A program made the translations under genes and the position numbers. Positions 1 through 64,000 of a stretch of 64,000 nt of DNA are shown piece after piece. The stretch covers positions 160,001-224,000 of the forward strand of contig CBDBCR010000001.1 in assembly GCA_965203465.1 (NCBI GenBank). The letters run 5' to 3'. The first letter of the stretch is position 1; every line of letters starts with the position of its first letter. The notes under the pieces are model-generated. The model had not been told where the DNA came from and did not search any database. It was given only the letters and a program-made list of their open reading frames with translations. Source of the stretch: Nitrosopumilaceae archaeon. Lineage in GTDB: Archaea; Thermoproteota; Nitrososphaeria; Nitrososphaerales; Nitrosopumilaceae.

Positions 1-96
1 AAGGACGAGTTCTTCTCCGACGCCGAGGCGCTCCGCACGTACGCCGAATCCTCGATGCAGGCGCACATGCACGGCCACGCCGGGTGTTCGCGGTGA
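1..96 (+). CDS. C-terminal fragment, probably metal ABC transporter ATP-binding subunit
   Basis: Frame 1 reads KDEFFSDAEALRTYAESSMQAHMHGHAGCSR*; His-rich tail; overlaps the start of a ZnuB-like permease. Confidence 0.55.
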   Translation, partial: KDEFFSDAEALRTYAESSMQAHMHGHAGCSR

Positions 97-893
97 TCGA
101 GGCGCTCGAGCACGGGTTCGTCCAGAGGGCGCTGATAGTCGGGATGCTGGCCGGCGCGGCCTGCGCCATGATGGGCTCGTTCCTGGTGCTCCGACGGCAG
201 GCGCTCTTCAGCGACGGCATCGCGCACGTGGCCTTCGGCGGCATCGCCGTCGGGCTCTTTGCCGGCACGTTCCCGTTCTGGACGGCCATGGCCGCGGCCG
301 TCGCCGGCGGGCTGGGCCTGCAGAAGCTCCGCTCGGGGAGCGGCGTCCCGGGCGACGCGGCCGTCGCCGTGGTGCTGGTCTCGGGCCTGGCCGCCGGGAT
401 ACTACTGATCAGCGCCAGCGGCGGGTTCTCGACGGACCTGTTCGGAGTGCTGTTCGGGAGCATACTGCTGATCAGCACGGAGGACGCCCTGACGGTCTCA
501 TTCGCGAGCGCGGCCGTCATCGGGGCGCTGCTGGCGCTGCGCGGCCCGCTGCTGCATGTCGCTTTCAGCGAGGAGCAGGCGCGCGCTTCGGGCATGCGGG
601 TGACCCTGCTCAACTACGTCTTCGTGGCCATGGCGGCGGTCATGGTGGTCGCCTCGATGAGGCTGGTGGGAATACTGCTGATAACGGCCCTGGTGGTGGT
701 GCCCAACGTGGCGGCCATGGCGCTGGGCATGGGCTTTGCGAGGACGCTGGCGGCCTCGGCGGCCATTGCTGCCGCCTCGGTGGCCTCGGGGGTGCTGCTC
801 TCGTACTATCTGGATCTTGCACCGTCCGGCGCCATGGTGGCCGCGGCCCTCCTGATCATGGCGTGCGCGCTGGGCTGGCGCCGGCTCCGCTAG
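84..893 (+). CDS. znuB: Zn/Mn ABC transporter permease (ZnuB/ABC-3)
   Basis: Hydrophobic; motifs GSFLVLRRQALFSDGIAH, LFGSIL, LVGILLITAL. Confidence 0.9.
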   Translation: MFAVIEALEHGFVQRALIVGMLAGAACAMMGSFLVLRRQALFSDGIAHVAFGGIAVGLFAGTFPFWTAMAAAVAGGLGLQKLRSGSGVPGDAAVAVVLVSGLAAGILLISASGGFSTDLFGVLFGSILLISTEDALTVSFASAAVIGALLALRGPLLHVAFSEEQARASGMRVTLLNYVFVAMAAVMVVASMRLVGILLITALVVVPNVAAMALGMGFARTLAASAAIAAASVASGVLLSYYLDLAPSGAMVAAALLIMACALGWRRLR

Positions 894-1671
894 CGCCGGC
901 TCCGCTAGCGCCCAGGCTGTACTTTGACTTGTAGCCGCGCGGGTTTATCATCAGATCCCCGTAGGTGAAAGTCGACGAGTTTCCCACGATCACGGTGCTT
1001 ATCATGCCCAGCTTTTCGGCGTGGTCCTCTATGTGTCCCAGGTCCGTGAGCACAACCGATTCGGAGTCGCGGAAGGCGCCCTTTACTATCGCCACCGGCG
1101 TCTCGGGCTTCCTGTGCCGCAGCATTATGGCGCGCGCGTCGCGGAGCTGGCGCACCCTGCGCTTGCTGGCCGGGTTGTATATGACGATCACAAAGTCGCC
1201 GCGCGCGGCCGCCTCGACGCGCTTCTCGATGACCTCCCAGGGAACCAGCAGGTCGCTCATGCTCAGCACCGCAAAGTCGGTCATCAGCGGCGAGCCTACT
1301 ATCGAGGCGCACGAGTTGAGCGCCGAGACGCCGGGGATCACCTCGACCTGCGGGTCGGCGCGGTCCCACCCCGAATCGGCCAGCGTCTCGTATATGAGGC
1401 CGGCCATGCCGTATATGCCCGGATCGCCGCTCGAGACGAGCGAGACGGTCCTTCCCGACGAGGCCAGATCTATGCACTGCTGCGCGCGCTCCACCTCCTG
1501 CGTCATGGCGTACCTGTGCGTCTCCTTGCCGGCTATCAGGTCGGCGACCAGATTCACGTACGTCTCGTAGCCGACTATGGTGTCGCTCTCGCCTATGGCC
1601 TCGCGCGCCCTGAACGTCATGTGCTCGTGGCCGCCCGGGCCCACCCCGACTATGTACAGCTTGCCCGGCAC
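856..1671 (-). CDS. cobJ: Precorrin-3B C17-methyltransferase
   Basis: GKLYIVGVGPG, SSGDPGIYGMAG, LSMSDLLVPW, NPRGY. Confidence 0.93.
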   Translation of the reverse strand: MPGKLYIVGVGPGGHEHMTFRAREAIGESDTIVGYETYVNLVADLIAGKETHRYAMTQEVERAQQCIDLASSGRTVSLVSSGDPGIYGMAGLIYETLADSGWDRADPQVEVIPGVSALNSCASIVGSPLMTDFAVLSMSDLLVPWEVIEKRVEAAARGDFVIVIYNPASKRRVRQLRDARAIMLRHRKPETPVAIVKGAFRDSESVVLTDLGHIEDHAEKLGMISTVIVGNSSTFTYGDLMINPRGYKSKYSLGASGAGASGAGASPARTP

Positions 1672-1678
1672 GCGCGCG

Positions 1679-3067
1679 CTATTCTCCGTCGGAATAAGTG
1701 TCTTGCCCGGACGGATCGACTATCGGCGCGTTGATCACGTGGTCCTCGCCCAGCGGGCGCGCCAGCATAACCGACACCTGCCCGCCCGACTCGGCAGACT
1801 CTATGTCGCGCACAGTCTGCAGCAGGACGGCCTCTTGGTTCCATTCGGCGACGGACACCGAGCGCACCGGGCTGTACCCCTCGTCGCCCGGCACCGAATC
1901 GAGCACGTCGGGCTGGAAGCCCAGCGTCCCGGGGCCGGCGAGGCCGTCGCGGAACTGGTACAGGCCCGCCGAGCTTTCGTAGTCGAGGCCCGGCGAGTGG
2001 GGCACGCCCATCAATTCGGCGGGCCGGGCCGGCGCGGCGCCTGTCAGTATGTAGTATACGGTCCTGCCGTCGCTGCCCCACGCGCGGTGCGCCACGAACA
2101 CCGCCGCCTCCTCGCCTATCTCGGATACCTGCTCGCCCTCCATGCTGCCGCCGGGCCACGACACCTGCGGCGCGTTGAGCACGACGCCGGTCCTTTCCAC
2201 CTCCACGCGGCCCCCGTCCTCGGCCTCGAGCACCTCCTTTTCGGAGAGCAGGGTGGAGGCGCGCTGCCCCGGCTTCCACGAGACCTTGGCCAGCTCTGCC
2301 AGCTGCGTGTACCCCGGCTCGTCCGGGCTGGTGGTGAGCACGTCGGGCTGGAACCCGTACATGCCGTCCCCGTCGATGCCGTCGGTGAACGCGTACAGGG
2401 CCGCCCCGCCCGCTTCCGAAAGGGGAGGGGCGTGCAGCACGGGCCAGTCCGCGCCCGGCGCCTCCTTGGCGAACTCTTCGTCGCCCGAATCCGTGATGAT
2501 GTACGAGGCCGGCTCCTCTTCGTACACGGCGGCCCGCAAAGGTATGGACACCTCGGCGCGCTCCTCGTACAGCCGCAGGGCCGGAGGATCCACGTCGACG
2601 TCGAACGAGTACTTTTCCGCGTCGAACTGCCCGTCGCGCAGCCACGCGTCGACGCTGGCCGTCGCCGTGAACGTGGAGCTGCTGTGCAGCGCGACGGCCG
2701 CGCCGGTAAACTCCGCCTGGCCGGACGGCCCCCCGTACATGCGCGTCAGCGCGTAAAAGCTCTTGCCGTCCACCGTCCAGATCGGCTGGCCTCGCGCCTC
2801 GTCGGGCTCTATCTCGTGGAGCACCTCCACCCAGACGGGCAGGCTGGCCGCGAACGTCACGGAGCCGTCGAAGACGGCGCCCTTTTCGGGCCGCAGCACC
2901 ATGGCAAGCTGCCCCGTCTCGCCGGCGCCCGGATCCGGCGCCGAATCGAGCGTGACGGTAAAATGCACCTTTGAGTTTGATTCCGCCTCCGAAAGATCCT
3001 GCATCATCTGCGGCGCGCCGGCCGCCGCGGCGGCGGCCGCCAGGACGAGCGCCCACCCGGGGCTCAT
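1679..3067 (-). CDS. Secreted thaumarchaeal protein with two internal repeats
   Basis: N-terminal hydrophobic signal; duplicated motif LYxFxDG...GxxGFQPDVL...PxxxGYxP and VxNAP. Confidence 0.75.
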   Translation of the reverse strand: MSPGWALVLAAAAAAAGAPQMMQDLSEAESNSKVHFTVTLDSAPDPGAGETGQLAMVLRPEKGAVFDGSVTFAASLPVWVEVLHEIEPDEARGQPIWTVDGKSFYALTRMYGGPSGQAEFTGAAVALHSSSTFTATASVDAWLRDGQFDAEKYSFDVDVDPPALRLYEERAEVSIPLRAAVYEEEPASYIITDSGDEEFAKEAPGADWPVLHAPPLSEAGGAALYAFTDGIDGDGMYGFQPDVLTTSPDEPGYTQLAELAKVSWKPGQRASTLLSEKEVLEAEDGGRVEVERTGVVLNAPQVSWPGGSMEGEQVSEIGEEAAVFVAHRAWGSDGRTVYYILTGAAPARPAELMGVPHSPGLDYESSAGLYQFRDGLAGPGTLGFQPDVLDSVPGDEGYSPVRSVSVAEWNQEAVLLQTVRDIESAESGGQVSVMLARPLGEDHVINAPIVDPSGQDTYSDGE

Positions 3068-4443
3068 TTCCCCAGCCCGAACTCGGCGTGGACCGCGCGC
3101 ACCGCCGCCGCCGCGTCGGCGTCGCGCACGGCGAACGCCAGGTTGAGCTCGGAGGAGCCCTGCGTTATCATCACCACGTTGACGCCCTTCCTTCCCACCG
3201 CGCCAAAGACGCGCGAGGCCACCCCGGCCGTGCCGCGCATACCCGAGCCTATCAGGGCCACGATGGACACGTCTGCGCTAACCTCCAGGCCCTTTATGCC
3301 GGCGCCCAGCAGGCTCGACTCCAGGGCGTGCACGGCCCCGTCAAGGTCGGCCTTTTTCACCACCACGGTTATGCTCGATTCCGACGGGCTCTGCGATATC
3401 ATCATCACGTTTATCCCCGCGCGCGCAAGCGCCTCGAAGATCTTGGCTGCGGTCCCGCGCGAGCCGGCCATGCCGCCGCGCACGTCTATGAGGCCGTTGC
3501 GGCTAACGGAGCTGACGCACTTTACTGTGCCGTCGGACCGGGAGGACACCAGGGTGCCTTCCCCCGACGGCCCCATTATGCGGGCCACCGTGCCCGATTC
3601 CAGCAGGGGCTCGAAGGTGCGCGGATGCACGTGCGCCGACCCGAAGAGGGTCATCTCGAGCGCCTCTGCGAACGAGACCTCTGGCAGCACCTTGGTTCCC
3701 TTGACCAGGCCCGGGTCGGCCGTGAGCAGCCCCCCGGCCTCGCCCACGAGCCAGACCTCGTCGGCGCCCAGGCACGCCCCCACGATGGCGGCAGTATAGT
3801 CCGAGCCGCCCCTGCCCAGGGTGGTTATTCTGCCGTGCTGGTCGGCGCCGGAAAACCCAGCGATGACGGGCAGCGCGCCCCGCTCCAGCGCGCCGCCGAC
3901 CGACTTTAGCACCCGCAGGCGCGTGGTGTCCATGAGGGGGCGCGCGTCGCCAAAGTTGGAATCGGTCAGTATGCCCGCCTCCTGGCCGGTCAGCACCTCG
4001 GTCTTTTTCCCCGCGTCCGAGAGGGCGGCGGCCACCAGCCTGGCAGACGCGCGCTCGCCGAACGAGAGCAGATAATCCATCGAGCGCGGGGTGACCTCGC
4101 CGAGCACCGAGGCGCCCTCCAGCAGGGCCCGCAGCCGCGCAAAGTCGGCCCCGAGGGCGCGCAGCACGCTCTTGCGCACGCGCTCCTTCTTGACTGCCGC
4201 GCGGGCAAGCTCGGCGTGCCTCTTTTCGACGCGGCCGGCTATCTTTAGGGCCCCGGCGCCGCCCCCGCGCGCAGCGCCGGCCGCCGATATGAGCTCGTCA
4301 GTAGTGGAGCCGGCGGCCGCGCACACGACGGCCACCCTGTCCCCCCCGGACGACAGATCCCGCACGAGCCGCGCCGACTCGCAGACAAGCCGGGGCGAGG
4401 CCAAGCGCCCGCCCCCTATCTTTACCACTAGGCTGCGGCCCAA
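3064..4443 (-). CDS. lysC: Aspartate kinase with two ACT domains
   Basis: SFGER, TTLGRGGSDYTA, TADP, ACT repeats (MISQSPSE, MITQGSSE); TTG start at 4443. Confidence 0.88.
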   Translation of the reverse strand: MGRSLVVKIGGGRLASPRLVCESARLVRDLSSGGDRVAVVCAAAGSTTDELISAAGAARGGGAGALKIAGRVEKRHAELARAAVKKERVRKSVLRALGADFARLRALLEGASVLGEVTPRSMDYLLSFGERASARLVAAALSDAGKKTEVLTGQEAGILTDSNFGDARPLMDTTRLRVLKSVGGALERGALPVIAGFSGADQHGRITTLGRGGSDYTAAIVGACLGADEVWLVGEAGGLLTADPGLVKGTKVLPEVSFAEALEMTLFGSAHVHPRTFEPLLESGTVARIMGPSGEGTLVSSRSDGTVKCVSSVSRNGLIDVRGGMAGSRGTAAKIFEALARAGINVMMISQSPSESSITVVVKKADLDGAVHALESSLLGAGIKGLEVSADVSIVALIGSGMRGTAGVASRVFGAVGRKGVNVVMITQGSSELNLAFAVRDADAAAAVRAVHAEFGLGK

Positions 4444-4448
4444 CGGGC

Positions 4449-5189
4449 CTATCCCTCGATCCTCGGGGCCAGGTAGAAATGTATGCGGCCCACGTTGGCC
4501 ACCTGGAACTCTATCCTCAGCGGCTTGGACGTCGAAAACTCGCACGTTATCGCCTCGGCCGTCCCCCCGACCGCCTTTACCACGGGGTTGAGGTACTCCA
4601 GGCTGTAGGTGCCGGTGCTCTCCTTGCCGGACATCTCCTTTACGGTCTCCATGGACTTGTCCACCTCTATGGCGACCTCGCCGCTGTCGCCGCTGCCGGA
4701 AAACTCGGCGCGCTCGGGGGTCACCTTCATCGTAAGGTATTCGGATACGACCTGCACGTCGCCGAGCACCTTGTCAAAGTGGGCCGAGGCCAGCGTCAGC
4801 TTGGAATCGTACGGGGTCGACGGCAGCGGCGTGTCGGTCGCCGAGCTCTCTATGAGGCGCATCTTGTACTTTTTGCTGCGGCCCATGTTGACCAGCAGCA
4901 TGTTCTCCTCTATGCTTATCTCGATGGGATCCTTTTTGTCCGCCCTCTTTACCAGCTTTGAAAACTCGTCTATGCGCACGCCGAACTTTACGTCGCTGTC
5001 GCACTCGTACCTCTCGAAGGCCGAGTTGGGCCACGATATGTCGATGAGGGCCACGTGGGACGGATCCATGCCGCGGAACGTGATGCCCTCGACGTTGGCC
5101 ACGAACGTGGCCTCGTCGACCAGGGTGGAGATGGCCGAGATTATGGCCTTTAGGTCGTCCGAGCCGCTGGTTCTGGCAGCGAAAGTCAA
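4449..5189 (-). CDS. pcn: DNA sliding clamp PCNA
   Basis: MDPSHVALID, YSLEYL, FYLAPRIE. Confidence 0.97.
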   Translation of the reverse strand: MTFAARTSGSDDLKAIISAISTLVDEATFVANVEGITFRGMDPSHVALIDISWPNSAFERYECDSDVKFGVRIDEFSKLVKRADKKDPIEISIEENMLLVNMGRSKKYKMRLIESSATDTPLPSTPYDSKLTLASAHFDKVLGDVQVVSEYLTMKVTPERAEFSGSGDSGEVAIEVDKSMETVKEMSGKESTGTYSLEYLNPVVKAVGGTAEAITCEFSTSKPLRIEFQVANVGRIHFYLAPRIEG

Positions 5190-5220
5190 CGGCGCGGCCT
5201 CCCGGGGGTTGGAATAAAAA

Positions 5221-5523
5221 TCAATCGTAATTTCTCCACGTGTGGCCGCACTTTGTGCAGCGGTAAAACTGGGTGGTGGCCTCGTCGGCGCTGCGCGTCT
5301 GCAGCATCCACCAGACCGCCTCGCCGTTGCCGCACTTTTCGCAGTGGGCCGCTATGGTGGGCAGATCCTGGCCGCCCTCTTCTTCCAGCACGTTGAGCGC
5401 GCTCTCGGCGGGCCGCTCGGCGGATCCGCCGGCCGGGGCGCCCTCCGCGTGGCCGCACTTTGGGCACACCAGCTCGGGGCCCGACTTTCTGAGCCTGGCG
5501 CTGCAGGACGGGCAGAACCTCAT
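5221..5523 (-). CDS. tfs: Transcription factor S (TFS/RpoM)
   Basis: MRFCPSC...CPKC and CEKC...QTRSADE...FYRCTKCGHTWR. Confidence 0.95.
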   Translation of the reverse strand: MRFCPSCSARLRKSGPELVCPKCGHAEGAPAGGSAERPAESALNVLEEEGGQDLPTIAAHCEKCGNGEAVWWMLQTRSADEATTQFYRCTKCGHTWRNYD

Positions 5524-5792
5524 GCCTTCGTCTTGGCAAAGGCCTCTTTTATCGACGCGACCTCTTTTATGGCCGTCTCGGCCGCCTTTGCAAACTCCCT
5601 GGCCGGGTCGCCCTTTGTGCTCACGCGCATCCAGCACTCGTTGGTGAGCGGGTGCTTTACAATCACGCCGGCGAACTTTGTGGACGGCGCCTTTAGCAGC
5701 TCGTGCTGCACGATGTACAGCGTGGCGATGTCCGATTCTTTCACCGAAAAGCTCATCTCGCTCTTTGACGAGGAGAGCACCTTGGCCTCCAT
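5520..5792 (-). CDS. rpoL: RNA polymerase subunit Rpo11 (L)
   Basis: FAGVIVKHPL motif; 90 aa; coupled to tfs. Confidence 0.85.
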   Translation of the reverse strand: MEAKVLSSSKSEMSFSVKESDIATLYIVQHELLKAPSTKFAGVIVKHPLTNECWMRVSTKGDPAREFAKAAETAIKEVASIKEAFAKTKA

Positions 5793-5868
5793 CCGCGGCC
5801 GGCCCCCGGGGCGCCGATATAAACCATGGCGGATGGCATTTTATTGAGGCGCCGGGCGGCCGGCCGCG

Positions 5869-6399
5869 TTGGCTGGGATAGAGCGGCTCGAGGTGTCGCC
5901 TTCCAAGGAGGAGTACGGTTCGGACGAGACGGTTCGGGTGCGGGTGCGCTTTTCGGTCTCGGGGGGCGTGCGCGAGGCGTTCACGGAGGAGAACTGGACG
6001 GCCGCCTACGAGGCCAACGACAACCTCTTCAAGCTAAAGTACGGCGTGCGGCTCGTCTCGCAGGGGCTGGTCAAGCGCGGAGTCGGGGATCCGGTGGAGA
6101 GCTACCGCAAGGCCTCCATATTCTGGACGCGCAACCCGAAACTGGTGAATCCGATGGTGGACAGGCGGATATGGGTGCAGGTGGCCAAGAACTTCGTGCC
6201 CTACGTGCGGCTGACCGAGGAGGAGGTCAGATCGGAGCTGTTCGACTTTGACGAGCAGGTGTCGGTGCCCGCCTCCAAGCTGGGGACGGGCAGCCACGGC
6301 CTGGGCGCCGAGGCGTGGGCCTCGTGGAAGAAGCACCACTACGTCGAAGCCGGCGAGGCCTCGGGGTCTGCCGGCGGCGCCTCGATAACCGTGCTTTAG
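5869..6399 (+). CDS. Hypothetical protein
   Basis: Genome-typical codon usage and natural-looking composition. Confidence 0.75.
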   Translation: MAGIERLEVSPSKEEYGSDETVRVRVRFSVSGGVREAFTEENWTAAYEANDNLFKLKYGVRLVSQGLVKRGVGDPVESYRKASIFWTRNPKLVNPMVDRRIWVQVAKNFVPYVRLTEEEVRSELFDFDEQVSVPASKLGTGSHGLGAEAWASWKKHHYVEAGEASGSAGGASITVL

Positions 6400-6433
6400 T
6401 TTGGGATATAAGAGGGAGGGGCCGCGCGCCCCC

Positions 6434-6586
6434 GTGGCAAAGTACGACGGGCTGCTGGGGCAGCCGGTGCTGGAAGTCGAAGAGCCCGACAAGGAGGGCG
6501 GCATCACCATCATATTCAAGGACAACAGGTTCATGTTCATAAAGGCCGTAGACGGCAAGGTAGAGACCGTCTCGATACCGGAGTGA
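6434..6586 (+). CDS. Small hypothetical protein (50 aa)
   Basis: TATA-like GATATAAG about 25 nt upstream of GTG; MAKYDGLLGQPVLEVEE... Confidence 0.7.
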   Translation: MAKYDGLLGQPVLEVEEPDKEGGITIIFKDNRFMFIKAVDGKVETVSIPE

Positions 6587-6588
6587 CC

Positions 6589-6735
6589 ATGGCCGACAAG
6601 TTCGACCCGATCAGGATGGCAGAGCTGCTCTCCGTAAAGGAGGAGGGCGGGCAGCTGGTGCTCTCTTTCGAGGGCTCCAAGCAGATGAGGGTGCGCGTAG
6701 AGCAGGACAAGCTGGTCTGCGAGGTCAGCTCTTAG
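6589..6735 (+). CDS. Small hypothetical protein (48 aa), not in ORF track
   Basis: MADKFDPIRMAELLSVKEEGGQLVLSFEGSKQMRVRVEQDKLVCEVSS*; starts 2 nt after the upstream stop. Confidence 0.65.
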   Translation: MADKFDPIRMAELLSVKEEGGQLVLSFEGSKQMRVRVEQDKLVCEVSS

Positions 6736-7207
6736 CCCACAGGCGGACGGCGTCGCGCTGCTCTTCTACCTCTATGGATCCGGGCCTCTTTTCGCGCACC
6801 CTGGCTATGGCCTCGTCGGCCGGGATCCGTTCGCTGCTGACCAGGTAGCAGGCGAGGATGGTGCCGGCCCTGCCCCTGCCGGCAGCGCAGTGGACCATGA
6901 CGCGCCCGCCGCCCGATATCCGCGAGCGGGCGAACTGGACGGCCCTGCGTATGTCTTCCTGGCTGGGCGGGGTCAGGTCCTCGGTGGGCAGGTGGAGGTA
7001 TTCTATACCGGAGGTCCACCCGGCCGGCAGCGGGTCTTCGGTCATCGATATTACGGAATCTACGCCCTGCTTTAGCGCCCAGTCGAACTCGGCGCGGCTC
7101 GTGGGCCTGCCCGAGCCGGCCAGGCCGTCTGCCAGCCACGAAAAGTTCGTGGGCCTGCCGGTTATGCGGCCGTGCACGCTGCGCCACGCGTTGCCCGGCG
7201 CGCTCAT
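6725..7207 (-). CDS. Dual-specificity protein phosphatase
   Basis: P-loop VHCAAGRGRAG, RPGSIE; ATG at 7207. Confidence 0.92.
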   Translation of the reverse strand: MSAPGNAWRSVHGRITGRPTNFSWLADGLAGSGRPTSRAEFDWALKQGVDSVISMTEDPLPAGWTSGIEYLHLPTEDLTPPSQEDIRRAVQFARSRISGGGRVMVHCAAGRGRAGTILACYLVSSERIPADEAIARVREKRPGSIEVEEQRDAVRLWAKS

Positions 7208-7260
7208 GCCCCCTCCAACCCCCCGCCCCGGCGCGCACGGTGATATAAGACTGGCGCGCG

Positions 7261-8751
7261 TCAGACCATCAGCAGGAACATGGACGCGGGGATCATCGCG
7301 CATTCCCTGTGCTCCGAGAGGCGATCCCGCGTCACCATCAGCGCCCTGCGCCCGCGCGCGGCCCTCTTGAAGTTTATCAGCCCGTCCAGATCCCTGTTGT
7401 TTATGCTGCGCTGGAACTTTACTTCGATAGGCACCTCGATACCCGCACCGTCGTTGTACACCAAGTCCACCTCGGAGCCGCGGCTGTGCCAGTAATGTAC
7501 ATGGTTGGAGCTGACGAACGTCCGTTTTTTCCGGCTGCGCAGGAACGCCAGCCTGATCAGGTGGTTTGCCACGACGCCCTCTACCAGCCTGCTCTGGTTG
7601 TGCGGCTGTTCCACGAACCCCCTCCAAGCCTCGAATGAAGGCGTGCCCGAGATCCACCCGTTGAGCACGCTGAAATAAAACGGATCCTGAAAGTGGATCT
7701 TTTTCTTTTTTCGGCCAATGGCCCTTTTGCGCGCTGGGTCGTACTGGTAGAGCACGGACACGACGAACATGTCTTCGAGGGTGCCCACGTACCGCGAGGC
7801 CGTGTACTCTGTCCGCACGTCCGTGCCTTTTCTGAGCGACCCCCACGACGTCGTCATGCCGGCAGCCCCGCACAGCCTTTCTGCCACCTGCCTCAGCGCG
7901 CCTTCCCTCCTGTAGAACGCCCCAAAGTCTTCCTGGATCGCCCCGAGATGATCCGCGTACGTGGATTCGGCCACCGCCTTGCCCTCCCTGTACTCGCCGG
8001 CCGCCCTTGGCACCCCGCCGGTCAGCATGTAGTCCTCCAGGTGCCTGTCGAGGGCCGGCGCGCGGGCGAGTATGTCGTGCAGCACGGGGGGCACCCTGTT
8101 GTTAAAGACGTACCGCTCAAAGATCTCTTTTCTCTGCGCGGGGCGCCGGAAGTTCTTTTCGACGATCCGGGCGATCTCTTGATCCATCACGGAGGCAAAC
8201 TCGGAAAACTTCATCGGCAGCATGGCCTTGTCCACGTCGGCCAGCTCGCCCCTGCGCCCCGGAAGCCTCTCGGCGGACCGCCTCGGATCGGCGAAGGATC
8301 CGATTACGATCACGGTGCAGTTGTCCAGCCTCTTTTGATCCCACAGGCGCTTGACGCCTTTCTGCCAGTCCCGGACAGACGAGATCTCGTCAAGAAATAG
8401 GTAGCACCTGCCTCTCCCCCTGTTGTCGGCGGTGTTGTCCAGATAGCCCTTGACCAGCGAGACCAACTCCTTCGGGCCGTCTTTCGCGCAGAACGAACGG
8501 TACATGACGTTCCACGGCGAGGCGCCCCCGCGCACGAGCTCCCGTATGAGCGCCTTTACCGCGGTGGTCTTGCCTATCCGTCTCGGGCCGCGCAGCGAAT
8601 ACACGGAATCCCCGCCGAAATCAAACTCGCGCATGATCTCGGGCTCCCATTTTGCGGACGAGCCGGACCGTCGGACGAGCAGGGGATCGGAATCAACCTT
8701 TGAGGGGTCGCCCCACCACGGATTGTCTTCGACGAGTTCCTTGGGGAGCAC
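7261..8751 (-). CDS. AAA_14 ATPase with C-terminal DUF4143 PD-(D/E)XK domain
   Basis: Walker A GPRRIGKT, Walker B FLDEI, YMLTGGVP, EVDLV...PIEVK. Confidence 0.88.
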   Translation of the reverse strand: MLPKELVEDNPWWGDPSKVDSDPLLVRRSGSSAKWEPEIMREFDFGGDSVYSLRGPRRIGKTTAVKALIRELVRGGASPWNVMYRSFCAKDGPKELVSLVKGYLDNTADNRGRGRCYLFLDEISSVRDWQKGVKRLWDQKRLDNCTVIVIGSFADPRRSAERLPGRRGELADVDKAMLPMKFSEFASVMDQEIARIVEKNFRRPAQRKEIFERYVFNNRVPPVLHDILARAPALDRHLEDYMLTGGVPRAAGEYREGKAVAESTYADHLGAIQEDFGAFYRREGALRQVAERLCGAAGMTTSWGSLRKGTDVRTEYTASRYVGTLEDMFVVSVLYQYDPARKRAIGRKKKKIHFQDPFYFSVLNGWISGTPSFEAWRGFVEQPHNQSRLVEGVVANHLIRLAFLRSRKKRTFVSSNHVHYWHSRGSEVDLVYNDGAGIEVPIEVKFQRSINNRDLDGLINFKRAARGRRALMVTRDRLSEHRECAMIPASMFLLMV

Positions 8752-8954
8752 CGCGGCCGCCCCGGGACGCGCTCATATATCTTGTAAAATTCTGCTGTTG
8801 GGTTGTTTAAATACTCGGGGAAAGCTCGTTGCGGGGTCTTTTTTATGGATCGGGCCTGCGATGCCGAAACCGTTTCGCTTGCCGGCGGGCCGGCCAAATG
8901 CATGCCTGCGCTACCCGGCATCTGGATTGGCGGGACGCTGCCGGCCGGCCTTGG

Positions 8955-9968
8955 CTACGCGAGGCCCTCGTCCGCCCGGTATTCGGAGCCGTGGGTCAGC
9001 ATGTGCCAGACTATCTTGGTCAGGCTGTGCGCTACGGAAACCATGGCTTTCTTTTCGTGCATCTTTTTTGAAAGCCTCTCGTATTTGGCGGACATGCGGG
9101 CGTCATGGCGCGCCGCGCCGGCGGCGGCCTCCATCATGGCGTGCCTGAGCCACGCGGTCCCCCTTTTTGCCGAGCCGCCGGCCTCGGCCCTTCTGTCCGG
9201 GCGGGACGGCAAAAGGCCCGCGTACGAGACCAGTTTTTCCACGGTGCCGAACCTCTTTACGTCGGCGATCTCTGCCACTATGGCCAGCGCGGGTACGTAC
9301 CCGATCCCCGCTATCGTCGTGATGCGCCTTGCCCCCTCGTCGTCCGCGTACTCGGCGACGATCTTGCGCTCCAGGTTCTCCGTGTGCTCCTGCAGCGTCT
9401 CCAGCACGTCGAGGCACGAGTCGAGCGCCATTCTGTTCACGGGCGAGACGCTCGCGGCACGCATCCGCCCCATGTCCGCCTTTGAAAAGTCCTCCGCCGG
9501 CAGCCCGTGATCGTACTCTTCCAGAATGGCCGTTATCCTGTTCTTCTGGTGCGCGGCCGCGCGGACTATGTCGAGCCGGGTCCTGGTCAGGACGCGCAGG
9601 TTCCTGTAGCGCTCGTCGGGCACGAACGATTCGCGCACCAGGCCGATGCAGAGCAGATCCGCGAGCACCTCAGAGTCCGACCTGCCGCCTCTCACGTTCG
9701 CCTGGTCTACGGTCTCGATGTTGGATCCGTACGCCAAGACGGTGTCTATGCCGCACTCTTCCAGCGTGTCGTGCAGCGTCGCCCAGTAGCTGCCGTCCGA
9801 CGAGCAGGCGGCCTTGGCGTCCCCGTGCGTCTTTTTCACGCGCTCTGCGAACGCCTCAATGTCCTTTTTGTCGTTCCTGAATTCGGCGCGCTCTATCGTG
9901 CCGCCGGAATCGGACTTTACCGTGGCCTCGCACGTCTTTCTGTGCACGTATATCCCGATGTTGATCAA
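8955..9968 (-). CDS. IS110-family transposase-derived protein with degenerate catalytic residues
   Basis: IGIYVH, LRVLTRTR, TIAGIG...AIVAEIAD..RF....KLVSYAGLLP, KRG..WLRHAMMEAA, KKAMVSVAHSL; TTG start at 9968. Confidence 0.85.
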   Translation of the reverse strand: MINIGIYVHRKTCEATVKSDSGGTIERAEFRNDKKDIEAFAERVKKTHGDAKAACSSDGSYWATLHDTLEECGIDTVLAYGSNIETVDQANVRGGRSDSEVLADLLCIGLVRESFVPDERYRNLRVLTRTRLDIVRAAAHQKNRITAILEEYDHGLPAEDFSKADMGRMRAASVSPVNRMALDSCLDVLETLQEHTENLERKIVAEYADDEGARRITTIAGIGYVPALAIVAEIADVKRFGTVEKLVSYAGLLPSRPDRRAEAGGSAKRGTAWLRHAMMEAAAGAARHDARMSAKYERLSKKMHEKKAMVSVAHSLTKIVWHMLTHGSEYRADEGLA

Positions 9969-10289
9969 CGCGCCGCCCCCGGAACGGCCGGATTTGTAGA
10001 TTTGCCCGACCGGGCGCAAGGAACACGTCCGCTTGGCCGGCGCCACGCTCGTCTGTTGCCGGTTCCCGTGCCCATCTAGGAACGCCCTGCCTATCCCCAC
10101 AGATAAGTTTGAGGGAGGCACGATTCAGGCCTACGCCATGCATCCGGGGCGCCGGGCCGACGCTTCTGACAAACCGATATGCCGGCTTACGTGTACTGCT
10201 TGTGCCTTTGTAGATTGCATTGCGGCTCGGCCGGCGTGGGTGCGGGGCCGGGGGTGGCACTATTATAGCCTGATAGATGGGGGACGAAG

Positions 10290-12101
10290 ATGTTTGGCGT
10301 TGCGAGGTTCGGGGAAACCGGCCTGTGGGCGGTTCCGGCGGTCATGCTGGTGGCCTGTGGGCTGTTTTTGGCCGTGCCGGATGACGATGGCTTGCCCAGC
10401 TCTGCGGTGCCGTATACCGAGACTAAGTTGGTACCAGAGGTCTCACATGTGTTCAGCTCGTCGGATACGGTAGAATCACGACTAGAGTCCGCCGAGTATG
10501 CCCAACAGGGGATCGTAACATCAAACGACGCAAAGACCACCGCAGCTCAAAACGTGGTAGTTTATCCGGCAGCATTCGCAAACATGCACGATGTTATGTA
10601 CACTAGGTATCTTCTGCCGTACGGCGACATCTGCGTGTTTGACGACGAGGGGAACTTGTATGGTGGCTCTGAAAACTACGTGTTCCGGGCAGACGTATCG
10701 GAAGGGGCTGTGACAAAATGGATAATACCGCATGATTCTACTTTTTACGGATGTGAGGATACGGATTCGGCCGGACGGTTTTATTTCACTACCGGTGCCA
10801 ATAACCTTATCACTGATTTCAATACACTATTGCGTCTCAATCCTGCCAATAATTCGTTTACAAACTACGGTCTTGCAACACGTTCTGCCATTGTCGATTC
10901 TGGCGATGATGTGTATATGCACCAGCTTGGATACACGTATGTATTGGAAGGAAGCAGAGACACAAAAGTGTTCGTTAGTCATCTTGGCATATCGGTAGAC
11001 TACGATCCAGATGATGAATGGCATCAATGCAATGTTAGATGTTTCGACGTACAAGATACGTGTGACAATGCTTGTGAAGACGCACAACGATCGTGCGAAC
11101 AAGCATGCGATAACTCACAACAATGCCTTGATGCATGTAATACTACTGAGTCTCAATGCGAAGATGCTTGTGCAGATGAGCGCTTTGGGTGTGAAGATGC
11201 GTGCTATGCAGGACCTGGCAGAATCGACGAGAACGATTCGGTGTATAATGTAGTACAATTTCTAGGCTCTGGTGTGTCCGGGCCGGCTACCGTGTCCGTC
11301 TTGTCTTCTGACAGCTCCGTTCTGGGAACCGCTTCGGTGCTTCCTGACCGCCGCGGAATCGTTTTCGCAGAAGTCAGAGTCCCGGTAGATGTCACATCTG
11401 GAACCTTCGACAGAGAATCTCATACTTGGGACATACCGCCAGGCCCGTACAGCACCACCGGGCGCCACACTCTAGTACTGGAAGATTTGTCGCAGACTGC
11501 CAGCACGGAGTTCGAATTGGATCCCAACAGGATAATCACGCCTGCACCGTCCCCTCTTGAACAACATTCTGGAGGAACATATTTTCACCGTGCATTGGTA
11601 GCAAAATTAGACACCGACACCAATAGGCTCACTACGTTTTATGGCAACATTTCAGACTCGGGATACAGCGTGATTGCACTAGATCCATCAGGCCGTTTGT
11701 ATTTGGAAGGAGACAACTATATCGCAAGATTCGATCCAGTTTCCAACGAATTGAAAGAGTGGTACGTTGGTTCAGCCGATGCCATAACACAATACGGCGC
11801 ATACGACAAAAAAGTATACTATGTCGAGAGCCTACAGCACAGGACGATGCTAGCAGAACTGGACATGGAAGAAAACACGCTGCGCAAGTGGACTATGCCG
11901 CACCACCGGTCGCCAAGTTCCATAGCTGTAGACGGTCAAGGCGATGTGTTCTTGGCGTTTTATTTCAGTTCTTGGCTGAAATTCGTACCGTCGACTGGCA
12001 CGTTCACTGAGTTTGGCGATCCCGACCCATATCATTTTGAGATCGGCCCGCAGGATGTGCTCTATTGGGCACAAACTGACCGTGGTGGGATTATAAGATA
12101 G
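10290..12101 (+). CDS. Secreted beta-propeller (Vgb/NHL-like) protein with Cys-rich insert
   Basis: Signal peptide; blade repeats (TKWIIP, RLNP.NNSFT, RFDP.SNELKEW, KFVPSTGTFTEF); lower GC. Confidence 0.75.
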   Translation: MFGVARFGETGLWAVPAVMLVACGLFLAVPDDDGLPSSAVPYTETKLVPEVSHVFSSSDTVESRLESAEYAQQGIVTSNDAKTTAAQNVVVYPAAFANMHDVMYTRYLLPYGDICVFDDEGNLYGGSENYVFRADVSEGAVTKWIIPHDSTFYGCEDTDSAGRFYFTTGANNLITDFNTLLRLNPANNSFTNYGLATRSAIVDSGDDVYMHQLGYTYVLEGSRDTKVFVSHLGISVDYDPDDEWHQCNVRCFDVQDTCDNACEDAQRSCEQACDNSQQCLDACNTTESQCEDACADERFGCEDACYAGPGRIDENDSVYNVVQFLGSGVSGPATVSVLSSDSSVLGTASVLPDRRGIVFAEVRVPVDVTSGTFDRESHTWDIPPGPYSTTGRHTLVLEDLSQTASTEFELDPNRIITPAPSPLEQHSGGTYFHRALVAKLDTDTNRLTTFYGNISDSGYSVIALDPSGRLYLEGDNYIARFDPVSNELKEWYVGSADAITQYGAYDKKVYYVESLQHRTMLAELDMEENTLRKWTMPHHRSPSSIAVDGQGDVFLAFYFSSWLKFVPSTGTFTEFGDPDPYHFEIGPQDVLYWAQTDRGGIIR

Positions 12102-12103
12102 TC

Positions 12104-14338
12104 TTGGCACGCCACGCTGTAGTGATGTTGGCTGTCCTGCTGACAGCTGTCGTCTCTGTATCGTACGCCGTGTCTGGAATCGAGCTGTTCCCGTGGACAT
12201 CAGAGACCTCTTCATCCAACCGTCTTATATACAGCCAAGACACGCAAACAACGCTGTCGTCGCTGACCGACCAGTACTCTGTCCACCCTTCGTCCGCCAC
12301 GTCGTCGTATTCAAGCCGCTCGGTGTATCCGTCCACATCCACCACCACCGTGCCGGAGCTCACATCGTCGCATTCTGTATGGTACCATTCGTCCACATCT
12401 TCCAGCTACGGCAGCCAGACGTACACCACAGACACGACAAAGGCGTTCGTAAAGACGGTCTTTTCGTCCGAGACCGGCGCCGTCGAGGGTACCGTTCTGG
12501 CAGTCAAGCCTCTTGAAACCGTGGTGACGGCGAACTTTTCGTCGGAAACAAGCACGGTAGAGGGAAACGTCGTGCCGGTGGCACTCCCGGAGACCGCCGC
12601 CACCGATTCGTTCACGTCCGAGCAGGGCCGAGTCGAGGGCAGGGTGCTGCCTAGGGCAGAACAGCGGACGGTCTCGGATCTGGAGCCAGAGGCGACGTTC
12701 AGTGCCGGACAGCAAGAACTCATAATAGACAGCCACCGGACGATCCTTTCCAAGATATCTGTGACCGAGACAACAAACGATCCACGGCTCAGCCTCTTGA
12801 ACCTGCTCGGCACAGGACGGGACGACAGAAAAACCGCCACGTACCCCAATGATCTGGACATAGATGTCTCGTCGGGGAACCTAGAGGCAACCATGTCGAT
12901 GGCAAGAGACACCACCGTGACCGGCTCGCCGAGCTGGGACGGCGTGATGGACTTGCCGCGGTTCGTGGATCATTCCAGCCCGTTTGGAGACGTGCATTCG
13001 GCCATACACGTCGGGCTGGACGGAGAGAGGCTGGAATTCGACAAGCCGGTAAGGATAGTCTTTCGCGACAGGGCGGGGCAAGCAGCGGCGTTCGAGATGG
13101 ACGGCCGGCACACCATGATCGACGCGCTGTGCAGGGCAGACGATGCTGGCATCGTGGACGCGCAGCTGGAGGGCACCGGCGAGTGCAGGATTGAGGCTGG
13201 CCCGGACTTGGCGGTGTGGACGTACCACCTGACCCGGTTCTACACGTTCGTGCTGTCGCCTCTGGCGGAGCCGTTGGAGCCTGCCGCAGAGCCGCCCGCA
13301 CAGATCCGCCGCGGTGGAGGCGGTGGAGGCGGAGGCGGCAGCATCACGGGCGCCGGCGCGGAGGGTCGATCCGCCCAAGTCTACATCCGATCCGTGTCGT
13401 GGGACTGCCAGGCCGGAACGGTGGCAGTAGAGGCTGGCCCGGACGACCAAAGTCTGGCAGTGTCCATTCTCAGCAAGACGCTGGGGCTTAGCATGGCAGA
13501 GGCTTCGGACGCTCTGTCACAGTCGGGATACCGAACGTTCGTGGCCCCCATGGACGCAGAGGACGACTTCATACAGGTCAAAGCTTTATCGGTAGGCGGG
13601 CGCGACTTTACGCAGGCCGTCGAACTGCTGGATCTGGACTCGTGCACGGGCACCAGAACTTTCCAGACTTCGCCAGAACGGGTTGCCGGACAGCCCCCCT
13701 CGACTCCCATGCCCGCGCAGGCCGGCGCGCCGGAACAGGTGACCGTCCCGAACCCTGCCCCCGAGCAGACACGCACGCCGGATCCCACACCGGAACAAGC
13801 TGCCAAAGAGATTGCCCGAGAGCCTGCGATCCCAGTACAGACGACAGAGCCGACGCAACCGGCTCAACCTGTCGACATCTGCGGCCCGGGCACGGTAATG
13901 GACTCAGACGGAACGTGCCAGCTGGCGCGCGAAGGGGGCGGGTGCCTGATAGCCACGGCCGCGCACGGCACCGAGCTTGCAGTACAGGTGCAGCGCCTCC
14001 GGGAAGTCCGCCAGACGGTCCTGTCCTCCGAATCGGGCGCCGAATTTATGGGCGCGTTCAACCGCGTCTACTATTCGTTCTCGCCCGCCGTGGCCGACAT
14101 GGAGCGGCAGAACCCCGTCCTGCGCGAGGCCGTCCGCATCGCGCTCGCACCCATGATGGCCACCCTGCAGATGATGGAATTTGCGGACACCGAGGCGCGC
14201 GCTGTAGCGCTCGGAATCCTGGCAATATCCCTGAACGTCGCAATGTACGGCTCGCCAGCGGCTCTGGCGATCCTGGCGCGCCGCCGTCGGAACGCCCGCG
14301 TCCGTCCGAAACCTTTAGGTCGGGCGGCCCGCCAATAG
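12104..14338 (+). CDS. Cell-surface CFI-box-CTERM protein
   Basis: Signal peptide, Ser/Thr-rich region, poly-Gly and Pro-rich linkers, GGGCLIATAAHGTELA..LRE.R...FN..YYSFSP, C-terminal TM plus basic tail. Confidence 0.88.
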   Translation: MARHAVVMLAVLLTAVVSVSYAVSGIELFPWTSETSSSNRLIYSQDTQTTLSSLTDQYSVHPSSATSSYSSRSVYPSTSTTTVPELTSSHSVWYHSSTSSSYGSQTYTTDTTKAFVKTVFSSETGAVEGTVLAVKPLETVVTANFSSETSTVEGNVVPVALPETAATDSFTSEQGRVEGRVLPRAEQRTVSDLEPEATFSAGQQELIIDSHRTILSKISVTETTNDPRLSLLNLLGTGRDDRKTATYPNDLDIDVSSGNLEATMSMARDTTVTGSPSWDGVMDLPRFVDHSSPFGDVHSAIHVGLDGERLEFDKPVRIVFRDRAGQAAAFEMDGRHTMIDALCRADDAGIVDAQLEGTGECRIEAGPDLAVWTYHLTRFYTFVLSPLAEPLEPAAEPPAQIRRGGGGGGGGGSITGAGAEGRSAQVYIRSVSWDCQAGTVAVEAGPDDQSLAVSILSKTLGLSMAEASDALSQSGYRTFVAPMDAEDDFIQVKALSVGGRDFTQAVELLDLDSCTGTRTFQTSPERVAGQPPSTPMPAQAGAPEQVTVPNPAPEQTRTPDPTPEQAAKEIAREPAIPVQTTEPTQPAQPVDICGPGTVMDSDGTCQLAREGGGCLIATAAHGTELAVQVQRLREVRQTVLSSESGAEFMGAFNRVYYSFSPAVADMERQNPVLREAVRIALAPMMATLQMMEFADTEARAVALGILAISLNVAMYGSPAALAILARRRRNARVRPKPLGRAARQ

Positions 14339-14344
14339 ACGCAG

Positions 14345-14668
14345 ATGTCCAGGCGCCGCAAAGATCGCAAGACCCGGCAGGCGCGAGGGCGGCCAAAAGC
14401 CGACGGCCCGCAAGCCCGGCTCATAGACGCGTCCATGCTTGAACGCAGGCATGTACTGCTCCTGTACCTGCACCACCTGCATACCGGCAAGTCGGTGGAT
14501 GAAATAGCCGCCTCTTTCGGGATAGACCCGGACGGCCTGCGCGAGCGCTTTGAGTTCGCCGAACACGTGGTGGACAAGATCCTGCCTGCCGGAAAAACCA
14601 TATCCGAACGGATCCAAAAACGCTTGGCCGCGCGCGGCCAAGAGGCCGCCGGCGAGGGCCCCGCGTGA
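14345..14668 (+). CDS. Hypothetical protein, possible HTH
   Basis: GKSVDEIAASFGIDPDGLRERF resembles an HTH. Confidence 0.5.
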   Translation: MSRRRKDRKTRQARGRPKADGPQARLIDASMLERRHVLLLYLHHLHTGKSVDEIAASFGIDPDGLRERFEFAEHVVDKILPAGKTISERIQKRLAARGQEAAGEGPA

Positions 14669-14672
14669 ACGC

Positions 14673-15311
14673 TCATCCCTCCTCGGAGAGCGCCGCAAGG
14701 ACAGACATCACCGCGGCCCTGCCCGACTTTGGCATCCTCTCAAAGCCGGACAGCATGCCGCGGTACTCGTCGAGCGCCCCCCCCTGCGCCCCGCGCAGCT
14801 TGGCGGCGGTCACCGGCACCAGCTCCTCCATCTTCCCGTCGCAGTACCGCCGCACGTACCTCTCAAAGACCCCGGTCACCAGGCCGGGGGCCACGCGGTT
14901 CAGTACCGCCAGCCCGGCCAGCTCCGGGCCCGGCTCGGCGAAGAACCTGCGCGCGGCGGCCTCGCGCGCCCCCGAGCCGAACGAAAGGGCCGCCACGGCG
15001 CCGGCCTCGGTGAGCCTGTAATAGGGCATGCCCTCCTTTTGGAGCGACTTGGGGCCGCGCTTGATGGGCAGGCGGCCCTCCTCGGCGGCCAGGCCGCGGG
15101 GCACGAGCACGTCCTCAAAGTCCTTGAAGACCCCCGAATAGACGTTCTTCCACGGCGCGCTCCCCGATATCTTCTGCGCTATGGCCGTCCGCGTCCTGTC
15201 GCGCGCGGCCGAGCCCGAAGCCAGGGCCGCTATCACGCCGCGCTGCCTCTTTGCCTCGCCGGTCAGCTGATCCCTCCCCCGGAACGTCCTGAATATGGCA
15301 AGCTCGGCCAT
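14673..15311 (-). CDS. Putative winged-helix DNA-binding protein divergent from amt
   Basis: RTAIAQKI helix and wing motif YYRLTEAG. Confidence 0.7.
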   Translation of the reverse strand: MAELAIFRTFRGRDQLTGEAKRQRGVIAALASGSAARDRTRTAIAQKISGSAPWKNVYSGVFKDFEDVLVPRGLAAEEGRLPIKRGPKSLQKEGMPYYRLTEAGAVAALSFGSGAREAAARRFFAEPGPELAGLAVLNRVAPGLVTGVFERYVRRYCDGKMEELVPVTAAKLRGAQGGALDEYRGMLSGFERMPKSGRAAVMSVLAALSEEG

Positions 15312-15331
15312 GCGCGCCTGCCGCGCGTGAC

Positions 15332-15344
15332 ACGTATTATACGT
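15332..15344. promoter_or_regulatory. Palindrome ACGTAT-T-ATACGT in the divergent promoter region
   Basis: Perfect 6-bp inverted repeat over the TATA-like element about 25 nt upstream of the wHTH gene. Confidence 0.45.
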
Positions 15345-15416
15345 TTTGTGATACTAACACCGGACGGCGTTTCAAAATCTTTAGGCTTAAATAATTTCCG
15401 CCGCGGCGGGGTGCCA

Positions 15417-16985
15417 ATGAAATCTAGGAACAACAAGTACGCTCTACTACTAGTTACCGCAGTCGCAGTCGCGTCTGCCGGCGCGATGTCTCAGGCATTC
15501 GCCCAGCAGGTGACCGACGGCATGGACGGGTACGTAAAGGGAACAAGCGGGATCTACACGGGCAACCCCAACGAGTGCTGGTACGACGACGGCGACGGCG
15601 GAATGCTGCCGTGCCGCATCGACACCGGCGACACCGCGTTCATGCTGACCGCCTCGTCCTTGGTGCTGTTCATGACCCCCGGCGTGGCATTCTTCTACGG
15701 CGGGCTGGCACGCTCCAAGAACGCCGTCAACGTGATCGGGATGACCTTCATCATCATGGGCCTCATGGCCGTGCAGTGGGTCGTCTTTGGATACTCGCTG
15801 GCGTTCGGGCCCATACCCGAAGGCAGCGACGCCAACATGTTCATGGGCAGCCTCGACTACGCCGGCCTCAACCAGGTCTCGGCATACGCGCCTCTGGGCT
15901 CGCCGGGTCCGTGCACCGACACATGGTCGGCCGCATACCAGATGCAGGTATTCCCAGAAGACGAGATCTGTAGCCAAGACTGGCCGGGAACGGTTCCGCA
16001 CCAGCTCTTCATGGCCTTCCAGGGCACGTTCGCCATCATCACGCCGGCCCTAATAGTCGGCGGCCTGATAGGCAGGATGAAGTTCAGCGCCCTGGTGATA
16101 TTCGTGCTCCTCTGGGGGACGTTCGTCTACGATCCGATAGCCCACTGGGTGTGGGGTGGCGGATACATAGGCGGCGGCGCCCTCGATCTGGATCCGGATC
16201 TGTCGCCTTCGTTCGCGCTTGACTTCGCGGGCGGTACCGTAGTACACATCTCTTCCGGCTTCTCTGCACTGGCCGCGGCCCTGATACTGGGACGCAGGCT
16301 GGGCTACGGCAAGATACCCATGGAGCCTCACAACGTACCGATGGTTGTGCTGGGCGCGTCCATACTCTGGTTTGGATGGTTCGGCTTCAACGCGGGCAGC
16401 GAGGTCATGGTGGACGGGATCACCGTCAGCGCCTGGGTGGTGACAAACATCGCCACGGGCATGGCTGCGGTGACCTGGCTGCTGATGAGCTGGGCGCACA
16501 CGGGCAAGCCTAGCATAGTGGGCGCCGCAACCGGCGCCGTCGCTGGCTTGGTCACGATCACGCCGGCATCCGGCTGGGTCGGCCCGATGGCCGCCATCAT
16601 CATGGGCATCGCCGCAGGCACCGTCTGTTACGGCTGCGTCGCGTTCAAGAACGCGCGCAAGTGGGACGACGCGCTAGACGTCTGGGGCGTCCACGGGATG
16701 GGCGGCCTGGTCGGCGCCATACTGACCGGCACGCTGGCAAGTCCCCACATCTGGGACACCGGCGACGGCATCGGCGCGTGGACCGGCACCCCGGAAGGCT
16801 ACGAACAGCAGGCGATAAGCATCATCGGCGCGGCCATATCCATAGGCTACGCGTTCGGTGTCACGGTAGTGATACTGAAGGTGATGGACGCCGTCTGGCC
16901 CGGCGGGATCCGAGTCACTCCCAAAGAGGAGGAACTCGGCCTCGACCTTGCGCAGCACGGCGAAAGGGCGTACGTCAACGAGTAG
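15417..16985 (+). CDS. amt: Ammonium transporter Amt
   Basis: DTGDTAF, FMTPG.AFFYGG, DFAGGTVVH, WFGWFGFNAGS, DDALDVWGVHG, GLD...HGE. Confidence 0.97.
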   Translation: MKSRNNKYALLLVTAVAVASAGAMSQAFAQQVTDGMDGYVKGTSGIYTGNPNECWYDDGDGGMLPCRIDTGDTAFMLTASSLVLFMTPGVAFFYGGLARSKNAVNVIGMTFIIMGLMAVQWVVFGYSLAFGPIPEGSDANMFMGSLDYAGLNQVSAYAPLGSPGPCTDTWSAAYQMQVFPEDEICSQDWPGTVPHQLFMAFQGTFAIITPALIVGGLIGRMKFSALVIFVLLWGTFVYDPIAHWVWGGGYIGGGALDLDPDLSPSFALDFAGGTVVHISSGFSALAAALILGRRLGYGKIPMEPHNVPMVVLGASILWFGWFGFNAGSEVMVDGITVSAWVVTNIATGMAAVTWLLMSWAHTGKPSIVGAATGAVAGLVTITPASGWVGPMAAIIMGIAAGTVCYGCVAFKNARKWDDALDVWGVHGMGGLVGAILTGTLASPHIWDTGDGIGAWTGTPEGYEQQAISIIGAAISIGYAFGVTVVILKVMDAVWPGGIRVTPKEEELGLDLAQHGERAYVNE

Positions 16986-17133
16986 GATTTCACTCTTCTT
17001 CTTTTTCACGTGCCATGGCGGGCCGGGGTGCGCGCGGCCGCCCGAATCCCATGACCGATCCGTCTTGAGGCCCGGATCCGGCGCGACTGCCGGAGCCCAA
17101 CACTAAAATCCGCGGCCGGGCGGCCGCACGGCG

Positions 17134-17337
17134 ATGGCTAGCGAAAAGCCCGCGCAGCCCGGAAACGGCGCGGATCCGCACGCCAAGCCGCGCATCTCCA
17201 ACCGGTACCCGAGGCCGCTCAACGCGGAGGACTGGGAGAGGCTCTTGGAGAACCTCAAACGCGGCCCGACTCCCGCCCAGCGCAAGGCGGTGGACGATGC
17301 CCTGCAACTCGCCAAGCGCGTGAAACTGGCCGAATAG
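17134..17337 (+). CDS. Putative antitoxin resembling the DUF1778 C-terminus
   Basis: LNAEDWERLLENLKRGPTP; directly upstream of a GNAT gene. Confidence 0.5.
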   Translation: MASEKPAQPGNGADPHAKPRISNRYPRPLNAEDWERLLENLKRGPTPAQRKAVDDALQLAKRVKLAE

Positions 17338-17399
17338 GCGGGTGCCCGACGGAATCGTACATATGGGGCCCCGGGGCGCGGCCGCACCAGACGAGAATC

Positions 17400-17888
17400 A
17401 TGGACGATCCCCCATACGACGGCATCGTGGTCAAGAAAATGTCCGGCACGGACGTGGCGGACGGCTTCGAATGCGCAAAACCCGAGTTTGCCGAGCATCT
17501 GCGCGCGGCGGCCCCTCACCACCAGCGGGAACTAATCGGCCAGCCGTATCTTTTCACGCGCGGGGGCGAAATACTGGGGTACGTCGTATTGGCGGCCTCG
17601 CGCTTGGGCGCAAAAGACCGACAGAGCGCCGGCGCGCACGGGATCGTCCCGGCCGTTTTGATCACCTACATGGCCACGCACAAGCGCCACGAGCGGCGGG
17701 GCATAGGAAGGCTGATGGTGTCGTGGTCCGTCTCGCAGGCAAAAGCCATATCACGGGGCATGGGTTGCAGACTCGTCACGGTCAACTCGGAACCGGACGT
17801 ATCCGAGTTTTACGCAAAGCTCGGCTTCGTCCGGGCGTCCGAGCAGGAAGACGGCTGCGTGGCGATGTACCTCGACATAGCGGACTGA
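17400..17888 (+). CDS. GNAT acetyltransferase (AtaT/TacT-like)
   Basis: FECAK, VPAVLITYMA, RRGIGR, MGCRLVTV, FYAKLGF. Confidence 0.8.
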   Translation: MDDPPYDGIVVKKMSGTDVADGFECAKPEFAEHLRAAAPHHQRELIGQPYLFTRGGEILGYVVLAASRLGAKDRQSAGAHGIVPAVLITYMATHKRHERRGIGRLMVSWSVSQAKAISRGMGCRLVTVNSEPDVSEFYAKLGFVRASEQEDGCVAMYLDIAD

Positions 17889-18002
17889 CCCGGCCCGTCC
17901 GGGGATCCTCGGCCGCCGCGCAAACCCGCAAGCGGCTACGGGCCACCCGCGGCGCGGCTGGCCGGGGTGCGCACAAATAGGGGAGGGCCGGCAAGTATCC
18001 CG

Positions 18003-18761
18003 TTGCTCGTATCGGCCGCCCAGCTTGAAGCCGTGGACGGGCACGTCATACTGGACTGCCGCGGCTTTGCGGACTACAAAAAGTCCCACATACCCGGCGC
18101 CGTCAACCTCGACGTCTTTGCGTTCCACTGGTACGACACGAGCCCTGCCGGGCTCGACGGCTTCGTCTCGCAGGCGAGGCGGCTCGCCTCGCACGCCGGC
18201 GTCTGCCCGCAGCGCCGGGCCGTCTTTTACGACGACCGATCCGGCATGCTGGCCGCGCGCGGCCTGTGGATGGCAAAGCTGCTGGGGCACCCGGACGCGG
18301 CCATGCTCGACGGGGGCCTCGCGGCGTGGTCCGCCGGCGGCCGGCCGCTCGAGGAGGGCACGCGCGCCTTTAGCCCGTGCGGCGAGCCGCCCGGCACCGA
18401 CCGCTCGGTGCTGATAGGTAGGGACGAGCTGGCATCCGGCCTGGAGAGCCTGCGCGTCATCGACGCGCGCTCCGAGGCCGAGTATCGCGGGCGCGACGTG
18501 AGGGCCGCGCGCGGCGGCCACGTGCCCGGCGCGGACAACATCGACTGGGCCGAGAACCTGAACCCGGACGGCTCGTTCAAGAGCCCCGAGCGGCTGCGCG
18601 CCTTGTACGGGCCCGACCGCCCCACGGCGGTGTACTGCCACGGCGCGTACCGGGCGGCAAACACGTTCGTGGCGATGCGCCTTGCCGGCTATTCGGACGT
18701 GCGCGTGTACCTGGGATCGTGGGGCGAGTGGGGCAACCTGGATCTGCCCGCCGAAAGCTAG
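18003..18761 (+). CDS. Tandem-domain rhodanese/sulfurtransferase
   Basis: SHIPGAV, LDGGL, GHVPGA, VYCHGAYRA, YLGSWGEW. Confidence 0.92.
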   Translation: MLVSAAQLEAVDGHVILDCRGFADYKKSHIPGAVNLDVFAFHWYDTSPAGLDGFVSQARRLASHAGVCPQRRAVFYDDRSGMLAARGLWMAKLLGHPDAAMLDGGLAAWSAGGRPLEEGTRAFSPCGEPPGTDRSVLIGRDELASGLESLRVIDARSEAEYRGRDVRAARGGHVPGADNIDWAENLNPDGSFKSPERLRALYGPDRPTAVYCHGAYRAANTFVAMRLAGYSDVRVYLGSWGEWGNLDLPAES

Positions 18762-20848
18762 GCCCTGCGGGCGCGCCAGACGAACTTGTTGTATATGGCC
18801 TCGGGGCTGACCTGCCTGAACGGGGCGGCGCCGCCAGAGTACCACTTTGTGAAAAACTCGTACAGGTGCAGCCTGAGCGCCTGTATGTACACTATCAGGC
18901 CCTCTATCATCATTATGCCGAGGTTGCCGCCGACTATCATGGCGATGGCCCCCGCCGACGAGGCGCCGCCAAGCTGCACGTACGCGTTGTTGACGGTCAG
19001 CAGCAGCGCCGCGTGAACGAGCAGCATGATCCCGAGGCGCGCGTAGCTTATGGTATGCGCCAGCGATTCTATGGTCTTTGCCAGCAGCACCTCCATGAGC
19101 ACGCTTGCCGGATCGCCGTCCTCGGGGTGCTTTCTGGTGTGGAGTATGCCGCCTATGATCATGGTCACCATCGAGGCCAGGACCGTCACGACCGCTATGC
19201 GGGTGACTATCCAGACCTGCGCCCACTCGCCAAGGAATATCGTCACCCACGGCACCGGCTCGGCGTGCGCGCGCGAGTACATGTTCATCACGTCGTACTG
19301 GGCGCCGATGGCGCACATCATTATCACCACGATGCCGCCGTACAGGGTCAGGTTGGGCAGGGCCTCCGTGTACACGGCCAGCTTTTGGCCCCTTTTGTAC
19401 ATGGTCCGTATGCGCAGCACCATGGCCCAGACCAGGTGTATGATGCCCAAGAACAGCGAGACCTTGAGTATGTCTATGACCTGGTCAAAGCTCAGCTCTG
19501 CCACGCTCAGCACCCCGACTATCCAGGACGCCGCGTACAGCGCGCCGCCCTCCTCGAAGAGGCCCTCAAAGGGCCCCAGGTGGTCGAGGTGGTACCCGAA
19601 GACCTCGCCCGTACCCACGCCGGCTATGGCCGACGCTGCCCCCGATATGGCGATGAGCATGCCCCACCGCGAGAGCGTCCCCTGCCCCTTTGCCTTGAAG
19701 AGCAGGCCCATGCCCATCAGCAGCAGGCCGTGGCCCAGGTCGGCGAACATTATCCCGTAGAATATGGGCCACATGAGCGCTATCATCGGGGTGGGGTCGG
19801 CCTCGCCCCTCTTGGGTATCCCCTGGCTCTGCGTGATCACCTCGAAGGTCCGCACGAACCTCTTGTTCTGTATCAGGGTGGGGGCGTCCTGCCCCTTTGG
19901 CACGTCCTCGACGACGGCCGTCCAGCCCTCGGCGGCCTTTACGAACTTTGATTCCATGCGCTCGGGTATGTACCCGCGTATTACAGCAAAGTTGCGCGTG
20001 CCGCCCGGCTTCCTGAGCGTCTCGAGCACCTCCTTCGCCGTCCGCGCGGCCTCGTGCATCGCCAGCAGGTCCCTCCTGCCCGACTTTGCGGCCGACGATA
20101 TCTCCTTGCCGAGCGACTTTAGGCGGGCCGACAGCTCGGTCGCCTTTGCGTCGGCGGCCGCCCAGGCCCGGCTGGGCACCTGCGGCATGCCCTCCGGTAT
20201 GGAAAACTGCGAGGCGTTGAAGGCGCGCATCGTCTTTGATATTTTTTCGGCGTCGCGCGCGTCGGCCACCACCAGCAGCGCCGAGCCGTCCTTCGATTCT
20301 AGCGGAAAGCGGTAGGACGCGCAGTCGAGCGACTTTTCGGCCTCGGGCACGTCCCGCGAGGCCAGCGTGAACAGGCCCGCGTAAAAGTGCCTGCTGGTGC
20401 CGACGCCGGCAAGATCCACGCCGAGCTTTCTGGCCGCGGCCAGCGTGTCCCTGAGCGACGAGTACTCTTCGAGCGAGCGCTTGGCCGAGGCGCGCTCCTC
20501 GAGCAGGGCGGCGGCCTTTTCGACGGCCTTTGGCACGCGCGCCTCCAGATCCGCCACCATCCCCTGTATCTGCTCTATCTCGAACTCTTTCTTCTTGATC
20601 ACCGTCCCCTTGAAGAGTATCTCCAGTATCCCGACGGTCGGCGGCAGGCCCAGGCCCTTTACCACGCCGTCCACTGCCTGGTAGGCCTGCTGCGCCCTGA
20701 GCAGCAGGTCGTCTATCTGGGGCGTGACTATGTCGGCGTCGGAGTCTATCTTGTGGAACCAGTCGAACTCGGCCAGCCTCGAGACCGCCTTTTGCGACTC
20801 GTCGCGGGGCAGTATCACGCTGCCGATCTTGAGGTCAGCTACTGCCAA
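18758..20848 (-). CDS. atpI: A/V-type ATP synthase subunit I
   Basis: EADPTP, FYGIMFADLGHG, HTISYARL, QALRLHLYEFF. Confidence 0.95.
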   Translation of the reverse strand: MAVADLKIGSVILPRDESQKAVSRLAEFDWFHKIDSDADIVTPQIDDLLLRAQQAYQAVDGVVKGLGLPPTVGILEILFKGTVIKKKEFEIEQIQGMVADLEARVPKAVEKAAALLEERASAKRSLEEYSSLRDTLAAARKLGVDLAGVGTSRHFYAGLFTLASRDVPEAEKSLDCASYRFPLESKDGSALLVVADARDAEKISKTMRAFNASQFSIPEGMPQVPSRAWAAADAKATELSARLKSLGKEISSAAKSGRRDLLAMHEAARTAKEVLETLRKPGGTRNFAVIRGYIPERMESKFVKAAEGWTAVVEDVPKGQDAPTLIQNKRFVRTFEVITQSQGIPKRGEADPTPMIALMWPIFYGIMFADLGHGLLLMGMGLLFKAKGQGTLSRWGMLIAISGAASAIAGVGTGEVFGYHLDHLGPFEGLFEEGGALYAASWIVGVLSVAELSFDQVIDILKVSLFLGIIHLVWAMVLRIRTMYKRGQKLAVYTEALPNLTLYGGIVVIMMCAIGAQYDVMNMYSRAHAEPVPWVTIFLGEWAQVWIVTRIAVVTVLASMVTMIIGGILHTRKHPEDGDPASVLMEVLLAKTIESLAHTISYARLGIMLLVHAALLLTVNNAYVQLGGASSAGAIAMIVGGNLGIMMIEGLIVYIQALRLHLYEFFTKWYSGGAAPFRQVSPEAIYNKFVWRARRA

Positions 20849-20942
20849 GCCGGGCACGCGCCCCGCGTTCGGGTTTAATACCTTTCCAGCGCCGGATCCG
20901 GCCCGACAAACATTAAAAGCCGCACCCCCGGGGCCCCGCCCG

Positions 20943-21539
20943 TTGGCAGATTCTGCACTGCAACAGACCATAGACAAGGTGCTGGGCCGCACCGAATCGG
21001 AGATCTCCGAAAAGATAGAGGCGGCCGCCTCGGCCGCGAGGTCCTCCTTGGACGAGGAGGCCTCGGCGCTGGAGGCCGAATACGACCGGATCGTGGCCGC
21101 CGGCGCAAAAGAGGCCGAAAAGGCCGAAAAGCAGATAGTCGGCGGCGCCGACCTAGAGGCGCGCAACAAGAGGCTCGTGGCCGTCGAGGAATCGATAGGG
21201 CGAGTATTCGACGAGGCCGTCTCGCGCATACGCTCGGCCGAGCGCGACGACGCGTACGCCGCCCTGCTAGGCTCGCTATTCGACGAGGCCGCCGGCGTGC
21301 TCGGGACCTCCGAGATTACGGTATACGCCAACGGCAGGGACCGCGCCCTGGTGGAGCGGATGCTCCCCAAATACCCCGGCTCGCAGCTCTCGGCCGAGCA
21401 GCTGGACTGCATGGGGGGCCTGCGGGCCGTCTCGCGCGACGGCACGATGAGCTTTGACAATACCTTGGACGCCCGGCTCGAGCGCTTGAAGCCTTTAATA
21501 AGGAAGGAAATCGCGGCGAGCTTCGGATTGGGTGATTGA
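20943..21539 (+). CDS. atpE: A/V-type ATP synthase subunit E
   Basis: Helical N-terminus, CMGG...DG...FDNTLDARL. Confidence 0.92.
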
Positions 21540-23313
21540 TGTGGCGGCGCAGGGAAGGATAGTCTGGGTCAGCGGGCCGGCCGTAAAGGCCGACGGCATG
21601 TCCGAGGCCAAAATGTACGAGACCGTCGTGGTCGGGGATTCGAAGCTGGTCGGCGAGGTCATCAGGCTGACCGGCGACGTGGCCTTCATACAGGTGTACG
21701 AATCGACTAGCGGCCTAAAGCCGGGCGAGCCCGTGACCGGGACGGGCAGCCCCCTGAGCGTCATGCTCGGGCCGGGCATCATCGGGCAGCTGTACGACGG
21801 CATACAGAGGCCGCTTCGCGAGCTGTCAAAGGCATCCGGCTCGTTCATCGGGAGGGGCATCACGACCGACCCAGTCGACATGTCCAAAAAGTACCGCTTC
21901 GTCCCCTCCGTATCCGAGGGCGCGGAGGTCTCGCCGGGCGACATCATCGGGACCGTGCAGGAGACCGACCTGATAACCGACCACGGGATAATGGTTCCGC
22001 CCGACCACCCCGGCGGCAAGGTGACTAGCATCGTGCAGGAGGGCGAGTACGACTTGGAGACGGAGCTCGCATCGGTCGAGAACGCGCCCCCGCTGAAAAT
22101 GTACCACCGCTGGCCCGTCCGCAAGCCGCGCCCGTACAAGGCGCGCTACGACGCGACCATACCGCTGCTCACCGGCCAGCGCATAATCGACACGTTCTTC
22201 CCCATCGCAAAGGGGGGCACCGGGTCCATACCGGGCGCGTTCGGGACGGGCAAGACCGTCACGCTCCACCAGATAGCAAAGTGGGCCGATTCACAGGTCG
22301 TGGTCTACATCGGCTGCGGCGAGCGCGGCAACGAGATGACCGAGGTGCTCGTAGAGTTCCCCGAACTGAAAGATCCGCGCAGCGGCAAGCCGCTCATGGA
22401 CCGCACCGTCCTGGTGGCCAACACCAGCAACATGCCCGTGGCGGCCCGCGAGGCCAGCATCTACACGGGCGTGACCATAGCAGAGTACTACCGCGACATG
22501 GGCAAGGACGTCGTGCTGGTCGCCGATTCGACGAGCCGCTGGGCCGAGGCGCTGCGCGAGATGAGCGGCAGGCTCGAGGAGATGCCCGCAGAAGAGGGGT
22601 ACCCGTCGTATTTGGCCTCGAGGCTGGCAGAGTTTTACGAGCGCGCCGGGCGCGTGCGCGCATCGGGCGGCCCCGACCGCGACGGCTCGGTGACCCTCGT
22701 GGGCGCGGTCTCGCCGTCGGGCGGCGACTTTACCGAGCCGGTCACCACGCATACCATGAGGTTCATCAAGACGTTCTGGGCGCTCGACGCAAAGCTCGCG
22801 TATTCCAGGCACTACCCGTCCATAAACTGGATGAACAGCTATTCGGGGTACTTGGGCGACATCGCAAAGTGGTGGAGCGACAACGTCAGCGACGAGTGGT
22901 TTTCGATGCGTAGCGAGGCGTACAGGATACTGCAGCAGGAGGACAAGCTGCGCGAGATTGTGCAGCTGCTCGGCCCCGAGGCGCTGCCCGAGGAGGAAAA
23001 GCTGACCCTCGAGGTGGCCCGCATGATAAAGATCGGGCTGCTGCAGCAGAACTCGTTCGACGAGGTGGACACGTACTGCAGCACCGAAAAGCAGATGCGC
23101 CTGCTAAAGCTCATGGTGCAGTTTTACCGGCGCGGCGGGCAGGCCATCAAGGAGGGCGCGGCCGTCTCGGACATACGCGCCATGCCGGTAGTGCCGGCGC
23201 TGCTAAAGGCGCGCATGGAGGTGCCCGACGAAAAGCTGGCAGAGCTCGAGGGGCTGGCCTCCCAGATGGAGGAGCAGTTCCGCCAGGCCGCGGGGGTGAA
23301 GGTGGCGAATTGA
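21532..23313 (+). CDS. atpA: A/V-type ATP synthase subunit A
   Basis: [30 protein letters not shown]. Confidence 0.98.
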
Positions 23314-24689
23314 GCTCCGGGGGCGTGCAGTACAGCAAGATAGCCGAGATCAAGGGGCCGCTGGTCATAGTAGACGATGTGGAGAGCGCAGCGTTCGACG
23401 AGCTGGTCGAGGTCGAGACTTCGGACGGCGCGCACCGCCTGGGCAAGGTGCTCGAGGTGGGCAACGGCAAGGCCATCGTCCAGGTCTTCGAGGGGACCAC
23501 GGGCCTGTCGGTGGCCGGCACCAAGGCAAAGTTCGTCGGCAAGGTCATGGAGATGCCCGTCTCGCGCGAGGTGCTCGGGCGCGTCTTCGACGGCTTGGGC
23601 CGCCCCAAGGATGGCCTGCCCGACCCGATAGCCGACAAGTTCGTCGACATCAACGGCGAGCCGATGAACCCCGAGCAGCGCGAGTACCCCAAGGACTTCA
23701 TCCAGACGGGCGTCTCTGTCATAGACGGCATGATCACGCTGGTCCGGGGCCAGAAACTGCCCATCTTTTCGGGATCGGGCATGTCGCACAACCTGCTGGC
23801 AGCCCAGATAGCGCGGCAGGCCACGGTGCTCGGCTCCGGCGAGGACTTTGCCGTGGTGTTCGCGGCCATCGGCGTGCAGTACAGCGAATCCGAATACTTT
23901 AGGCGCAGCCTCGAAGAGTCGGGAGCGCTCAAGCGCAGCGTCCTGTTCCTGAACCTGGCCGACGATCCGGCCATAGAGAGGATAATCACCCCGCGCGTGG
24001 CGCTGACCGTCGCCGAGTACCTCGCCTTCGACCTGGGCATGCACGTGCTGGTCATACTGACGGACATGACGAATTACGCCGAGGCGCTGCGCGAGATCAG
24101 CGCGGCGCGCGAGGAGGTGCCCGGCCGCAAGGGGTACCCCGGGTACCTGTACACCGACCTGTCCACCATATACGAGAGGGCCGGCAAGCTCATCGGCCGC
24201 AAGGGCAGCGTCACGCAGGTGCCCATACTGTCCATGCCGTCCGACGACATCACGCACCCCATACCAGACCTTACCGGATACATAACGGAGGGGCAGGTGG
24301 TGCTCGGCCGCGACCTGTTCAGGCAGGGCGTGTACCCGCCGGTCAACATACTGATGAGCCTCAGCCGCCTAATGAAGGACGGCATCGGCGAGGGGCGCAC
24401 GCGCGAGGACCACGGCGAGATCTCCAACCAAAACTACGACGCGTACTCGCGCGCCCAGGAGGTCCGGGCGCTGGCGGACATCGTGGGCAGGCCCGGCCTG
24501 ACCGAGATCGACCTCAAATACATGGACGTGGGCGACGCGTTCGAGGGCCAGTTCCTCACGCAGGCCACCGACGAGAACCGCACGATAGAAGAGACGCTCG
24601 GGCTGCTCTGGAAGATAGTCTCGAAACTGCCGCGCAACGAGCTGACAAAGGTCAAGGACAAGTACGTCGACCGCCACTACGGGGGATAG
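23310..24689 (+). CDS. atpB: A/V-type ATP synthase subunit B
   Basis: [34 protein letters not shown]. Confidence 0.98.
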
Positions 24690-24691
24690 GG

Positions 24692-25324
24692 TTGTCGTTC
24701 GGGCAGAACGTGGCCACCACCAAGATAGAGCTGCTAAAGTACAAGCGCTCCGGGCAGGTGGCCGGCATGGTCCAAAAGATACTCGACGACAAGCGCAAGG
24801 TGATACTGAAAAACATCGAAGAAATGATAGACGAGGCCTCGAAGGCGCGCGGCGGCATCTGGGATCCGCTGCAGGACATCTACAAGTCCGTAGACGAGGC
24901 GTACCTTGCGCTGGGCACCGGCACGGTGGATTCGGTCGCCGAATCGACGCCGCCCGTAATGGAGGTGGAATCGAGCGTGCGCCGCGTCGTGGACGTAAAG
25001 ATAACCTCGCTTTCGGTCACCGAAAAGGAGGCCGGCTCCATGCCGTACGGCTTTGCCGACACCAACTCGTCGGTGGACCGCGCAGCCAAGCAGATAAAGG
25101 AGCTGCTGCCGCAGATCTGCAAGGCCGCCGAGTACGAAAATTCCATATTCAGCCTGGCAAAGGCGCTCGAAAAGACGCAAAAGCTGCTCAACGCCCTAGA
25201 GAACGTCATAATACCGCGGTACCGGCACCGGATCAAGTTCATACTGGCCACGCTCGAGGAGCGCGAGCGCGAAGAGTTCGCAAAGCTGAAAAAAGTAAAG
25301 GCGGCCATGGAGAAGAGAAAGTGA
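24692..25324 (+). CDS. atpD: A/V-type ATP synthase subunit D
   Basis: TKIEL, LDDKR, NALENVIIP, LEEREREEF. Confidence 0.96.
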   Translation: MSFGQNVATTKIELLKYKRSGQVAGMVQKILDDKRKVILKNIEEMIDEASKARGGIWDPLQDIYKSVDEAYLALGTGTVDSVAESTPPVMEVESSVRRVVDVKITSLSVTEKEAGSMPYGFADTNSSVDRAAKQIKELLPQICKAAEYENSIFSLAKALEKTQKLLNALENVIIPRYRHRIKFILATLEEREREEFAKLKKVKAAMEKRK

Positions 25325-25455
25325 TGGCCCGCGAACAGGTGAGGCGCATGGTCGAAGACGCAAAGGCTGCCGTGCAAAAGGAAGCCCAGGAGGCGGCCGG
25401 CCGCGTGCGCGAAGAGATAGGCGCCATGAAAAAAGAGACGCTCGACAAGGTATAG
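25324..25455 (+). CDS. Small charged helical protein (43 aa), not in ORF track
   Basis: MAREQVRRMVEDAKAAVQKEAQEAAGRVREEIGAMKKETLDKV*; overlaps the atpD stop and abuts the next start. Confidence 0.65.
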   Translation: MAREQVRRMVEDAKAAVQKEAQEAAGRVREEIGAMKKETLDKV

Positions 25456-25456
25456 C

Positions 25457-26104
25457 ATGCTGGACTTGACGCTGCCGCTGGGCGAGGACACGCCGCAGTT
25501 TCCAGGCTCGCCGCGGCCGCACATGGTGCGGTGGGCCGAGCAGGCCAGGGACGGGTATTCCATGGAGGTGATGGCGGCGAGCACGCACGCGGGCACGCAC
25601 ATCGACGCGCCCTCGCACTTTGCGCGCGGAGGGGCCAGCGTCGACCGCATCCCGCTCTCGAGGCTGGTGCGCCGGCCCGCCGTCCTGGTCTGCGCCCGGC
25701 GCGGCCCCGGCGGCAGCGTGGGGGCCGGCGACATCGAGTCTTTCGAGGCCGAAAGCGGCCGCATAGGGCGGGGCGCGGCCGTCGTGCTGTTCACCGGGTG
25801 GCAGTCGCACCTGCGCCGGGCCGACTTTTTCACGCGCAACCCCGGCCTGACGCGCGCGGCGGCCCGCCTGCTGGCCTCGCGCCGGCCGTGCCTCGTGGGC
25901 ACCGACGCGCCGAGCATAGACCGCGGCGGCGACGCGGGCTTTCCGGCGCACCGCGAGCTGCTCGGCCGCGGCGTGCCGGTGGTGGAGAACCTGGCCAACC
26001 TGGAGCGGCTGAAGTGCGGCAGTTTTGAGATCACGGTCATGCCCGCGAGGCTAAAGGGGGCCTCGGGGGCGCCGGTGCGCGCGGCGGCGGAGTGCGACGC
26101 TTGA
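25457..26104 (+). CDS. Cyclase family / kynurenine formamidase-like hydrolase
   Basis: HAGTHIDAPSH, VGTDAPSID, VENL, GAPVRA. Confidence 0.9.
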   Translation: MLDLTLPLGEDTPQFPGSPRPHMVRWAEQARDGYSMEVMAASTHAGTHIDAPSHFARGGASVDRIPLSRLVRRPAVLVCARRGPGGSVGAGDIESFEAESGRIGRGAAVVLFTGWQSHLRRADFFTRNPGLTRAAARLLASRRPCLVGTDAPSIDRGGDAGFPAHRELLGRGVPVVENLANLERLKCGSFEITVMPARLKGASGAPVRAAAECDA

Positions 26105-26279
26105 GCCCGGGCCCGGCCGAAGCGGCCCGCGCGCTGCCGTCAAACCTGCCCACGCCCCGATCGCGCCAATACTATGACACCACTCAGATGTATTTCCCTT
26201 CACACCAGCATGCGTCCGAAGTACGAGGAAAATTGCTTCGGCGTGGTGTTATATATACAGCGAAGCGGCCGGAAGGGCA

Positions 26280-26735
26280 ATGTCCGGAACGGCGATCTTG
26301 GTCGCGCCGTTGCTCGCACTCGCGCTGCTCGTCCCGCCCACAACTCTCAACGCATGGCACGTGCCAGAATCTGAGCCGGCACAAGCGGGCGGAGACGGAC
26401 AGACGGGCGGCATCGTCCTTTACGATCAGCTGTTTCCGGAAACGGACGTTTCGGACGCAACGAAGCAAAAAGTCGCCGACAACCTCCTGAATTCGCAACC
26501 GATCGCGATGCCGCTTCCGGACGGGCAAGAAGAGCTCGGCCGGCAGGCTGTGGAACTGATACGCACCATCAACACGACAACCGACGAAGCTCTCAAAGAA
26601 CAGAAACAAAGAGAACTGGATCGGATGACGGTGCCCCTGCTCGAAGCCGGGATCGTGATTGCGGAAAAGTACCACGACGATCCGGAAGCATGGAAAGCGT
26701 TGCTGGAGGAGCTTGAAGACGACGGCGCCGGTTGA
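26280..26735 (+). CDS. Secreted hypothetical protein
   Basis: Signal peptide; TTATATA box about 25 nt upstream; lower GC. Confidence 0.7.
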   Translation: MSGTAILVAPLLALALLVPPTTLNAWHVPESEPAQAGGDGQTGGIVLYDQLFPETDVSDATKQKVADNLLNSQPIAMPLPDGQEELGRQAVELIRTINTTTDEALKEQKQRELDRMTVPLLEAGIVIAEKYHDDPEAWKALLEELEDDGAG

Positions 26736-26896
26736 CCGCATGCGCCGGAATTCGATCCCGGCGGCCGGCGTGACGGAGGCCCGCCCGGACGGAGAACGGA
26801 TTGCGGCAGGAATCGGCCGGGCCGTTGGGCTCCAGGTTGCCGCAAAGCGGGGCCCTCCTGCAAAGATTAAAAACGGCACGCGCGCGCCCCCCGCGC

Positions 26897-27925
26897 ATGG
26901 CAAAGAACGTCTATGCCTCCGTAAAGGCGTACGGCAAGCGCGGCAAGCTGCTATCCGCGTCTGACCTGCGCACCCTGGCCGAGTCGCGCGACTTGGACGA
27001 GCTGGTCACGCGCATAAAAAACACCACCTACGAAGAGGCAGTCTCGGAGCTAAAGGCGCCCTTTACGGCGCGCGCCATCGAGAGCGCCCTGCGCGGGCAC
27101 CTTGCCGGCATCCACTATTCGATAGCAAAGACTGTCGGCGCGTCCGACGTGCTCGACGCGTATTACACGCGCTTCATCGTGACCAACCTAAAGATGGTGC
27201 TAAAGGGCAAGGCGCTGGGCAAGCCGCAGGAGGAGATAGAGCCGCAGGTCAACCTGCGCGCCGAAGAGCTGGTCCGCATGCGCGACGTGGTGGTAAAGGC
27301 CATGGTGGCGCGCGACATGGAGGAGGCGGTCGCGACCCTCTCGCAGTCGAGCATGGGCGAAGAGGCAGCAAAGGCGGCGGCCCTGTACTCGGAAAAGGGC
27401 CACCTGCAGGCGTTCGACGCGTTCTTCGACAGGATAACCTATTCGCACTTGGGCAGGGCGCGCAAGCGCGCGGCCGACTCCGAGGCCGAGCGGCTGGTGG
27501 GCCTGGACATCGACTTTTACAACATCATGTCGGCGCTGCGCGCAAAGTTCTGGGGGCTCGACGAGGCGCAGGCCGAAGAGCTCGCAGTCTCGTACACGCC
27601 GTCTGCCCCCCGCGAGCTCGTCTCGAGGATCAGGGCCGCGGCCACGCTGCGCGACGCGTTCGGCGAGCTAAACTCTACGCGCTACAAGGCGCTGGTGCCC
27701 TCGTCCGAAAAAGAGCTGGACGCGCTGGCAGAGTTCGAGCGCTCGTTCGAATCGGAGATGTACAGGGCCGCCAACAGGGCCTTTACGAAGATGTTCAGCC
27801 TCGGCACGGTGGTCGCGATCACGAAACTGACCGCCTTCGAGGTGCGCAACATGGCCGCCATCGCGTTCGCCGTAGAGCAGGGCATACCGGCAGAGACCGT
27901 GATGCCCAAACTGATCGCGGCCTAG
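26897..27925 (+). CDS. atpC: A/V-type ATP synthase subunit C
   Basis: Y..VK....RGKLL, IDFYNI...LRAK, EVRNM. Confidence 0.9.
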   Translation: MAKNVYASVKAYGKRGKLLSASDLRTLAESRDLDELVTRIKNTTYEEAVSELKAPFTARAIESALRGHLAGIHYSIAKTVGASDVLDAYYTRFIVTNLKMVLKGKALGKPQEEIEPQVNLRAEELVRMRDVVVKAMVARDMEEAVATLSQSSMGEEAAKAAALYSEKGHLQAFDAFFDRITYSHLGRARKRAADSEAERLVGLDIDFYNIMSALRAKFWGLDEAQAEELAVSYTPSAPRELVSRIRAAATLRDAFGELNSTRYKALVPSSEKELDALAEFERSFESEMYRAANRAFTKMFSLGTVVAITKLTAFEVRNMAAIAFAVEQGIPAETVMPKLIAA

Positions 27926-27926
27926 G

Positions 27927-28172
27927 GTGGCCGGCACGATAAAGTTCCCGAAAAAAAGGGGCGGCGTGCCGCCCGACGCGCTCTACCGCATGATCTGGGT
28001 GAGCACCTTCCTCGCCCTCATATTCACCCTGCCGGCCCTCGGCGTCTTTCTCGCCGTGCACCACTACGCGGGAAACTTGGCGGTAGCGGCCGTGGCCGGG
28101 TTCGGCCTGCACTTCGTGGCCCTGGCGTTCTCCGGCCGCCTTTCGCGCTTTCTGACCCGGCTGGTCGGCTAG
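27927..28172 (+). CDS. Small two-TM membrane protein
   Basis: Two hydrophobic segments; 1 nt after atpC. Confidence 0.7.
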   Translation: MAGTIKFPKKRGGVPPDALYRMIWVSTFLALIFTLPALGVFLAVHHYAGNLAVAAVAGFGLHFVALAFSGRLSRFLTRLVG

Positions 28173-29155
28173 CGGTACTCGGCGCCGCAGTCCCCTATGA
28201 GGCCGAGCAGGTTGCGGGCCCTACCCGTCACGGAGGCGATGCGGGCGCGGTCGTCCGAATCGAGCGAGAACTCAAAGACGCGCAGGTTCTCCTCCACGTG
28301 CTCCGAGACGCCGAGCCTCGCGCCCACGATGGCCGCGCAGACCGCCGGCATGTCGAGCACGGCGCGCACCGCCACGTTGGCCACGCTGACAGAGTGCTTT
28401 CGGGCGACCGAGCCCATCTCGGAGAGCAGCTCTTGGAACAGCCCCCACCCTCCCCACGCGTCCACCATGTTCTTGTATTTCTGGAGGCTGGCGGTGTACA
28501 GATCCGCGCCCGACGGCTCGGGCGCGCCAAGGTACCTTTCGGAGAGCAGCCCGCCTAGCAGCGACCCGTAGGCCAGTATCTTGACGTTGTGCCCGGCGCA
28601 AAACTCGGCCATCCCGGCGGCGGATCTCTGGTCTAGCACCGAGCACTGCACCTGGTTGGAGACGGGGCGCAGGCCGCGCCCGGCCATCTCGCGCAGGCGC
28701 TCGGTGTCGAAGTTGGTCAGGCCCACGTGGCGCACCCGGCCGTCCGAGCGCAGCGCCTCCAGGGATTCGAGGGCGTCGAGATACCTCCTGTCCGCATAGT
28801 CCCACCAGTGGAACTGCACCAGGTCTATGGCATCCACGCCCATCCGGGAAGCCGAGCCGGCCACGGCCCGCTCCACCCTGCCAAAGTCCATCGGGCCCGG
28901 ATCGGGCACGAACTTTGTGAGCGCGGTCGCCTCTTCTTTTCCGCGCGGGCCCAGCTGCTCCCGGAACCTGCCGAAAAAAACCTCGGCGGGCCCGTATATG
29001 TCGGCCATGTCCCAGCAGGCCAGGCCCGCTTCGTGGTACCTGTGCATCTGGCGCACCGCCGCGCCCGGATCGACGGGCCCGTGCGCGCCGGCCACCTGCC
29101 ACATGCCGTTGATTATGCGCGCCGCCTCGAGGCCCGGGGCTATCTCGGCCTTCAC
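28169..29155 (-). CDS. Aldo/keto reductase
   Basis: GMWQ, DMADIYG, IDLVQFH, VGLTNF, SNQVQ. Confidence 0.92.
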   Translation of the reverse strand: MKAEIAPGLEAARIINGMWQVAGAHGPVDPGAAVRQMHRYHEAGLACWDMADIYGPAEVFFGRFREQLGPRGKEEATALTKFVPDPGPMDFGRVERAVAGSASRMGVDAIDLVQFHWWDYADRRYLDALESLEALRSDGRVRHVGLTNFDTERLREMAGRGLRPVSNQVQCSVLDQRSAAGMAEFCAGHNVKILAYGSLLGGLLSERYLGAPEPSGADLYTASLQKYKNMVDAWGGWGLFQELLSEMGSVARKHSVSVANVAVRAVLDMPAVCAAIVGARLGVSEHVEENLRVFEFSLDSDDRARIASVTGRARNLLGLIGDCGAEYR

Positions 29156-29231
29156 GGTTTTCGGAGCGCCCGCCCGCAATAAAACTACACTGCACAAGCC
29201 ACAAATACGGCGCCCGCCGGGCCCCGCCGCC

Positions 29232-29876
29232 ATGATGGGGGACCGGGACTTTAGGGGGCTGATAAAGAACGCCATAGAATCCATAGGGCGCGAGCTGGAC
29301 GCCAAAGTGGACGCGGCCGACACGCGGACCGTCCACCTCCACGAGGTGACTAGGTGCATGCGCCGCTCGTACTACGACCGCACCGACCCGCTCGACCCGG
29401 AGCGGGGCGGGTTCAATGAGCTGCTCGGCGGGCTGCTCCAAAAGCTGGGCTACGGCACCGAGCCGGCCCAGTACGATCTGGGCCAGACGTCCCTGCGCGC
29501 AAGGGCCGACATGATAGCCGACGACGCGGTGGTGCTGTTCCGCTCGGCAGAAGAGATGCCCGACAACCCCCGGGCCGAGGACATGCTGTACCTAAACGCG
29601 TGCCTGTGGATCTACGACAAGTTCGACGGGGTGGTAGTGTACATCGCCGGCAACCGGCGCGAGGCCTCGTTTTCTGCCACCCGCAACAAAAAGGTCTTCG
29701 AGGAGACGGCCCGGCGCGTCAGGGTCTATGCCGACCTGCTCGCCGGCTCCAAAACCCCGATACTCGAGCCGTCGGCCGAGTGCGCGGGCTGCCAGTATTA
29801 CCAGCGCTGCTACATGAAAGAGCGCGTGGGCAGGGCCGTCACGCTCAAAGAGCTGGTCGGAATGGGAGAAAAATAG
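29232..29876 (+). CDS. Solo Cas4-like / PD-(D/E)XK protein with Fe-S cysteines
   Basis: CMRRSYY plus C-terminal ECAGCQYYQRC. Confidence 0.75.
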   Translation: MMGDRDFRGLIKNAIESIGRELDAKVDAADTRTVHLHEVTRCMRRSYYDRTDPLDPERGGFNELLGGLLQKLGYGTEPAQYDLGQTSLRARADMIADDAVVLFRSAEEMPDNPRAEDMLYLNACLWIYDKFDGVVVYIAGNRREASFSATRNKKVFEETARRVRVYADLLAGSKTPILEPSAECAGCQYYQRCYMKERVGRAVTLKELVGMGEK

Positions 29877-29885
29877 AAAGGGAGG

Positions 29886-29996
29886 TTATTCTAGCGGTTC
29901 GGGGTGGCCCTTGCCGCGGAGCGCAAAGCAGACCACGGCCAGCGCTATGGAAACCCCTATCGCCGAACCGAATGCTGCCATCGATGCCTCTGCCAT
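29886..29996 (-). CDS. 36-aa single-TM small protein, not in ORF track
   Basis: MAEASMAAFGSAIGVSIALAVVCFALRGKGHPEPLE*; TTATATAT box about 25-30 nt upstream. Confidence 0.65.
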   Translation of the reverse strand: MAEASMAAFGSAIGVSIALAVVCFALRGKGHPEPLE

Positions 29997-30079
29997 TCTG
30001 GCTCCGGGGCGGGGTCAGCCCATATATAATTATGTCCAGTTTTTTAGGCGCTCCAAAAAACAATCTTGAAACGCGGATT

Positions 30080-30619
30080 TTATGATACGGGGCCTTCCAG
30101 GGCGAACGTGACGCTGTTCTCGCCACCGGCGGTCATGGAACTGAGGTTGTAGAACGCCTCGCCGGTCACGCTCCAGGACGGGCTGCCCGAGCTTAGCGCC
30201 TCCCAGAGGCCGGGGTTTTGGCCCTCGTCGCGCAACACGAACGTGTCCGAGAGAACCGTGTGCGAGCCGGCAAGGACCGTGTAAAAGTTGGATCCCTCCA
30301 CGAACCCCTCGAACTGGCTGCCTATCTGGCCCGAGTGGACGCGCCGGTCGTCCTCGAAGACGCTGTACGTTATGTACTGGAGTATCACAGAGCGCTCGTT
30401 GGGGTTGGAGACGCGCACCGAAATGTCCACGGGGGCCCTGCCGTCCTGCACGTCCGCCTCGAGCTTTTCGAGCGAGACCTCGAGGGGGAGCACGCCGGGC
30501 ACCGACCCCGAGTACGAAAGCGAATCCTCCGAGACGGGGCCCGTGGCCGTCAGGGCGACGGCCGCGACCACCACGGCGACCGCGGCCACCGCGCCGCCCA
30601 CGAATATCCTGGGGTTCAC
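30080..30619 (-). CDS. Membrane-anchored LEA2/WHy-like protein
   Basis: N-terminal TM, VSNPN motif, beta-rich; TTTAAA upstream of GTG. Confidence 0.7.
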   Translation of the reverse strand: MNPRIFVGGAVAAVAVVVAAVALTATGPVSEDSLSYSGSVPGVLPLEVSLEKLEADVQDGRAPVDISVRVSNPNERSVILQYITYSVFEDDRRVHSGQIGSQFEGFVEGSNFYTVLAGSHTVLSDTFVLRDEGQNPGLWEALSSGSPSWSVTGEAFYNLSSMTAGGENSVTFALEGPVS

Positions 30620-30694
30620 CGCCCGGGGCGCGGCCGCTTCGGTCTTTAAATCTTGGCGCAAGCCATCTTATAGCGGCCGCCGCGCCCGCGGCGC

Positions 30695-31039
30695 GTGCAG
30701 TACTTTGAGGCGATGCGGGTGGGCAAGCAGCGCTCCTCCAGGGCCCAGATGCGGCTGTTCGAGGCGGCCGGCTTTGCGATGCTCACGCTGACCACCAAAA
30801 AGCGCGCCGGCGTCTTCGAGCCGGTCGGCGAGGAGGACAGGGCCGCGGTGATACGGATCCCGGACGGGTACGTCGCGCTCATCGCCGACGGGGACGGCTG
30901 CACAAAGGCGCAGACCAAGGCGCTCGAAAAGGCAGAGGCCGAGCGCATACACGCAGAGCTGGTAAGGTCGGGCATGCCCGCCTTCGACGGCGAGGCCGTC
31001 GAGATCTGGACCGAGCGGTACCCCGCCGTAAAGCTATAG
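30695..31039 (+). CDS. Hypothetical protein
   Basis: Typical codon usage; TATA-like TTATA upstream. Confidence 0.65.
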
Positions 31040-31705
31040 TATCAGGGTGCCCGGGGAGCCCGAGCCGCGCGCCGCCTTTTCGAGTGTCTTGGCGTCGGCC
31101 CTCAGTATGCGGGTCTTTATCTTGGAGCGCTCTATGACTTTGAGGGCTACCAGATCCATCAGGTCGTGGCCGCCGGCGACCGACTCTTCGCGGGCCATCA
31201 TGGCGCGCAGATCTTCCAGCTTTATGCGCTTGATCAGCTTTGCGCCCTTGTGCGCGTTGGGATCCCTGTCGTAGACGCCGTCCACGTCGGTCGCGTTGAG
31301 CAGCTGCTCGGCGCCGAGCCGCTCGGCGATCAGGGCGGCGGTCCCGTTGGTGCTCTGCCCGGGGTACAGGCCGCCTGCGACCACGGCCAGGCCGCTGCCG
31401 GCCGCCTGCACCGCCTCGTCGAGCGTCTCGGGCGGGCGCGGCCAGGCCCTGCGGCCCAGCTTGTGTATGAGGAGCCGGGCGTTGAGCCTCGAGACCTGTA
31501 TGCCCATCTCGTCGAGCGAGGATTCGTCTGCGCCGGCCTTGCGCGCCAGCGATATGTAGCGGCGCGCGACGGGCCCGCCGCCGGCCACGGCCACCGGCTG
31601 GCAGACGCGCGAGATCTTGGAGATGGCCTCGGCCGCCTCGGCTATGGCAGAGCCGCTCTCGTCGGCAAAGACGCGCCCGGACAGTTTTATGACTATCGTT
31701 TTCAG
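31034..31705 (-). CDS. pyrH: UMP kinase
   Basis: [28 protein letters not shown]; N-terminus requires a CTG start at 31705. Confidence 0.93.
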
Positions 31706-32898
31706 GATCCCAGTGCCTTGCCGGCCGCAATTTCAACCTTTTTTCTGAGCCGCGCCGGCGCGTACACCCGCAGTATGTCCAGCTCGCCGGAGAGCGCGGC
31801 CACGGTGCGGATGCCCGAGAGGGGCACCTCCTCGGACCGGGCCCCGCCGGCGAGCATTATCGTGTCGCCGGCCCCGCGGGCGGGCCAGTGCGGCGTGGAC
31901 GTGGTGCGCGAGCTGTCCACGAATACGTCCCGCTGCCCGAGGCCGGCCTCTGCGGCGATTTCTGCGCGCATCCCCTCCAGGCGCGCCGGCGGCACCGCCT
32001 CGGCGGTCGTCTCTTCGTAGACGCACTTTAGCAGGCGCCGCCCGGCGCAGTCGCGCGCCAGCCGCCCGGCCCTCCGCGCCTTCCCTTCCAGGGAGCAGAG
32101 GCGGGCCATGAGCGCCTCGTCGTACAGCTCCAGGTGGGCCTCGGGGCTGTCCGGCTCCAGGCCAAGCTCCCCGGAGGCCAGCCGGACGGCCTCGGCCAGC
32201 ATCACCTCGACGGCCCTGACGGTCTTGTGAAAGTAGACCGCGCGGAACATCTGGTACCTGGAGTGCATCATGGATTCGAACGAGTGCAGGGCCGAGCGCT
32301 CGATGGCCAGCCTGCCGCGCCTCGCGTCCATCGACTTTATCATCCTAATGTGGTCTATCCGGGCGTGCTCTGCGCGCGTATAGTAGCCGTCGCGCGGCAG
32401 GTAGTCCATCACGTCTGCGCTAAGCGGCCCCGAGACTACCTCGTTCATGAAGCGCGAGCGCGAGGTGCCGAAGGCGATGTCGGCTATGCGCCGCCTGCCG
32501 TACCCCTCCGATTCCAGCACGTCCCCTATCTGCGTCTCGGCTATGATGCGCCTGCCCATCTTTTCGTGCGAGACGCCGACGGCCTCCTCGTACAGGTGGG
32601 AGAACGGGCCGTGGCCGACATCGTGGAGCAGGGCGGCCATGCGCAGCTCGCCTATCGCGTCGGAGCTGAGCGCGCCGCGCTCTAGCAGCGCCTCGCCGGC
32701 CATGCCGGCGTTGTTCATGACGCCGAGCGAGTGCTCGAAGCGGGTGTGCTGCGCGCCGGGGTACGTGAGGTGGGCGCCGGACAGCTGCTTTATGCGGCGC
32801 AGGCGCTGGAAAGCCGGGTGATCCACCACGCGCAGCTCCGGAGAGCGGACGCGGATGAAGCCGTGGACCGGATCTATGATGTCTACGTATTTTTTCAA
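31702..32898 (-). CDS. HD-domain phosphohydrolase (SAMHD1/dGTPase-like)
   Basis: [41 protein letters not shown]. Confidence 0.93.
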
Positions 32899-33461
32899 AG
32901 CCCCATCGCCTCCAGCACCGCCGCGTGCACCTCGGCCCTGCCCTTGGAGGCGTCCACGCGCCTCCAGCGGGGGCCGCGCGCCATCCGGCGGTATTCGGCC
33001 GACACGCGCCGCGCGAGGCCCGCGTCGCTCTCGAACACGTCCCGGTTCTTGCGCTTGCGCGCGCGCGCCTCTTCGAACTCTACGTCCAGGAACACGACGA
33101 CATCGGGCTCGGGCAGGCCCCTGTCGAGGGAGCGCAGCCACGCGCGGTCCAGCCCGTTCGCCGCGCCGTACGCCACGTTGGAGTGGACGTACCTGTCGAG
33201 TATCACGTAGTCGCACGATTCGCTTGCGCGCTCTATCTTTTCTGCGCACTCCCACCGGTTGGCGGCCAGCAGCAGGTGCAAGAGCTGCGGGCGCGGCGCG
33301 CGCCGGCGCAACAGCGCGCGTATCTGCCTGCCGGCCGGCGTGCGGTACTGGGGGAAACTGAGCGTCTTTGCCGAGGCGCCGCGCCTCCCCAGCTCTTTTG
33401 AGAGCATGCCGGCCTGCGTGCGCTTGCCTGCCTGGTCGCCGCCCTCGATGGCCACGATCAC
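32895..33461 (-). CDS. tmk: Thymidylate kinase
   Basis: EGGDQAGKRTQ, LDRY..S, PEPD. Confidence 0.94.
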   Translation of the reverse strand: MIVAIEGGDQAGKRTQAGMLSKELGRRGASAKTLSFPQYRTPAGRQIRALLRRRAPRPQLLHLLLAANRWECAEKIERASESCDYVILDRYVHSNVAYGAANGLDRAWLRSLDRGLPEPDVVVFLDVEFEEARARKRKNRDVFESDAGLARRVSAEYRRMARGPRWRRVDASKGRAEVHAAVLEAMGL

Positions 33462-33657
33462 GGCGCGCCCCGGCCGCCCCGCTCTAAATACGTGCGGCTC
33501 TCCGGCGCCCCCGCGGGCCGCGCTTCCCGACTCCTTTTCGGACGGAAAGCGGCCCGGCAGCGCGGCGTCGGGGGCGCGTCCAAGGCGCCCGCGGCGCCTT
33601 GATCCCCTGCCGGATCTTCGGGAGGACGATCCAAAGGCGCCGTTTCAAATTCGGGGG

Positions 33658-34071
33658 CTAGACGCGATTTCCCCTCTGGCGAGGCGGCGGCCCCTGTTCT
33701 GGATCATTGTCGGCCCCTTCGACGAACGCGCCCGCTTCCTGGCCGGGCCTCATCCGCGCGGATCGCGGTTTGCCGCCCGGCGCCCAGCGGCGGCCGTCGA
33801 ACGTGAACGACACGACGCCCCCGTCGTCCGCCTTTCCTATGTCGTCGAGCGTCTTTTCCAGCGCCCCGTCGTCCGCCTCCGCGTCGCCGTGCCCCAGCAG
33901 TTTCGACACGGCGGCCACCGCTTTTCCGGCCGGCGTCTTCATCGCGTCGTCCACGGAGACGGATGCCGGCCTGCCGCAGGCCGAGCACTCGCCGGCCGGC
34001 GTTTCGGACACGAGGGGGCGCCTGATCGAGGCACCCGCGTCAACGGCGCAGTCCTCACAGTATACGGGCAC
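33658..34071 (-). CDS. Hypothetical protein with N-terminal CxxC...CxxC
   Basis: YCEDC...ECSAC; TTATAA upstream. Confidence 0.55.
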   Translation of the reverse strand: MPVYCEDCAVDAGASIRRPLVSETPAGECSACGRPASVSVDDAMKTPAGKAVAAVSKLLGHGDAEADDGALEKTLDDIGKADDGGVVSFTFDGRRWAPGGKPRSARMRPGQEAGAFVEGADNDPEQGPPPRQRGNRV

Positions 34072-34319
34072 GCGGCCCGTCCGCCGCCGCCGCTTATAAT
34101 TCAGCCGAAGCCCGGCCGATCACCCGCCGATCCTCAGCGACAGGCCCGCGGCCCGAGCGCCTCGAAAGAGTGGAAATCGGCGAGACAAACGGCGGACGAT
34201 TGTGCAGAACGGCAGCCGGCACCTCAGACGTGGAAGCGGGTCTGATCCCACGAATTGGAAACGGCGCCTGCGCGCTGCCGGCATGTCACCAATAAATAGG
34301 AGGCAGGCCCGTGCGCCGC

Positions 34320-34598
34320 ATGGCAGAATCGTTCTGGATTCCGAGGGAAGAGTTTGTCATGCCGGAGGGCGCGCAAGAGACGAAGCTCGGATACCCGAAA
34401 GGCTCCATCAGGCAGTACCGCGTGGGCAGGTTGCACATACGCGAATACAAGGAAGGCTTTGAAGTGCACAAGGACGGCGCGGATCCGCGCCAAGATCCCG
34501 TCGGACACCTAGTAAAGGACGCGCCCGAGATCTTGGTATTGGGGCTGGCCGCCGCGCTCGGCATAGGGTACGCCGTGTACCGCGTGACGCGCAGGTGA
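34320..34598 (+). CDS. Hypothetical protein with C-terminal TM
   Basis: LHIREY...VHKD..DP..DP.GHL..DAPE plus TM. Confidence 0.7.
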   Translation: MAESFWIPREEFVMPEGAQETKLGYPKGSIRQYRVGRLHIREYKEGFEVHKDGADPRQDPVGHLVKDAPEILVLGLAAALGIGYAVYRVTRR

Positions 34599-36121
34599 AA
34601 TGCATGTTCCGCATCCTCTACGTGCTCGCCAAACTTCTCCCGTGCGCCTTGGCCCTGCGCCGCGACAGGAAGGAGTGGTCGCGCAAGGAGGGCGACGTGG
34701 ACCAGGAAAAGTACCGCAGGAACGCGCGCAGGGCGCTCGCAGCGTTTCTGTCGCTGGGCCCCGTTTACATAAAACTGGGCCAGTGGCTGTCCTCGCGCGC
34801 CGACATCCTGCCGCAGCCGTACATGGAAGAGCTTTCGAAACTGCAGGACGACGTGCCGGCAGCCCCGTTCGAAAAGGTCAGGCCGGCCATCGAGGCCGAG
34901 TTCGGGCCCATAGGCGAGGCATTCGAGCGGTTCGAGACCGAGGCCCTCTCGGGCGCATCGCTCGGCCAAGTGTACCGCGCCAGGCTGCGCGGGGAAGAAA
35001 TAGTGGTCAAGGTAAAGCGCCCCGGCATAGGCGAGGCCGTCGAGCGCGACCTGGGGGGCTTGCGCCGCCTGCTGCCCGTCGGCCTGCGGTTCGTCGATCC
35101 CAACCTGGGCCTGTCCGCAAAGGCGCTGCTCGCGCAGTTCATCGACAGCATACGCGAAGAGATGGACTACCGCGCCGAGGCGGACAACCTGCGCCAGATA
35201 CGCGGCAACATGGACGCAAGCCGGGTGATCGTGCCGCGCATCTACGAGGCGCACACCGGCCGGGGCCTGCTGGTCATGGAGTACGTGCCGGGCACCAAGG
35301 TGACCGACATCGAAAAGCTGGACGAGCTGGGCATAGACCGGACGCGGCTGGTCGTGGACCTGCACAAGGTCTTCTTTACGATGCTGCTGCGCCACTCGGT
35401 CTTCCACGCCGACCCGCACCCGGGCAACGTGTCCGTGACCGACGACGGCCGCCTGATACTGTACGACTACGGCATGGTGGGCAGGCTCGACGAGGATAGC
35501 CGCATGAGGCTGGTGAGGCTGTACCTGGCGATGGTCGAAAAGGACGCGGGCCGCACGGTCACCGCGATGAAGGAGCTTGGCATGCTGGCAAGCGACCTCA
35601 ACCGCTCGCTCATAGAGCAGGCCATAGAGCTGACGGTGAGCGCGCTGCACGGCCGCAGGCCGTCGGAGATGGAGATCAACGGGCTGATGGAGATAGCCAA
35701 CAGGACCATGAGCAGGTTCCCGTTCGTGCTGCCAAAGCACCTGGCCCTGTACATGCGCATGGCCTCCATAATCGAGGGCATCTACAAGGCGCACGACGTC
35801 GACTTTCGGTTCGTCAAGGTGATACGCGAGGTGCTCGAGGAGGAGAACCTGATCAGGGGGGCCCAGGCGGAGGAGCTAAAGTCCTCCCTGTACAGGGTCG
35901 CAAAGTCCATAGACGCGGTCATATCGGTGGCCCCCGAGCTGCGCAGCCTGGTCGAGGAGGCGCGCTCCATGCGGCTGGAGGGGCGGCGCAGCCGCACGCC
36001 CGCCGCCGTCATGGCGGGGGCCGCCTTCGTCGGGTTCGCCGTGCTGTACGGCCACGAGCCGCTACTCGGCGCGGCCGGCATGGCCGGCGCCGCCCTAGCC
36101 GCGCTGCTCGCGCTGCGCTAG
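34595..36121 (+). CDS. ABC1/UbiB (AarF) family atypical kinase
   Basis: LGPVYIKLGQ, ASLGQVY, VKVKRP, FHADPHPGN, DYGMVG. Confidence 0.94.
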   Translation: MKCMFRILYVLAKLLPCALALRRDRKEWSRKEGDVDQEKYRRNARRALAAFLSLGPVYIKLGQWLSSRADILPQPYMEELSKLQDDVPAAPFEKVRPAIEAEFGPIGEAFERFETEALSGASLGQVYRARLRGEEIVVKVKRPGIGEAVERDLGGLRRLLPVGLRFVDPNLGLSAKALLAQFIDSIREEMDYRAEADNLRQIRGNMDASRVIVPRIYEAHTGRGLLVMEYVPGTKVTDIEKLDELGIDRTRLVVDLHKVFFTMLLRHSVFHADPHPGNVSVTDDGRLILYDYGMVGRLDEDSRMRLVRLYLAMVEKDAGRTVTAMKELGMLASDLNRSLIEQAIELTVSALHGRRPSEMEINGLMEIANRTMSRFPFVLPKHLALYMRMASIIEGIYKAHDVDFRFVKVIREVLEEENLIRGAQAEELKSSLYRVAKSIDAVISVAPELRSLVEEARSMRLEGRRSRTPAAVMAGAAFVGFAVLYGHEPLLGAAGMAGAALAALLALR

Positions 36122-36552
36122 CCGGTCCTGCGCGCCAGCACGAACCGCGGCCCGGCCGGGTCTATGTCCGGATGCACGCGCACGTCCGATATTATCCGGG
36201 CTTCCAGGTTGCCCCATATGCGCCCCGCCTGCGGCCAGGTCCCCGCGTCCTCAAAGCTTGCCACGTACGCGCGCGATACGCGCAGGGCCTCGGCGGCCCC
36301 GCCGGCCAGGTTGCGTGACACCACTAGGTCGAACTCGCCGGCGGGCCACGGCAGGCGCGAGGGCGGGGCCTGGGCGAGCTCGGCCCGGACCGATTCCAGG
36401 CAGCGGGCAAGCTCGTCCGGATCTTGGCAGGCCACGCAGGCGCGCGCCCCGCCGGGCGGCAGCACGTCGGCGGCCCGGCACCCCGAGTACAGCACGTCGC
36501 GCGCGCGCAGGGAAAGGGCCAGCCTCCCCACAAAGTCGGCCAGCGCGGACAT
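36118..36552 (-). CDS. Degenerate class I SAM methyltransferase-like protein
   Basis: VLYSGC, LPWPAGEFDLVVS. Confidence 0.5.
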   Translation of the reverse strand: MSALADFVGRLALSLRARDVLYSGCRAADVLPPGGARACVACQDPDELARCLESVRAELAQAPPSRLPWPAGEFDLVVSRNLAGGAAEALRVSRAYVASFEDAGTWPQAGRIWGNLEARIISDVRVHPDIDPAGPRFVLARRTG

Positions 36553-36555
36553 TTT

Positions 36556-37470
36556 TCAGACCGGCGTGAGCCAGTGGGCGAACCTTTCGTCCCTGCCGAG
36601 CGCGGCCTCGGAGAACGCCTTTTGCAGCGCCTTGGTGGCCTTGCCCACCCTGCCGGAGCCGACCTGCACGCGGTCCACGCGGGTGACCGACTTTACCTCG
36701 GCGGCCGTGCCGGTCATGAATATCTCGTCCGCCGAGTACAGGTCGTCGCGCTCCAAGTCGGCCTCGACGACGTAGCCGCCGTTTTCTTCCGTTATCTGTA
36801 TGACGCTGTCGCGCGTGATCCCCTCCAGGCAGCCCGACGACACGGGCGGCGTGCGGATCTCGCCGTCGCGCACCACGAATATGTTCTCGGCGCTGCCCTC
36901 GGCAACCTTGCCGTGGTAGTTTAGCATGATGGCCTCGTCGTAGCCCTCGTCGAGCGCCTCGACGCGCGCGAGCGCGGCGTTGCCGTAGTTGGGCGCGCCC
37001 TTTGCCCTCATCGGCTGCGCGCGCGAATCGATGCGCAGCCAGCTTGAAACCTTGCAGCTGGCCCCGGAGAACTTGCCGGCCTTCGATTCCCCCATCTTCC
37101 ACTCCCAGCACGAAATCGACAGCTCCACCTTGTTGGGCTTGGGGGTCAGCCCCATGGTCCCGTACCCGTAGTAGGCTATGGGCCTGATGTAGCACTCGCG
37201 CAGCCCGCTGGCCCTGACCGTCTCGAGGACGGCCTCGCTGACCTGCCGCGGCGAGTACCGCATCTTCATCGAGTACAGCCTCGCGGACCGGAACAGCCTC
37301 TCGACGTGCTCGCCCAGCCGGAAGACCGACGGGCCTTTGGCCGCGTCGTAGCAGCGTATCCCCTCGAATACGGACGTCGAATAGTGCAGGGCGTGGGTCA
37401 GCACGTGCACCTTGGCGCTCTTGAACGGCACCAGCCTGCCGTTCATCCATACCTTGCCGGTCTCGTCCAC
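36556..37470 (-). CDS. ilvE: Branched-chain amino acid aminotransferase
   Basis: ALHYSTSVFEG, AK...NY, EGSAENIF, LEGITR, GTAAE. Confidence 0.96.
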   Translation of the reverse strand: MDETGKVWMNGRLVPFKSAKVHVLTHALHYSTSVFEGIRCYDAAKGPSVFRLGEHVERLFRSARLYSMKMRYSPRQVSEAVLETVRASGLRECYIRPIAYYGYGTMGLTPKPNKVELSISCWEWKMGESKAGKFSGASCKVSSWLRIDSRAQPMRAKGAPNYGNAALARVEALDEGYDEAIMLNYHGKVAEGSAENIFVVRDGEIRTPPVSSGCLEGITRDSVIQITEENGGYVVEADLERDDLYSADEIFMTGTAAEVKSVTRVDRVQVGSGRVGKATKALQKAFSEAALGRDERFAHWLTPV

Positions 37471-37570
37471 GCCCGGGCCCCCCGCCGAGCCGATTTAAGT
37501 TGCGCGCACCGAAACCCTATGCGGGGCGACCGTTTTCTATATAGATCAGCCATAAATATCCCGCCCGCTA

Positions 37571-37684
37571 ATACAGGGTACAGCGTGTTATGGGTAACGC
37601 CGGGCTAATTCTAGATAACGGGCCCAAGAAGAAACCCAGGACAGCGCTACGGGGCTAACCCCCTGTAGGGCTGGTGTCCTTTAT
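37571..37684 (+). rRNA. rrf: Putative highly divergent 5S rRNA
   Basis: About 114 nt folding into a 5S-like Y shape (helix I AGGGUAC-AGC/GCU-G-GUGUCCU; helix II UGU-UGGGU/ACCCA-ACA; loop B AACGCC/AAGAAGAA; helix III GGGCU/GGCCC); TATA-like elements upstream. Confidence 0.55.
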
Positions 37685-39055
37685 CCCCGAGTGGACGGCC
37701 CTTACGGCCCTCTGGACGTTGTCGCCCGAATCCTCGACGACCACTATTATCCGCGAGGTCTCTTCCTGCGCGTCCATGTTGAGTATGTTGAGGCCGACCT
37801 CGGCCATGCGCGCGCTGGTCATCGATACGATGTGGCGCGCCTTCCACATCTGGTCGCCTATCAGCGTGATCACGCCCCTGCCGTACGTTATCGAGGCGAG
37901 CGGGTCGAATCCGAGCAGGTACTTTTCGTTGCGCTTGGCATAGTCGCCGTCCAAAAACAGTATCCGGGAAAGGTCGATGCCGTCGCGGGTGAACGGCGAG
38001 AGCACGACGTACTCGCTGTATCTGCGCTCGGCCTCCAGCGAATCCAGGAGCCTTCGCGCAGCGGCGCGCTCGGCCCGCATGATAGCGCAGTTTTCTCTGC
38101 CGGTCACTATCTTTACGGGATCGCCGCCCGCGTCCCCGGGCGACCTTTCTATGGTGGTCTTTTCCGACGGGTCCTTCATGTCGGTTATGGTGATCGGCAT
38201 GTCCGCGCCGTTTTCGAGTATCTCCTTGATCGCGACCGGATCGAGTATCTTCATGCCGAACATGCCGGCCAGCCTGGCCTCGTTGTACGAAAGGACGGGC
38301 ACCTTGGAGAGGCCGTCCGAGACTATCTTGGGGTCGGCAGATGCCACAGATCTGTCCTTTTCAAAGTCTATACTGGTCTCGTAAGAGTTGCGCAGCAGTA
38401 TCCCCATGTCCGCCGCGGTCCTGTCGGTCCCGCCGCGCTCGTAGGTGGTCACGGTGCCTGTTTTCGTCCTGCCGACGAACCCGCCCATGCAGACTATATC
38501 GTGCCCGCGCAGCAGATCCTCGACGGCGCCGATCTTTTCGCCCGAGGCGTCTGCAAGAAAGTTGGTGTACTCTATGTTGTCGTCGGTCACTACGGGCCAG
38601 TCCTCGAACGGGACCGCCGCCGAGCAGAGGCCCTCGGAGCGCAGCACGTGGTCCATCACGCCGCCCATGAGGACCTCGCCCGAAAAGCCCAGGGCCACGG
38701 ACCTGCGCTCGTCGGCGAACTCGCCGGATTCGAGCGCCTCCCTTGCCCTCGCTAGGTGGGAGTCTATAGTCTGTCTGCACTGCTCGCGCAGGCCGGGGCC
38801 TACCGAGCGCAGTATTGCCTCGTAGGCGTTCCTGACATGGCCCATGCCCGCGCGCGTGTCGCGGTTTTCGCCGATGCCTATGACCACGTCGGTCAGCGAC
38901 ATCTTTTTGCCGCCCACCGTGGTCAGCGGCGCGGAAAAGACGGCCAGCACCTTGGAGCCCGAGCCTATCTGGCGTATGCGCGAGACTATCTTCGGTATGT
39001 ACTCGCCGTCGGAGCCTATCGCGCTTCCGCCGAACTTGGCCACCGTGAGCCTCAT
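37655..39055 (-). CDS. Second aspartate kinase family protein
   Basis: VAKFGGS, FSGE, TYERGGTDRTA, SADP, C-terminal ACT. Confidence 0.85.
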   Translation of the reverse strand: MRLTVAKFGGSAIGSDGEYIPKIVSRIRQIGSGSKVLAVFSAPLTTVGGKKMSLTDVVIGIGENRDTRAGMGHVRNAYEAILRSVGPGLREQCRQTIDSHLARAREALESGEFADERRSVALGFSGEVLMGGVMDHVLRSEGLCSAAVPFEDWPVVTDDNIEYTNFLADASGEKIGAVEDLLRGHDIVCMGGFVGRTKTGTVTTYERGGTDRTAADMGILLRNSYETSIDFEKDRSVASADPKIVSDGLSKVPVLSYNEARLAGMFGMKILDPVAIKEILENGADMPITITDMKDPSEKTTIERSPGDAGGDPVKIVTGRENCAIMRAERAAARRLLDSLEAERRYSEYVVLSPFTRDGIDLSRILFLDGDYAKRNEKYLLGFDPLASITYGRGVITLIGDQMWKARHIVSMTSARMAEVGLNILNMDAQEETSRIIVVVEDSGDNVQRAVRAVHSGIKDTSPTGG

Positions 39056-39256
39056 CTGAGCCGGCCCCCGCCCGGCCGGTATTAATCGTTGGCCGCGCTT
39101 TGCGTGGAAGATCCTGCCGCCGGACTCGGCTTGCGCGGACTCGCCTCGCCCCGGACAGGCGCGCCGCTTCGGGCTTGCAGGCTTCGCGCGGGTTCGAGCG
39201 CGCCTTTCCACCCGCGGGCTGTCTAGATTTAAATGGTTTTGAGCGGCGCGGCCCGC

Positions 39257-39330
39257 GGGCTCGTGGTCCAGCTGGCTATGACATCGCCCTTACACGGCGA
39301 AGATCCGGGGTTCGAATCCCCGCGGGCCCA
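39257..39330 (+). tRNA. tRNA-Val(TAC)
   Basis: GGGCTCG/CGGGCCC acceptor, TCGCC-CTTACAC-GGCGA anticodon arm, TTCGAAT T-loop. Confidence 0.96.
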
Positions 39331-39331
39331 C

Positions 39332-41380
39332 CTACTTCCATTCCGGCTTGTACCTTCCGAGCAGCAGCGAGTTGGCCACGACCGACGCGTCGCTCAGGGC
39401 CATGGCGCCGGCCGCCAGCAGCGGCAGCACCGAGTACACCTCGGGTCCCATGAAAGGCACCAGGGCGCCGGCCGCCACCGGCACCAGCGCCGCGTTGTAC
39501 CCGAACGCCCACGCCAAGTTCTGCCTTATCTTGGCGGCCGTCTTTTTGGAAATGTCCAGCAGGACCGGCACCGCGCGCAGGTCGTCGCCCACCAGCACCA
39601 CGTCGCCGGATTCGCGCGCCACGTCGGTGCCGCCGCCGACCGCTATGCCCAGATCGGCCGCGGCCAGCGCCGGCGCGTCGTTTATCCCGTCGCCCACCAT
39701 CGCCACGGCGCCGCCCGGCCTCAGTGATTCGATCTCGTCGCGCTTGCCGCCCGGCATCACCCCGGCGCGCACCTCGTCGATGCCCAGCCGCGAGGCCGCC
39801 GCCTTGGCGGCCCCCCCCGCGTCGCCCGTTACCATCACCGTCTTGACGCCCGCCGAATGCAGCCTGGCCACCGCCTCGGCGGCCCCGGGCCTCTCGGCGT
39901 CCGAGACGGCCACGGCCCCGGCGAACTTTCCGTCCACCGCGACCAGGACCACCGTCCTGCCGCCCGCTTCCAGGGCTCGCCAGTCCCGGCCCGCCTCTAT
40001 GCCGGATTCTTCTAGCAGCGCGGGGCTGCCCACCAGCACCCGCCTGCCGCCGGCGACGGCGCGCACGCCGCCGCCGGTCACGGACTCGAACTTTTCGGGC
40101 CGCGCCACCTCCATGCCCAGCTCGCGCGCGCGGCGCACCAGCGCGCGCGCCACGGGGTGCTCCGAGTCGCGCTCGGCAGAGGCTGCCGCCTCGAGCACCG
40201 AATCGGACGGCATGGTCTCGACCACCTCGGGCCTGCCGGCGGTCAGGGTGCCGGTCTTGTCGAGCACGACTGTGCGCACGCGGCGCGCCGATTCGAGCAC
40301 CCCGCCGTCCCTGATCAGTATGCCGTATTCGGCGGCCTTGCCGGCCCCGGTGGTCAGCGCCATGGGCGTGGCGATGCCGATGGCGCACGGGCACGCTATG
40401 ATGATGACGGAGACGAACGCTAGCAGCGCGTACGGCGTGCCGATGCCGGCCAGAAACCAACCCAGCCCGGCCGCGACGGCCACTACGGCTATCACCGGCA
40501 CGAAATACTTTGAGACCCTGTCGACGGCCCTCTGGTATGGCACGCGCCCCGACCTCGCGTTCTCCACGAGCGCTATGACCTGCGACATGACCGTGTCCCT
40601 GCCCACCTTGGTGGCTTTGACGCGCAGAGAGCCGGTCGTGTTCACCGTGGCGCCGATCACCGCGTCGCCTTCGGCCTTTGGGGCCGGCACGCTCTCGCCG
40701 GTGACGGCCGACTGGTCTATTTCGGAGCTTCCAGAGACCACCACCCCGTCGGTGGGCACGGCCTCGCCGGGCCGCACGTGCATGATCTCGCCTATCTTGA
40801 CGAGCTCCACGGGGACCTCCTTCTCCTGCCCGTCCCTGATCACGCGCGCCGTGCGCGGCTGCAGATCCATCAGGCGGCTTATGACGCGCGACGCCTTTTT
40901 GGCCGACTTTGCCTCCAGCGCGTTGCCGGCCAGTATGATGGTTATGATCGCCGCCGAGGTCTCGAAATAGACGTGGCCGTGCGGAAAGAAACCGGGCGCG
41001 AACGTGACCGCGGTGCTGTACGCCCAGGCGGCCGTGGTGCCGGCGGCCACTAGCACGTCCATGTTGGCCGCCCTGCTGCGCAGCGCGTCGAGCGCGCCGC
41101 GGTAGAACCGCATGCCTATCCAAAACTGCACGGGCGTGGCAAGCGCGAACATGGCGTATTCGCCGCCGGCCACTCCGAGGTGCGTCAGCACCGCCACGGG
41201 CGCCGTCAGCAGCACGGCTATCACCAGCTGCCGCCGGACGCGCGCGGCCTCGCGGTCGGGCCTTGCGAACCTCTCGAGGCAGCTGCTGCCGCAGAAGAAA
41301 AACTCGCGGCCGTCCGATTCGTAGCGCAGGGCCCCCGGCGACTCGTCTACGAGCATGCCACAGACCGGATCCTTTGCCAT
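39332..41380 (-). CDS. copA: Cu(I)-translocating P1B ATPase with N-terminal YHS domain
   Basis: KDPVCGM...FFCGSSC, TGES, CPC, DKTGT, SEHP, GDGINDAP, YN. Confidence 0.95.
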   Translation of the reverse strand: MAKDPVCGMLVDESPGALRYESDGREFFFCGSSCLERFARPDREAARVRRQLVIAVLLTAPVAVLTHLGVAGGEYAMFALATPVQFWIGMRFYRGALDALRSRAANMDVLVAAGTTAAWAYSTAVTFAPGFFPHGHVYFETSAAIITIILAGNALEAKSAKKASRVISRLMDLQPRTARVIRDGQEKEVPVELVKIGEIMHVRPGEAVPTDGVVVSGSSEIDQSAVTGESVPAPKAEGDAVIGATVNTTGSLRVKATKVGRDTVMSQVIALVENARSGRVPYQRAVDRVSKYFVPVIAVVAVAAGLGWFLAGIGTPYALLAFVSVIIIACPCAIGIATPMALTTGAGKAAEYGILIRDGGVLESARRVRTVVLDKTGTLTAGRPEVVETMPSDSVLEAAASAERDSEHPVARALVRRARELGMEVARPEKFESVTGGGVRAVAGGRRVLVGSPALLEESGIEAGRDWRALEAGGRTVVLVAVDGKFAGAVAVSDAERPGAAEAVARLHSAGVKTVMVTGDAGGAAKAAASRLGIDEVRAGVMPGGKRDEIESLRPGGAVAMVGDGINDAPALAAADLGIAVGGGTDVARESGDVVLVGDDLRAVPVLLDISKKTAAKIRQNLAWAFGYNAALVPVAAGALVPFMGPEVYSVLPLLAAGAMALSDASVVANSLLLGRYKPEWK

Positions 41381-41638
41381 CGCCCGGCCACCGTCCTGCG
41401 CAATATAAAATTCGGGCCGCCTGCGGGCCCTTGGAGGCGCGCTGTAGCCCGAAAACCCGATCCGCAAAGCGCGTCGCGCGGGGAATCCTGCTCCCGGTAG
41501 CGGGGGCCGTGCTTTGGCGGCCTAGCAGAATACGATGCCCGCCGTGTCCGCGCCGGACGCCTTTGCGAATTTCTCGATCTCTGGAAACAAAGCGTCTTTT
41601 TTCAGATGGCGGCACGCCCCGTCTCTGAAACCTCCGGG

Positions 41639-43090
41639 CTAGGCGCTGACCCGCGCGGCCCGCGCTTCCAGCTCCGATACGGCTGCCCTCACTGCCCCCT
41701 CGCGCGCCGTGATTCTGGAGCGCGCCCGGGATATGGCCCCGGCCCTCTGCCGCACCATCCTGTCCTGCTCGGCAAAGCCCGACGAGCCGCGCGAGGCGCG
41801 CGCGCGCAGCGAGCTCTCCGGCGTCGCCGAGGCGAGCGCCTCGGTCAGGCGCCGCGCGTCGGCCCCAGAGCCGCCCAGGCACGCCTCGACGTCCTCCTCT
41901 TCGAGCTCGTCGAGGCGCACGCCGTCGCGGTGGGCCGCCTGCACCAGCCTGCCCACCAGGCCGTGGGCCGTCCTGAACGGCATCCCTTCGGAGACCAGCC
42001 CGTCGGCTATGTCGAGGGCCAGCGCGTAGCCCGACTCTAGGGATTCGCGCATCCTGCCCCCGTTCACCGACATCGTCAGGACGGCTGCGCGCGCCACGGC
42101 CAGGGCGCCCAGCGCGGTGCGCGAGGCGTCGAACGCTGCCGGCTTTAGCTCCTGCAGGTCGCGCCCGTACCCCGTGGCCAGCCCCTTTGTCCCCGAGAGC
42201 GCGCCGGCCAGCGAGCCCGAGACGACGGCGGCCTTGCCGCGCGTCAGCTCCATGACGTCGGGGTTTTTTTTCTGCGGCATGACGCTCGACGGCGAGGCGA
42301 GCTCGTCTGCAAGCTCCAAAAACCCAAACTCCGAGGACGACCACACCACCACGTCCTCGGCCATGCGGCTCAGGCCGGCCATCATGGCGGCGACGCACCA
42401 GACGTGCTCCAAGACAAAGTCGCGCGAGCCGGTCGCGTCTATCGAATTTTCCAGCAGGCCGTCAAAACCGAGCATCGCGGCAGTGGCGTCCCTGTCCACC
42501 GGCACGGCGGTGCCGCCGACCGGGCCCGCGCCCAGCGGGCACCTGTTTAGCCGGGAATAGCTCCCCTCGAACCTTTCCAGATCGCGCATCAGCGCGTCTG
42601 CCTGCGCCAGCAAATAGTGCGACAGCGTCCCGGCCTGCGCCTGCTGCATGTGCGTGTACAGGGGCATGACGGTGCGCCGGTGCGACTTTGCCACCGAGAC
42701 CATCGCCTCGGCCGCGTCGGCTATGCGCGCGCACACGGAGTTGGTGTCGTCGCGCAGTTTCAGCCGCATGTCCAGGGCCACCTGGTCGTTGCGCGACCTG
42801 CCCGTGTGCATCTTGAGGCCCGCCGGCGTCGCGGACACCACTGCCGCCTCGACCGCCTCGTGTATGTCCTCCGAGCCGTCGCCGCCCAGCTTGTCCGGCT
42901 CCAGGCCGCCCAGAGCTTGCAGTATCTGCCCCGCCTCGCCGGCGTCGAGCACGCCGGCGTCGAGCAGCGCCAGCGCGTGCGCCTTGCTGCCCAGTATGTC
43001 ATAGTAGGCAATATCCCCGTCGGCCCGGGCCGAAGATACGTACTCGAGGGCCTCGCCCCCGAGCCTGCCGCCGAGCCGGTCGCGGTACAC
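41639..43090 (-). CDS. argH: Argininosuccinate lyase
   Basis: HTGRSRNDQV, YTHMQQAQ, SSVMPQKKNPD. Confidence 0.95.
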   Translation of the reverse strand: MYRDRLGGRLGGEALEYVSSARADGDIAYYDILGSKAHALALLDAGVLDAGEAGQILQALGGLEPDKLGGDGSEDIHEAVEAAVVSATPAGLKMHTGRSRNDQVALDMRLKLRDDTNSVCARIADAAEAMVSVAKSHRRTVMPLYTHMQQAQAGTLSHYLLAQADALMRDLERFEGSYSRLNRCPLGAGPVGGTAVPVDRDATAAMLGFDGLLENSIDATGSRDFVLEHVWCVAAMMAGLSRMAEDVVVWSSSEFGFLELADELASPSSVMPQKKNPDVMELTRGKAAVVSGSLAGALSGTKGLATGYGRDLQELKPAAFDASRTALGALAVARAAVLTMSVNGGRMRESLESGYALALDIADGLVSEGMPFRTAHGLVGRLVQAAHRDGVRLDELEEEDVEACLGGSGADARRLTEALASATPESSLRARASRGSSGFAEQDRMVRQRAGAISRARSRITAREGAVRAAVSELEARAARVSA

Positions 43091-43139
43091 GGATGCCCCC
43101 CTACAATGGCTATATATAGCCTAGACGCAACGCCGGCCG

Positions 43140-43448
43140 TTGGCGGAGATACGCGAGCTGCGCGTCAAGATATTCGACGAGCTCTCAAAGATAGTCGATC
43201 CGGAGATAAACACGACCATAACGGAGCTCGAACTCATCGACGAAGTCGACATCAAGGATTCGGACGTGCGCGTGGATCTGCACCTGACAAGCCCGTTCTG
43301 CCCGGCCGTGTTCGGCTTCAAGATATGCCAAGACATACACGACAACCTCCTAAAGATAGACGGCATCGACGACGTGAAAGTCAACGTCTCCAACCACTTT
43401 ATGGCCGAGCAGATAAACAACCAGGTGAACAGCTCCAAAAAGCCCTAG
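43140..43448 (+). CDS. DUF59 / MIP18 Fe-S assembly protein
   Basis: IVDPEI, LTSPFCP. Confidence 0.88.
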   Translation: MAEIRELRVKIFDELSKIVDPEINTTITELELIDEVDIKDSDVRVDLHLTSPFCPAVFGFKICQDIHDNLLKIDGIDDVKVNVSNHFMAEQINNQVNSSKKP

Positions 43449-44179
43449 CGCAGCCCGAGCATGTACCCGCGCAGCAGCTGTATCCCCATGGCCGGATCGA
43501 CCCCCTTGGGGCACACCTGGCTGCACGAGCCGGCAAAGTGGCACCGCCATATCCCGTGCGAATCGTCTATCACCTTGAGGCGCTCGTCCTTGCCCCTGTC
43601 CCTGCTGTCCGCCGTGTACCTGTAGGCCTGCGCGAGCGCCTGCGGGCCCAAAAAGGACGAGTCGGTGGCCATCGTGGGGCAGGCGGCGTTGCACAAGCCG
43701 CACTTTATGCAGTTTGCGAACTGGATGTACTTTTCGTGCTCCTCGGGGGTCTGGAGCAGCTCGCGCGAGCCCGGCTCGGGCTCGGCCTCGTCGCGTAGCA
43801 GGTACGGCTTTACGCGCCGGTGCGAATCGAACAGGCGCTCAAAGCGCACCGCCAGGTCGCGGATCACCTCGAAGTTGCGCAGCGGCTCGACCGTCACGGT
43901 GTCCGATCCCAGCTCGGCCACCTTGGTAAAGCAGGCCAGGCGCGGCCTGCCGTTTATCATCATGCCGCACGAGCCGCAGGTGGCCTGCCTGCACGAGTAC
44001 CGCACGGCTATCGAGTGGTCCATGTGCTTTTTGGCGTCGAGTATCACGTCGAGAACGGTGGTCCACCTCTCGTGGGGCACGTCGAACTCGTCGAACTTGC
44101 CCCCCGACCTCTTTACGCGCAGCCTCACGCTGGAGCGCGGCGAGAGGTGCCCGCCGGAGCGCTCGGGCGCGACGGACAT
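43445..44179 (-). CDS. sdhB: Succinate dehydrogenase Fe-S subunit
   Basis: SCRQATCGSC, CIKCGLC...CP, CHFAGSC..VCP. Confidence 0.95.
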   Translation of the reverse strand: MSVAPERSGGHLSPRSSVRLRVKRSGGKFDEFDVPHERWTTVLDVILDAKKHMDHSIAVRYSCRQATCGSCGMMINGRPRLACFTKVAELGSDTVTVEPLRNFEVIRDLAVRFERLFDSHRRVKPYLLRDEAEPEPGSRELLQTPEEHEKYIQFANCIKCGLCNAACPTMATDSSFLGPQALAQAYRYTADSRDRGKDERLKVIDDSHGIWRCHFAGSCSQVCPKGVDPAMGIQLLRGYMLGLR

Positions 44180-44181
44180 TT

Positions 44182-44526
44182 TCACGCGGCCCCCGTGGTC
44201 ACCACGATTATGGTGCGCGAGCCGTACGCTATCAGACCTATCATGCCGGCCACGCACCCGTACGAGACCGCCTTTTCATAAACCCTGCCCTGCCTCAGCT
44301 CCAGCAGTATCACGCGCAGCCCGTTGAACCCGTGCACCGAGAGCAGCACCAGTATTATCTCGAGCATGCCCGCGTAGGGCAGGAACCTGTAGTTTTCCAG
44401 CACCTGCTCGTACTCGAGCGAGGCCTCGAAGCCCTGCACCACGCGCAGCAGCACGTGCACGGCCACGAACGCCACGGCGGCCAGGGCCGTGCCGTAGTGT
44501 ATCTTCATTATGGTGCTCTCTTTCAT
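44182..44526 (-). CDS. sdhD: Succinate dehydrogenase membrane anchor
   Basis: Three TMs, HGFNGLRVIL. Confidence 0.85.
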   Translation of the reverse strand: MKESTIMKIHYGTALAAVAFVAVHVLLRVVQGFEASLEYEQVLENYRFLPYAGMLEIILVLLSVHGFNGLRVILLELRQGRVYEKAVSYGCVAGMIGLIAYGSRTIIVVTTGAA

Positions 44527-44930
44527 CAGAACATCACCGTGATCCCGTACACCGCGGCCAGCGCCGAGAGCACTATGGCCGAGTAGATGCCTATCTTGTG
44601 GCGGTAGTTCTGCGAGGCCGGCTCGTACGGATAGTCGGGCCTCGAGGGGCTGCCCACGGCCACGCCGCCGTGGCCCAGCATGACCCTGATCCCGTTGACC
44701 GTGTGGAAGACGCACATGGCTATGACTATGACGAGCACCGCGTGGCCCTCGAAGGTCTGGGTGAGCTGGAGGAACTGGTCCCAGCCGGCCCTGCCCTGCA
44801 GTATGTTGCTCGTCTCGTATATGTGGGCCACGAAATAGGCCAGCAGGCCCAGGCCGGTCAGGCGCATGAGCAGGTAGGCCACGCGCTCTATGCCGAACCG
44901 CCTCGGGCTGGCCATGCCGCCTATCCCCAT
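44526..44930 (-). CDS. sdhC: Succinate dehydrogenase cytochrome b subunit
   Basis: RLTG, FHTVNGIR. Confidence 0.85.
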   Translation of the reverse strand: MGIGGMASPRRFGIERVAYLLMRLTGLGLLAYFVAHIYETSNILQGRAGWDQFLQLTQTFEGHAVLVIVIAMCVFHTVNGIRVMLGHGGVAVGSPSRPDYPYEPASQNYRHKIGIYSAIVLSALAAVYGITVMF

Positions 44931-46642
44931 CAGTACTTCCTCTCCACGGGCTGATAATTAGTTATGGTCACCGGGTGGGCCTTCATGAGCGGCTCGGACG
45001 GGCCGTAGTAGGCCAGGGTGTGGTGGAGGAAGTTCTCGTCGTCGCGCTGCGGATAGTCGGTGCGCGCGTGGCTCCCCCTAGATTCGCGCCTGTTTATGGC
45101 CCCTACCAGCACCGCCTCGGCCGCGCGGAACATGGAATCTATCTCCATGACGTTGGCGAAGTTGGTGTTGTACTCGGAGGCCTTGTCGTCGACGTGCTTC
45201 CAGGTCTGGGCGCGCAGCTTGCGCACGCGCGCGAGGCCCGCCGAGAGCCCCTCGTGGTCCCTGTACACGTAGGCCTTTTCGTTCATGGTGTCGGTCAGCT
45301 CCTGCCTGACCTCGTAGGGGTTGGCCCCGCCGCCGGCCCGGAATATGCCGTCGTAGATGCGCTTTTCTTCGGCGGCCACCATGTGGTGGGGCCACGGCTC
45401 CGAGCCCACCCTGCCGGCGATGTACTCGGCGGCCAGCTCGCCGGTTATGCGGCCCCACACGATGCACTCCGAGGTCGAGTTGGCGCCCAGGCGGTTGGAG
45501 CCGTGGACGCTGTTGCAGGCGGCCTCGCCCGCGGCCCAGACCCCCCGCAGCTCGGTGGCCCCGTCGATGTCGGTGTGTATGCCGCCCATCATGTAGTGGC
45601 AGACGGGCCGCACGTCGAGCATCTCCCGGGCCGGGTCTATGCCGGAGAACTTTATCGATATCTCGCGTATGCCGCCCAGCTTTTCCTTGATTACCTCGTC
45701 GCCTACGTGGCGCAGGTCCAGCTTCATGCAGTCCACGCCGGTCTCGTGGACGAACCCGCGCCCCTGCTCTATCTCGGTGATTATGGAGCGCGAGACGATG
45801 TCGCGCGGGGCCAGCTCCATCTTGCTGGGCGCGTAGCTCTTCATGAAGCGCTCGCCCTCGCTGTTGACCAGGTGGCCGCCCTCGCCGCGCGCCCCCTCCG
45901 TTATCAGTATGCCCGACGGCAGTATGCCGGTCGGGTGGAACTGCACGAACTCCATGTCCTTCAGGGCCATGCCGGCCCTGTACGCCATGTCGAGGCCGTC
46001 GGGCGTCGAAGAGTACGCGTACGTCGAAAAGCTGTACAGCCTGCCGGCGCCGCCCGTGGCTATTATCATGGCCGGCGCCCGCACGGCGTAAAAGGTCCCC
46101 GAGGCCAACTCTATGGCCGTGATCCCGTGGAACCTCTTGCCGTCGTGGACTATGGAGGTGACGAACCACTCGTTGAGGTATTCTATGTTGTCGTGCTTTT
46201 GGCACGTGTCATACAGAGTCTGCATCTCGAAAAAGCCCACCTTGTCCGAGGCGTACGTGGCGCGCGGAAAGCTGTACCCCCCGAAGGCGCGCTGGTCTAT
46301 GCGGCCAGTCTTCCTGCGCGACCAGGGCATGCCCCACCTGTCCATCTGGTATATCTGCCCGGGCATCTCCTTGCAGAGGCGCTCGGCGGCGTCCTGATCC
46401 GCGAGGAAGTCGCTGCCCTTTACGGTGTCGTAAATGTGCGATTCGACGGTGTCCCCCTCGTCTTCGAACAGGACCGCGGCCGTGCCGCCCTCTGCCGAGA
46501 CCGAGTGGGACCTCATCACCTGCACCTTGGACACGACTGCTATGCGCAGGTGGGGCCCCTTTTCGGCCGCCGCGATGGCCGCGCGCAGCCCCGCCAAGCC
46601 CGAGCCGCATATGACCAGGTCGTAGTCTATGAAATCGGCCAA
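44930..46642 (-). CDS. sdhA: Succinate dehydrogenase flavoprotein
   Basis: GSGLAG, RSHSVSAEGG, QFHPT, HYMMGG, HGSNRLG. Confidence 0.96.
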   Translation of the reverse strand: MADFIDYDLVICGSGLAGLRAAIAAAEKGPHLRIAVVSKVQVMRSHSVSAEGGTAAVLFEDEGDTVESHIYDTVKGSDFLADQDAAERLCKEMPGQIYQMDRWGMPWSRRKTGRIDQRAFGGYSFPRATYASDKVGFFEMQTLYDTCQKHDNIEYLNEWFVTSIVHDGKRFHGITAIELASGTFYAVRAPAMIIATGGAGRLYSFSTYAYSSTPDGLDMAYRAGMALKDMEFVQFHPTGILPSGILITEGARGEGGHLVNSEGERFMKSYAPSKMELAPRDIVSRSIITEIEQGRGFVHETGVDCMKLDLRHVGDEVIKEKLGGIREISIKFSGIDPAREMLDVRPVCHYMMGGIHTDIDGATELRGVWAAGEAACNSVHGSNRLGANSTSECIVWGRITGELAAEYIAGRVGSEPWPHHMVAAEEKRIYDGIFRAGGGANPYEVRQELTDTMNEKAYVYRDHEGLSAGLARVRKLRAQTWKHVDDKASEYNTNFANVMEIDSMFRAAEAVLVGAINRRESRGSHARTDYPQRDDENFLHHTLAYYGPSEPLMKAHPVTITNYQPVERKY

Positions 46643-46749
46643 CCGGCACGCGCGAGCCGCTGGCAAGTTAATAGTATTTGCGCAAAAACGCGGCCGGTGC
46701 CGAGGGGCGCGCAGGGTTAATATATATCGCTAGCGATACGCCGTCCGTG

Positions 46750-47208
46750 ATGGGCGGATGGCTCTCCTGCATGGGCTCGGCGGTTCCGCGCGGGTTCTCG
46801 CGGTACTATATCATGGAGCTGCTCGCCGCCGAGCCGCGCACCGGCAAGGAGATAATCGAGCACGCCGCCGAAAAGAGCGGGGGGCACTGGAAGCCCTCGC
46901 CGGGGCTGATCTACCCGCTGCTCGGCAGGCTGCTCGACGAGGGCATGATAGAGGAGGACGGCGGCGGCAGGTACCGGCTCACCGAAAAGGGCAAGACCAC
47001 GGCGGCCGACGCGGATCGCATAGAAGAGACGGTGAAAAAACAGATGGAGGTGCTGGCCAGGCTGGGCAACCTGGGCAGGTTCGGCATGATGGACATGCTC
47101 GAGAGGTTTTCCATGGCGATCGGCTCCGGCGGCACGATGAAGGGCGACGAGCGCGAGAGGTACCGCAAGTTCCTCGTATCCGAGCTGGAGCGGCTGGACA
47201 AAAACTAG
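46750..47208 (+). CDS. PadR-family transcriptional regulator
   Basis: WKPSPGLIYPLL, YRLTEKG. Confidence 0.9.
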   Translation: MGGWLSCMGSAVPRGFSRYYIMELLAAEPRTGKEIIEHAAEKSGGHWKPSPGLIYPLLGRLLDEGMIEEDGGGRYRLTEKGKTTAADADRIEETVKKQMEVLARLGNLGRFGMMDMLERFSMAIGSGGTMKGDERERYRKFLVSELERLDKN

Positions 47209-47238
47209 AGATATTAACCTCTTGCTGGGAAGGGCCGC

Positions 47239-48090
47239 GTGGCCTCTGCGCGATCCGTCGTAAAGTCGGACATCGTGATGCCCGGCGTCTACGACGCGCT
47301 CGGCGCCAAGATGGCGTCTGCTGCCGGCTTTGGGGCCATATTCCAGACCGGATACGGCACGTCGGCCTCGATGCTGGGGATGCCCGACTACGGGTTTCTG
47401 GGGGCCGCCGAGACCGTCGCGAACGCGCGCCGCGTGTGCGCGGCCTCGTCGGTGCCGGTCATAGTGGACGCGGACACGGGCTACGGCAACGCCCTGACCG
47501 TCTGGAGGCTGGTGCGCGACCTGGAGGACGCCGGCGCCTCGGGGATGTTCTTGGAGGATCAGAGGTGGCCCAAGAGGTGCGGCCACATGCGGGGCAAGGA
47601 CGTCACCCCGCAGGACGAATACGCCGAAAAGCTTGGCGCGGCGCTGGACGCGCGCCGGAGCCGCGACTTTGTGGTCGTGGCGCGCACCGACGCGCGCGCC
47701 ACCGCGGGGCTGGACGAGGCCATCGAGAGGGGCAGGCAGAACCGCAAGGCCGGCGCCGACGCGGTCTTTGTCGAGGCGCCGCGCACGCTCGCCGAGATGA
47801 CCGAGATCGGGAAAAAGATAGGCCCGCCGCTGGTGGCCAACATGATAGAGGGCGGTGCCACCCCGGCCGCGCCGGCCAAGAAACTACACGCGATGGGGTT
47901 CAACATCGTGCTCTACCCGCTCTCGGTGCTGTACGCGAGCGCGTCGGCCTCGATGCGCGTGCTCCGCCGCCTCAAGGAGACCGGCTCGGCGGGGCGCTCG
48001 GGGATGGACTTTGCCGCGTTCAACGAGCTCGTGGATCTGCCCAAATACGAGCGGCTGGAAAGAAAATACGGCGGCAAAAAAACCGGGTAG
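47239..48090 (+). CDS. Methylisocitrate lyase / PEP mutase family protein
   Basis: DADTGYG, LEDQ..PKRCGH, ARTDA. Confidence 0.9.
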   Translation: MASARSVVKSDIVMPGVYDALGAKMASAAGFGAIFQTGYGTSASMLGMPDYGFLGAAETVANARRVCAASSVPVIVDADTGYGNALTVWRLVRDLEDAGASGMFLEDQRWPKRCGHMRGKDVTPQDEYAEKLGAALDARRSRDFVVVARTDARATAGLDEAIERGRQNRKAGADAVFVEAPRTLAEMTEIGKKIGPPLVANMIEGGATPAAPAKKLHAMGFNIVLYPLSVLYASASASMRVLRRLKETGSAGRSGMDFAAFNELVDLPKYERLERKYGGKKTG

Positions 48091-48098
48091 AGAGGAGC

Positions 48099-48383
48099 CT
48101 AGTTCCTCTTTACTTCGATGTCGATGGTAGATACGTTTCTAGTCTTGCCGTCGTCGGCCTCGAGCGATTCGGAGCCGATGCGGATGGTGCCGATAGAGTA
48201 CCCGGAATTCTCCGTCTTCCTAGAAATTATCTGAGCCACGTCCACAGCACGCGCGATGCTGAGGCCCCTGGCCTTGATGTTCACGGACGGCATTTTGGCC
48301 AGCTGGAGCAGCGTCGTGGTGACGTACGCCATGAGCGGCTTTTTGCCGATGAACACGGTGTCTCTTACTTCGTTGTCAGACAT
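48099..48383 (-). CDS. albA: Chromatin protein Alba
   Basis: IGKKPLMAYV, KARG..I..AVDVA, VSTIDI. Confidence 0.95.
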   Translation of the reverse strand: MSDNEVRDTVFIGKKPLMAYVTTTLLQLAKMPSVNIKARGLSIARAVDVAQIISRKTENSGYSIGTIRIGSESLEADDGKTRNVSTIDIEVKRN

Positions 48384-48456
48384 TGGCGGCCGGCAACCGG
48401 CGGGATAATTTAAACTCTGGGCATTTGCTTTTATTCGGCGGATCCGGACTGCCCGC

Positions 48457-48912
48457 GTGGACGGGGCGCGCGAGGCCGTTTCGAGGCTGGCCCACCCGGA
48501 CGTGCGCGTGCGCGGCGAGGCGTTCGCCCTGCTCGTGTCGGATCCGGGCGCCTCTGACGTCCTGGAGGGGGCCTGCCGCAGCCCCGACAGGAGCGTGAGG
48601 GCCTTTGCGGCCCTCGCCCTGGGCAACCGGGGCGAGGCGCGCGGTATCCTGCTGGAGATGGCCTCGGACCCCGAGGCGCTGGTGCGCTCGTGCGCCCTCG
48701 GCGCGCTTGCGCACATGGGCATGGACGGGGCGCGCGGAAAGGCGCTGGCCGGCCTGGCCGACGCCAGGATTGAGGTGAGGCGCGCTGCCCTGCAGGCTTG
48801 CGCAAAGCTGGGCGTCGCGGTGCCCGACGCCGAGCTCGAGCGGCTCGAGTCGGAGGGCGACGGGGAGCTGGGCCTGATCGCGCGAATAGTGCGTGGACAC
48901 CGGTTGAAATGA
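48457..48912 (+). CDS. HEAT-repeat (PBS lyase-like) protein
   Basis: Repeated DxxVRxxAxxAL. Confidence 0.85.
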   Translation: MDGAREAVSRLAHPDVRVRGEAFALLVSDPGASDVLEGACRSPDRSVRAFAALALGNRGEARGILLEMASDPEALVRSCALGALAHMGMDGARGKALAGLADARIEVRRAALQACAKLGVAVPDAELERLESEGDGELGLIARIVRGHRLK

Positions 48913-51107
48913 CCCGTGCGGCGAGGCCGTCCGGCACGCCCGCGCTCCGCATCGCGGCTTTTTCGGACTTTAGGGTCCAAGACATACCAAAGACACTGGA
49001 GCTGGTAAAGAGCCTGAAGCCGGACGTGACGCTTTATGCGGGTGACGACGTGCGCAGGTTCGGCCCCTTGCAGACGGGCACGCTCGAACGGTTGCTCGCA
49101 GAAAACGGACATGCGAGGGCCGGAATCCACGCGTGTGGATCTTTTCCGCGCACGGGACCGTATCGGGACCGCGACGGCACCGCCCACCCGCGCGGGCTTT
49201 ACCAGGCAAGGCTGCCTCGCACCGTGTGCTTTAACGTCAAAGTCGAAGGCAAGGCCTCAGAAAACCTGCTGGAGCAAAAAATCTTGGACATGGCGCGCGA
49301 CCCAAAGATTGGCGAAGAATTCGAGTTTTTGCGCCCGGCCCGAAGCCGCCGCCCTGGCAAAGGCGCGCCGAAAAAAACCAGGATTGTTTTTGAGCAAAAG
49401 AACGGCCGTGCGTACGGAATAGCGCATTTTCCCGAATCCGGCGTGGATTATGCCAAAGAGTTTGCCAAGGCAAGCAGGCTCGGGTTCGGGGGAGTGATAG
49501 GCAACGACGACGATCGCATATACAAATCGCTCCTCAGTGGGGACGGCGCCTGCGATCTGCACGACGGGCCTCTGCTCACGGGAGGCTTGTGCATCGTAGG
49601 GCAGGAAGGCGACGCGCTTTCGGAAAACGGTGGGATGGGACTGACGGTCTACTCGGAGGGCGAAGTAGAAAAGCACTTGGACGATCTGACTTTGGGACGC
49701 AGTCTGGAAAACGTCATACTGGTATCACACACCCCGCCTGCCGGCGTGTTGGATTACGCGCACAGGTTCGGCGACCGGCACGTGGGCTCGTCGGCAGTCC
49801 GTCGATTCGTGGCGGACAGACAGCCGCTGCTAGTGCTCTGCGGGCATGTTCACTCCCACGGCGGATGCGTGTCTAGGGTGGGACGAACAACGGTCGTCAA
49901 CCTTGCGTCGCACGACAGCCCGGGCAGTCCTGGCAGGGTCTGCCTGATCACCGTATCAGGCACAAACGTGGACATGGAATGGTTCTTGGTATCGGCAGAC
50001 GGCGTGGCAGAGTACTCGCACCGCTTTGTAAAAGATGGCGGACGCCTGCATCACGTATTGACGCTGCACAATGTGGGGATAAAAACGGCCGAAAAGATGG
50101 AGGCGGCCGGCGTCCGCACGCTAGAAGATGTCATCTCGGCCGGCGAAGGGGGGCTTGCAAAGCTGCTGAACACGAGCTTGACCTATGCGCGCAAAATGTC
50201 CGCGCAGGCCAAAGCCGTACTGGACGGCAGGACGGTTCCGCAAACCAAACTCGAGATTCCGCAAAAACCACTGATGTTCATCGACATCGAGACGGACTTG
50301 TCGAAATCATACGTGTGGCTGATCTCCGTTTGTGCGGAAGGCAAGAAGGGACTAAAGCAGTTTTACGCCGAGTCTCCGACCCGGGAAAAGGCGATTCTGA
50401 AGGATTTTTTGGAACACCGCAGAAAGCACGGCGGCCACGTGCTCTGTTATTGGTCCGGTGCCGGCTTTGACGAGCGGGTGATCAAATGCCGTCTTAGCCA
50501 GCATCGGCTCGACGCGTCGGGGCTGGGCAGCTGGTTTGATCTGTGTCTGGCGGTAAAGAAAAGCGTGGTCCTGCCCACCGGCTCATTTTCTTTGAAATCG
50601 GTTGCAGCGTGCGTCGGATACAGATACATGCATTCGGATATGGACGGTTTTGCGGCTGCCAAGATGTACCAAGAGACCGTGGGCAGTCGGAAACCGGCGC
50701 TTTCCAAGAAACTGCTCGAATACGGCAAGGACGACATTTTGGTGTTGGACCGCGTGGTGGAAAAAATCGGCGCGATTGCCGGACTGTCTCGGGATTTAGA
50801 GAGCCCGGAAGTACTGCCCGCATCTTTCGAGCAGGAATGCGCCCTCTTGAAGGATCTCCGTAAGCGGGGCATGCGAGTAACCGAGATCGCCGGAAGATTC
50901 GGCAAGGGCCGGGACTATGTCAACACCAGGCTGCGCCAGAATCCTGAAGCAATGAAGGGCAGGCGGGTATTGTTGGAAAGCGGCTTGGTAGGCCGTCGGC
51001 GCGGTTCTGCCGGAATAATTACCGGGCAGATATCTCCAACTGTCTTTGAAGTCAAGTTCGGCAGGAAAACCCTGAACGTGAGCATGAGCTCCATGAAATT
51101 CGCCTAG
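48909..51107 (+). CDS. Metallophosphoesterase-HhH-RNase H-like (YprB/TM0106-type) fusion protein
   Basis: FSD, AGD, GNDD, SHTPP, CGHVH; VGIKTAEKM; FIDIETD, FD, SLKSVA, EYGKDD. Confidence 0.8.
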   Translation: MTRAARPSGTPALRIAAFSDFRVQDIPKTLELVKSLKPDVTLYAGDDVRRFGPLQTGTLERLLAENGHARAGIHACGSFPRTGPYRDRDGTAHPRGLYQARLPRTVCFNVKVEGKASENLLEQKILDMARDPKIGEEFEFLRPARSRRPGKGAPKKTRIVFEQKNGRAYGIAHFPESGVDYAKEFAKASRLGFGGVIGNDDDRIYKSLLSGDGACDLHDGPLLTGGLCIVGQEGDALSENGGMGLTVYSEGEVEKHLDDLTLGRSLENVILVSHTPPAGVLDYAHRFGDRHVGSSAVRRFVADRQPLLVLCGHVHSHGGCVSRVGRTTVVNLASHDSPGSPGRVCLITVSGTNVDMEWFLVSADGVAEYSHRFVKDGGRLHHVLTLHNVGIKTAEKMEAAGVRTLEDVISAGEGGLAKLLNTSLTYARKMSAQAKAVLDGRTVPQTKLEIPQKPLMFIDIETDLSKSYVWLISVCAEGKKGLKQFYAESPTREKAILKDFLEHRRKHGGHVLCYWSGAGFDERVIKCRLSQHRLDASGLGSWFDLCLAVKKSVVLPTGSFSLKSVAACVGYRYMHSDMDGFAAAKMYQETVGSRKPALSKKLLEYGKDDILVLDRVVEKIGAIAGLSRDLESPEVLPASFEQECALLKDLRKRGMRVTEIAGRFGKGRDYVNTRLRQNPEAMKGRRVLLESGLVGRRRGSAGIITGQISPTVFEVKFGRKTLNVSMSSMKFA

Positions 51108-51112
51108 CGCAA

Positions 51113-51138
51113 CTTTGGGACGCATCGCGATCCCAAAG
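51113..51138. terminator. Hairpin between convergent genes
   Basis: CTTTGGGA...TCCCAAAG inverted repeat. Confidence 0.4.
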
Positions 51139-51143
51139 ATCTA

Positions 51144-51227
51144 TTATAGCTTCAGCGTCTTTAGTACCATTCCTGCCACACCAGCTACCGCCAATAGGGT
51201 CACCAGTGCCGTAAGCATTTCTGCCAT
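51144..51227 (-). CDS. 27-aa hydrophobic peptide, not in ORF track
   Basis: MAEMLTALVTLLAVAGVAGMVLKTLKL*; TTTTAAATA about 25 nt upstream. Confidence 0.6.
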   Translation of the reverse strand: MAEMLTALVTLLAVAGVAGMVLKTLKL

Positions 51228-51494
51228 ACTCCGATATATGAGGCGTTATTTAAAAGCATATCGTCAGGGGGGTTTTGTTCGGCAATTCCCCGATCCGTGC
51301 CTGAGCGGAGCCGTTTTTTGGCCGATCCGGCCACGGCGCAGGCACGAAAATGCGAATTGCCGAACAAAGCCGTCAGGGGTGGTTTACAGTTGGCCAGTAC
51401 AACAGTCCGATCCCGCCTTGAGCACGAACGAGCAGCTTGCCAAACGTTAATACCACCTTTCCTGACACGGCGCACATCAGACCCAGTCTGATTT

Positions 51495-51568
51495 GGGCCG
51501 GTCGTCTAGCCTGGTAGGATAGGTGCATGGCATGCATCGGATCAAGGGTTCAAATCCCTTCCGGTCCA
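51495..51568 (+). tRNA. tRNA-Ala(GGC), probable integration site
   Basis: GGGCCGG/CCGGTCC acceptor with G3:U70; GGTGC-ATGGCAT-GCATC anticodon arm; TTCAAAT T-loop. Confidence 0.94.
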
Positions 51569-51612
51569 TCTTTCTCTTGTCCCTTTTATCGGATGTTTCC
51601 GGGTGGTAATCG

Positions 51613-52809
51613 ATGAAAATAACGCTGGCCGAGTTCGAAAGGACGGACGGGGCCCCGCCGCTCGAGATGTTCACGCAGGGGATCAAGGCCGAAGAGACGC
51701 GCGAAAAGTACACGCGCACGCTGCGCCGCGTGCTGTGCAACATATTCGAGGAGATACTCGAGGGGACGTTCGAGGAGCGCGCAGCGCAGCTGGTAAGGCA
51801 CGGCAGGGAAAACCCGGACTGGGTGCGCGATCTTTTGCTCAACCTCTCCAAAAAGCTGCGCGCAAGGACAGAGCTTGCGCGCAACGACCCCGACTACTTC
51901 AATCCGTCCTCGATATCCAACTACTTCAAGCCGATCAAAAAGCTGCTGGACATGAACGACGTGAGCATGCCGTGGGCGCGCATCTACGCTACTTTTCCGG
52001 AGCAGGACAACGTGCCCGATTCGCGCGGATGGACGCGCGCCGAGATATCGCGGATGCTCCGGTTCGCCTCGGGCACCACCGACAGGGCGCTGGTGCTGCT
52101 GGCGGCAAGCTCGGGCATACGGATGGGCGGCTTCGACCTGGACTGGGGGGACATGAAGCCGGTGTACCGCGACGGCGACAAGCTCTCGTTCGAGGGGTCG
52201 GGCGAGCCGGCCTGCGCCATGCTTTCCATATACAGGGGGACCAGCTCCCAGTATCCGGCGTTCATCACGCCCGAGGCGTGCCGCGCGCTGGCCGACCACC
52301 GCGCGTCGTGGGCGCGCGAGACGGGCAGGCAGCCAGAGCCGTCCGATCCCATGTTCAAACAATACGGTCCGCTCCCGCGCAGGGCCACGCAGGTGTCCAT
52401 GAAAAAGAGGATACAGCGCATGATGTCAAAGGCCGACCTGCGCTCCCCAGAGCTCAAGAACCACCGCAGGTTCAAAGTCCCCATGATGAACGGGTTCCGC
52501 CGGTTCTGGAACAAGGCGTGCAAGGAATCCATGTCCCCGGATTCGCCGCTGGCCTCGCTGGTCAAGACCGAGTTCATGATGGGCCACAAGGGCCTGATCA
52601 GCCTGGACAAGAACTACTTCCAGGTGAGCCCCCTGGAGCTGGCAGCCGAGTACCTGCACGCCGTGCCCAACCTGACCATAGGCGACGAGGAGCGGCTGGC
52701 GGCCGAATCCGAGCGCAGGGCCGAGCGGATAGCCGAGCTGGAGAAGGACAAGGACGAGATCAAAGAGCTGCGCGCCCTGGTCGAGCAGCTCTCGCGCCGG
52801 ATAAAATAG
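51613..52809 (+). CDS. Tyrosine integrase/recombinase
   Basis: SSGIR, NGFRRF, MMGH, KNYF; C-terminal coiled coil. Confidence 0.9.
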   Translation: MKITLAEFERTDGAPPLEMFTQGIKAEETREKYTRTLRRVLCNIFEEILEGTFEERAAQLVRHGRENPDWVRDLLLNLSKKLRARTELARNDPDYFNPSSISNYFKPIKKLLDMNDVSMPWARIYATFPEQDNVPDSRGWTRAEISRMLRFASGTTDRALVLLAASSGIRMGGFDLDWGDMKPVYRDGDKLSFEGSGEPACAMLSIYRGTSSQYPAFITPEACRALADHRASWARETGRQPEPSDPMFKQYGPLPRRATQVSMKKRIQRMMSKADLRSPELKNHRRFKVPMMNGFRRFWNKACKESMSPDSPLASLVKTEFMMGHKGLISLDKNYFQVSPLELAAEYLHAVPNLTIGDEERLAAESERRAERIAELEKDKDEIKELRALVEQLSRRIK

Positions 52810-52841
52810 CGGCCTTTTATGCAGGCCGCCGCACCGGCCGC

Positions 52842-52964
52842 GTGAAAGACTGCCCTTCCTGCTCGGAGCCGTTCACATACCATTCCAACAAGCGGCTGGT
52901 CGCGTGCGCGCGGCGCTTCCTAAAGTCGGCACCCTCGGGTTCCCGGCGCGGCGGCCCGGACTAG
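52842..52964 (+). CDS. 40-aa Zn-finger-like protein
   Basis: MKDCPSCSEPFTYHSNKRLVAC...; TTTTAT upstream. Confidence 0.5.
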   Translation: MKDCPSCSEPFTYHSNKRLVACARRFLKSAPSGSRRGGPD

Positions 52965-53109
52965 GCCCCCCGCCTTTTTCCCGCCCGGCTCTGCCTCCCG
53001 GGATGTGCCGCTTAACGGGGCGCAAAGGTGCCCCGTTAAGGGCCACATCGCGGGCAAAACCTGACCCTTTTTTCGCCCAGCAGACCTTGCCGGCCGCGCG
53101 CGGCACCCC

Positions 53110-53736
53110 TTCGGGCGGCGCCGGGCTGTAGGAGGGCCTATACCCTTCATGGCGGCAGCTAGGCTGTCGGGTAGCATATACCCTTAAGCTGGGACGCTGG
53201 CGTCCCGAGTAAAGGGCACATCGCCCCAGTCGCGGGCGCCTAGTGCGCCCGGCGGATCTCCCCGCCGCGCACGATCTTTTTCGGGCGGCGCCGGGCTGTA
53301 GGAGGGCCTATACCCTTCATGGCGGCAGCTAGGCTGTCGGGTAGCATATACCCTTAAGCTGGGACGCTGGCGTCCCGAGTAAAGGGCACATCGCCCCAGT
53401 CGCGGGCGCCTAGTGCGCCCGGCGGATCTCCCCGCCGCGCACGATCTTTTTCGGGCGGCGCCGGGCTGTAGGAGGGCCTATACCCTTCATGGCGGCAGCT
53501 AGGCTGTCGGGTAGCATATACCCTTAAGCTGGGACGCTGGCGTCCCGAGTAAAGGGCACATCGCCCCAGTCGCGGGCGCCTAGTGCGCCCGGCGGATCTC
53601 CCCGCCGCGCACGATCTTTTTCGGGCGGCGCCGGGCTGTAGGAGGGCCTATACCCTTCATGGCGGCAGCTAGGCTGTCGGGTAGCATATACCCTTAAGCT
53701 GGGACGCTGGCGTCCCGAGTAAAGGGCACATCGCCC
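53110..53736. repeat. Perfect tandem array of 170-bp units, about 3.7 copies
   Basis: Identical units start at 53111, 53281, 53451 and 53621. Confidence 0.97.
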
Positions 53737-54042
53737 GGGCCCCCCCCGCCCGTCCGGCAGCAGCCGCCCGGCCGGAAAACCCATCTAATCCCGGGCTTTG
53801 AATGACAAAAGCGCCGAGGCGCGCGGCCCCGGCCGCCAAGGCGCCTAGAATTTTCTTGCCGCCGTCAAGGGGCAGGCATCCGATCCGGCGCTGCGCGCTC
53901 TCATGCCCGGTACTCGGAATCCCCGGAACCGAGAACTTCCGAGTTTATATAACGAGCCCGCCGCGCCGCGTTCGTGATCCTCGCCGCGCCGTTCGTGGTT
54001 GCAGAACGTTGCCGGCCGATGCCGCGGCGCGGGTGAAGTCAG

Positions 54043-54507
54043 ATGGAATTCAAAATTCCGTTCACGAGTTCGTCTCTAGTCTTCGGCCCTCAGAAGGTGT
54101 TGACGGAATGCCAAAAATGCGGCGTTCCGACGCGCCACAAATGCGTCAAGGTGGTCGGCAACCTGTCCAAATGGAGGTGCGAATCGTGCAGCACGGTCTA
54201 CGTGTCTCTCACTGCCAAATGCTCTGAATGCCCCAACGAGAAACTGAGCCTGCTGGAGGATCGCGACACGTGGATCAAGTTTGAATGCGGAATGTGCTCG
54301 TCGGTCACGTACTTTTACATTTTTGATTGCAGTTTGTGCAGAAAATCTACTTTGCATGAGGGCATTGGCCCGATATGGAAGTGCGTCAACTGCAACACGC
54401 AGTCCGAGATGCAAGGTAAGCATTTGGCTGAAATTATTCAGGACATTGGTAATAGAATCCAATCAGACACCGTGCAAGATGCATTAGACGCAAAGTACCA
54501 AAACTGA
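54043..54507 (+). CDS. Multi-Zn-ribbon protein
   Basis: Six CxxC pairs (CQKC, CESC, CSEC, CGMC, CSLC, CVNC); lower GC. Confidence 0.75.
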   Translation: MEFKIPFTSSSLVFGPQKVLTECQKCGVPTRHKCVKVVGNLSKWRCESCSTVYVSLTAKCSECPNEKLSLLEDRDTWIKFECGMCSSVTYFYIFDCSLCRKSTLHEGIGPIWKCVNCNTQSEMQGKHLAEIIQDIGNRIQSDTVQDALDAKYQN

Positions 54508-54577
54508 CTCTGCCGGTACGGCGGCATAGGCGGGAACGTATGCTCTGCCCCTTAAATCCTGCCCGCCCACCGCCCTC

Positions 54578-55399
54578 GTGAAGGTCGGACTGGATCTCGG
54601 AACGGGGTTCGTAAAGTGCGTCTCGGACGTGGGCTCGGTCAGGTTCCCCACCCTGTACGCCAGGCGCGTGGGCGGGTGCTGGTCCACGAAGGCGTCCGAG
54701 GCGGTCGGCTCCGGCGCCCTGGCCCTGCTGGGAACCGCGGGGACCGCGGCGGTCGGGCCCATATCGAAGGGCAGGCCGGATCCGCGCCACCAAAAACAGG
54801 TCGAGATGCTCGTGCGCGAGGCGCTGGCCCAGATCCGGTGCCTGGCCAAGGCGCCGGCGCCCGGCAACGAGAAACTGAGCATGGTGGTGGGTTTGCCCTA
54901 CCACGCGTTCGACCAGCGCGAGTTCGTCGCAAAGCTGGTAAAGCGCACGCTCGACGCGGACTCGTGCAGCGTGGTCGCCCAGGCGTGCGGCACGCTGGTG
55001 GACCTTGACATGGACACGGGCGTGGTGGTATCGATAGGGCAGGGCACCACCGAGATAGTGGTCGTCGACGGATCGGAGGTAATCGACGGCGCAAGCTCGG
55101 CCTGGGCCTCGGACTTCGTTACCAAAAAGGTGGGCAGGTTCGCCCACTTGGACCCGTCCGCGCTGGAGGCGCACAAGGACGTCTGCAAAAAGTACGCGCG
55201 CGTCTTGGCGGAGAACCTGGCCGCCGAGATCCGGGACGTGGCCGGCCAGTACGGGTACCCCCTGGCGCTCTCGGGCGGCGGGCTGCTGATGCCGGGCGTG
55301 CGCGACGAGCTGGAGGCCCGCCTCGAGGGCCGCAAGATCGTGGTGCCGTCCGACCCCGTGATGAGCAACGCGCGCGGGCTGTACAAGCTGGCGGCCTGA
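54578..55399 (+). CDS. ParM/StbA-like actin-fold ATPase
   Basis: GLDLGTGFVK, VVGLP, VVAQ, SIGQGTTE, LSGGG, SNARG. Confidence 0.85.
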   Translation: MKVGLDLGTGFVKCVSDVGSVRFPTLYARRVGGCWSTKASEAVGSGALALLGTAGTAAVGPISKGRPDPRHQKQVEMLVREALAQIRCLAKAPAPGNEKLSMVVGLPYHAFDQREFVAKLVKRTLDADSCSVVAQACGTLVDLDMDTGVVVSIGQGTTEIVVVDGSEVIDGASSAWASDFVTKKVGRFAHLDPSALEAHKDVCKKYARVLAENLAAEIRDVAGQYGYPLALSGGGLLMPGVRDELEARLEGRKIVVPSDPVMSNARGLYKLAA

Positions 55400-55607
55400 G
55401 GCCGGATTTTTCAGCAGGACAGCAACCCCTTCGTCTTTGGCAACTATGGCATGCTCCCAAGATCGGATCCGCAACCGCCGGATCTGAACAGCGCAGATCC
55501 GGCAGAACGGCCCAAACGCGCATCCGTTCGGCTACAGACGATCTCGTTGCCGAAAGGCTGCCCGACTATTCGGCCGGCCCCTTTTATGCGGCCCGGCACC
55601 GGCAGCC

Positions 55608-58165
55608 GTGGGCGGAAAATGGCGGCTGGCCAACGGGCGCAAGCCAAAAGGGGTATTGGACGGGGCCAAAAAGTTCCTGCCCGGGCCCGCCGACGTAGCG
55701 GCCTGCTCTGTGTCGGTCCCCGTGGAGACGGACAAGAAAGAGGCGGTCGAGGCGGCCGGCGGGCTGGCCTGCCCGGGCGTGAGAAGCTACGAGGTGTGGT
55801 GGGACGGCGCCGAAAAGCAGCTTCGGATGGTGCTGGCGTGCGAGAGGGCCGACATGGCGGGGTACAGGCAGGCGTTCCGCAACATGTACCCCACCGCGGC
55901 GTTTTCCGACGCGGAAACCGCGCCTTCCTGGTTCGACCCGGCCGGAAAATACCGCATGTTCGACGTGGGCGCCTACCACGGCCACTACGCGACCGTCTTC
56001 GACAAGGCGCGCGCCCACCAGATAATGTCGCAGATAGCCAGCACCGTCCAGCTTTCAAGCAAGGCCTGGATACAGTTCGTCTTCAAGTCGTACTCGTTCA
56101 ACCCCTTCCTGAGGAGGCACGTGGCCAGGCTGGACGGCAAGGTCCGCGAGATACGCCGGGGCAACTACCTCTCCAATACGGAAATACTGATGCACCCCGA
56201 CAAAAAGCCGCACGACCACCCGGAGGCGGGCAGGGACTTCGACAACAACTACGCCGGCCTGCAAAAGCACGCCACCCTCAAGATGCAGGGCTCCCACGTG
56301 CTGATGGCCGTGCGCGGGCTGATGGTCAGCGACGACGAGATCGACCTCAATTTCGACGAGATCGAGGCCCTGCCCGTCGAGAGCGTGCGCTCGGGCCACG
56401 AGCACCTGACCAAGTTCCGGTACCTCGACGCGGAGAGGTGGAGGCACGGATCCCAAAAATCGGAGATACGGGCGGGCGGGCAGAAACTGAGCCGCCTGGA
56501 GATGTTCCCGCGCCGCCTGCTGCCCGACCCCGAGCAGCATTTGGAAAAGGTGCTGTCCGGGTATTGCGGGCGCGGCCTGTTCGGCTACAAAGACAGGCGG
56601 CCCCTGCCCTTTTTGATGCTGACCCTCTCGGAGATGCCGCTGTTCGTGCATTTGCCGTCCCCGTCCACGCCCAACATAGACACCACCCGCGGCGTGGCCA
56701 TGCCGACAAAGCCGTCCGAAAAGGAGGGCGGGCCGCTCGGCTCGTTCGTTCCCGGCGCCGGCGCCCCCGAGTGGGGCCTGACCGTCAGGTCCAAGGACGC
56801 CGAGGCGGCCGTGGTGTCTCCCTCGGACTTTGCCACCCACCTGTACGCCGTCGGCGGCTCGGGCTCGGGCAAGACTTCCCTGATCCGGCTGCTCGCCAAG
56901 CACCTCGAGGCGTGGAACGACTCGGGGCAGTTTCCCAACGCGTTCATTTACGTAGACCCGAAAGGGGACGACTCCCGCAAGTTCGTCCAGCAGTGTTTGC
57001 CGGGATCTTTGGAGGAGGGCAGAGTCCACTACTTGGATCCGCAGGAGACGCGCTTTTCGATAAACCCGCTCGAGCTGCCGCCCCACAAGGAATCGGAGCG
57101 CGAGGAGGTGGTCTCGCGGTACGTCGGGTACTTCATGAAGACGATAGAAGAGTGGTACCAGCAGTCTGCCAGCTACGTGCAGATGGAGAGGATCTTCCGG
57201 GCCCTGCTCTTCTACATGTACATGAAGCACGACGCCCCGACCTTCCTGGACATGCACGGTATCATATTGAGGCTGCAGGGGGGCAAGGACGCGCTGGCCG
57301 ACGTCATCCGCGAGTACGGCGAGCCGGACCCCGAGATGGCCCAGGCCCTCGAGAGCATATCTTCCCTCAAGGGGGACGCTTTCGTGCCCCTCCTGAACCG
57401 CGTGGAGCAGTTCGCCACAGACCCGGTCCTCAAGAGGATGTTCTCTGTCAGGCGCGGGACCGTAGATTTCGACGAGCTAGTAAAGCCCGGCTCCTGCACG
57501 GTGGTCCGCATATCGCCCCTAAACATGCCCCAGCACGTCCAGCCGCTGGCCATGCAGGCGTTCATCCTGAAGCTGTGGTTTACAATACAGGAGCGGGCCG
57601 CCGGACACCGGAGCGCGACCGCACCCAGGTGGTCCTGGCCCTGGACGAGTTCCAGATAGTAAAGGACCTGCAGGTTCTGCAGCTCATGCTCGAGCAGGCC
57701 CGCTCGCTGGGCCTCGGGCTCGTACTGTCACACCAGACCACCGAGCAGATCAGCGACAGGCAGCTTGGCATAATCACCGGCAACTCTGGCACCCAGTTCG
57801 TGGGGCGCGTCAACGGCAGGGACGCGGCCCGGATATCGCAGATCTGGGACCCCCAGTTCCAAAAGCCGCTCCAGCACCAGCTTGCCAGCCAGGAATATTT
57901 CCACTGGACGGTGAGGGAAAAGGCGCCGCCCGGCAAGGAGCAGCCGCCGCCTTCACAGTTCTGGCTGAGCCCCCCTCCCGGGCTGGTCTCGGCGGGCATG
58001 TTCGAGCAGTTCGTCTCGTCACAGCTTGCAAAGTACGGAAGCGGCGTGGTAGAGGGGGCGGCCCGCGCCGCCGGCCCCGTCCAGTGGAAGGCGTCGCTGG
58101 ACGTGGACGTGCCGCCACGTAGGACTACGCCATTTACGAGGCTAGATTCCATCCGCGTTACTTAA
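55608..58165 (+). pseudogene. VirD4/TraG/VirB4-like conjugation ATPase, frameshifted near 57602
   Basis: Walker A GGSGSGKT, VDPKGD, INPLE in one frame; LALDEFQ...EQARSLGLGLVLSHQ in another. Confidence 0.82.
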
Positions 58166-58245
58166 ATGAGCCCAAACTTGGTCAGGATCGTGTTCTGTAA
58201 AGCATTCGTGCAAACGGCGCGCGGCATACTGGACGGTGGGCTATT

Positions 58246-58908
58246 TTGAAATCGTCTGACACACCGTACCTGAAATGTGGGAAGTGTGACTGGAGACGGC
58301 ACAGGTTGGACGGTATGACATTCCGGTGTGGGTGCGGTGCTGCCAACTACGAGGTGCGCGAGATCCATGCGTCAAAATCGATGCGGGGGCCAGACGCTTT
58401 TCTATTCATCGAGCGTAATATCGAGGGCGCGTCCCCTTGCCGCGAGTGTGGTGTAGTTATGAAGCAGATACTGTACGCGGGCAGGGTGGTGGGTACCGTT
58501 GGTTGCTCCAGCCATGATTCTATAGACACCATGGTGCGCGAATACGCCCTTGCCCGATACAACATGCTCAACGCCGAACACTATCGCATAGAGCGCGAGA
58601 GAACGGACGCGGAGCAAAGGTTGGCCGGCCCCGTATGGCTCAAGTACAATAACGTCTGGCACATAAAGGCCCCTGGTGGTAGAACTGGCGACGAGGTAAC
58701 CGTGGTGAAAAGTGACGGCACGAAGTCCGACCAAGTGCTCGGCACGCCAGTAGCCGACGATATTTTTGTGCCTGCAGTGCCCAAGGGCCGCAAACGAGGC
58801 AAGTGTGAAGAGTGCGGTATGGACGGACATGAACGCGGAAAAGGAAGAGTATTGTGCAATGCCTGCGTGGCCCGCAATCGGTCAAGGTACGCCAGACGAA
58901 GGTCTTAG
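58246..58908 (+). CDS. Hypothetical Cys-rich protein, possibly virus-derived
   Basis: CGKC, CGCG, CREC, CEEC, CNAC; lower GC. Confidence 0.65.
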   Translation: MKSSDTPYLKCGKCDWRRHRLDGMTFRCGCGAANYEVREIHASKSMRGPDAFLFIERNIEGASPCRECGVVMKQILYAGRVVGTVGCSSHDSIDTMVREYALARYNMLNAEHYRIERERTDAEQRLAGPVWLKYNNVWHIKAPGGRTGDEVTVVKSDGTKSDQVLGTPVADDIFVPAVPKGRKRGKCEECGMDGHERGKGRVLCNACVARNRSRYARRRS

Positions 58909-59132
58909 ACATGCTAGTGGAGGGGTTCATAGCGTCTGACTATTGGGCGCTCGGATTCTACAGCTTTGTACATGAACATGCTTACATGAAAGCTGTAGAT
59001 CGCGCCGGGTGCCTGCAAACTCGCGCCCCTTCGACTCGGGTAAGAGTTTGACGCCGCAGAATCCCGGTTCTGCTGGAGTCAACAATAAATGCCGGAACGC
59101 CCAAAAGGGACACTGTGGGTTCATTTTCAGTA

Positions 59133-60618
59133 GAAGTCATGCGTAATCCCCCGGAGTCCGGCTCCGGTGGGCGCGCAACGCCGCTACATATGTATCAATA
59201 TTGATAATATTGCGCGGAAAGCCGTAGATTCACAAAGACACGTGCGGCGACAACCTTGAGAGAGTTTCTGCCCTCCTGCCGCTCTTCGCGGCCGCAGTTA
59301 GCGGCTGCGCGCCGTCTTGGGCCCCGGCTTTTTGCCCTTGCGGTGGGTGCGCGGCTCCCTGTTCCCGCTGGTCATGATGGCCAGGTTGACCACGCCAATG
59401 ATCACGTCCAGCCCCCTCCTGAACTTTCCCTCGATTTTGCGCCCCCGGTTGCGCACCCACGCGAACGTCTCCACCTTGCGGAACGTGTTCTCTATCTGGA
59501 CGCGCTTGGTGTTCACGCGGTGGTTGTGCGCCCTTGCCTTCTTGGTGCCGCTTTGGGCGCGCGGCAGCGGCATCATTATCTTGGATCCGGGGTGGTGCTT
59601 GTCCAGGCCCCGGAAGCCCTTGTCGACGAACTCGATTATCTGCATGGCGGCGCTTTCCCCCTTCATGCACCGGGTTATCAGGCCCAAGTCCGGCTCCGAT
59701 TCGCGCAGGAGTGTCAGGTCGTGGGTGCTGCCCGGCGCCAAGTCGCTGTGGCCCAGCAGCGCCCCCTTGGCATTGGAGATCGCGTCGCTTTTGCGCGTGG
59801 TGTCTTTTTTCTTGCCCGAATAGCACGCGTCCCTCTCGTCCTTGTCGGTCGGGCGCTGCACGCGCAGTTCCACGCCGTCGGTGATCGCGATGTTGCCAGG
59901 CAGCGTCGGGCCCGGGTCGCCCGCGGAGCCCAGCTTGAAGCCGGCGATTTTTTCCAGCCGGCGCAGCAGCTTGTTGAACACTCTCTGGATCTGATCCTCC
60001 GTCCTGGCGTTCTGCAGCTCCTCGGATATCCTGTCCGCGGTGGGCAGCAGATTGGACATCCACTGCTCTATGTATTCAAAGTACCTGCTGATGGCGGTCT
60101 GGCTGATCTTGTAGACCGAGGCCACGTAGTCCTGCGACATGCCGTGCCGCTTGTGCTCAAAGTACAGGAACAGCATGTGCCTGGGGGCCACGGAGCACCG
60201 CCTCCCGGCCGAGCTCTCCGCCCCCTTCTTTCCCCAGTACAGCGGCGAATTCAGATCCGCGTCCATGCTGTTGAGCAGGGCGGCAGAGACCAGGCGGAAG
60301 TTGTCCTCGGGCAGCCCCGTCCTGATCTGCAGCACCCCGCCTTCGTCTATGTAAGAGTCGACCATTATGAGGCTGGCCGTCCTGGTGACGTCGAGTTCGG
60401 AAAGGCCAGACGCCTCGGCCAGGAACTTGGCCGCACCCCCAGGCGTCTCCGGCGTCGGAATCGTCCTCGCCTTGGCCCTTACCATGGCCGCGAGGGCCCG
60501 GATCGCCGGATCTTAAGGTTTCGATCAGAATTCTTTAGACAAGAAGTCTAGAAAAGTTGATTCGCTGCGCGTTGCCCGCCGCGCAAAACTCAGACTCCGG
60601 GGGATTACGCATGACTTC
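59133..60618 (-). mobile_element. IS5-superfamily (ISL2/Harbinger-like) insertion sequence
   Basis: 26-bp perfect TIR GAAGTCATGCGTAATCCCCCGGAGTC at both ends, flanked by TA. Confidence 0.92.
59298..60485 (-). CDS. DDE_Tnp_4-type transposase
   Basis: HTH (YVASVYKISQTAISR), TDGVE..VQRP, YSGKKK, GSTHD, VDKGF, RVQIEN. Confidence 0.92.
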   Translation of the reverse strand: MVRAKARTIPTPETPGGAAKFLAEASGLSELDVTRTASLIMVDSYIDEGGVLQIRTGLPEDNFRLVSAALLNSMDADLNSPLYWGKKGAESSAGRRCSVAPRHMLFLYFEHKRHGMSQDYVASVYKISQTAISRYFEYIEQWMSNLLPTADRISEELQNARTEDQIQRVFNKLLRRLEKIAGFKLGSAGDPGPTLPGNIAITDGVELRVQRPTDKDERDACYSGKKKDTTRKSDAISNAKGALLGHSDLAPGSTHDLTLLRESEPDLGLITRCMKGESAAMQIIEFVDKGFRGLDKHHPGSKIMMPLPRAQSGTKKARAHNHRVNTKRVQIENTFRKVETFAWVRNRGRKIEGKFRRGLDVIIGVVNLAIMTSGNREPRTHRKGKKPGPKTARSR

Positions 60619-60942
60619 TACTGCTAAATTCGTGCCATGCGGCTGAATTCTTGGCGTTTGGCTGTTGTCGTCGATTGCTTTTGCAGGATTTGCCAATCTC
60701 AACACATACGGCCTAGGCCGGTGGACTCGGCGGCTGTGTAGGCACCCGCACGCCCAGAGGCTCCTTTCGTCGCTGTAGATGGCAGAGTCCAAGCTGGGCG
60801 ACTACCAGACCATCCGCAGCGGCTTCCGCTCCAGGCAGCGCCGCGCCTGCCGGCACGGGCTCTAGGCACAATGCCGGGCGCGCAGGCGGGGCCGTACAAA
60901 ACCTCGGAATACGTTATATCGCGGCGCGCCCCGGCCGACTCG

Positions 60943-62961
60943 TTGAAGGCATTGGCCGCGTGCGCGGCGGTATCCGCGCTGCTGGCACTCTCGCAGTCCG
61001 GCGCCCAGCTGGCCTCGCCGCTGGCGCAGGAAGAGGCGGGCGCGGCGCCGGCCGACGTGCTCTGCAACGAGGGCCTGGTGCTGGTCATGCGCGCCTCTGG
61101 CGCCGCGTGCCTGCGGCCTGCCACCGCCGACCGGCTGGGCTTGGAGATACTCCAGCGTTCCGAACGATACGGCCACGCGGACGCCCCTGTAGTATCCGAC
61201 GGCGCGCTCGCAGACCTGGCCGGTCAGCCCGAGAAGGGTTCCGTCCAAGTCAGGGCGCACTCCTTGGTGCCGGCGCCCGATTTCAAGCCGGCCCTGCAGC
61301 ATCCCGACACCGGCGAGCGGCTCGAGTGCGTCTGGGAACAGTGCTACGCCGTCTCGCCCTCGTCGGAGACCTACGCGGGCCTGCACGGGGCGCAGTGCTC
61401 CAGGCACGGCAAGTGCTTCGTGGTCTCGGACGTGCCCCCGCCAACAGAGCGCGAGCCGCTGGTGTTTTTCTCGTCTTTCAGGGGGGAGCCTATCCGCACC
61501 ACGATAATGGTGGATCCGGACCGCACCGGCTACTGGTCCACCGCAACAAAGGCCGAACTCGACGAGCTGCTGCCCAGGCTCGCCGGATCGTTGTACCAGA
61601 GTCTCATCGCGCACACTATTGCTGATTTGGGGCCTGCTGTCCGCGCCCCTGACGGGACGCGGATCTGGGCGGCGATAGGCGCCGGTTTTGAAAACGCCCG
61701 CTGGCAGGATCAGTGGCAGACGGTGGCGGGCGACGATTTTGACTTTACCTCCGAAAGATACGATTATCTCTGGTCTTCGAACAAGGGCTGGTTCACGGCG
61801 CACAACGGGCTTGACGGCGGCAAGATCGAGCACCAGAGCTACACTCCGGTGCCCGGCTCGCCTACCGGCCTGGAATTTGCCGCCGAATTCATGGATACGA
61901 TGGGCTTTGACGACTGGTCTGTATACGTGGGGAAAGTATGGGGCTCGGGGCTGATCCACGGGACCGTACTGGATCAGACCACCGACCTCAAGGAAAACTA
62001 CAAAGCGACCGGGCCGACGGTTCAGCAAGTGACCTCGTTTATACAGGATGCGCGGGGCGACCCGGAACTGGATCCGGAAAAAATGACGAACAGCGTGTGG
62101 CACATAAGAAACAACTACGGCACGTACCGCGACGCCATCTTCGATCGCTTTGAGCCGGATCATATTCCGTTGACAGCGTACAACGAAGGGGCGGGGTGGA
62201 TATCGGTTGGCCCCGTCCCCGACGGGATGGCGGGCACTTTCGAGGGGTGGTCCGACTATCCTATACCCAAACCCGCCGTATCGCGGACGGAGGCAATAGA
62301 GCGGGCGCTGGAATTCGCCGCGGCCGACCCGGTGCTGTCCGGCCCCGAGTGCGGCCTGTCCGTTCAGGACAGGTCGGCCGAGGACCGGCCGCGGTACGTC
62401 TATCTGGACCAAGTGGCCGGCGCGCCGTTCTGGGTCGTGGACATGGGGGCCTGCGAGGTACTTCGCGATCTGTGCCACGACGACATTGTGTTTTCACAAG
62501 ATCTTTTGAGCATGGAAGAAGAGAATGCTGTAATAGAAGAAGCAAAGGCAAGGGGCCAATGGAACCTCAATCTGGTCTATGATCCCGAACGGTGGAACAC
62601 ATGGGGAGCCGATTCGGATCAATGCCGCATTATCTTGGAGAAAGCCACCGGCCTCAAGATAAACGCCTTTGGCAGGATCAATTCATCGGCCATGGACAAG
62701 GCGCCCTACATGCCGTACCACCAACACGTATTCAACCGCATCCACGAGATCAACGTGGACGTGTTCGTCGACGCGCTAGACGGCCAGACCGCCTGGTTCC
62801 GGGAGAACGAGGAATGGGACTCGGACATCAGGTGGAGAAACAGCTTCTTTGAGGACAAGAACGTGTGGTTTTTGGAGGACGGCAAAGTCACGTTTGCCTC
62901 AAAATGGCCCAAAGGGTATATCTACGAGACGGTGTGGCTGACCGACGAGACGGTTCGATGA
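60943..62961 (+). CDS. Secreted protein with thaumarchaeal Cys motif and PepSY-like region
   Basis: Signal peptide; VLCNEGLVLVMR.SG.ACLRP.TA.RL; VSRTEAIERA...FWVV...FVDALDG. Confidence 0.75.
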   Translation: MKALAACAAVSALLALSQSGAQLASPLAQEEAGAAPADVLCNEGLVLVMRASGAACLRPATADRLGLEILQRSERYGHADAPVVSDGALADLAGQPEKGSVQVRAHSLVPAPDFKPALQHPDTGERLECVWEQCYAVSPSSETYAGLHGAQCSRHGKCFVVSDVPPPTEREPLVFFSSFRGEPIRTTIMVDPDRTGYWSTATKAELDELLPRLAGSLYQSLIAHTIADLGPAVRAPDGTRIWAAIGAGFENARWQDQWQTVAGDDFDFTSERYDYLWSSNKGWFTAHNGLDGGKIEHQSYTPVPGSPTGLEFAAEFMDTMGFDDWSVYVGKVWGSGLIHGTVLDQTTDLKENYKATGPTVQQVTSFIQDARGDPELDPEKMTNSVWHIRNNYGTYRDAIFDRFEPDHIPLTAYNEGAGWISVGPVPDGMAGTFEGWSDYPIPKPAVSRTEAIERALEFAAADPVLSGPECGLSVQDRSAEDRPRYVYLDQVAGAPFWVVDMGACEVLRDLCHDDIVFSQDLLSMEEENAVIEEAKARGQWNLNLVYDPERWNTWGADSDQCRIILEKATGLKINAFGRINSSAMDKAPYMPYHQHVFNRIHEINVDVFVDALDGQTAWFRENEEWDSDIRWRNSFFEDKNVWFLEDGKVTFASKWPKGYIYETVWLTDETVR

Positions 62962-63212
62962 TGACACATACCGAAACACGCGCGACGCGCCGCAGATGGC
63001 CCCTGCCCGCGCTCTTGGTTTGTGCGCTGGCGGTGGCAAACCGCCTTCTCAAGGACGGACTCGGCCTCAAGTGAGGCCCTGCGCCCGCAGGCGAGCGTGA
63101 GCGAGAATGGCGGCAGCGCGCAGTCCGCCGGCCCGGCCTTTTGCCGCGCCCGACGCCGGGGTCCGCGCCAGGCACAGCCAAGTTTAAGTTCGGCAGAGGC
63201 GGGGCGGCGTTC

Positions 63213-64000
63213 GTGGTCCCGCCGTTTGAGGAATTCATGCTGCCGCTGCTAAAGGAGGTATCGGACGGCAGGGAATACACTTTGGCCAACACAGTACGGC
63301 CAGTCTCGGACAGCATGGGCCTGTCGGAGGACGACCGCAACAAAGTCATGCCGAGCAAAAGAAACAAAAGCACTACCTACGCGCAAAACAGGCTGCACTG
63401 GGCAAAGACGTACCTCAAATTTGCAGGCCTGCTGGAGATACCGAGCAGGGGGAAGTTCAGGATCACGCAACAAGGCCGGGACGTTCTTGACGAACGCCCT
63501 TCCCGGATAGACATAAAGTACCTGCTCCGGTTCGAATCGTTTGCAGAATGGAAGTCCAAGAGCCGAGGCGAGGGCACGGACAGTGCCGACGCACCCAGCA
63601 CCAGTAGCGCGACCCCCGAGGAGGCCATACAACGCGGCGTTGCAGAATACAGCGAATCGCTGCATGCGGACTTGCTGGAGGAAGTGTTGAAGGTTTCGCC
63701 GCACGGCTTCGAGGAGTTGGCGCTGGACTTGTTGGAACGGATGTACGGCGGCAAGGCGGAGCCGACGCAGCGCAGCAGGGACGGCGGGTTCGACGGCATC
63801 GTGTACGAGGACGAGCTGGGCTTGGCCAAGATCTACGTACAATGCAAGCGATACGACAGCGGCAACTTCGTGCGGGCCAAAGACATCGACGCCTTCATAG
63901 GCGTGCTTGACGCCAGCTCCAAAAAGGGCATCTTCATAACCACGTCCAAATTCACGCCGGACGCAGAAGCTCGCCTCAAAAACCGAAACGACGTGTCGGT
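63213..64000 (+). CDS. mrr: Mrr type IV restriction endonuclease (runs off window)
   Basis: PPFEEFMLPLL, NRLHWAKTYLK.AGLL..P.RG.F.IT, FEEL, DGGFDG, YVQCKRY, KGIFITTSKF. Confidence 0.92.
   Translation, partial: MVPPFEEFMLPLLKEVSDGREYTLANTVRPVSDSMGLSEDDRNKVMPSKRNKSTTYAQNRLHWAKTYLKFAGLLEIPSRGKFRITQQGRDVLDERPSRIDIKYLLRFESFAEWKSKSRGEGTDSADAPSTSSATPEEAIQRGVAEYSESLHADLLEEVLKVSPHGFEELALDLLERMYGGKAEPTQRSRDGGFDGIVYEDELGLAKIYVQCKRYDSGNFVRAKDIDAFIGVLDASSKKGIFITTSKFTPDAEARLKNRNDVS

Follow-up and report, generated by a model that had tools for sequence, protein, structure and literature searches.

An intact IS110-family gene in the window

The window analysed here is a 64,000-nucleotide stretch of DNA from a Nitrosopumilaceae archaeon, and its reverse strand carries an intact IS110-family gene of 337 codons and a TAG stop. 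We refer to it as the dead gene, for the catalytic residues that it lacks.

8955..9968, minus strand: coding sequence of the dead IS110-family protein, with a TTG start at 9968-9966 and a TAG stop at 8957-8955 (frame, family, gene calls, AlphaFold2, Foldseek)

In the ORF listing the frame runs from a GTG (8955..10121, minus strand, 388 aa), and 8955..9968 is the same frame read from the TTG of 'LINIGIYVH'. The database gene calls for the gene's own protein (P0002) and for active relatives (P0005-P0009 and P0014) also begin at this codon. The 51 extra codons upstream of the TTG are IS left-end DNA, and this extension is open because stops are rare at 63% GC.

The protein matches PF01548 (E 4.3e-21, 75.8 bits, cut-off 29) and PF02371 (E 4.1e-15, 56.4 bits, cut-off 21.3), and the DEDD_Tnp_IS110 and Transposase_20 architecture of the IS110 family is present above curated cut-offs. 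It also matches NCBIfam NF033542, 'IS110 family RNA-guided transposase', at 174.5 bits (cut-off 140) over model positions 2-342 of 343. The AlphaFold2 model has a pLDDT of 86.8 and a pTM of 0.77, and in Foldseek it shares its full-length fold with IS621 (8wt6_C; E 9.3e-14, TM 0.69/0.75) and with ISCro4 (9t56; TM 0.71/0.76). The sequence-only reading, which had described an uninterrupted ORF of about 337 aa with IS110 architecture, is thus borne out by the ORF listing, Pfam and NCBIfam, and scaffold motifs among those that it named (GIG, AEI..RF, YAGL, KRG..WLR) are kept in our alignment A2.

Protein and blastn comparisons found a single copy of the dead gene in its own genome. Its GC3 is 85%, within the range of host genes (77-89%), and that of the genome's resident active IS is 77%; the host-like value indicates long residence. 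Gly, Ala, Arg and Pro make up 30% of the dead protein and 24% of the active IS protein, a drift to GC-rich codons. The stretch is carried wholly or partly by 15 of the 16 sequencing runs listed, which come from seven studies. No RNA data set is among the listed carriers, a result that says nothing about expression.

Loss of catalytic residues

In IS621, residues D11, E60, D102, D105 and S241 are reported to be essential, and any single mutation to abolish recombination (Hiraizumi et al., PMC11208158). A profile of A2 aligned to IS621 (8wt6_A) at E 1.6e-24 placed columns on chain residues D13, E62, D104, D107 and S243, which we read as the native D11, E60, D102, D105 and S241, with an offset of +2 that we infer from the 328-residue chain. 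At the D11, E60, D102 and D105 columns the dead protein has Y, S, G and D, both in A2 and in the profile-to-IS621 alignment.

9948..9950, minus strand: codon 7, Tyr in place of IS621 D11 (first DEDD residue), Y in all three dead-clade proteins (A2, IS621 profile)
9801..9803, minus strand: codon 56, Ser in place of IS621 E60 (second DEDD residue), CSSDG against CE(S/A)TG (A2, IS621 profile, dead clade)
9684..9686, minus strand: codon 95, Gly in place of IS621 D102 (third DEDD residue), in the context RGGRSD (A2, IS621 profile, dead clade)
9675..9677, minus strand: codon 98, Asp kept at the position of IS621 D105 (fourth DEDD residue), an invariant column (A2, IS621 profile)
9156..9218, minus strand: former catalytic Ser loop, codons 251-271, with Ser-Gly missing in a two-residue gap (alignments, variability, pLDDT)

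The lost active sites of the original observation are confirmed. All of its motif readings are present in A2: IGIYVH stands against IGIDVH in the family, CSSDG against CE(S/A)TG, RGGRSD against K(N/D)D(K/R)xD, and SRPD--RRAEAGG against S(H/Q)R(N/D)SGET. Its claim that both active sites are erased holds for three of the four DEDD residues and for Ser-Gly, but the fourth DEDD residue, D98, is retained. The Ser-Gly loop, described there as replaced, has indeed lost Ser-Gly, but it is also two residues shorter and not merely substituted; an Arg stands opposite the IS621 catalytic serine in a pairwise HMMER alignment, and A2 shows the two-residue gap there. This loop is the most variable stretch inside the dead clade (10 of 21 columns) and is disordered in the AlphaFold2 model (pLDDT below 50 for residues 256-270).

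All five catalytic residues are kept in each of the 13 non-dead proteins of A2, and D-E-D-D-S is kept in 128 of 148 full-length aligned relatives. Among these 148, loss of three or more catalytic residues occurs only in the dead clade (three rows) and in P0024. The losses are thus no product of chance. Alignment with active IS110s leaves the DEDD and Ser losses standing, save at the D105 position, and catalysis has been lost selectively in a protein that is otherwise full-length and confidently folded, judging from the alignments, AlphaFold2 and Foldseek.

Ancestry and the resident active IS

The genome's own active IS (protein P0005) is 1345 bp long and present in four copies, two of them interrupted. 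None of its five catalytic residues is lost, its ribosome-binding site is strong, and it has subterminal inverted repeats of 11 bp and 33 of 34 left-end pairs; the C-terminal tail of its protein is 20 residues longer than that of the dead protein. The two genes share 73-74% nucleotide identity over the gene and 57% amino acid identity. In the tree the dead proteins form one clade (100/100) whose sister is this active IS, and the relationships in the alignments and tree indicate that the dead gene descends from the 1345-bp IS living in the same genome. Since the split, changes per site amount to about 0.68 in the dead lineage and to 0.08 in its active sister, so that the dead lineage evolved about 8 times faster; about 0.55 amino acid changes per site fall on the dead-clade stem, with no frame break.

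P0024 and P0028, which sit on long branches, make up a further, independent lineage of substituted IS110 proteins, and such forms therefore arise repeatedly. P0028 looks degenerate, with 42% Gly, Ala, Arg and Pro. Among 61 genomes of the family (the gene's own included), we found no relative of P0024 closer than 60% over a part.

Decay of the element ends and the bridge-RNA region

The DNA flanking the dead gene differs from the ends of the active IS on both sides.

9969..10125, minus strand: remnant of the IS left end, the bridge-RNA region (alignments, consensus structure, pair counts)
8752..8954, minus strand: intergenic DNA downstream of the stop, without a recognisable IS right end (end-motif search; blastn homology to the active IS ends at 8973)

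The left-end remnant is about 52 nt shorter than the left end of the active IS and shows 16 gap events over 147 alignable bases. It forms 17 of 34 pairs of a two-module bridge-RNA-like consensus fold, against 31-34 of 34 in six active relatives, a consensus built on only these six sequences, three of which are close kin. In the outer closing stem 7 of 8 pairs remain; the first loop module has been lost by deletion (0 of 11), and the second module survives in degraded form (7 of 12). The ribosome-binding site reads GGGGGCGG here, weaker than the GGAGGTGA of the active IS. Upstream of the start, a 20-nt block at about 9989-10009 is identical to the active IS at 19 of 20 positions, and the segment that mimics the left terminus survives as a degenerate copy (CCGGCAACAGAC against CCGGCAGAC in the active IS), flanked by deletions.

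Near the dead gene, the 11-nt subterminal inverted repeat of the active IS had no match within three mismatches, and its terminal 11-mer had only three-mismatch matches, which we read as chance. A cis-encoded two-loop bridge RNA in the non-coding end, a feature of the IS110 family, is lacking at the dead locus, as is mobility in the sense of defined ends and more than one copy. The sequence-only prediction of a single copy without IS ends agrees with the genome comparison and with the end-sequence search near the gene. Rfam scans at E values up to 1 matched neither the dead locus nor four active elements; because the active elements were missed as well, this result has no bearing on whether a bridge RNA exists. 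Folded as single sequences, neither the active left end (z +0.49) nor the remnant (z +0.53) did better than shuffles, and minimum free energy alone is therefore uninformative.

In close strains, positions 9979-10082 carry 8 mismatches and 9 inserted bases in 104, against 22 differences in 757 bases of the coding region. The small-insertion block of these strains (10041-10056) lies at or adjoins the terminus-mimicking segment.

Relatives and alleles of the dead gene

Three protein clusters, at 99%, 88% and 79% identity, share the same catalytic losses, and their frames are open over 337, 336 and 337 aa. Two of these are metagenomic relatives (P0003 and P0004, with 88% and 79% amino acid identity), so that the identical losses, which the sequence-only reading had proposed to look for in syntenic orthologs, are shared by diverged relatives. 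There is no stop or frameshift in the window copy, P0003 or P0004. A fourth allele of the dead clade (P0020, on a 46-kb contig) is frameshifted over residues 51-87 and divergent after codon 123, and in run X11 one contig of low depth (7.1 of 13.9) lacks a single base at 9704. Either the dead gene is dispensable in some lineages, or P0020 and the deletion at 9704 are assembly errors. Frameshifted alleles in close relatives, named beforehand as a sign of simple decay, were thus found in part.

A contig from run X15 (record 21) differs from the window by 74 bases and one in-frame 3-base deletion. A different genomic context for this contig, considered from its soft-clipped ends (8956 and 10018), was rejected upstream, where the 30 loose letters are alike at 24 of 30 by eye. 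The close strain in runs X10 and X11 differs from the window at 22 of 757 and 9 of 217 bases in the dead gene and at only 9 of 612 in a neighbouring stretch, a higher divergence of the gene that we count against its retention. An AAA-ATPase gene and a gene for a 603-aa protein lie next to the dead gene, and the same downstream neighbour as in the window was seen only in a strain at about 97%.

An ortholog was absent from 60 related species genomes, where the best match outside the gene's own genome had 43% identity. A GTDB-wide scan for pattern stretches returned 43 matches and no ortholog, the one stretch encoding a relative being an unrelated 30% match. The absence of an ortholog from both sets indicates that the dead clade is narrow, another point against retention. 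Two scans of JGI metagenomes yielded no orthologue DNA, a DNA search of the genus yielded no empty site and no syntenic copy, and an Atlas search returned ordinary IS110 clusters only.

Tests of selection on the reading frame

Among the 39 differences listed for the X15 contig, 22 are synonymous and 17 are not, against a neutral expectation of 28% synonymous (binomial p=2e-4; omega about 0.31). For the contig as a whole, at least 42 of the 74 differences are non-synonymous and at most 32 synonymous, giving an omega of at least about 0.52 (p=0.004, rising to 0.05 if 6 differences lie upstream). The dN/dS below 1 anticipated by the sequence-only reading is thus seen as a synonymous excess with omega about 0.3-0.5, a range that rests on a sample of listed variants (40 of 182 rows) and a bound. 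Such values are high, and we count this against retention.

Variable columns in the dead clade are unevenly spread over quartiles of family conservation (Mann-Whitney p=0.004): only 11 of 92 columns vary in the most conserved quartile, and in the remaining ones 25 of 87, 21 of 73 and 25 of 84. In the 13 active relatives 92 columns reach a conservation of at least 92%, and all three dead proteins keep 65 of these. The comparison of these aligned proteins supports continued constraint on family-conserved sites in the dead clade.

Under neutrality, 74 substitutions would leave the frame free of stops with a probability of 0.29, and 111 substitutions with one of 0.15, so the open frame alone is weak evidence, because stops are rare in a GC-rich gene. 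Intact alleles are also over-sampled, because protein searches return only called, near-full-length genes. Two apparent patterns were set aside: 28 nucleotide-level gap events in the coding region are an artefact of permissive gap penalties at 74-79% identity, and a domain-wise pattern of constraint was dropped, the RuvC part being least variable in the three-way comparison (19%) yet most diverged between P0002 and P0003 (18 of 118).

Probable retention as a non-catalytic protein, and the alternatives

On balance, the transposase was probably kept by selection as a non-catalytic protein, a reading that we place at about an even chance or slightly above it. An ancestor would have lost its recombinase chemistry when Y, S and G replaced D11, E60 and D102 and the loop with the Ser-Gly nucleophile disappeared, and the element ends and bridge-RNA region would have decayed after that loss. 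The frame, the fold and most family-conserved residues would have been held under relaxed purifying selection in several lineages, and their preservation is the reason to suppose that the protein most likely still has a cleavage-free role. Exaptation, as the sequence-only reading had put it, gains from the selective loss, the shared losses, omega below 1 and the constraint at conserved sites, and loses from the frameshifted allele of one relative.

The role that we favour would be that of a brake. IS110 active sites are described as composite, one protomer supplying the RuvC residues and a protomer of the other dimer the serine (PMC11208158); a dead subunit would therefore block recombination. 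The dead protein may still dimerise through its coiled coil and either join the active recombinase or compete for the bridge RNA of the active IS, acting as a poison subunit or trans-dominant brake on the resident IS. A co-fold of the dead protein with the active recombinase reached an ipSAE of 0.72 (best of three controls, 0.00), passing a mark reached by 58 of 80 solved complexes and by 2 of 110 mismatched pairs. At least 93% of contacts are shared between the runs, partner pLDDT is at least 82, and the predicted interface is the coiled coil (residues 123-202). Because a like complex, the IS621 dimer, has already been solved, the pass shows likeness and not binding. Given retention by selection, we would put this mechanism just short of an even chance.

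The main competitor, with a substantial minority of our confidence, is a slowly decaying relic, in which a defective copy of the resident IS lost catalysis and ends, has not yet acquired a stop or frameshift in this strain because its DNA is GC-rich, and has no function. The eroded ends and bridge-RNA region, the branch about 8 times longer than that of the active sister, the drift in amino acid make-up (30% against 24%), the weakened Shine-Dalgarno sequence, the broken allele P0020 and the possible 1-base deletion allele all fit such a relic, as does the recurrence of substituted forms on the long branches of P0024 and P0028; the chance of an open frame under neutrality is not small (0.15-0.29), and the searches favour intact gene calls. 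Decay alone accounts less well for the synonymous excess (22 of 39 among listed differences against 28% expected, p=2e-4) and for variable sites that avoid family-conserved columns (p=0.004). It also sits poorly with three lineages up to 21% apart in protein that keep a continuous frame with only one in-frame 3-base deletion, with about 0.55 amino acid changes per site on the stem without a frame break, with a confident predicted fold, and with the loss of whole structural modules from the adjoining non-coding remnant while the frame held.

The other two explanations carry far less weight. The sequence-only reading drew an analogy with TldR proteins, which are described as TnpB-derived, nuclease-dead, RNA-guided repressors that keep their guide RNA and target host promoters (bioRxiv 10.1101/2023.11.30.569447). 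A comparable DNA binder, using RNA from its own left-end remnant or another guide and regulating a gene without cutting, would fit the kept motifs of the Nop-like Tnp domain (GIG, AEI..RF, YAGL, KRG..WLR), the outer closing stem (7 of 8 pairs) and the degenerate terminus-mimicking segment, at or beside which the insertion block 10041-10056 could be a variable guide. One IS621 dimer with one loop is reported to bind one DNA (PMC11208158), and a one-loop binder is therefore mechanically conceivable. The remnant nevertheless forms only 17 of 34 pairs against 31-34 in the six active left ends, with modules at 0 of 11 and 7 of 12, and the region 9979-10082 looks unconstrained in close strains (8 mismatches and 9 inserted bases in 104 against 22 of 757 in coding DNA); no conserved partner or target gene could be shown. 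An own guide RNA is therefore poorly supported, one module being deleted and small insertions having accumulated in close strains, and we regard a binder of this kind as improbable. We give almost no weight to a recombinase still active through other residues such as Tyr7 or Ser56/Ser57. Y7, S56, S57 and D58 are invariant in the three dead-clade proteins, but three of the four metal-binding acidic residues and the Ser-Gly loop are gone, each reported as essential in IS621 (PMC11208158), the gene is single-copy with no recognisable ends, and the consensus-lost columns vary in the clade (11 of 27) above the overall level (82 of 336).

Comparison with known systems

The dead protein resembles IS621 (8wt6) and ISCro4 (9t56) in Pfam and NCBIfam architecture, in its fold of RuvC-like, coiled-coil and Tnp/Nop-like parts and in the coiled-coil dimer interface predicted here; it differs in lacking D11, E60, D102 and Ser241-Gly242, at a single-copy locus without ends and with a collapsed bridge-RNA region. 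To the resident active IS (P0005) it is tied by 57% amino acid identity, a sister position in the tree and homologous left-end DNA with the 19/20 block, whereas the active IS has its own five catalytic residues, a strong ribosome-binding site, inverted repeats, 33 of 34 pairs, a longer tail and a GC3 of 77% against 85%.

The Tn5 inhibitor protein and the P-element KP repressor are trans-dominant inactive transposase derivatives that inhibit their parent element, and both are truncated products of the element itself. The likeness would lie in the proposed action, a non-catalytic relative joining or competing with the active multimer; the dead IS110 gene differs as a separate, immobile, full-length paralogue outside any element. 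TldR proteins are alike in concept, as transposon-encoded RNA-guided enzymes that lost catalytic residues and were retained, but they belong to another protein family and kept their guide RNA, whereas the cis RNA region at the dead IS110 locus is eroded. Nop5 (box C/D RNPs) and TIGR-Tas have been proposed to descend from IS110 recombinases or to be their kin (Vaysset et al. preprint; PMC12045711). Nop5 and the TIGR-Tas proteins with inactive RuvC share with the dead protein an N-terminal RuvC-like domain that is dead and is linked to a Nop-type domain for RNA binding; they are ancient and very distant, whereas the dead protein branched off recently and has 57% identity to an IS that is still living. 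It scores 37.6 bits against TIGR_Tas_endo (NF052498), below the cut-off of 100, and Foldseek gives a TM of 0.57 to TasR and 0.27-0.28 to Nop5-type chains.

Significance

IS110 recombinases are the newest class of RNA-guided DNA enzymes. Their ancient relatives (Nop5 and some Tas proteins) have been proposed to arise from such proteins through RuvC active-site loss (Vaysset et al. preprint; PMC12045711). A full-text literature search brought up no account of a naturally dead IS110 protein of recent origin that its host has kept, although supplementary tables may list cases.

Should the gene be a relic and nothing more, it would be a defective IS copy of the ordinary kind. In its strongest form, which we consider unlikely, the finding would be an IS110 bridge recombinase turned non-cutting by its archaeal host, either a programmable binder that uses the resident IS's bridge RNA (or a one-loop remnant of its own) or an anti-transposon brake in an arms race. 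If functional, the dead paralogue and the 57%-identical active IS would form a tractable pair in one genome for the taming of RNA-guided transposases, and could show whether hosts restrain bridge recombination with dead subunits and which surfaces matter once catalysis is gone. If that strongest form is true, the protein would be to IS110 what TldR is to TnpB, and would offer a living model of the proposed step from IS110 recombinases to Nop5-type RNA-guided proteins.

An unbroken IS110-family gene with a retained fold

The gene under study has lost most of its catalytic residues and is referred to here as the dead gene:

8955..9968, minus strand: dead IS110-family gene, unbroken frame of 337 codons with a TTG start and a TAG stop

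The mechanical ORF is longer, reaching a GTG at 10121 (388 aa). In gene calls, the dead protein and its relatives start at the 'MINIGI' codon, and the 51 additional upstream codons are homologous to the non-coding DNA of the IS left end (the region upstream of the recombinase start). The dead protein contains the Pfam domains DEDD_Tnp_IS110 and Transposase_20 and matches the NCBIfam IS110 equivalog at 174.5 bits over almost the full model length, in agreement with the sequence-only reading of a full-length, uninterrupted IS110 ORF. The AlphaFold2 model (pLDDT 86.8, pTM 0.77) is disordered only in the ex-Ser loop (residues 256-270) and the final four residues, and in Foldseek the whole chain matches IS621 and ISCro4.

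Loss of the catalytic residues

We aligned the three dead-type proteins (P0002, P0003 and P0004) with 13 relatives. The motifs GID, CE(S/A)TG, K(N/D/S)D(K/R)xD and R.S(G/A) are present in 13/13 of the relatives; all three dead-type proteins have GIY, CSSDG and RGGRSD, with a two-residue gap at the expected Ser-Gly. A profile of this alignment matched to IS621 (8wt6_A, E 1.6e-24) places the catalytic columns at chain residues D13, E62, D104, D107 and S243, which we infer from the chain length, with an offset of +2, to be native D11, E60, D102, D105 and S241. Mutation of any of the five IS621 residues abolishes recombination (Hiraizumi et al., PMC11208158). The Y, S and G at the mapped columns, with the Ser-Gly gap, leave the dead protein without its serine nucleophile and with only the D105 position of the DEDD tetrad, three of the four residues being lost, so the claim that both active sites had been erased stands for all but this one position.

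Among 148 full-length relatives in a broader alignment, 128 keep D-E-D-D-S; losses at three or more positions are confined to P0024 and the dead clade (3 rows). The remaining 16 differ at a single position (14 proteins, which may reflect N-terminal truncations or alignment slips) or at two (P0028 and P0074). P0024 and P0028, both long-branched, represent a second, independent IS110 clade with substituted catalytic positions in the representative library; P0024 has S, A, A, D and N at the five positions, and P0028 (G+A+R+P content 42%) has G in place of the E and at the D105 position.

Origin from a resident active element

The dead gene is present in one copy in the genome (2.26 Mb, four contigs). 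The same genome carries a 1345-bp IS110-family element (the active IS), two copies of it intact and two broken by another IS, whose protein is 57% identical to the dead protein and retains all catalytic residues. In maximum-likelihood trees the dead proteins are monophyletic (100/100) and their sister is the resident active IS (support 91/87 and 86/76), with a dead-clade stem of 0.55-0.57 changes per site versus 0.08 on the sister branch. GC3 of the dead gene (85%) is like that of host genes and unlike that of the active IS (77%).

Homology between the dead locus and the active IS is limited to 8973..10009 by blastn; a sensitive alignment extends the left-end remnant to about 10125, with 80% identity over 147 alignable bases, 16 gap events and a length 52 nt shorter than the active left end. 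The terminal sequence of the active IS and its 11-bp subterminal inverted repeats were looked for at the dead locus and not found. The expectation of a single copy without IS ends was thus borne out.

The interrupted active copies lie at G000:C3:728,633-731,125 and G000:C1:500,536-502,987 (loci L004, L005 and L006 of this genome, G000); the interrupting IS encodes a product with helix-turn-helix and DDE_3-type Pfam domains, and P0017 is a 514-aa fusion frame. Part of the left end of copy B is duplicated directly to the left of that copy (L003; duplicate on contig C3, about 936,990-937,082). The duplicate ends exactly at the internal terminus-mimicking segment (...CATGAGGGTGA|CCGGCAGAC), as if the element had recombined with the DNA encoding its own guide-like segment. 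Copy A is adjoined by a palindromic repeat of ~75 nt (L002 1301-1379; C3, about 326,778-326,856) that occurs at 12 other places on C1 and C3 with 81-96% identity, possibly a REP- or MITE-like target. A unit of ~200 nt gives dozens of overlapping matches at 64-80% (L002 1-712; C3 219-223 kb and 322-326 kb; C1 1,010-1,015 kb), probably from a large array or gene family rich in repeats. An unrelated intact IS110-family gene (G000:C1:898,315-899,274, L007; 403 aa, 28% identical) keeps the GLDVHKK motif.

Left-end RNA structure

Six active left ends, from the resident IS and from five sequences of two sister genera or genomes, gave a 34-pair consensus structure with compensatory changes in 8 pairs. 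An outer closing stem encloses two stem/internal-loop/hairpin modules, and a segment in one internal loop matches the left terminus of the same element and changes in step with it (CCGGCAGAC, GTAAGAGAC, GTAATAGAC, GTATGAGAC). By analogy with the layout reported in PMC11208158 (section 7), we infer that this structure is a bridge RNA. The six active left ends form 31-34 of the 34 pairs, versus 17 at the dead locus (closing stem 7/8, first module 0/11, second module 7/12). The ribosome-binding site is also weaker in the dead gene (GGAGGTGA in the active IS, GGGGGCGG at the dead locus).

Relatives and strain variants

A search of 5.8 billion proteins, with 8000 candidates scored, yielded 18 proteins with E no higher than 1e-30. 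P0002 (99% identical) represents a cluster of 11 members that includes the window's own protein; P0003 (7 members) is 88% and P0004 79% identical. All three have open frames and share the Y, S, G and loop losses. A search of shorter proteins (3 matches among 494 candidates) added P0020, a dead-clade allele (IGIYV, RGGRSD) whose residues 51-87 match the dead gene in a different frame and whose sequence diverges past codon 123; either the allele is broken or its assembly is full of errors. An ortholog of the dead gene was not found in 60 related species genomes, a GTDB-wide scan or JGI metagenomes.

Logan contigs from four sequencing runs were aligned to window 8400-10600. A sponge-metagenome contig (run X15, record 21) covers 8956-10018; it differs at 74 bases and carries one in-frame 3-base deletion. 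A closer strain (runs X10 and X11) has a contig joining the neighbouring AAA-ATPase gene to the 3' end of the dead gene (8402-9013, 9 differences). Inside the dead gene, 22/757 and 9/217 bases of this strain differ, and over 9979-10082 it has 8 mismatches and 9 inserted bases. Seven small insertions (9 bases) cluster at 10041-10056, at or beside the degenerate terminus-mimicking segment of the remnant, which could be a hypervariable spot or poor alignment. At 9704, inside the dead gene, a single base is missing from one X11 contig (about 93% alike, depth 7.1 of 13.9), which may reflect a frameshift allele or a mistake in assembly. Homologue labels (Nitrososphaerota/Cenarchaeum-type), together with the sponge or marine origin of the aligned runs, point to an archaeon that is marine or lives with sponges.

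Two neighbouring features were recorded:

10290-12101, plus strand: divergent 603-aa ORF, GC 49.9% and GC3 50% in a 65% GC genome
8752-8850: AT-rich TATA-like boxes TATTTAAAC and ATATATGAG, 20-70 nt upstream of the AAA-ATPase start

The 603-aa ORF had no Pfam match and is probably acquired DNA lying immediately beside the dead gene. The TATA-like boxes suggest a separate archaeal-type promoter for the AAA-ATPase gene, which would then be transcribed independently of the dead gene.

Selection on the dead gene

Estimates of omega come from one contig (X15). Among the 39 of its 74 differences that are listed, 22 are synonymous and 17 non-synonymous, against a neutral expectation of 28% synonymous from the observed mutation spectrum (binomial p=2e-4, omega about 0.31). 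Should P0003 be the product of this contig, the 74 differences would include at least 42 non-synonymous changes and no more than 32 synonymous ones, giving omega of at least about 0.52 (p=0.004, or up to 0.05 with six of the differences placed upstream). Within the small dead clade 82/336 columns vary: 11/92 in the most family-conserved quartile and 25/87, 21/73 and 25/84 in the others (p=0.004), and the ex-Ser loop is the most variable stretch (10/21 columns). The stop-free frame is weak evidence alone because 74 neutral substitutions would leave no stop with a probability of 0.29. Protein searches are biased toward intact gene calls. Overall, we take these data to mean that most lineages keep the gene under real, though relaxed, constraint and that at least one has lost it. 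The estimates point to a dN/dS below 1, as the exaptation reading expects; frameshifted alleles in relatives, which would count against that reading, may be represented by P0020 (or its assembly error) and the possible 9704 deletion.

A possible brake on the resident element

The chemistry is gone, the element is immobile and the scaffold is retained. The dead protein has a dead RuvC-like domain, as do Nop5 and some Tas proteins, in which it is joined to a Nop domain. Full-text searches of the literature found no report of a recent dead IS110 paralogue kept by its host, although supplementary material may hold such cases; Bertels et al. (PMC5581495) cite IS110 solely to illustrate what a typical mobile IS family looks like.

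The sequence-only reading proposed an RNA-guided regulator analogous to TldR, which derives from TnpB. Such a regulator requires a guide RNA, and we rate it as unlikely because the candidate in cis has collapsed and is poorly conserved; with 17 of 34 pairs and variation in a close strain, the remnant argues against a guide of the gene's own. The model becomes less unlikely if the dead protein borrows the RNA of the active IS.

Interference with the active recombinase is the reading we prefer. A co-fold of the two proteins gave an ipSAE of 0.72, versus 0.00 for the best of three controls, and passed a mark reached by 58/80 solved complexes and 2/110 mismatched pairs; runs agreed in at least 93% of contacts, with a partner pLDDT of at least 82, and the predicted contacts follow the coiled coil (residues 123-202). 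As the IS621 dimer is already solved, the pass indicates likeness of the dimer interface and is not proof of binding; in these models the interface looks intact. The IS110 active site is composite, built across protomers of two dimers, each cleavage using RuvC residues from one protomer and the serine from a protomer of the other dimer (PMC11208158). If the dead protein keeps its ability to dimerise, or to bind the bridge RNA of the four copies of the resident IS, it would for this reason stall recombination as an inactive subunit. Stalling would act as a brake on the resident IS, of benefit to the host, and both the rapid evolution of the gene and its loss in some lineages would be in keeping with an arms race against the IS.
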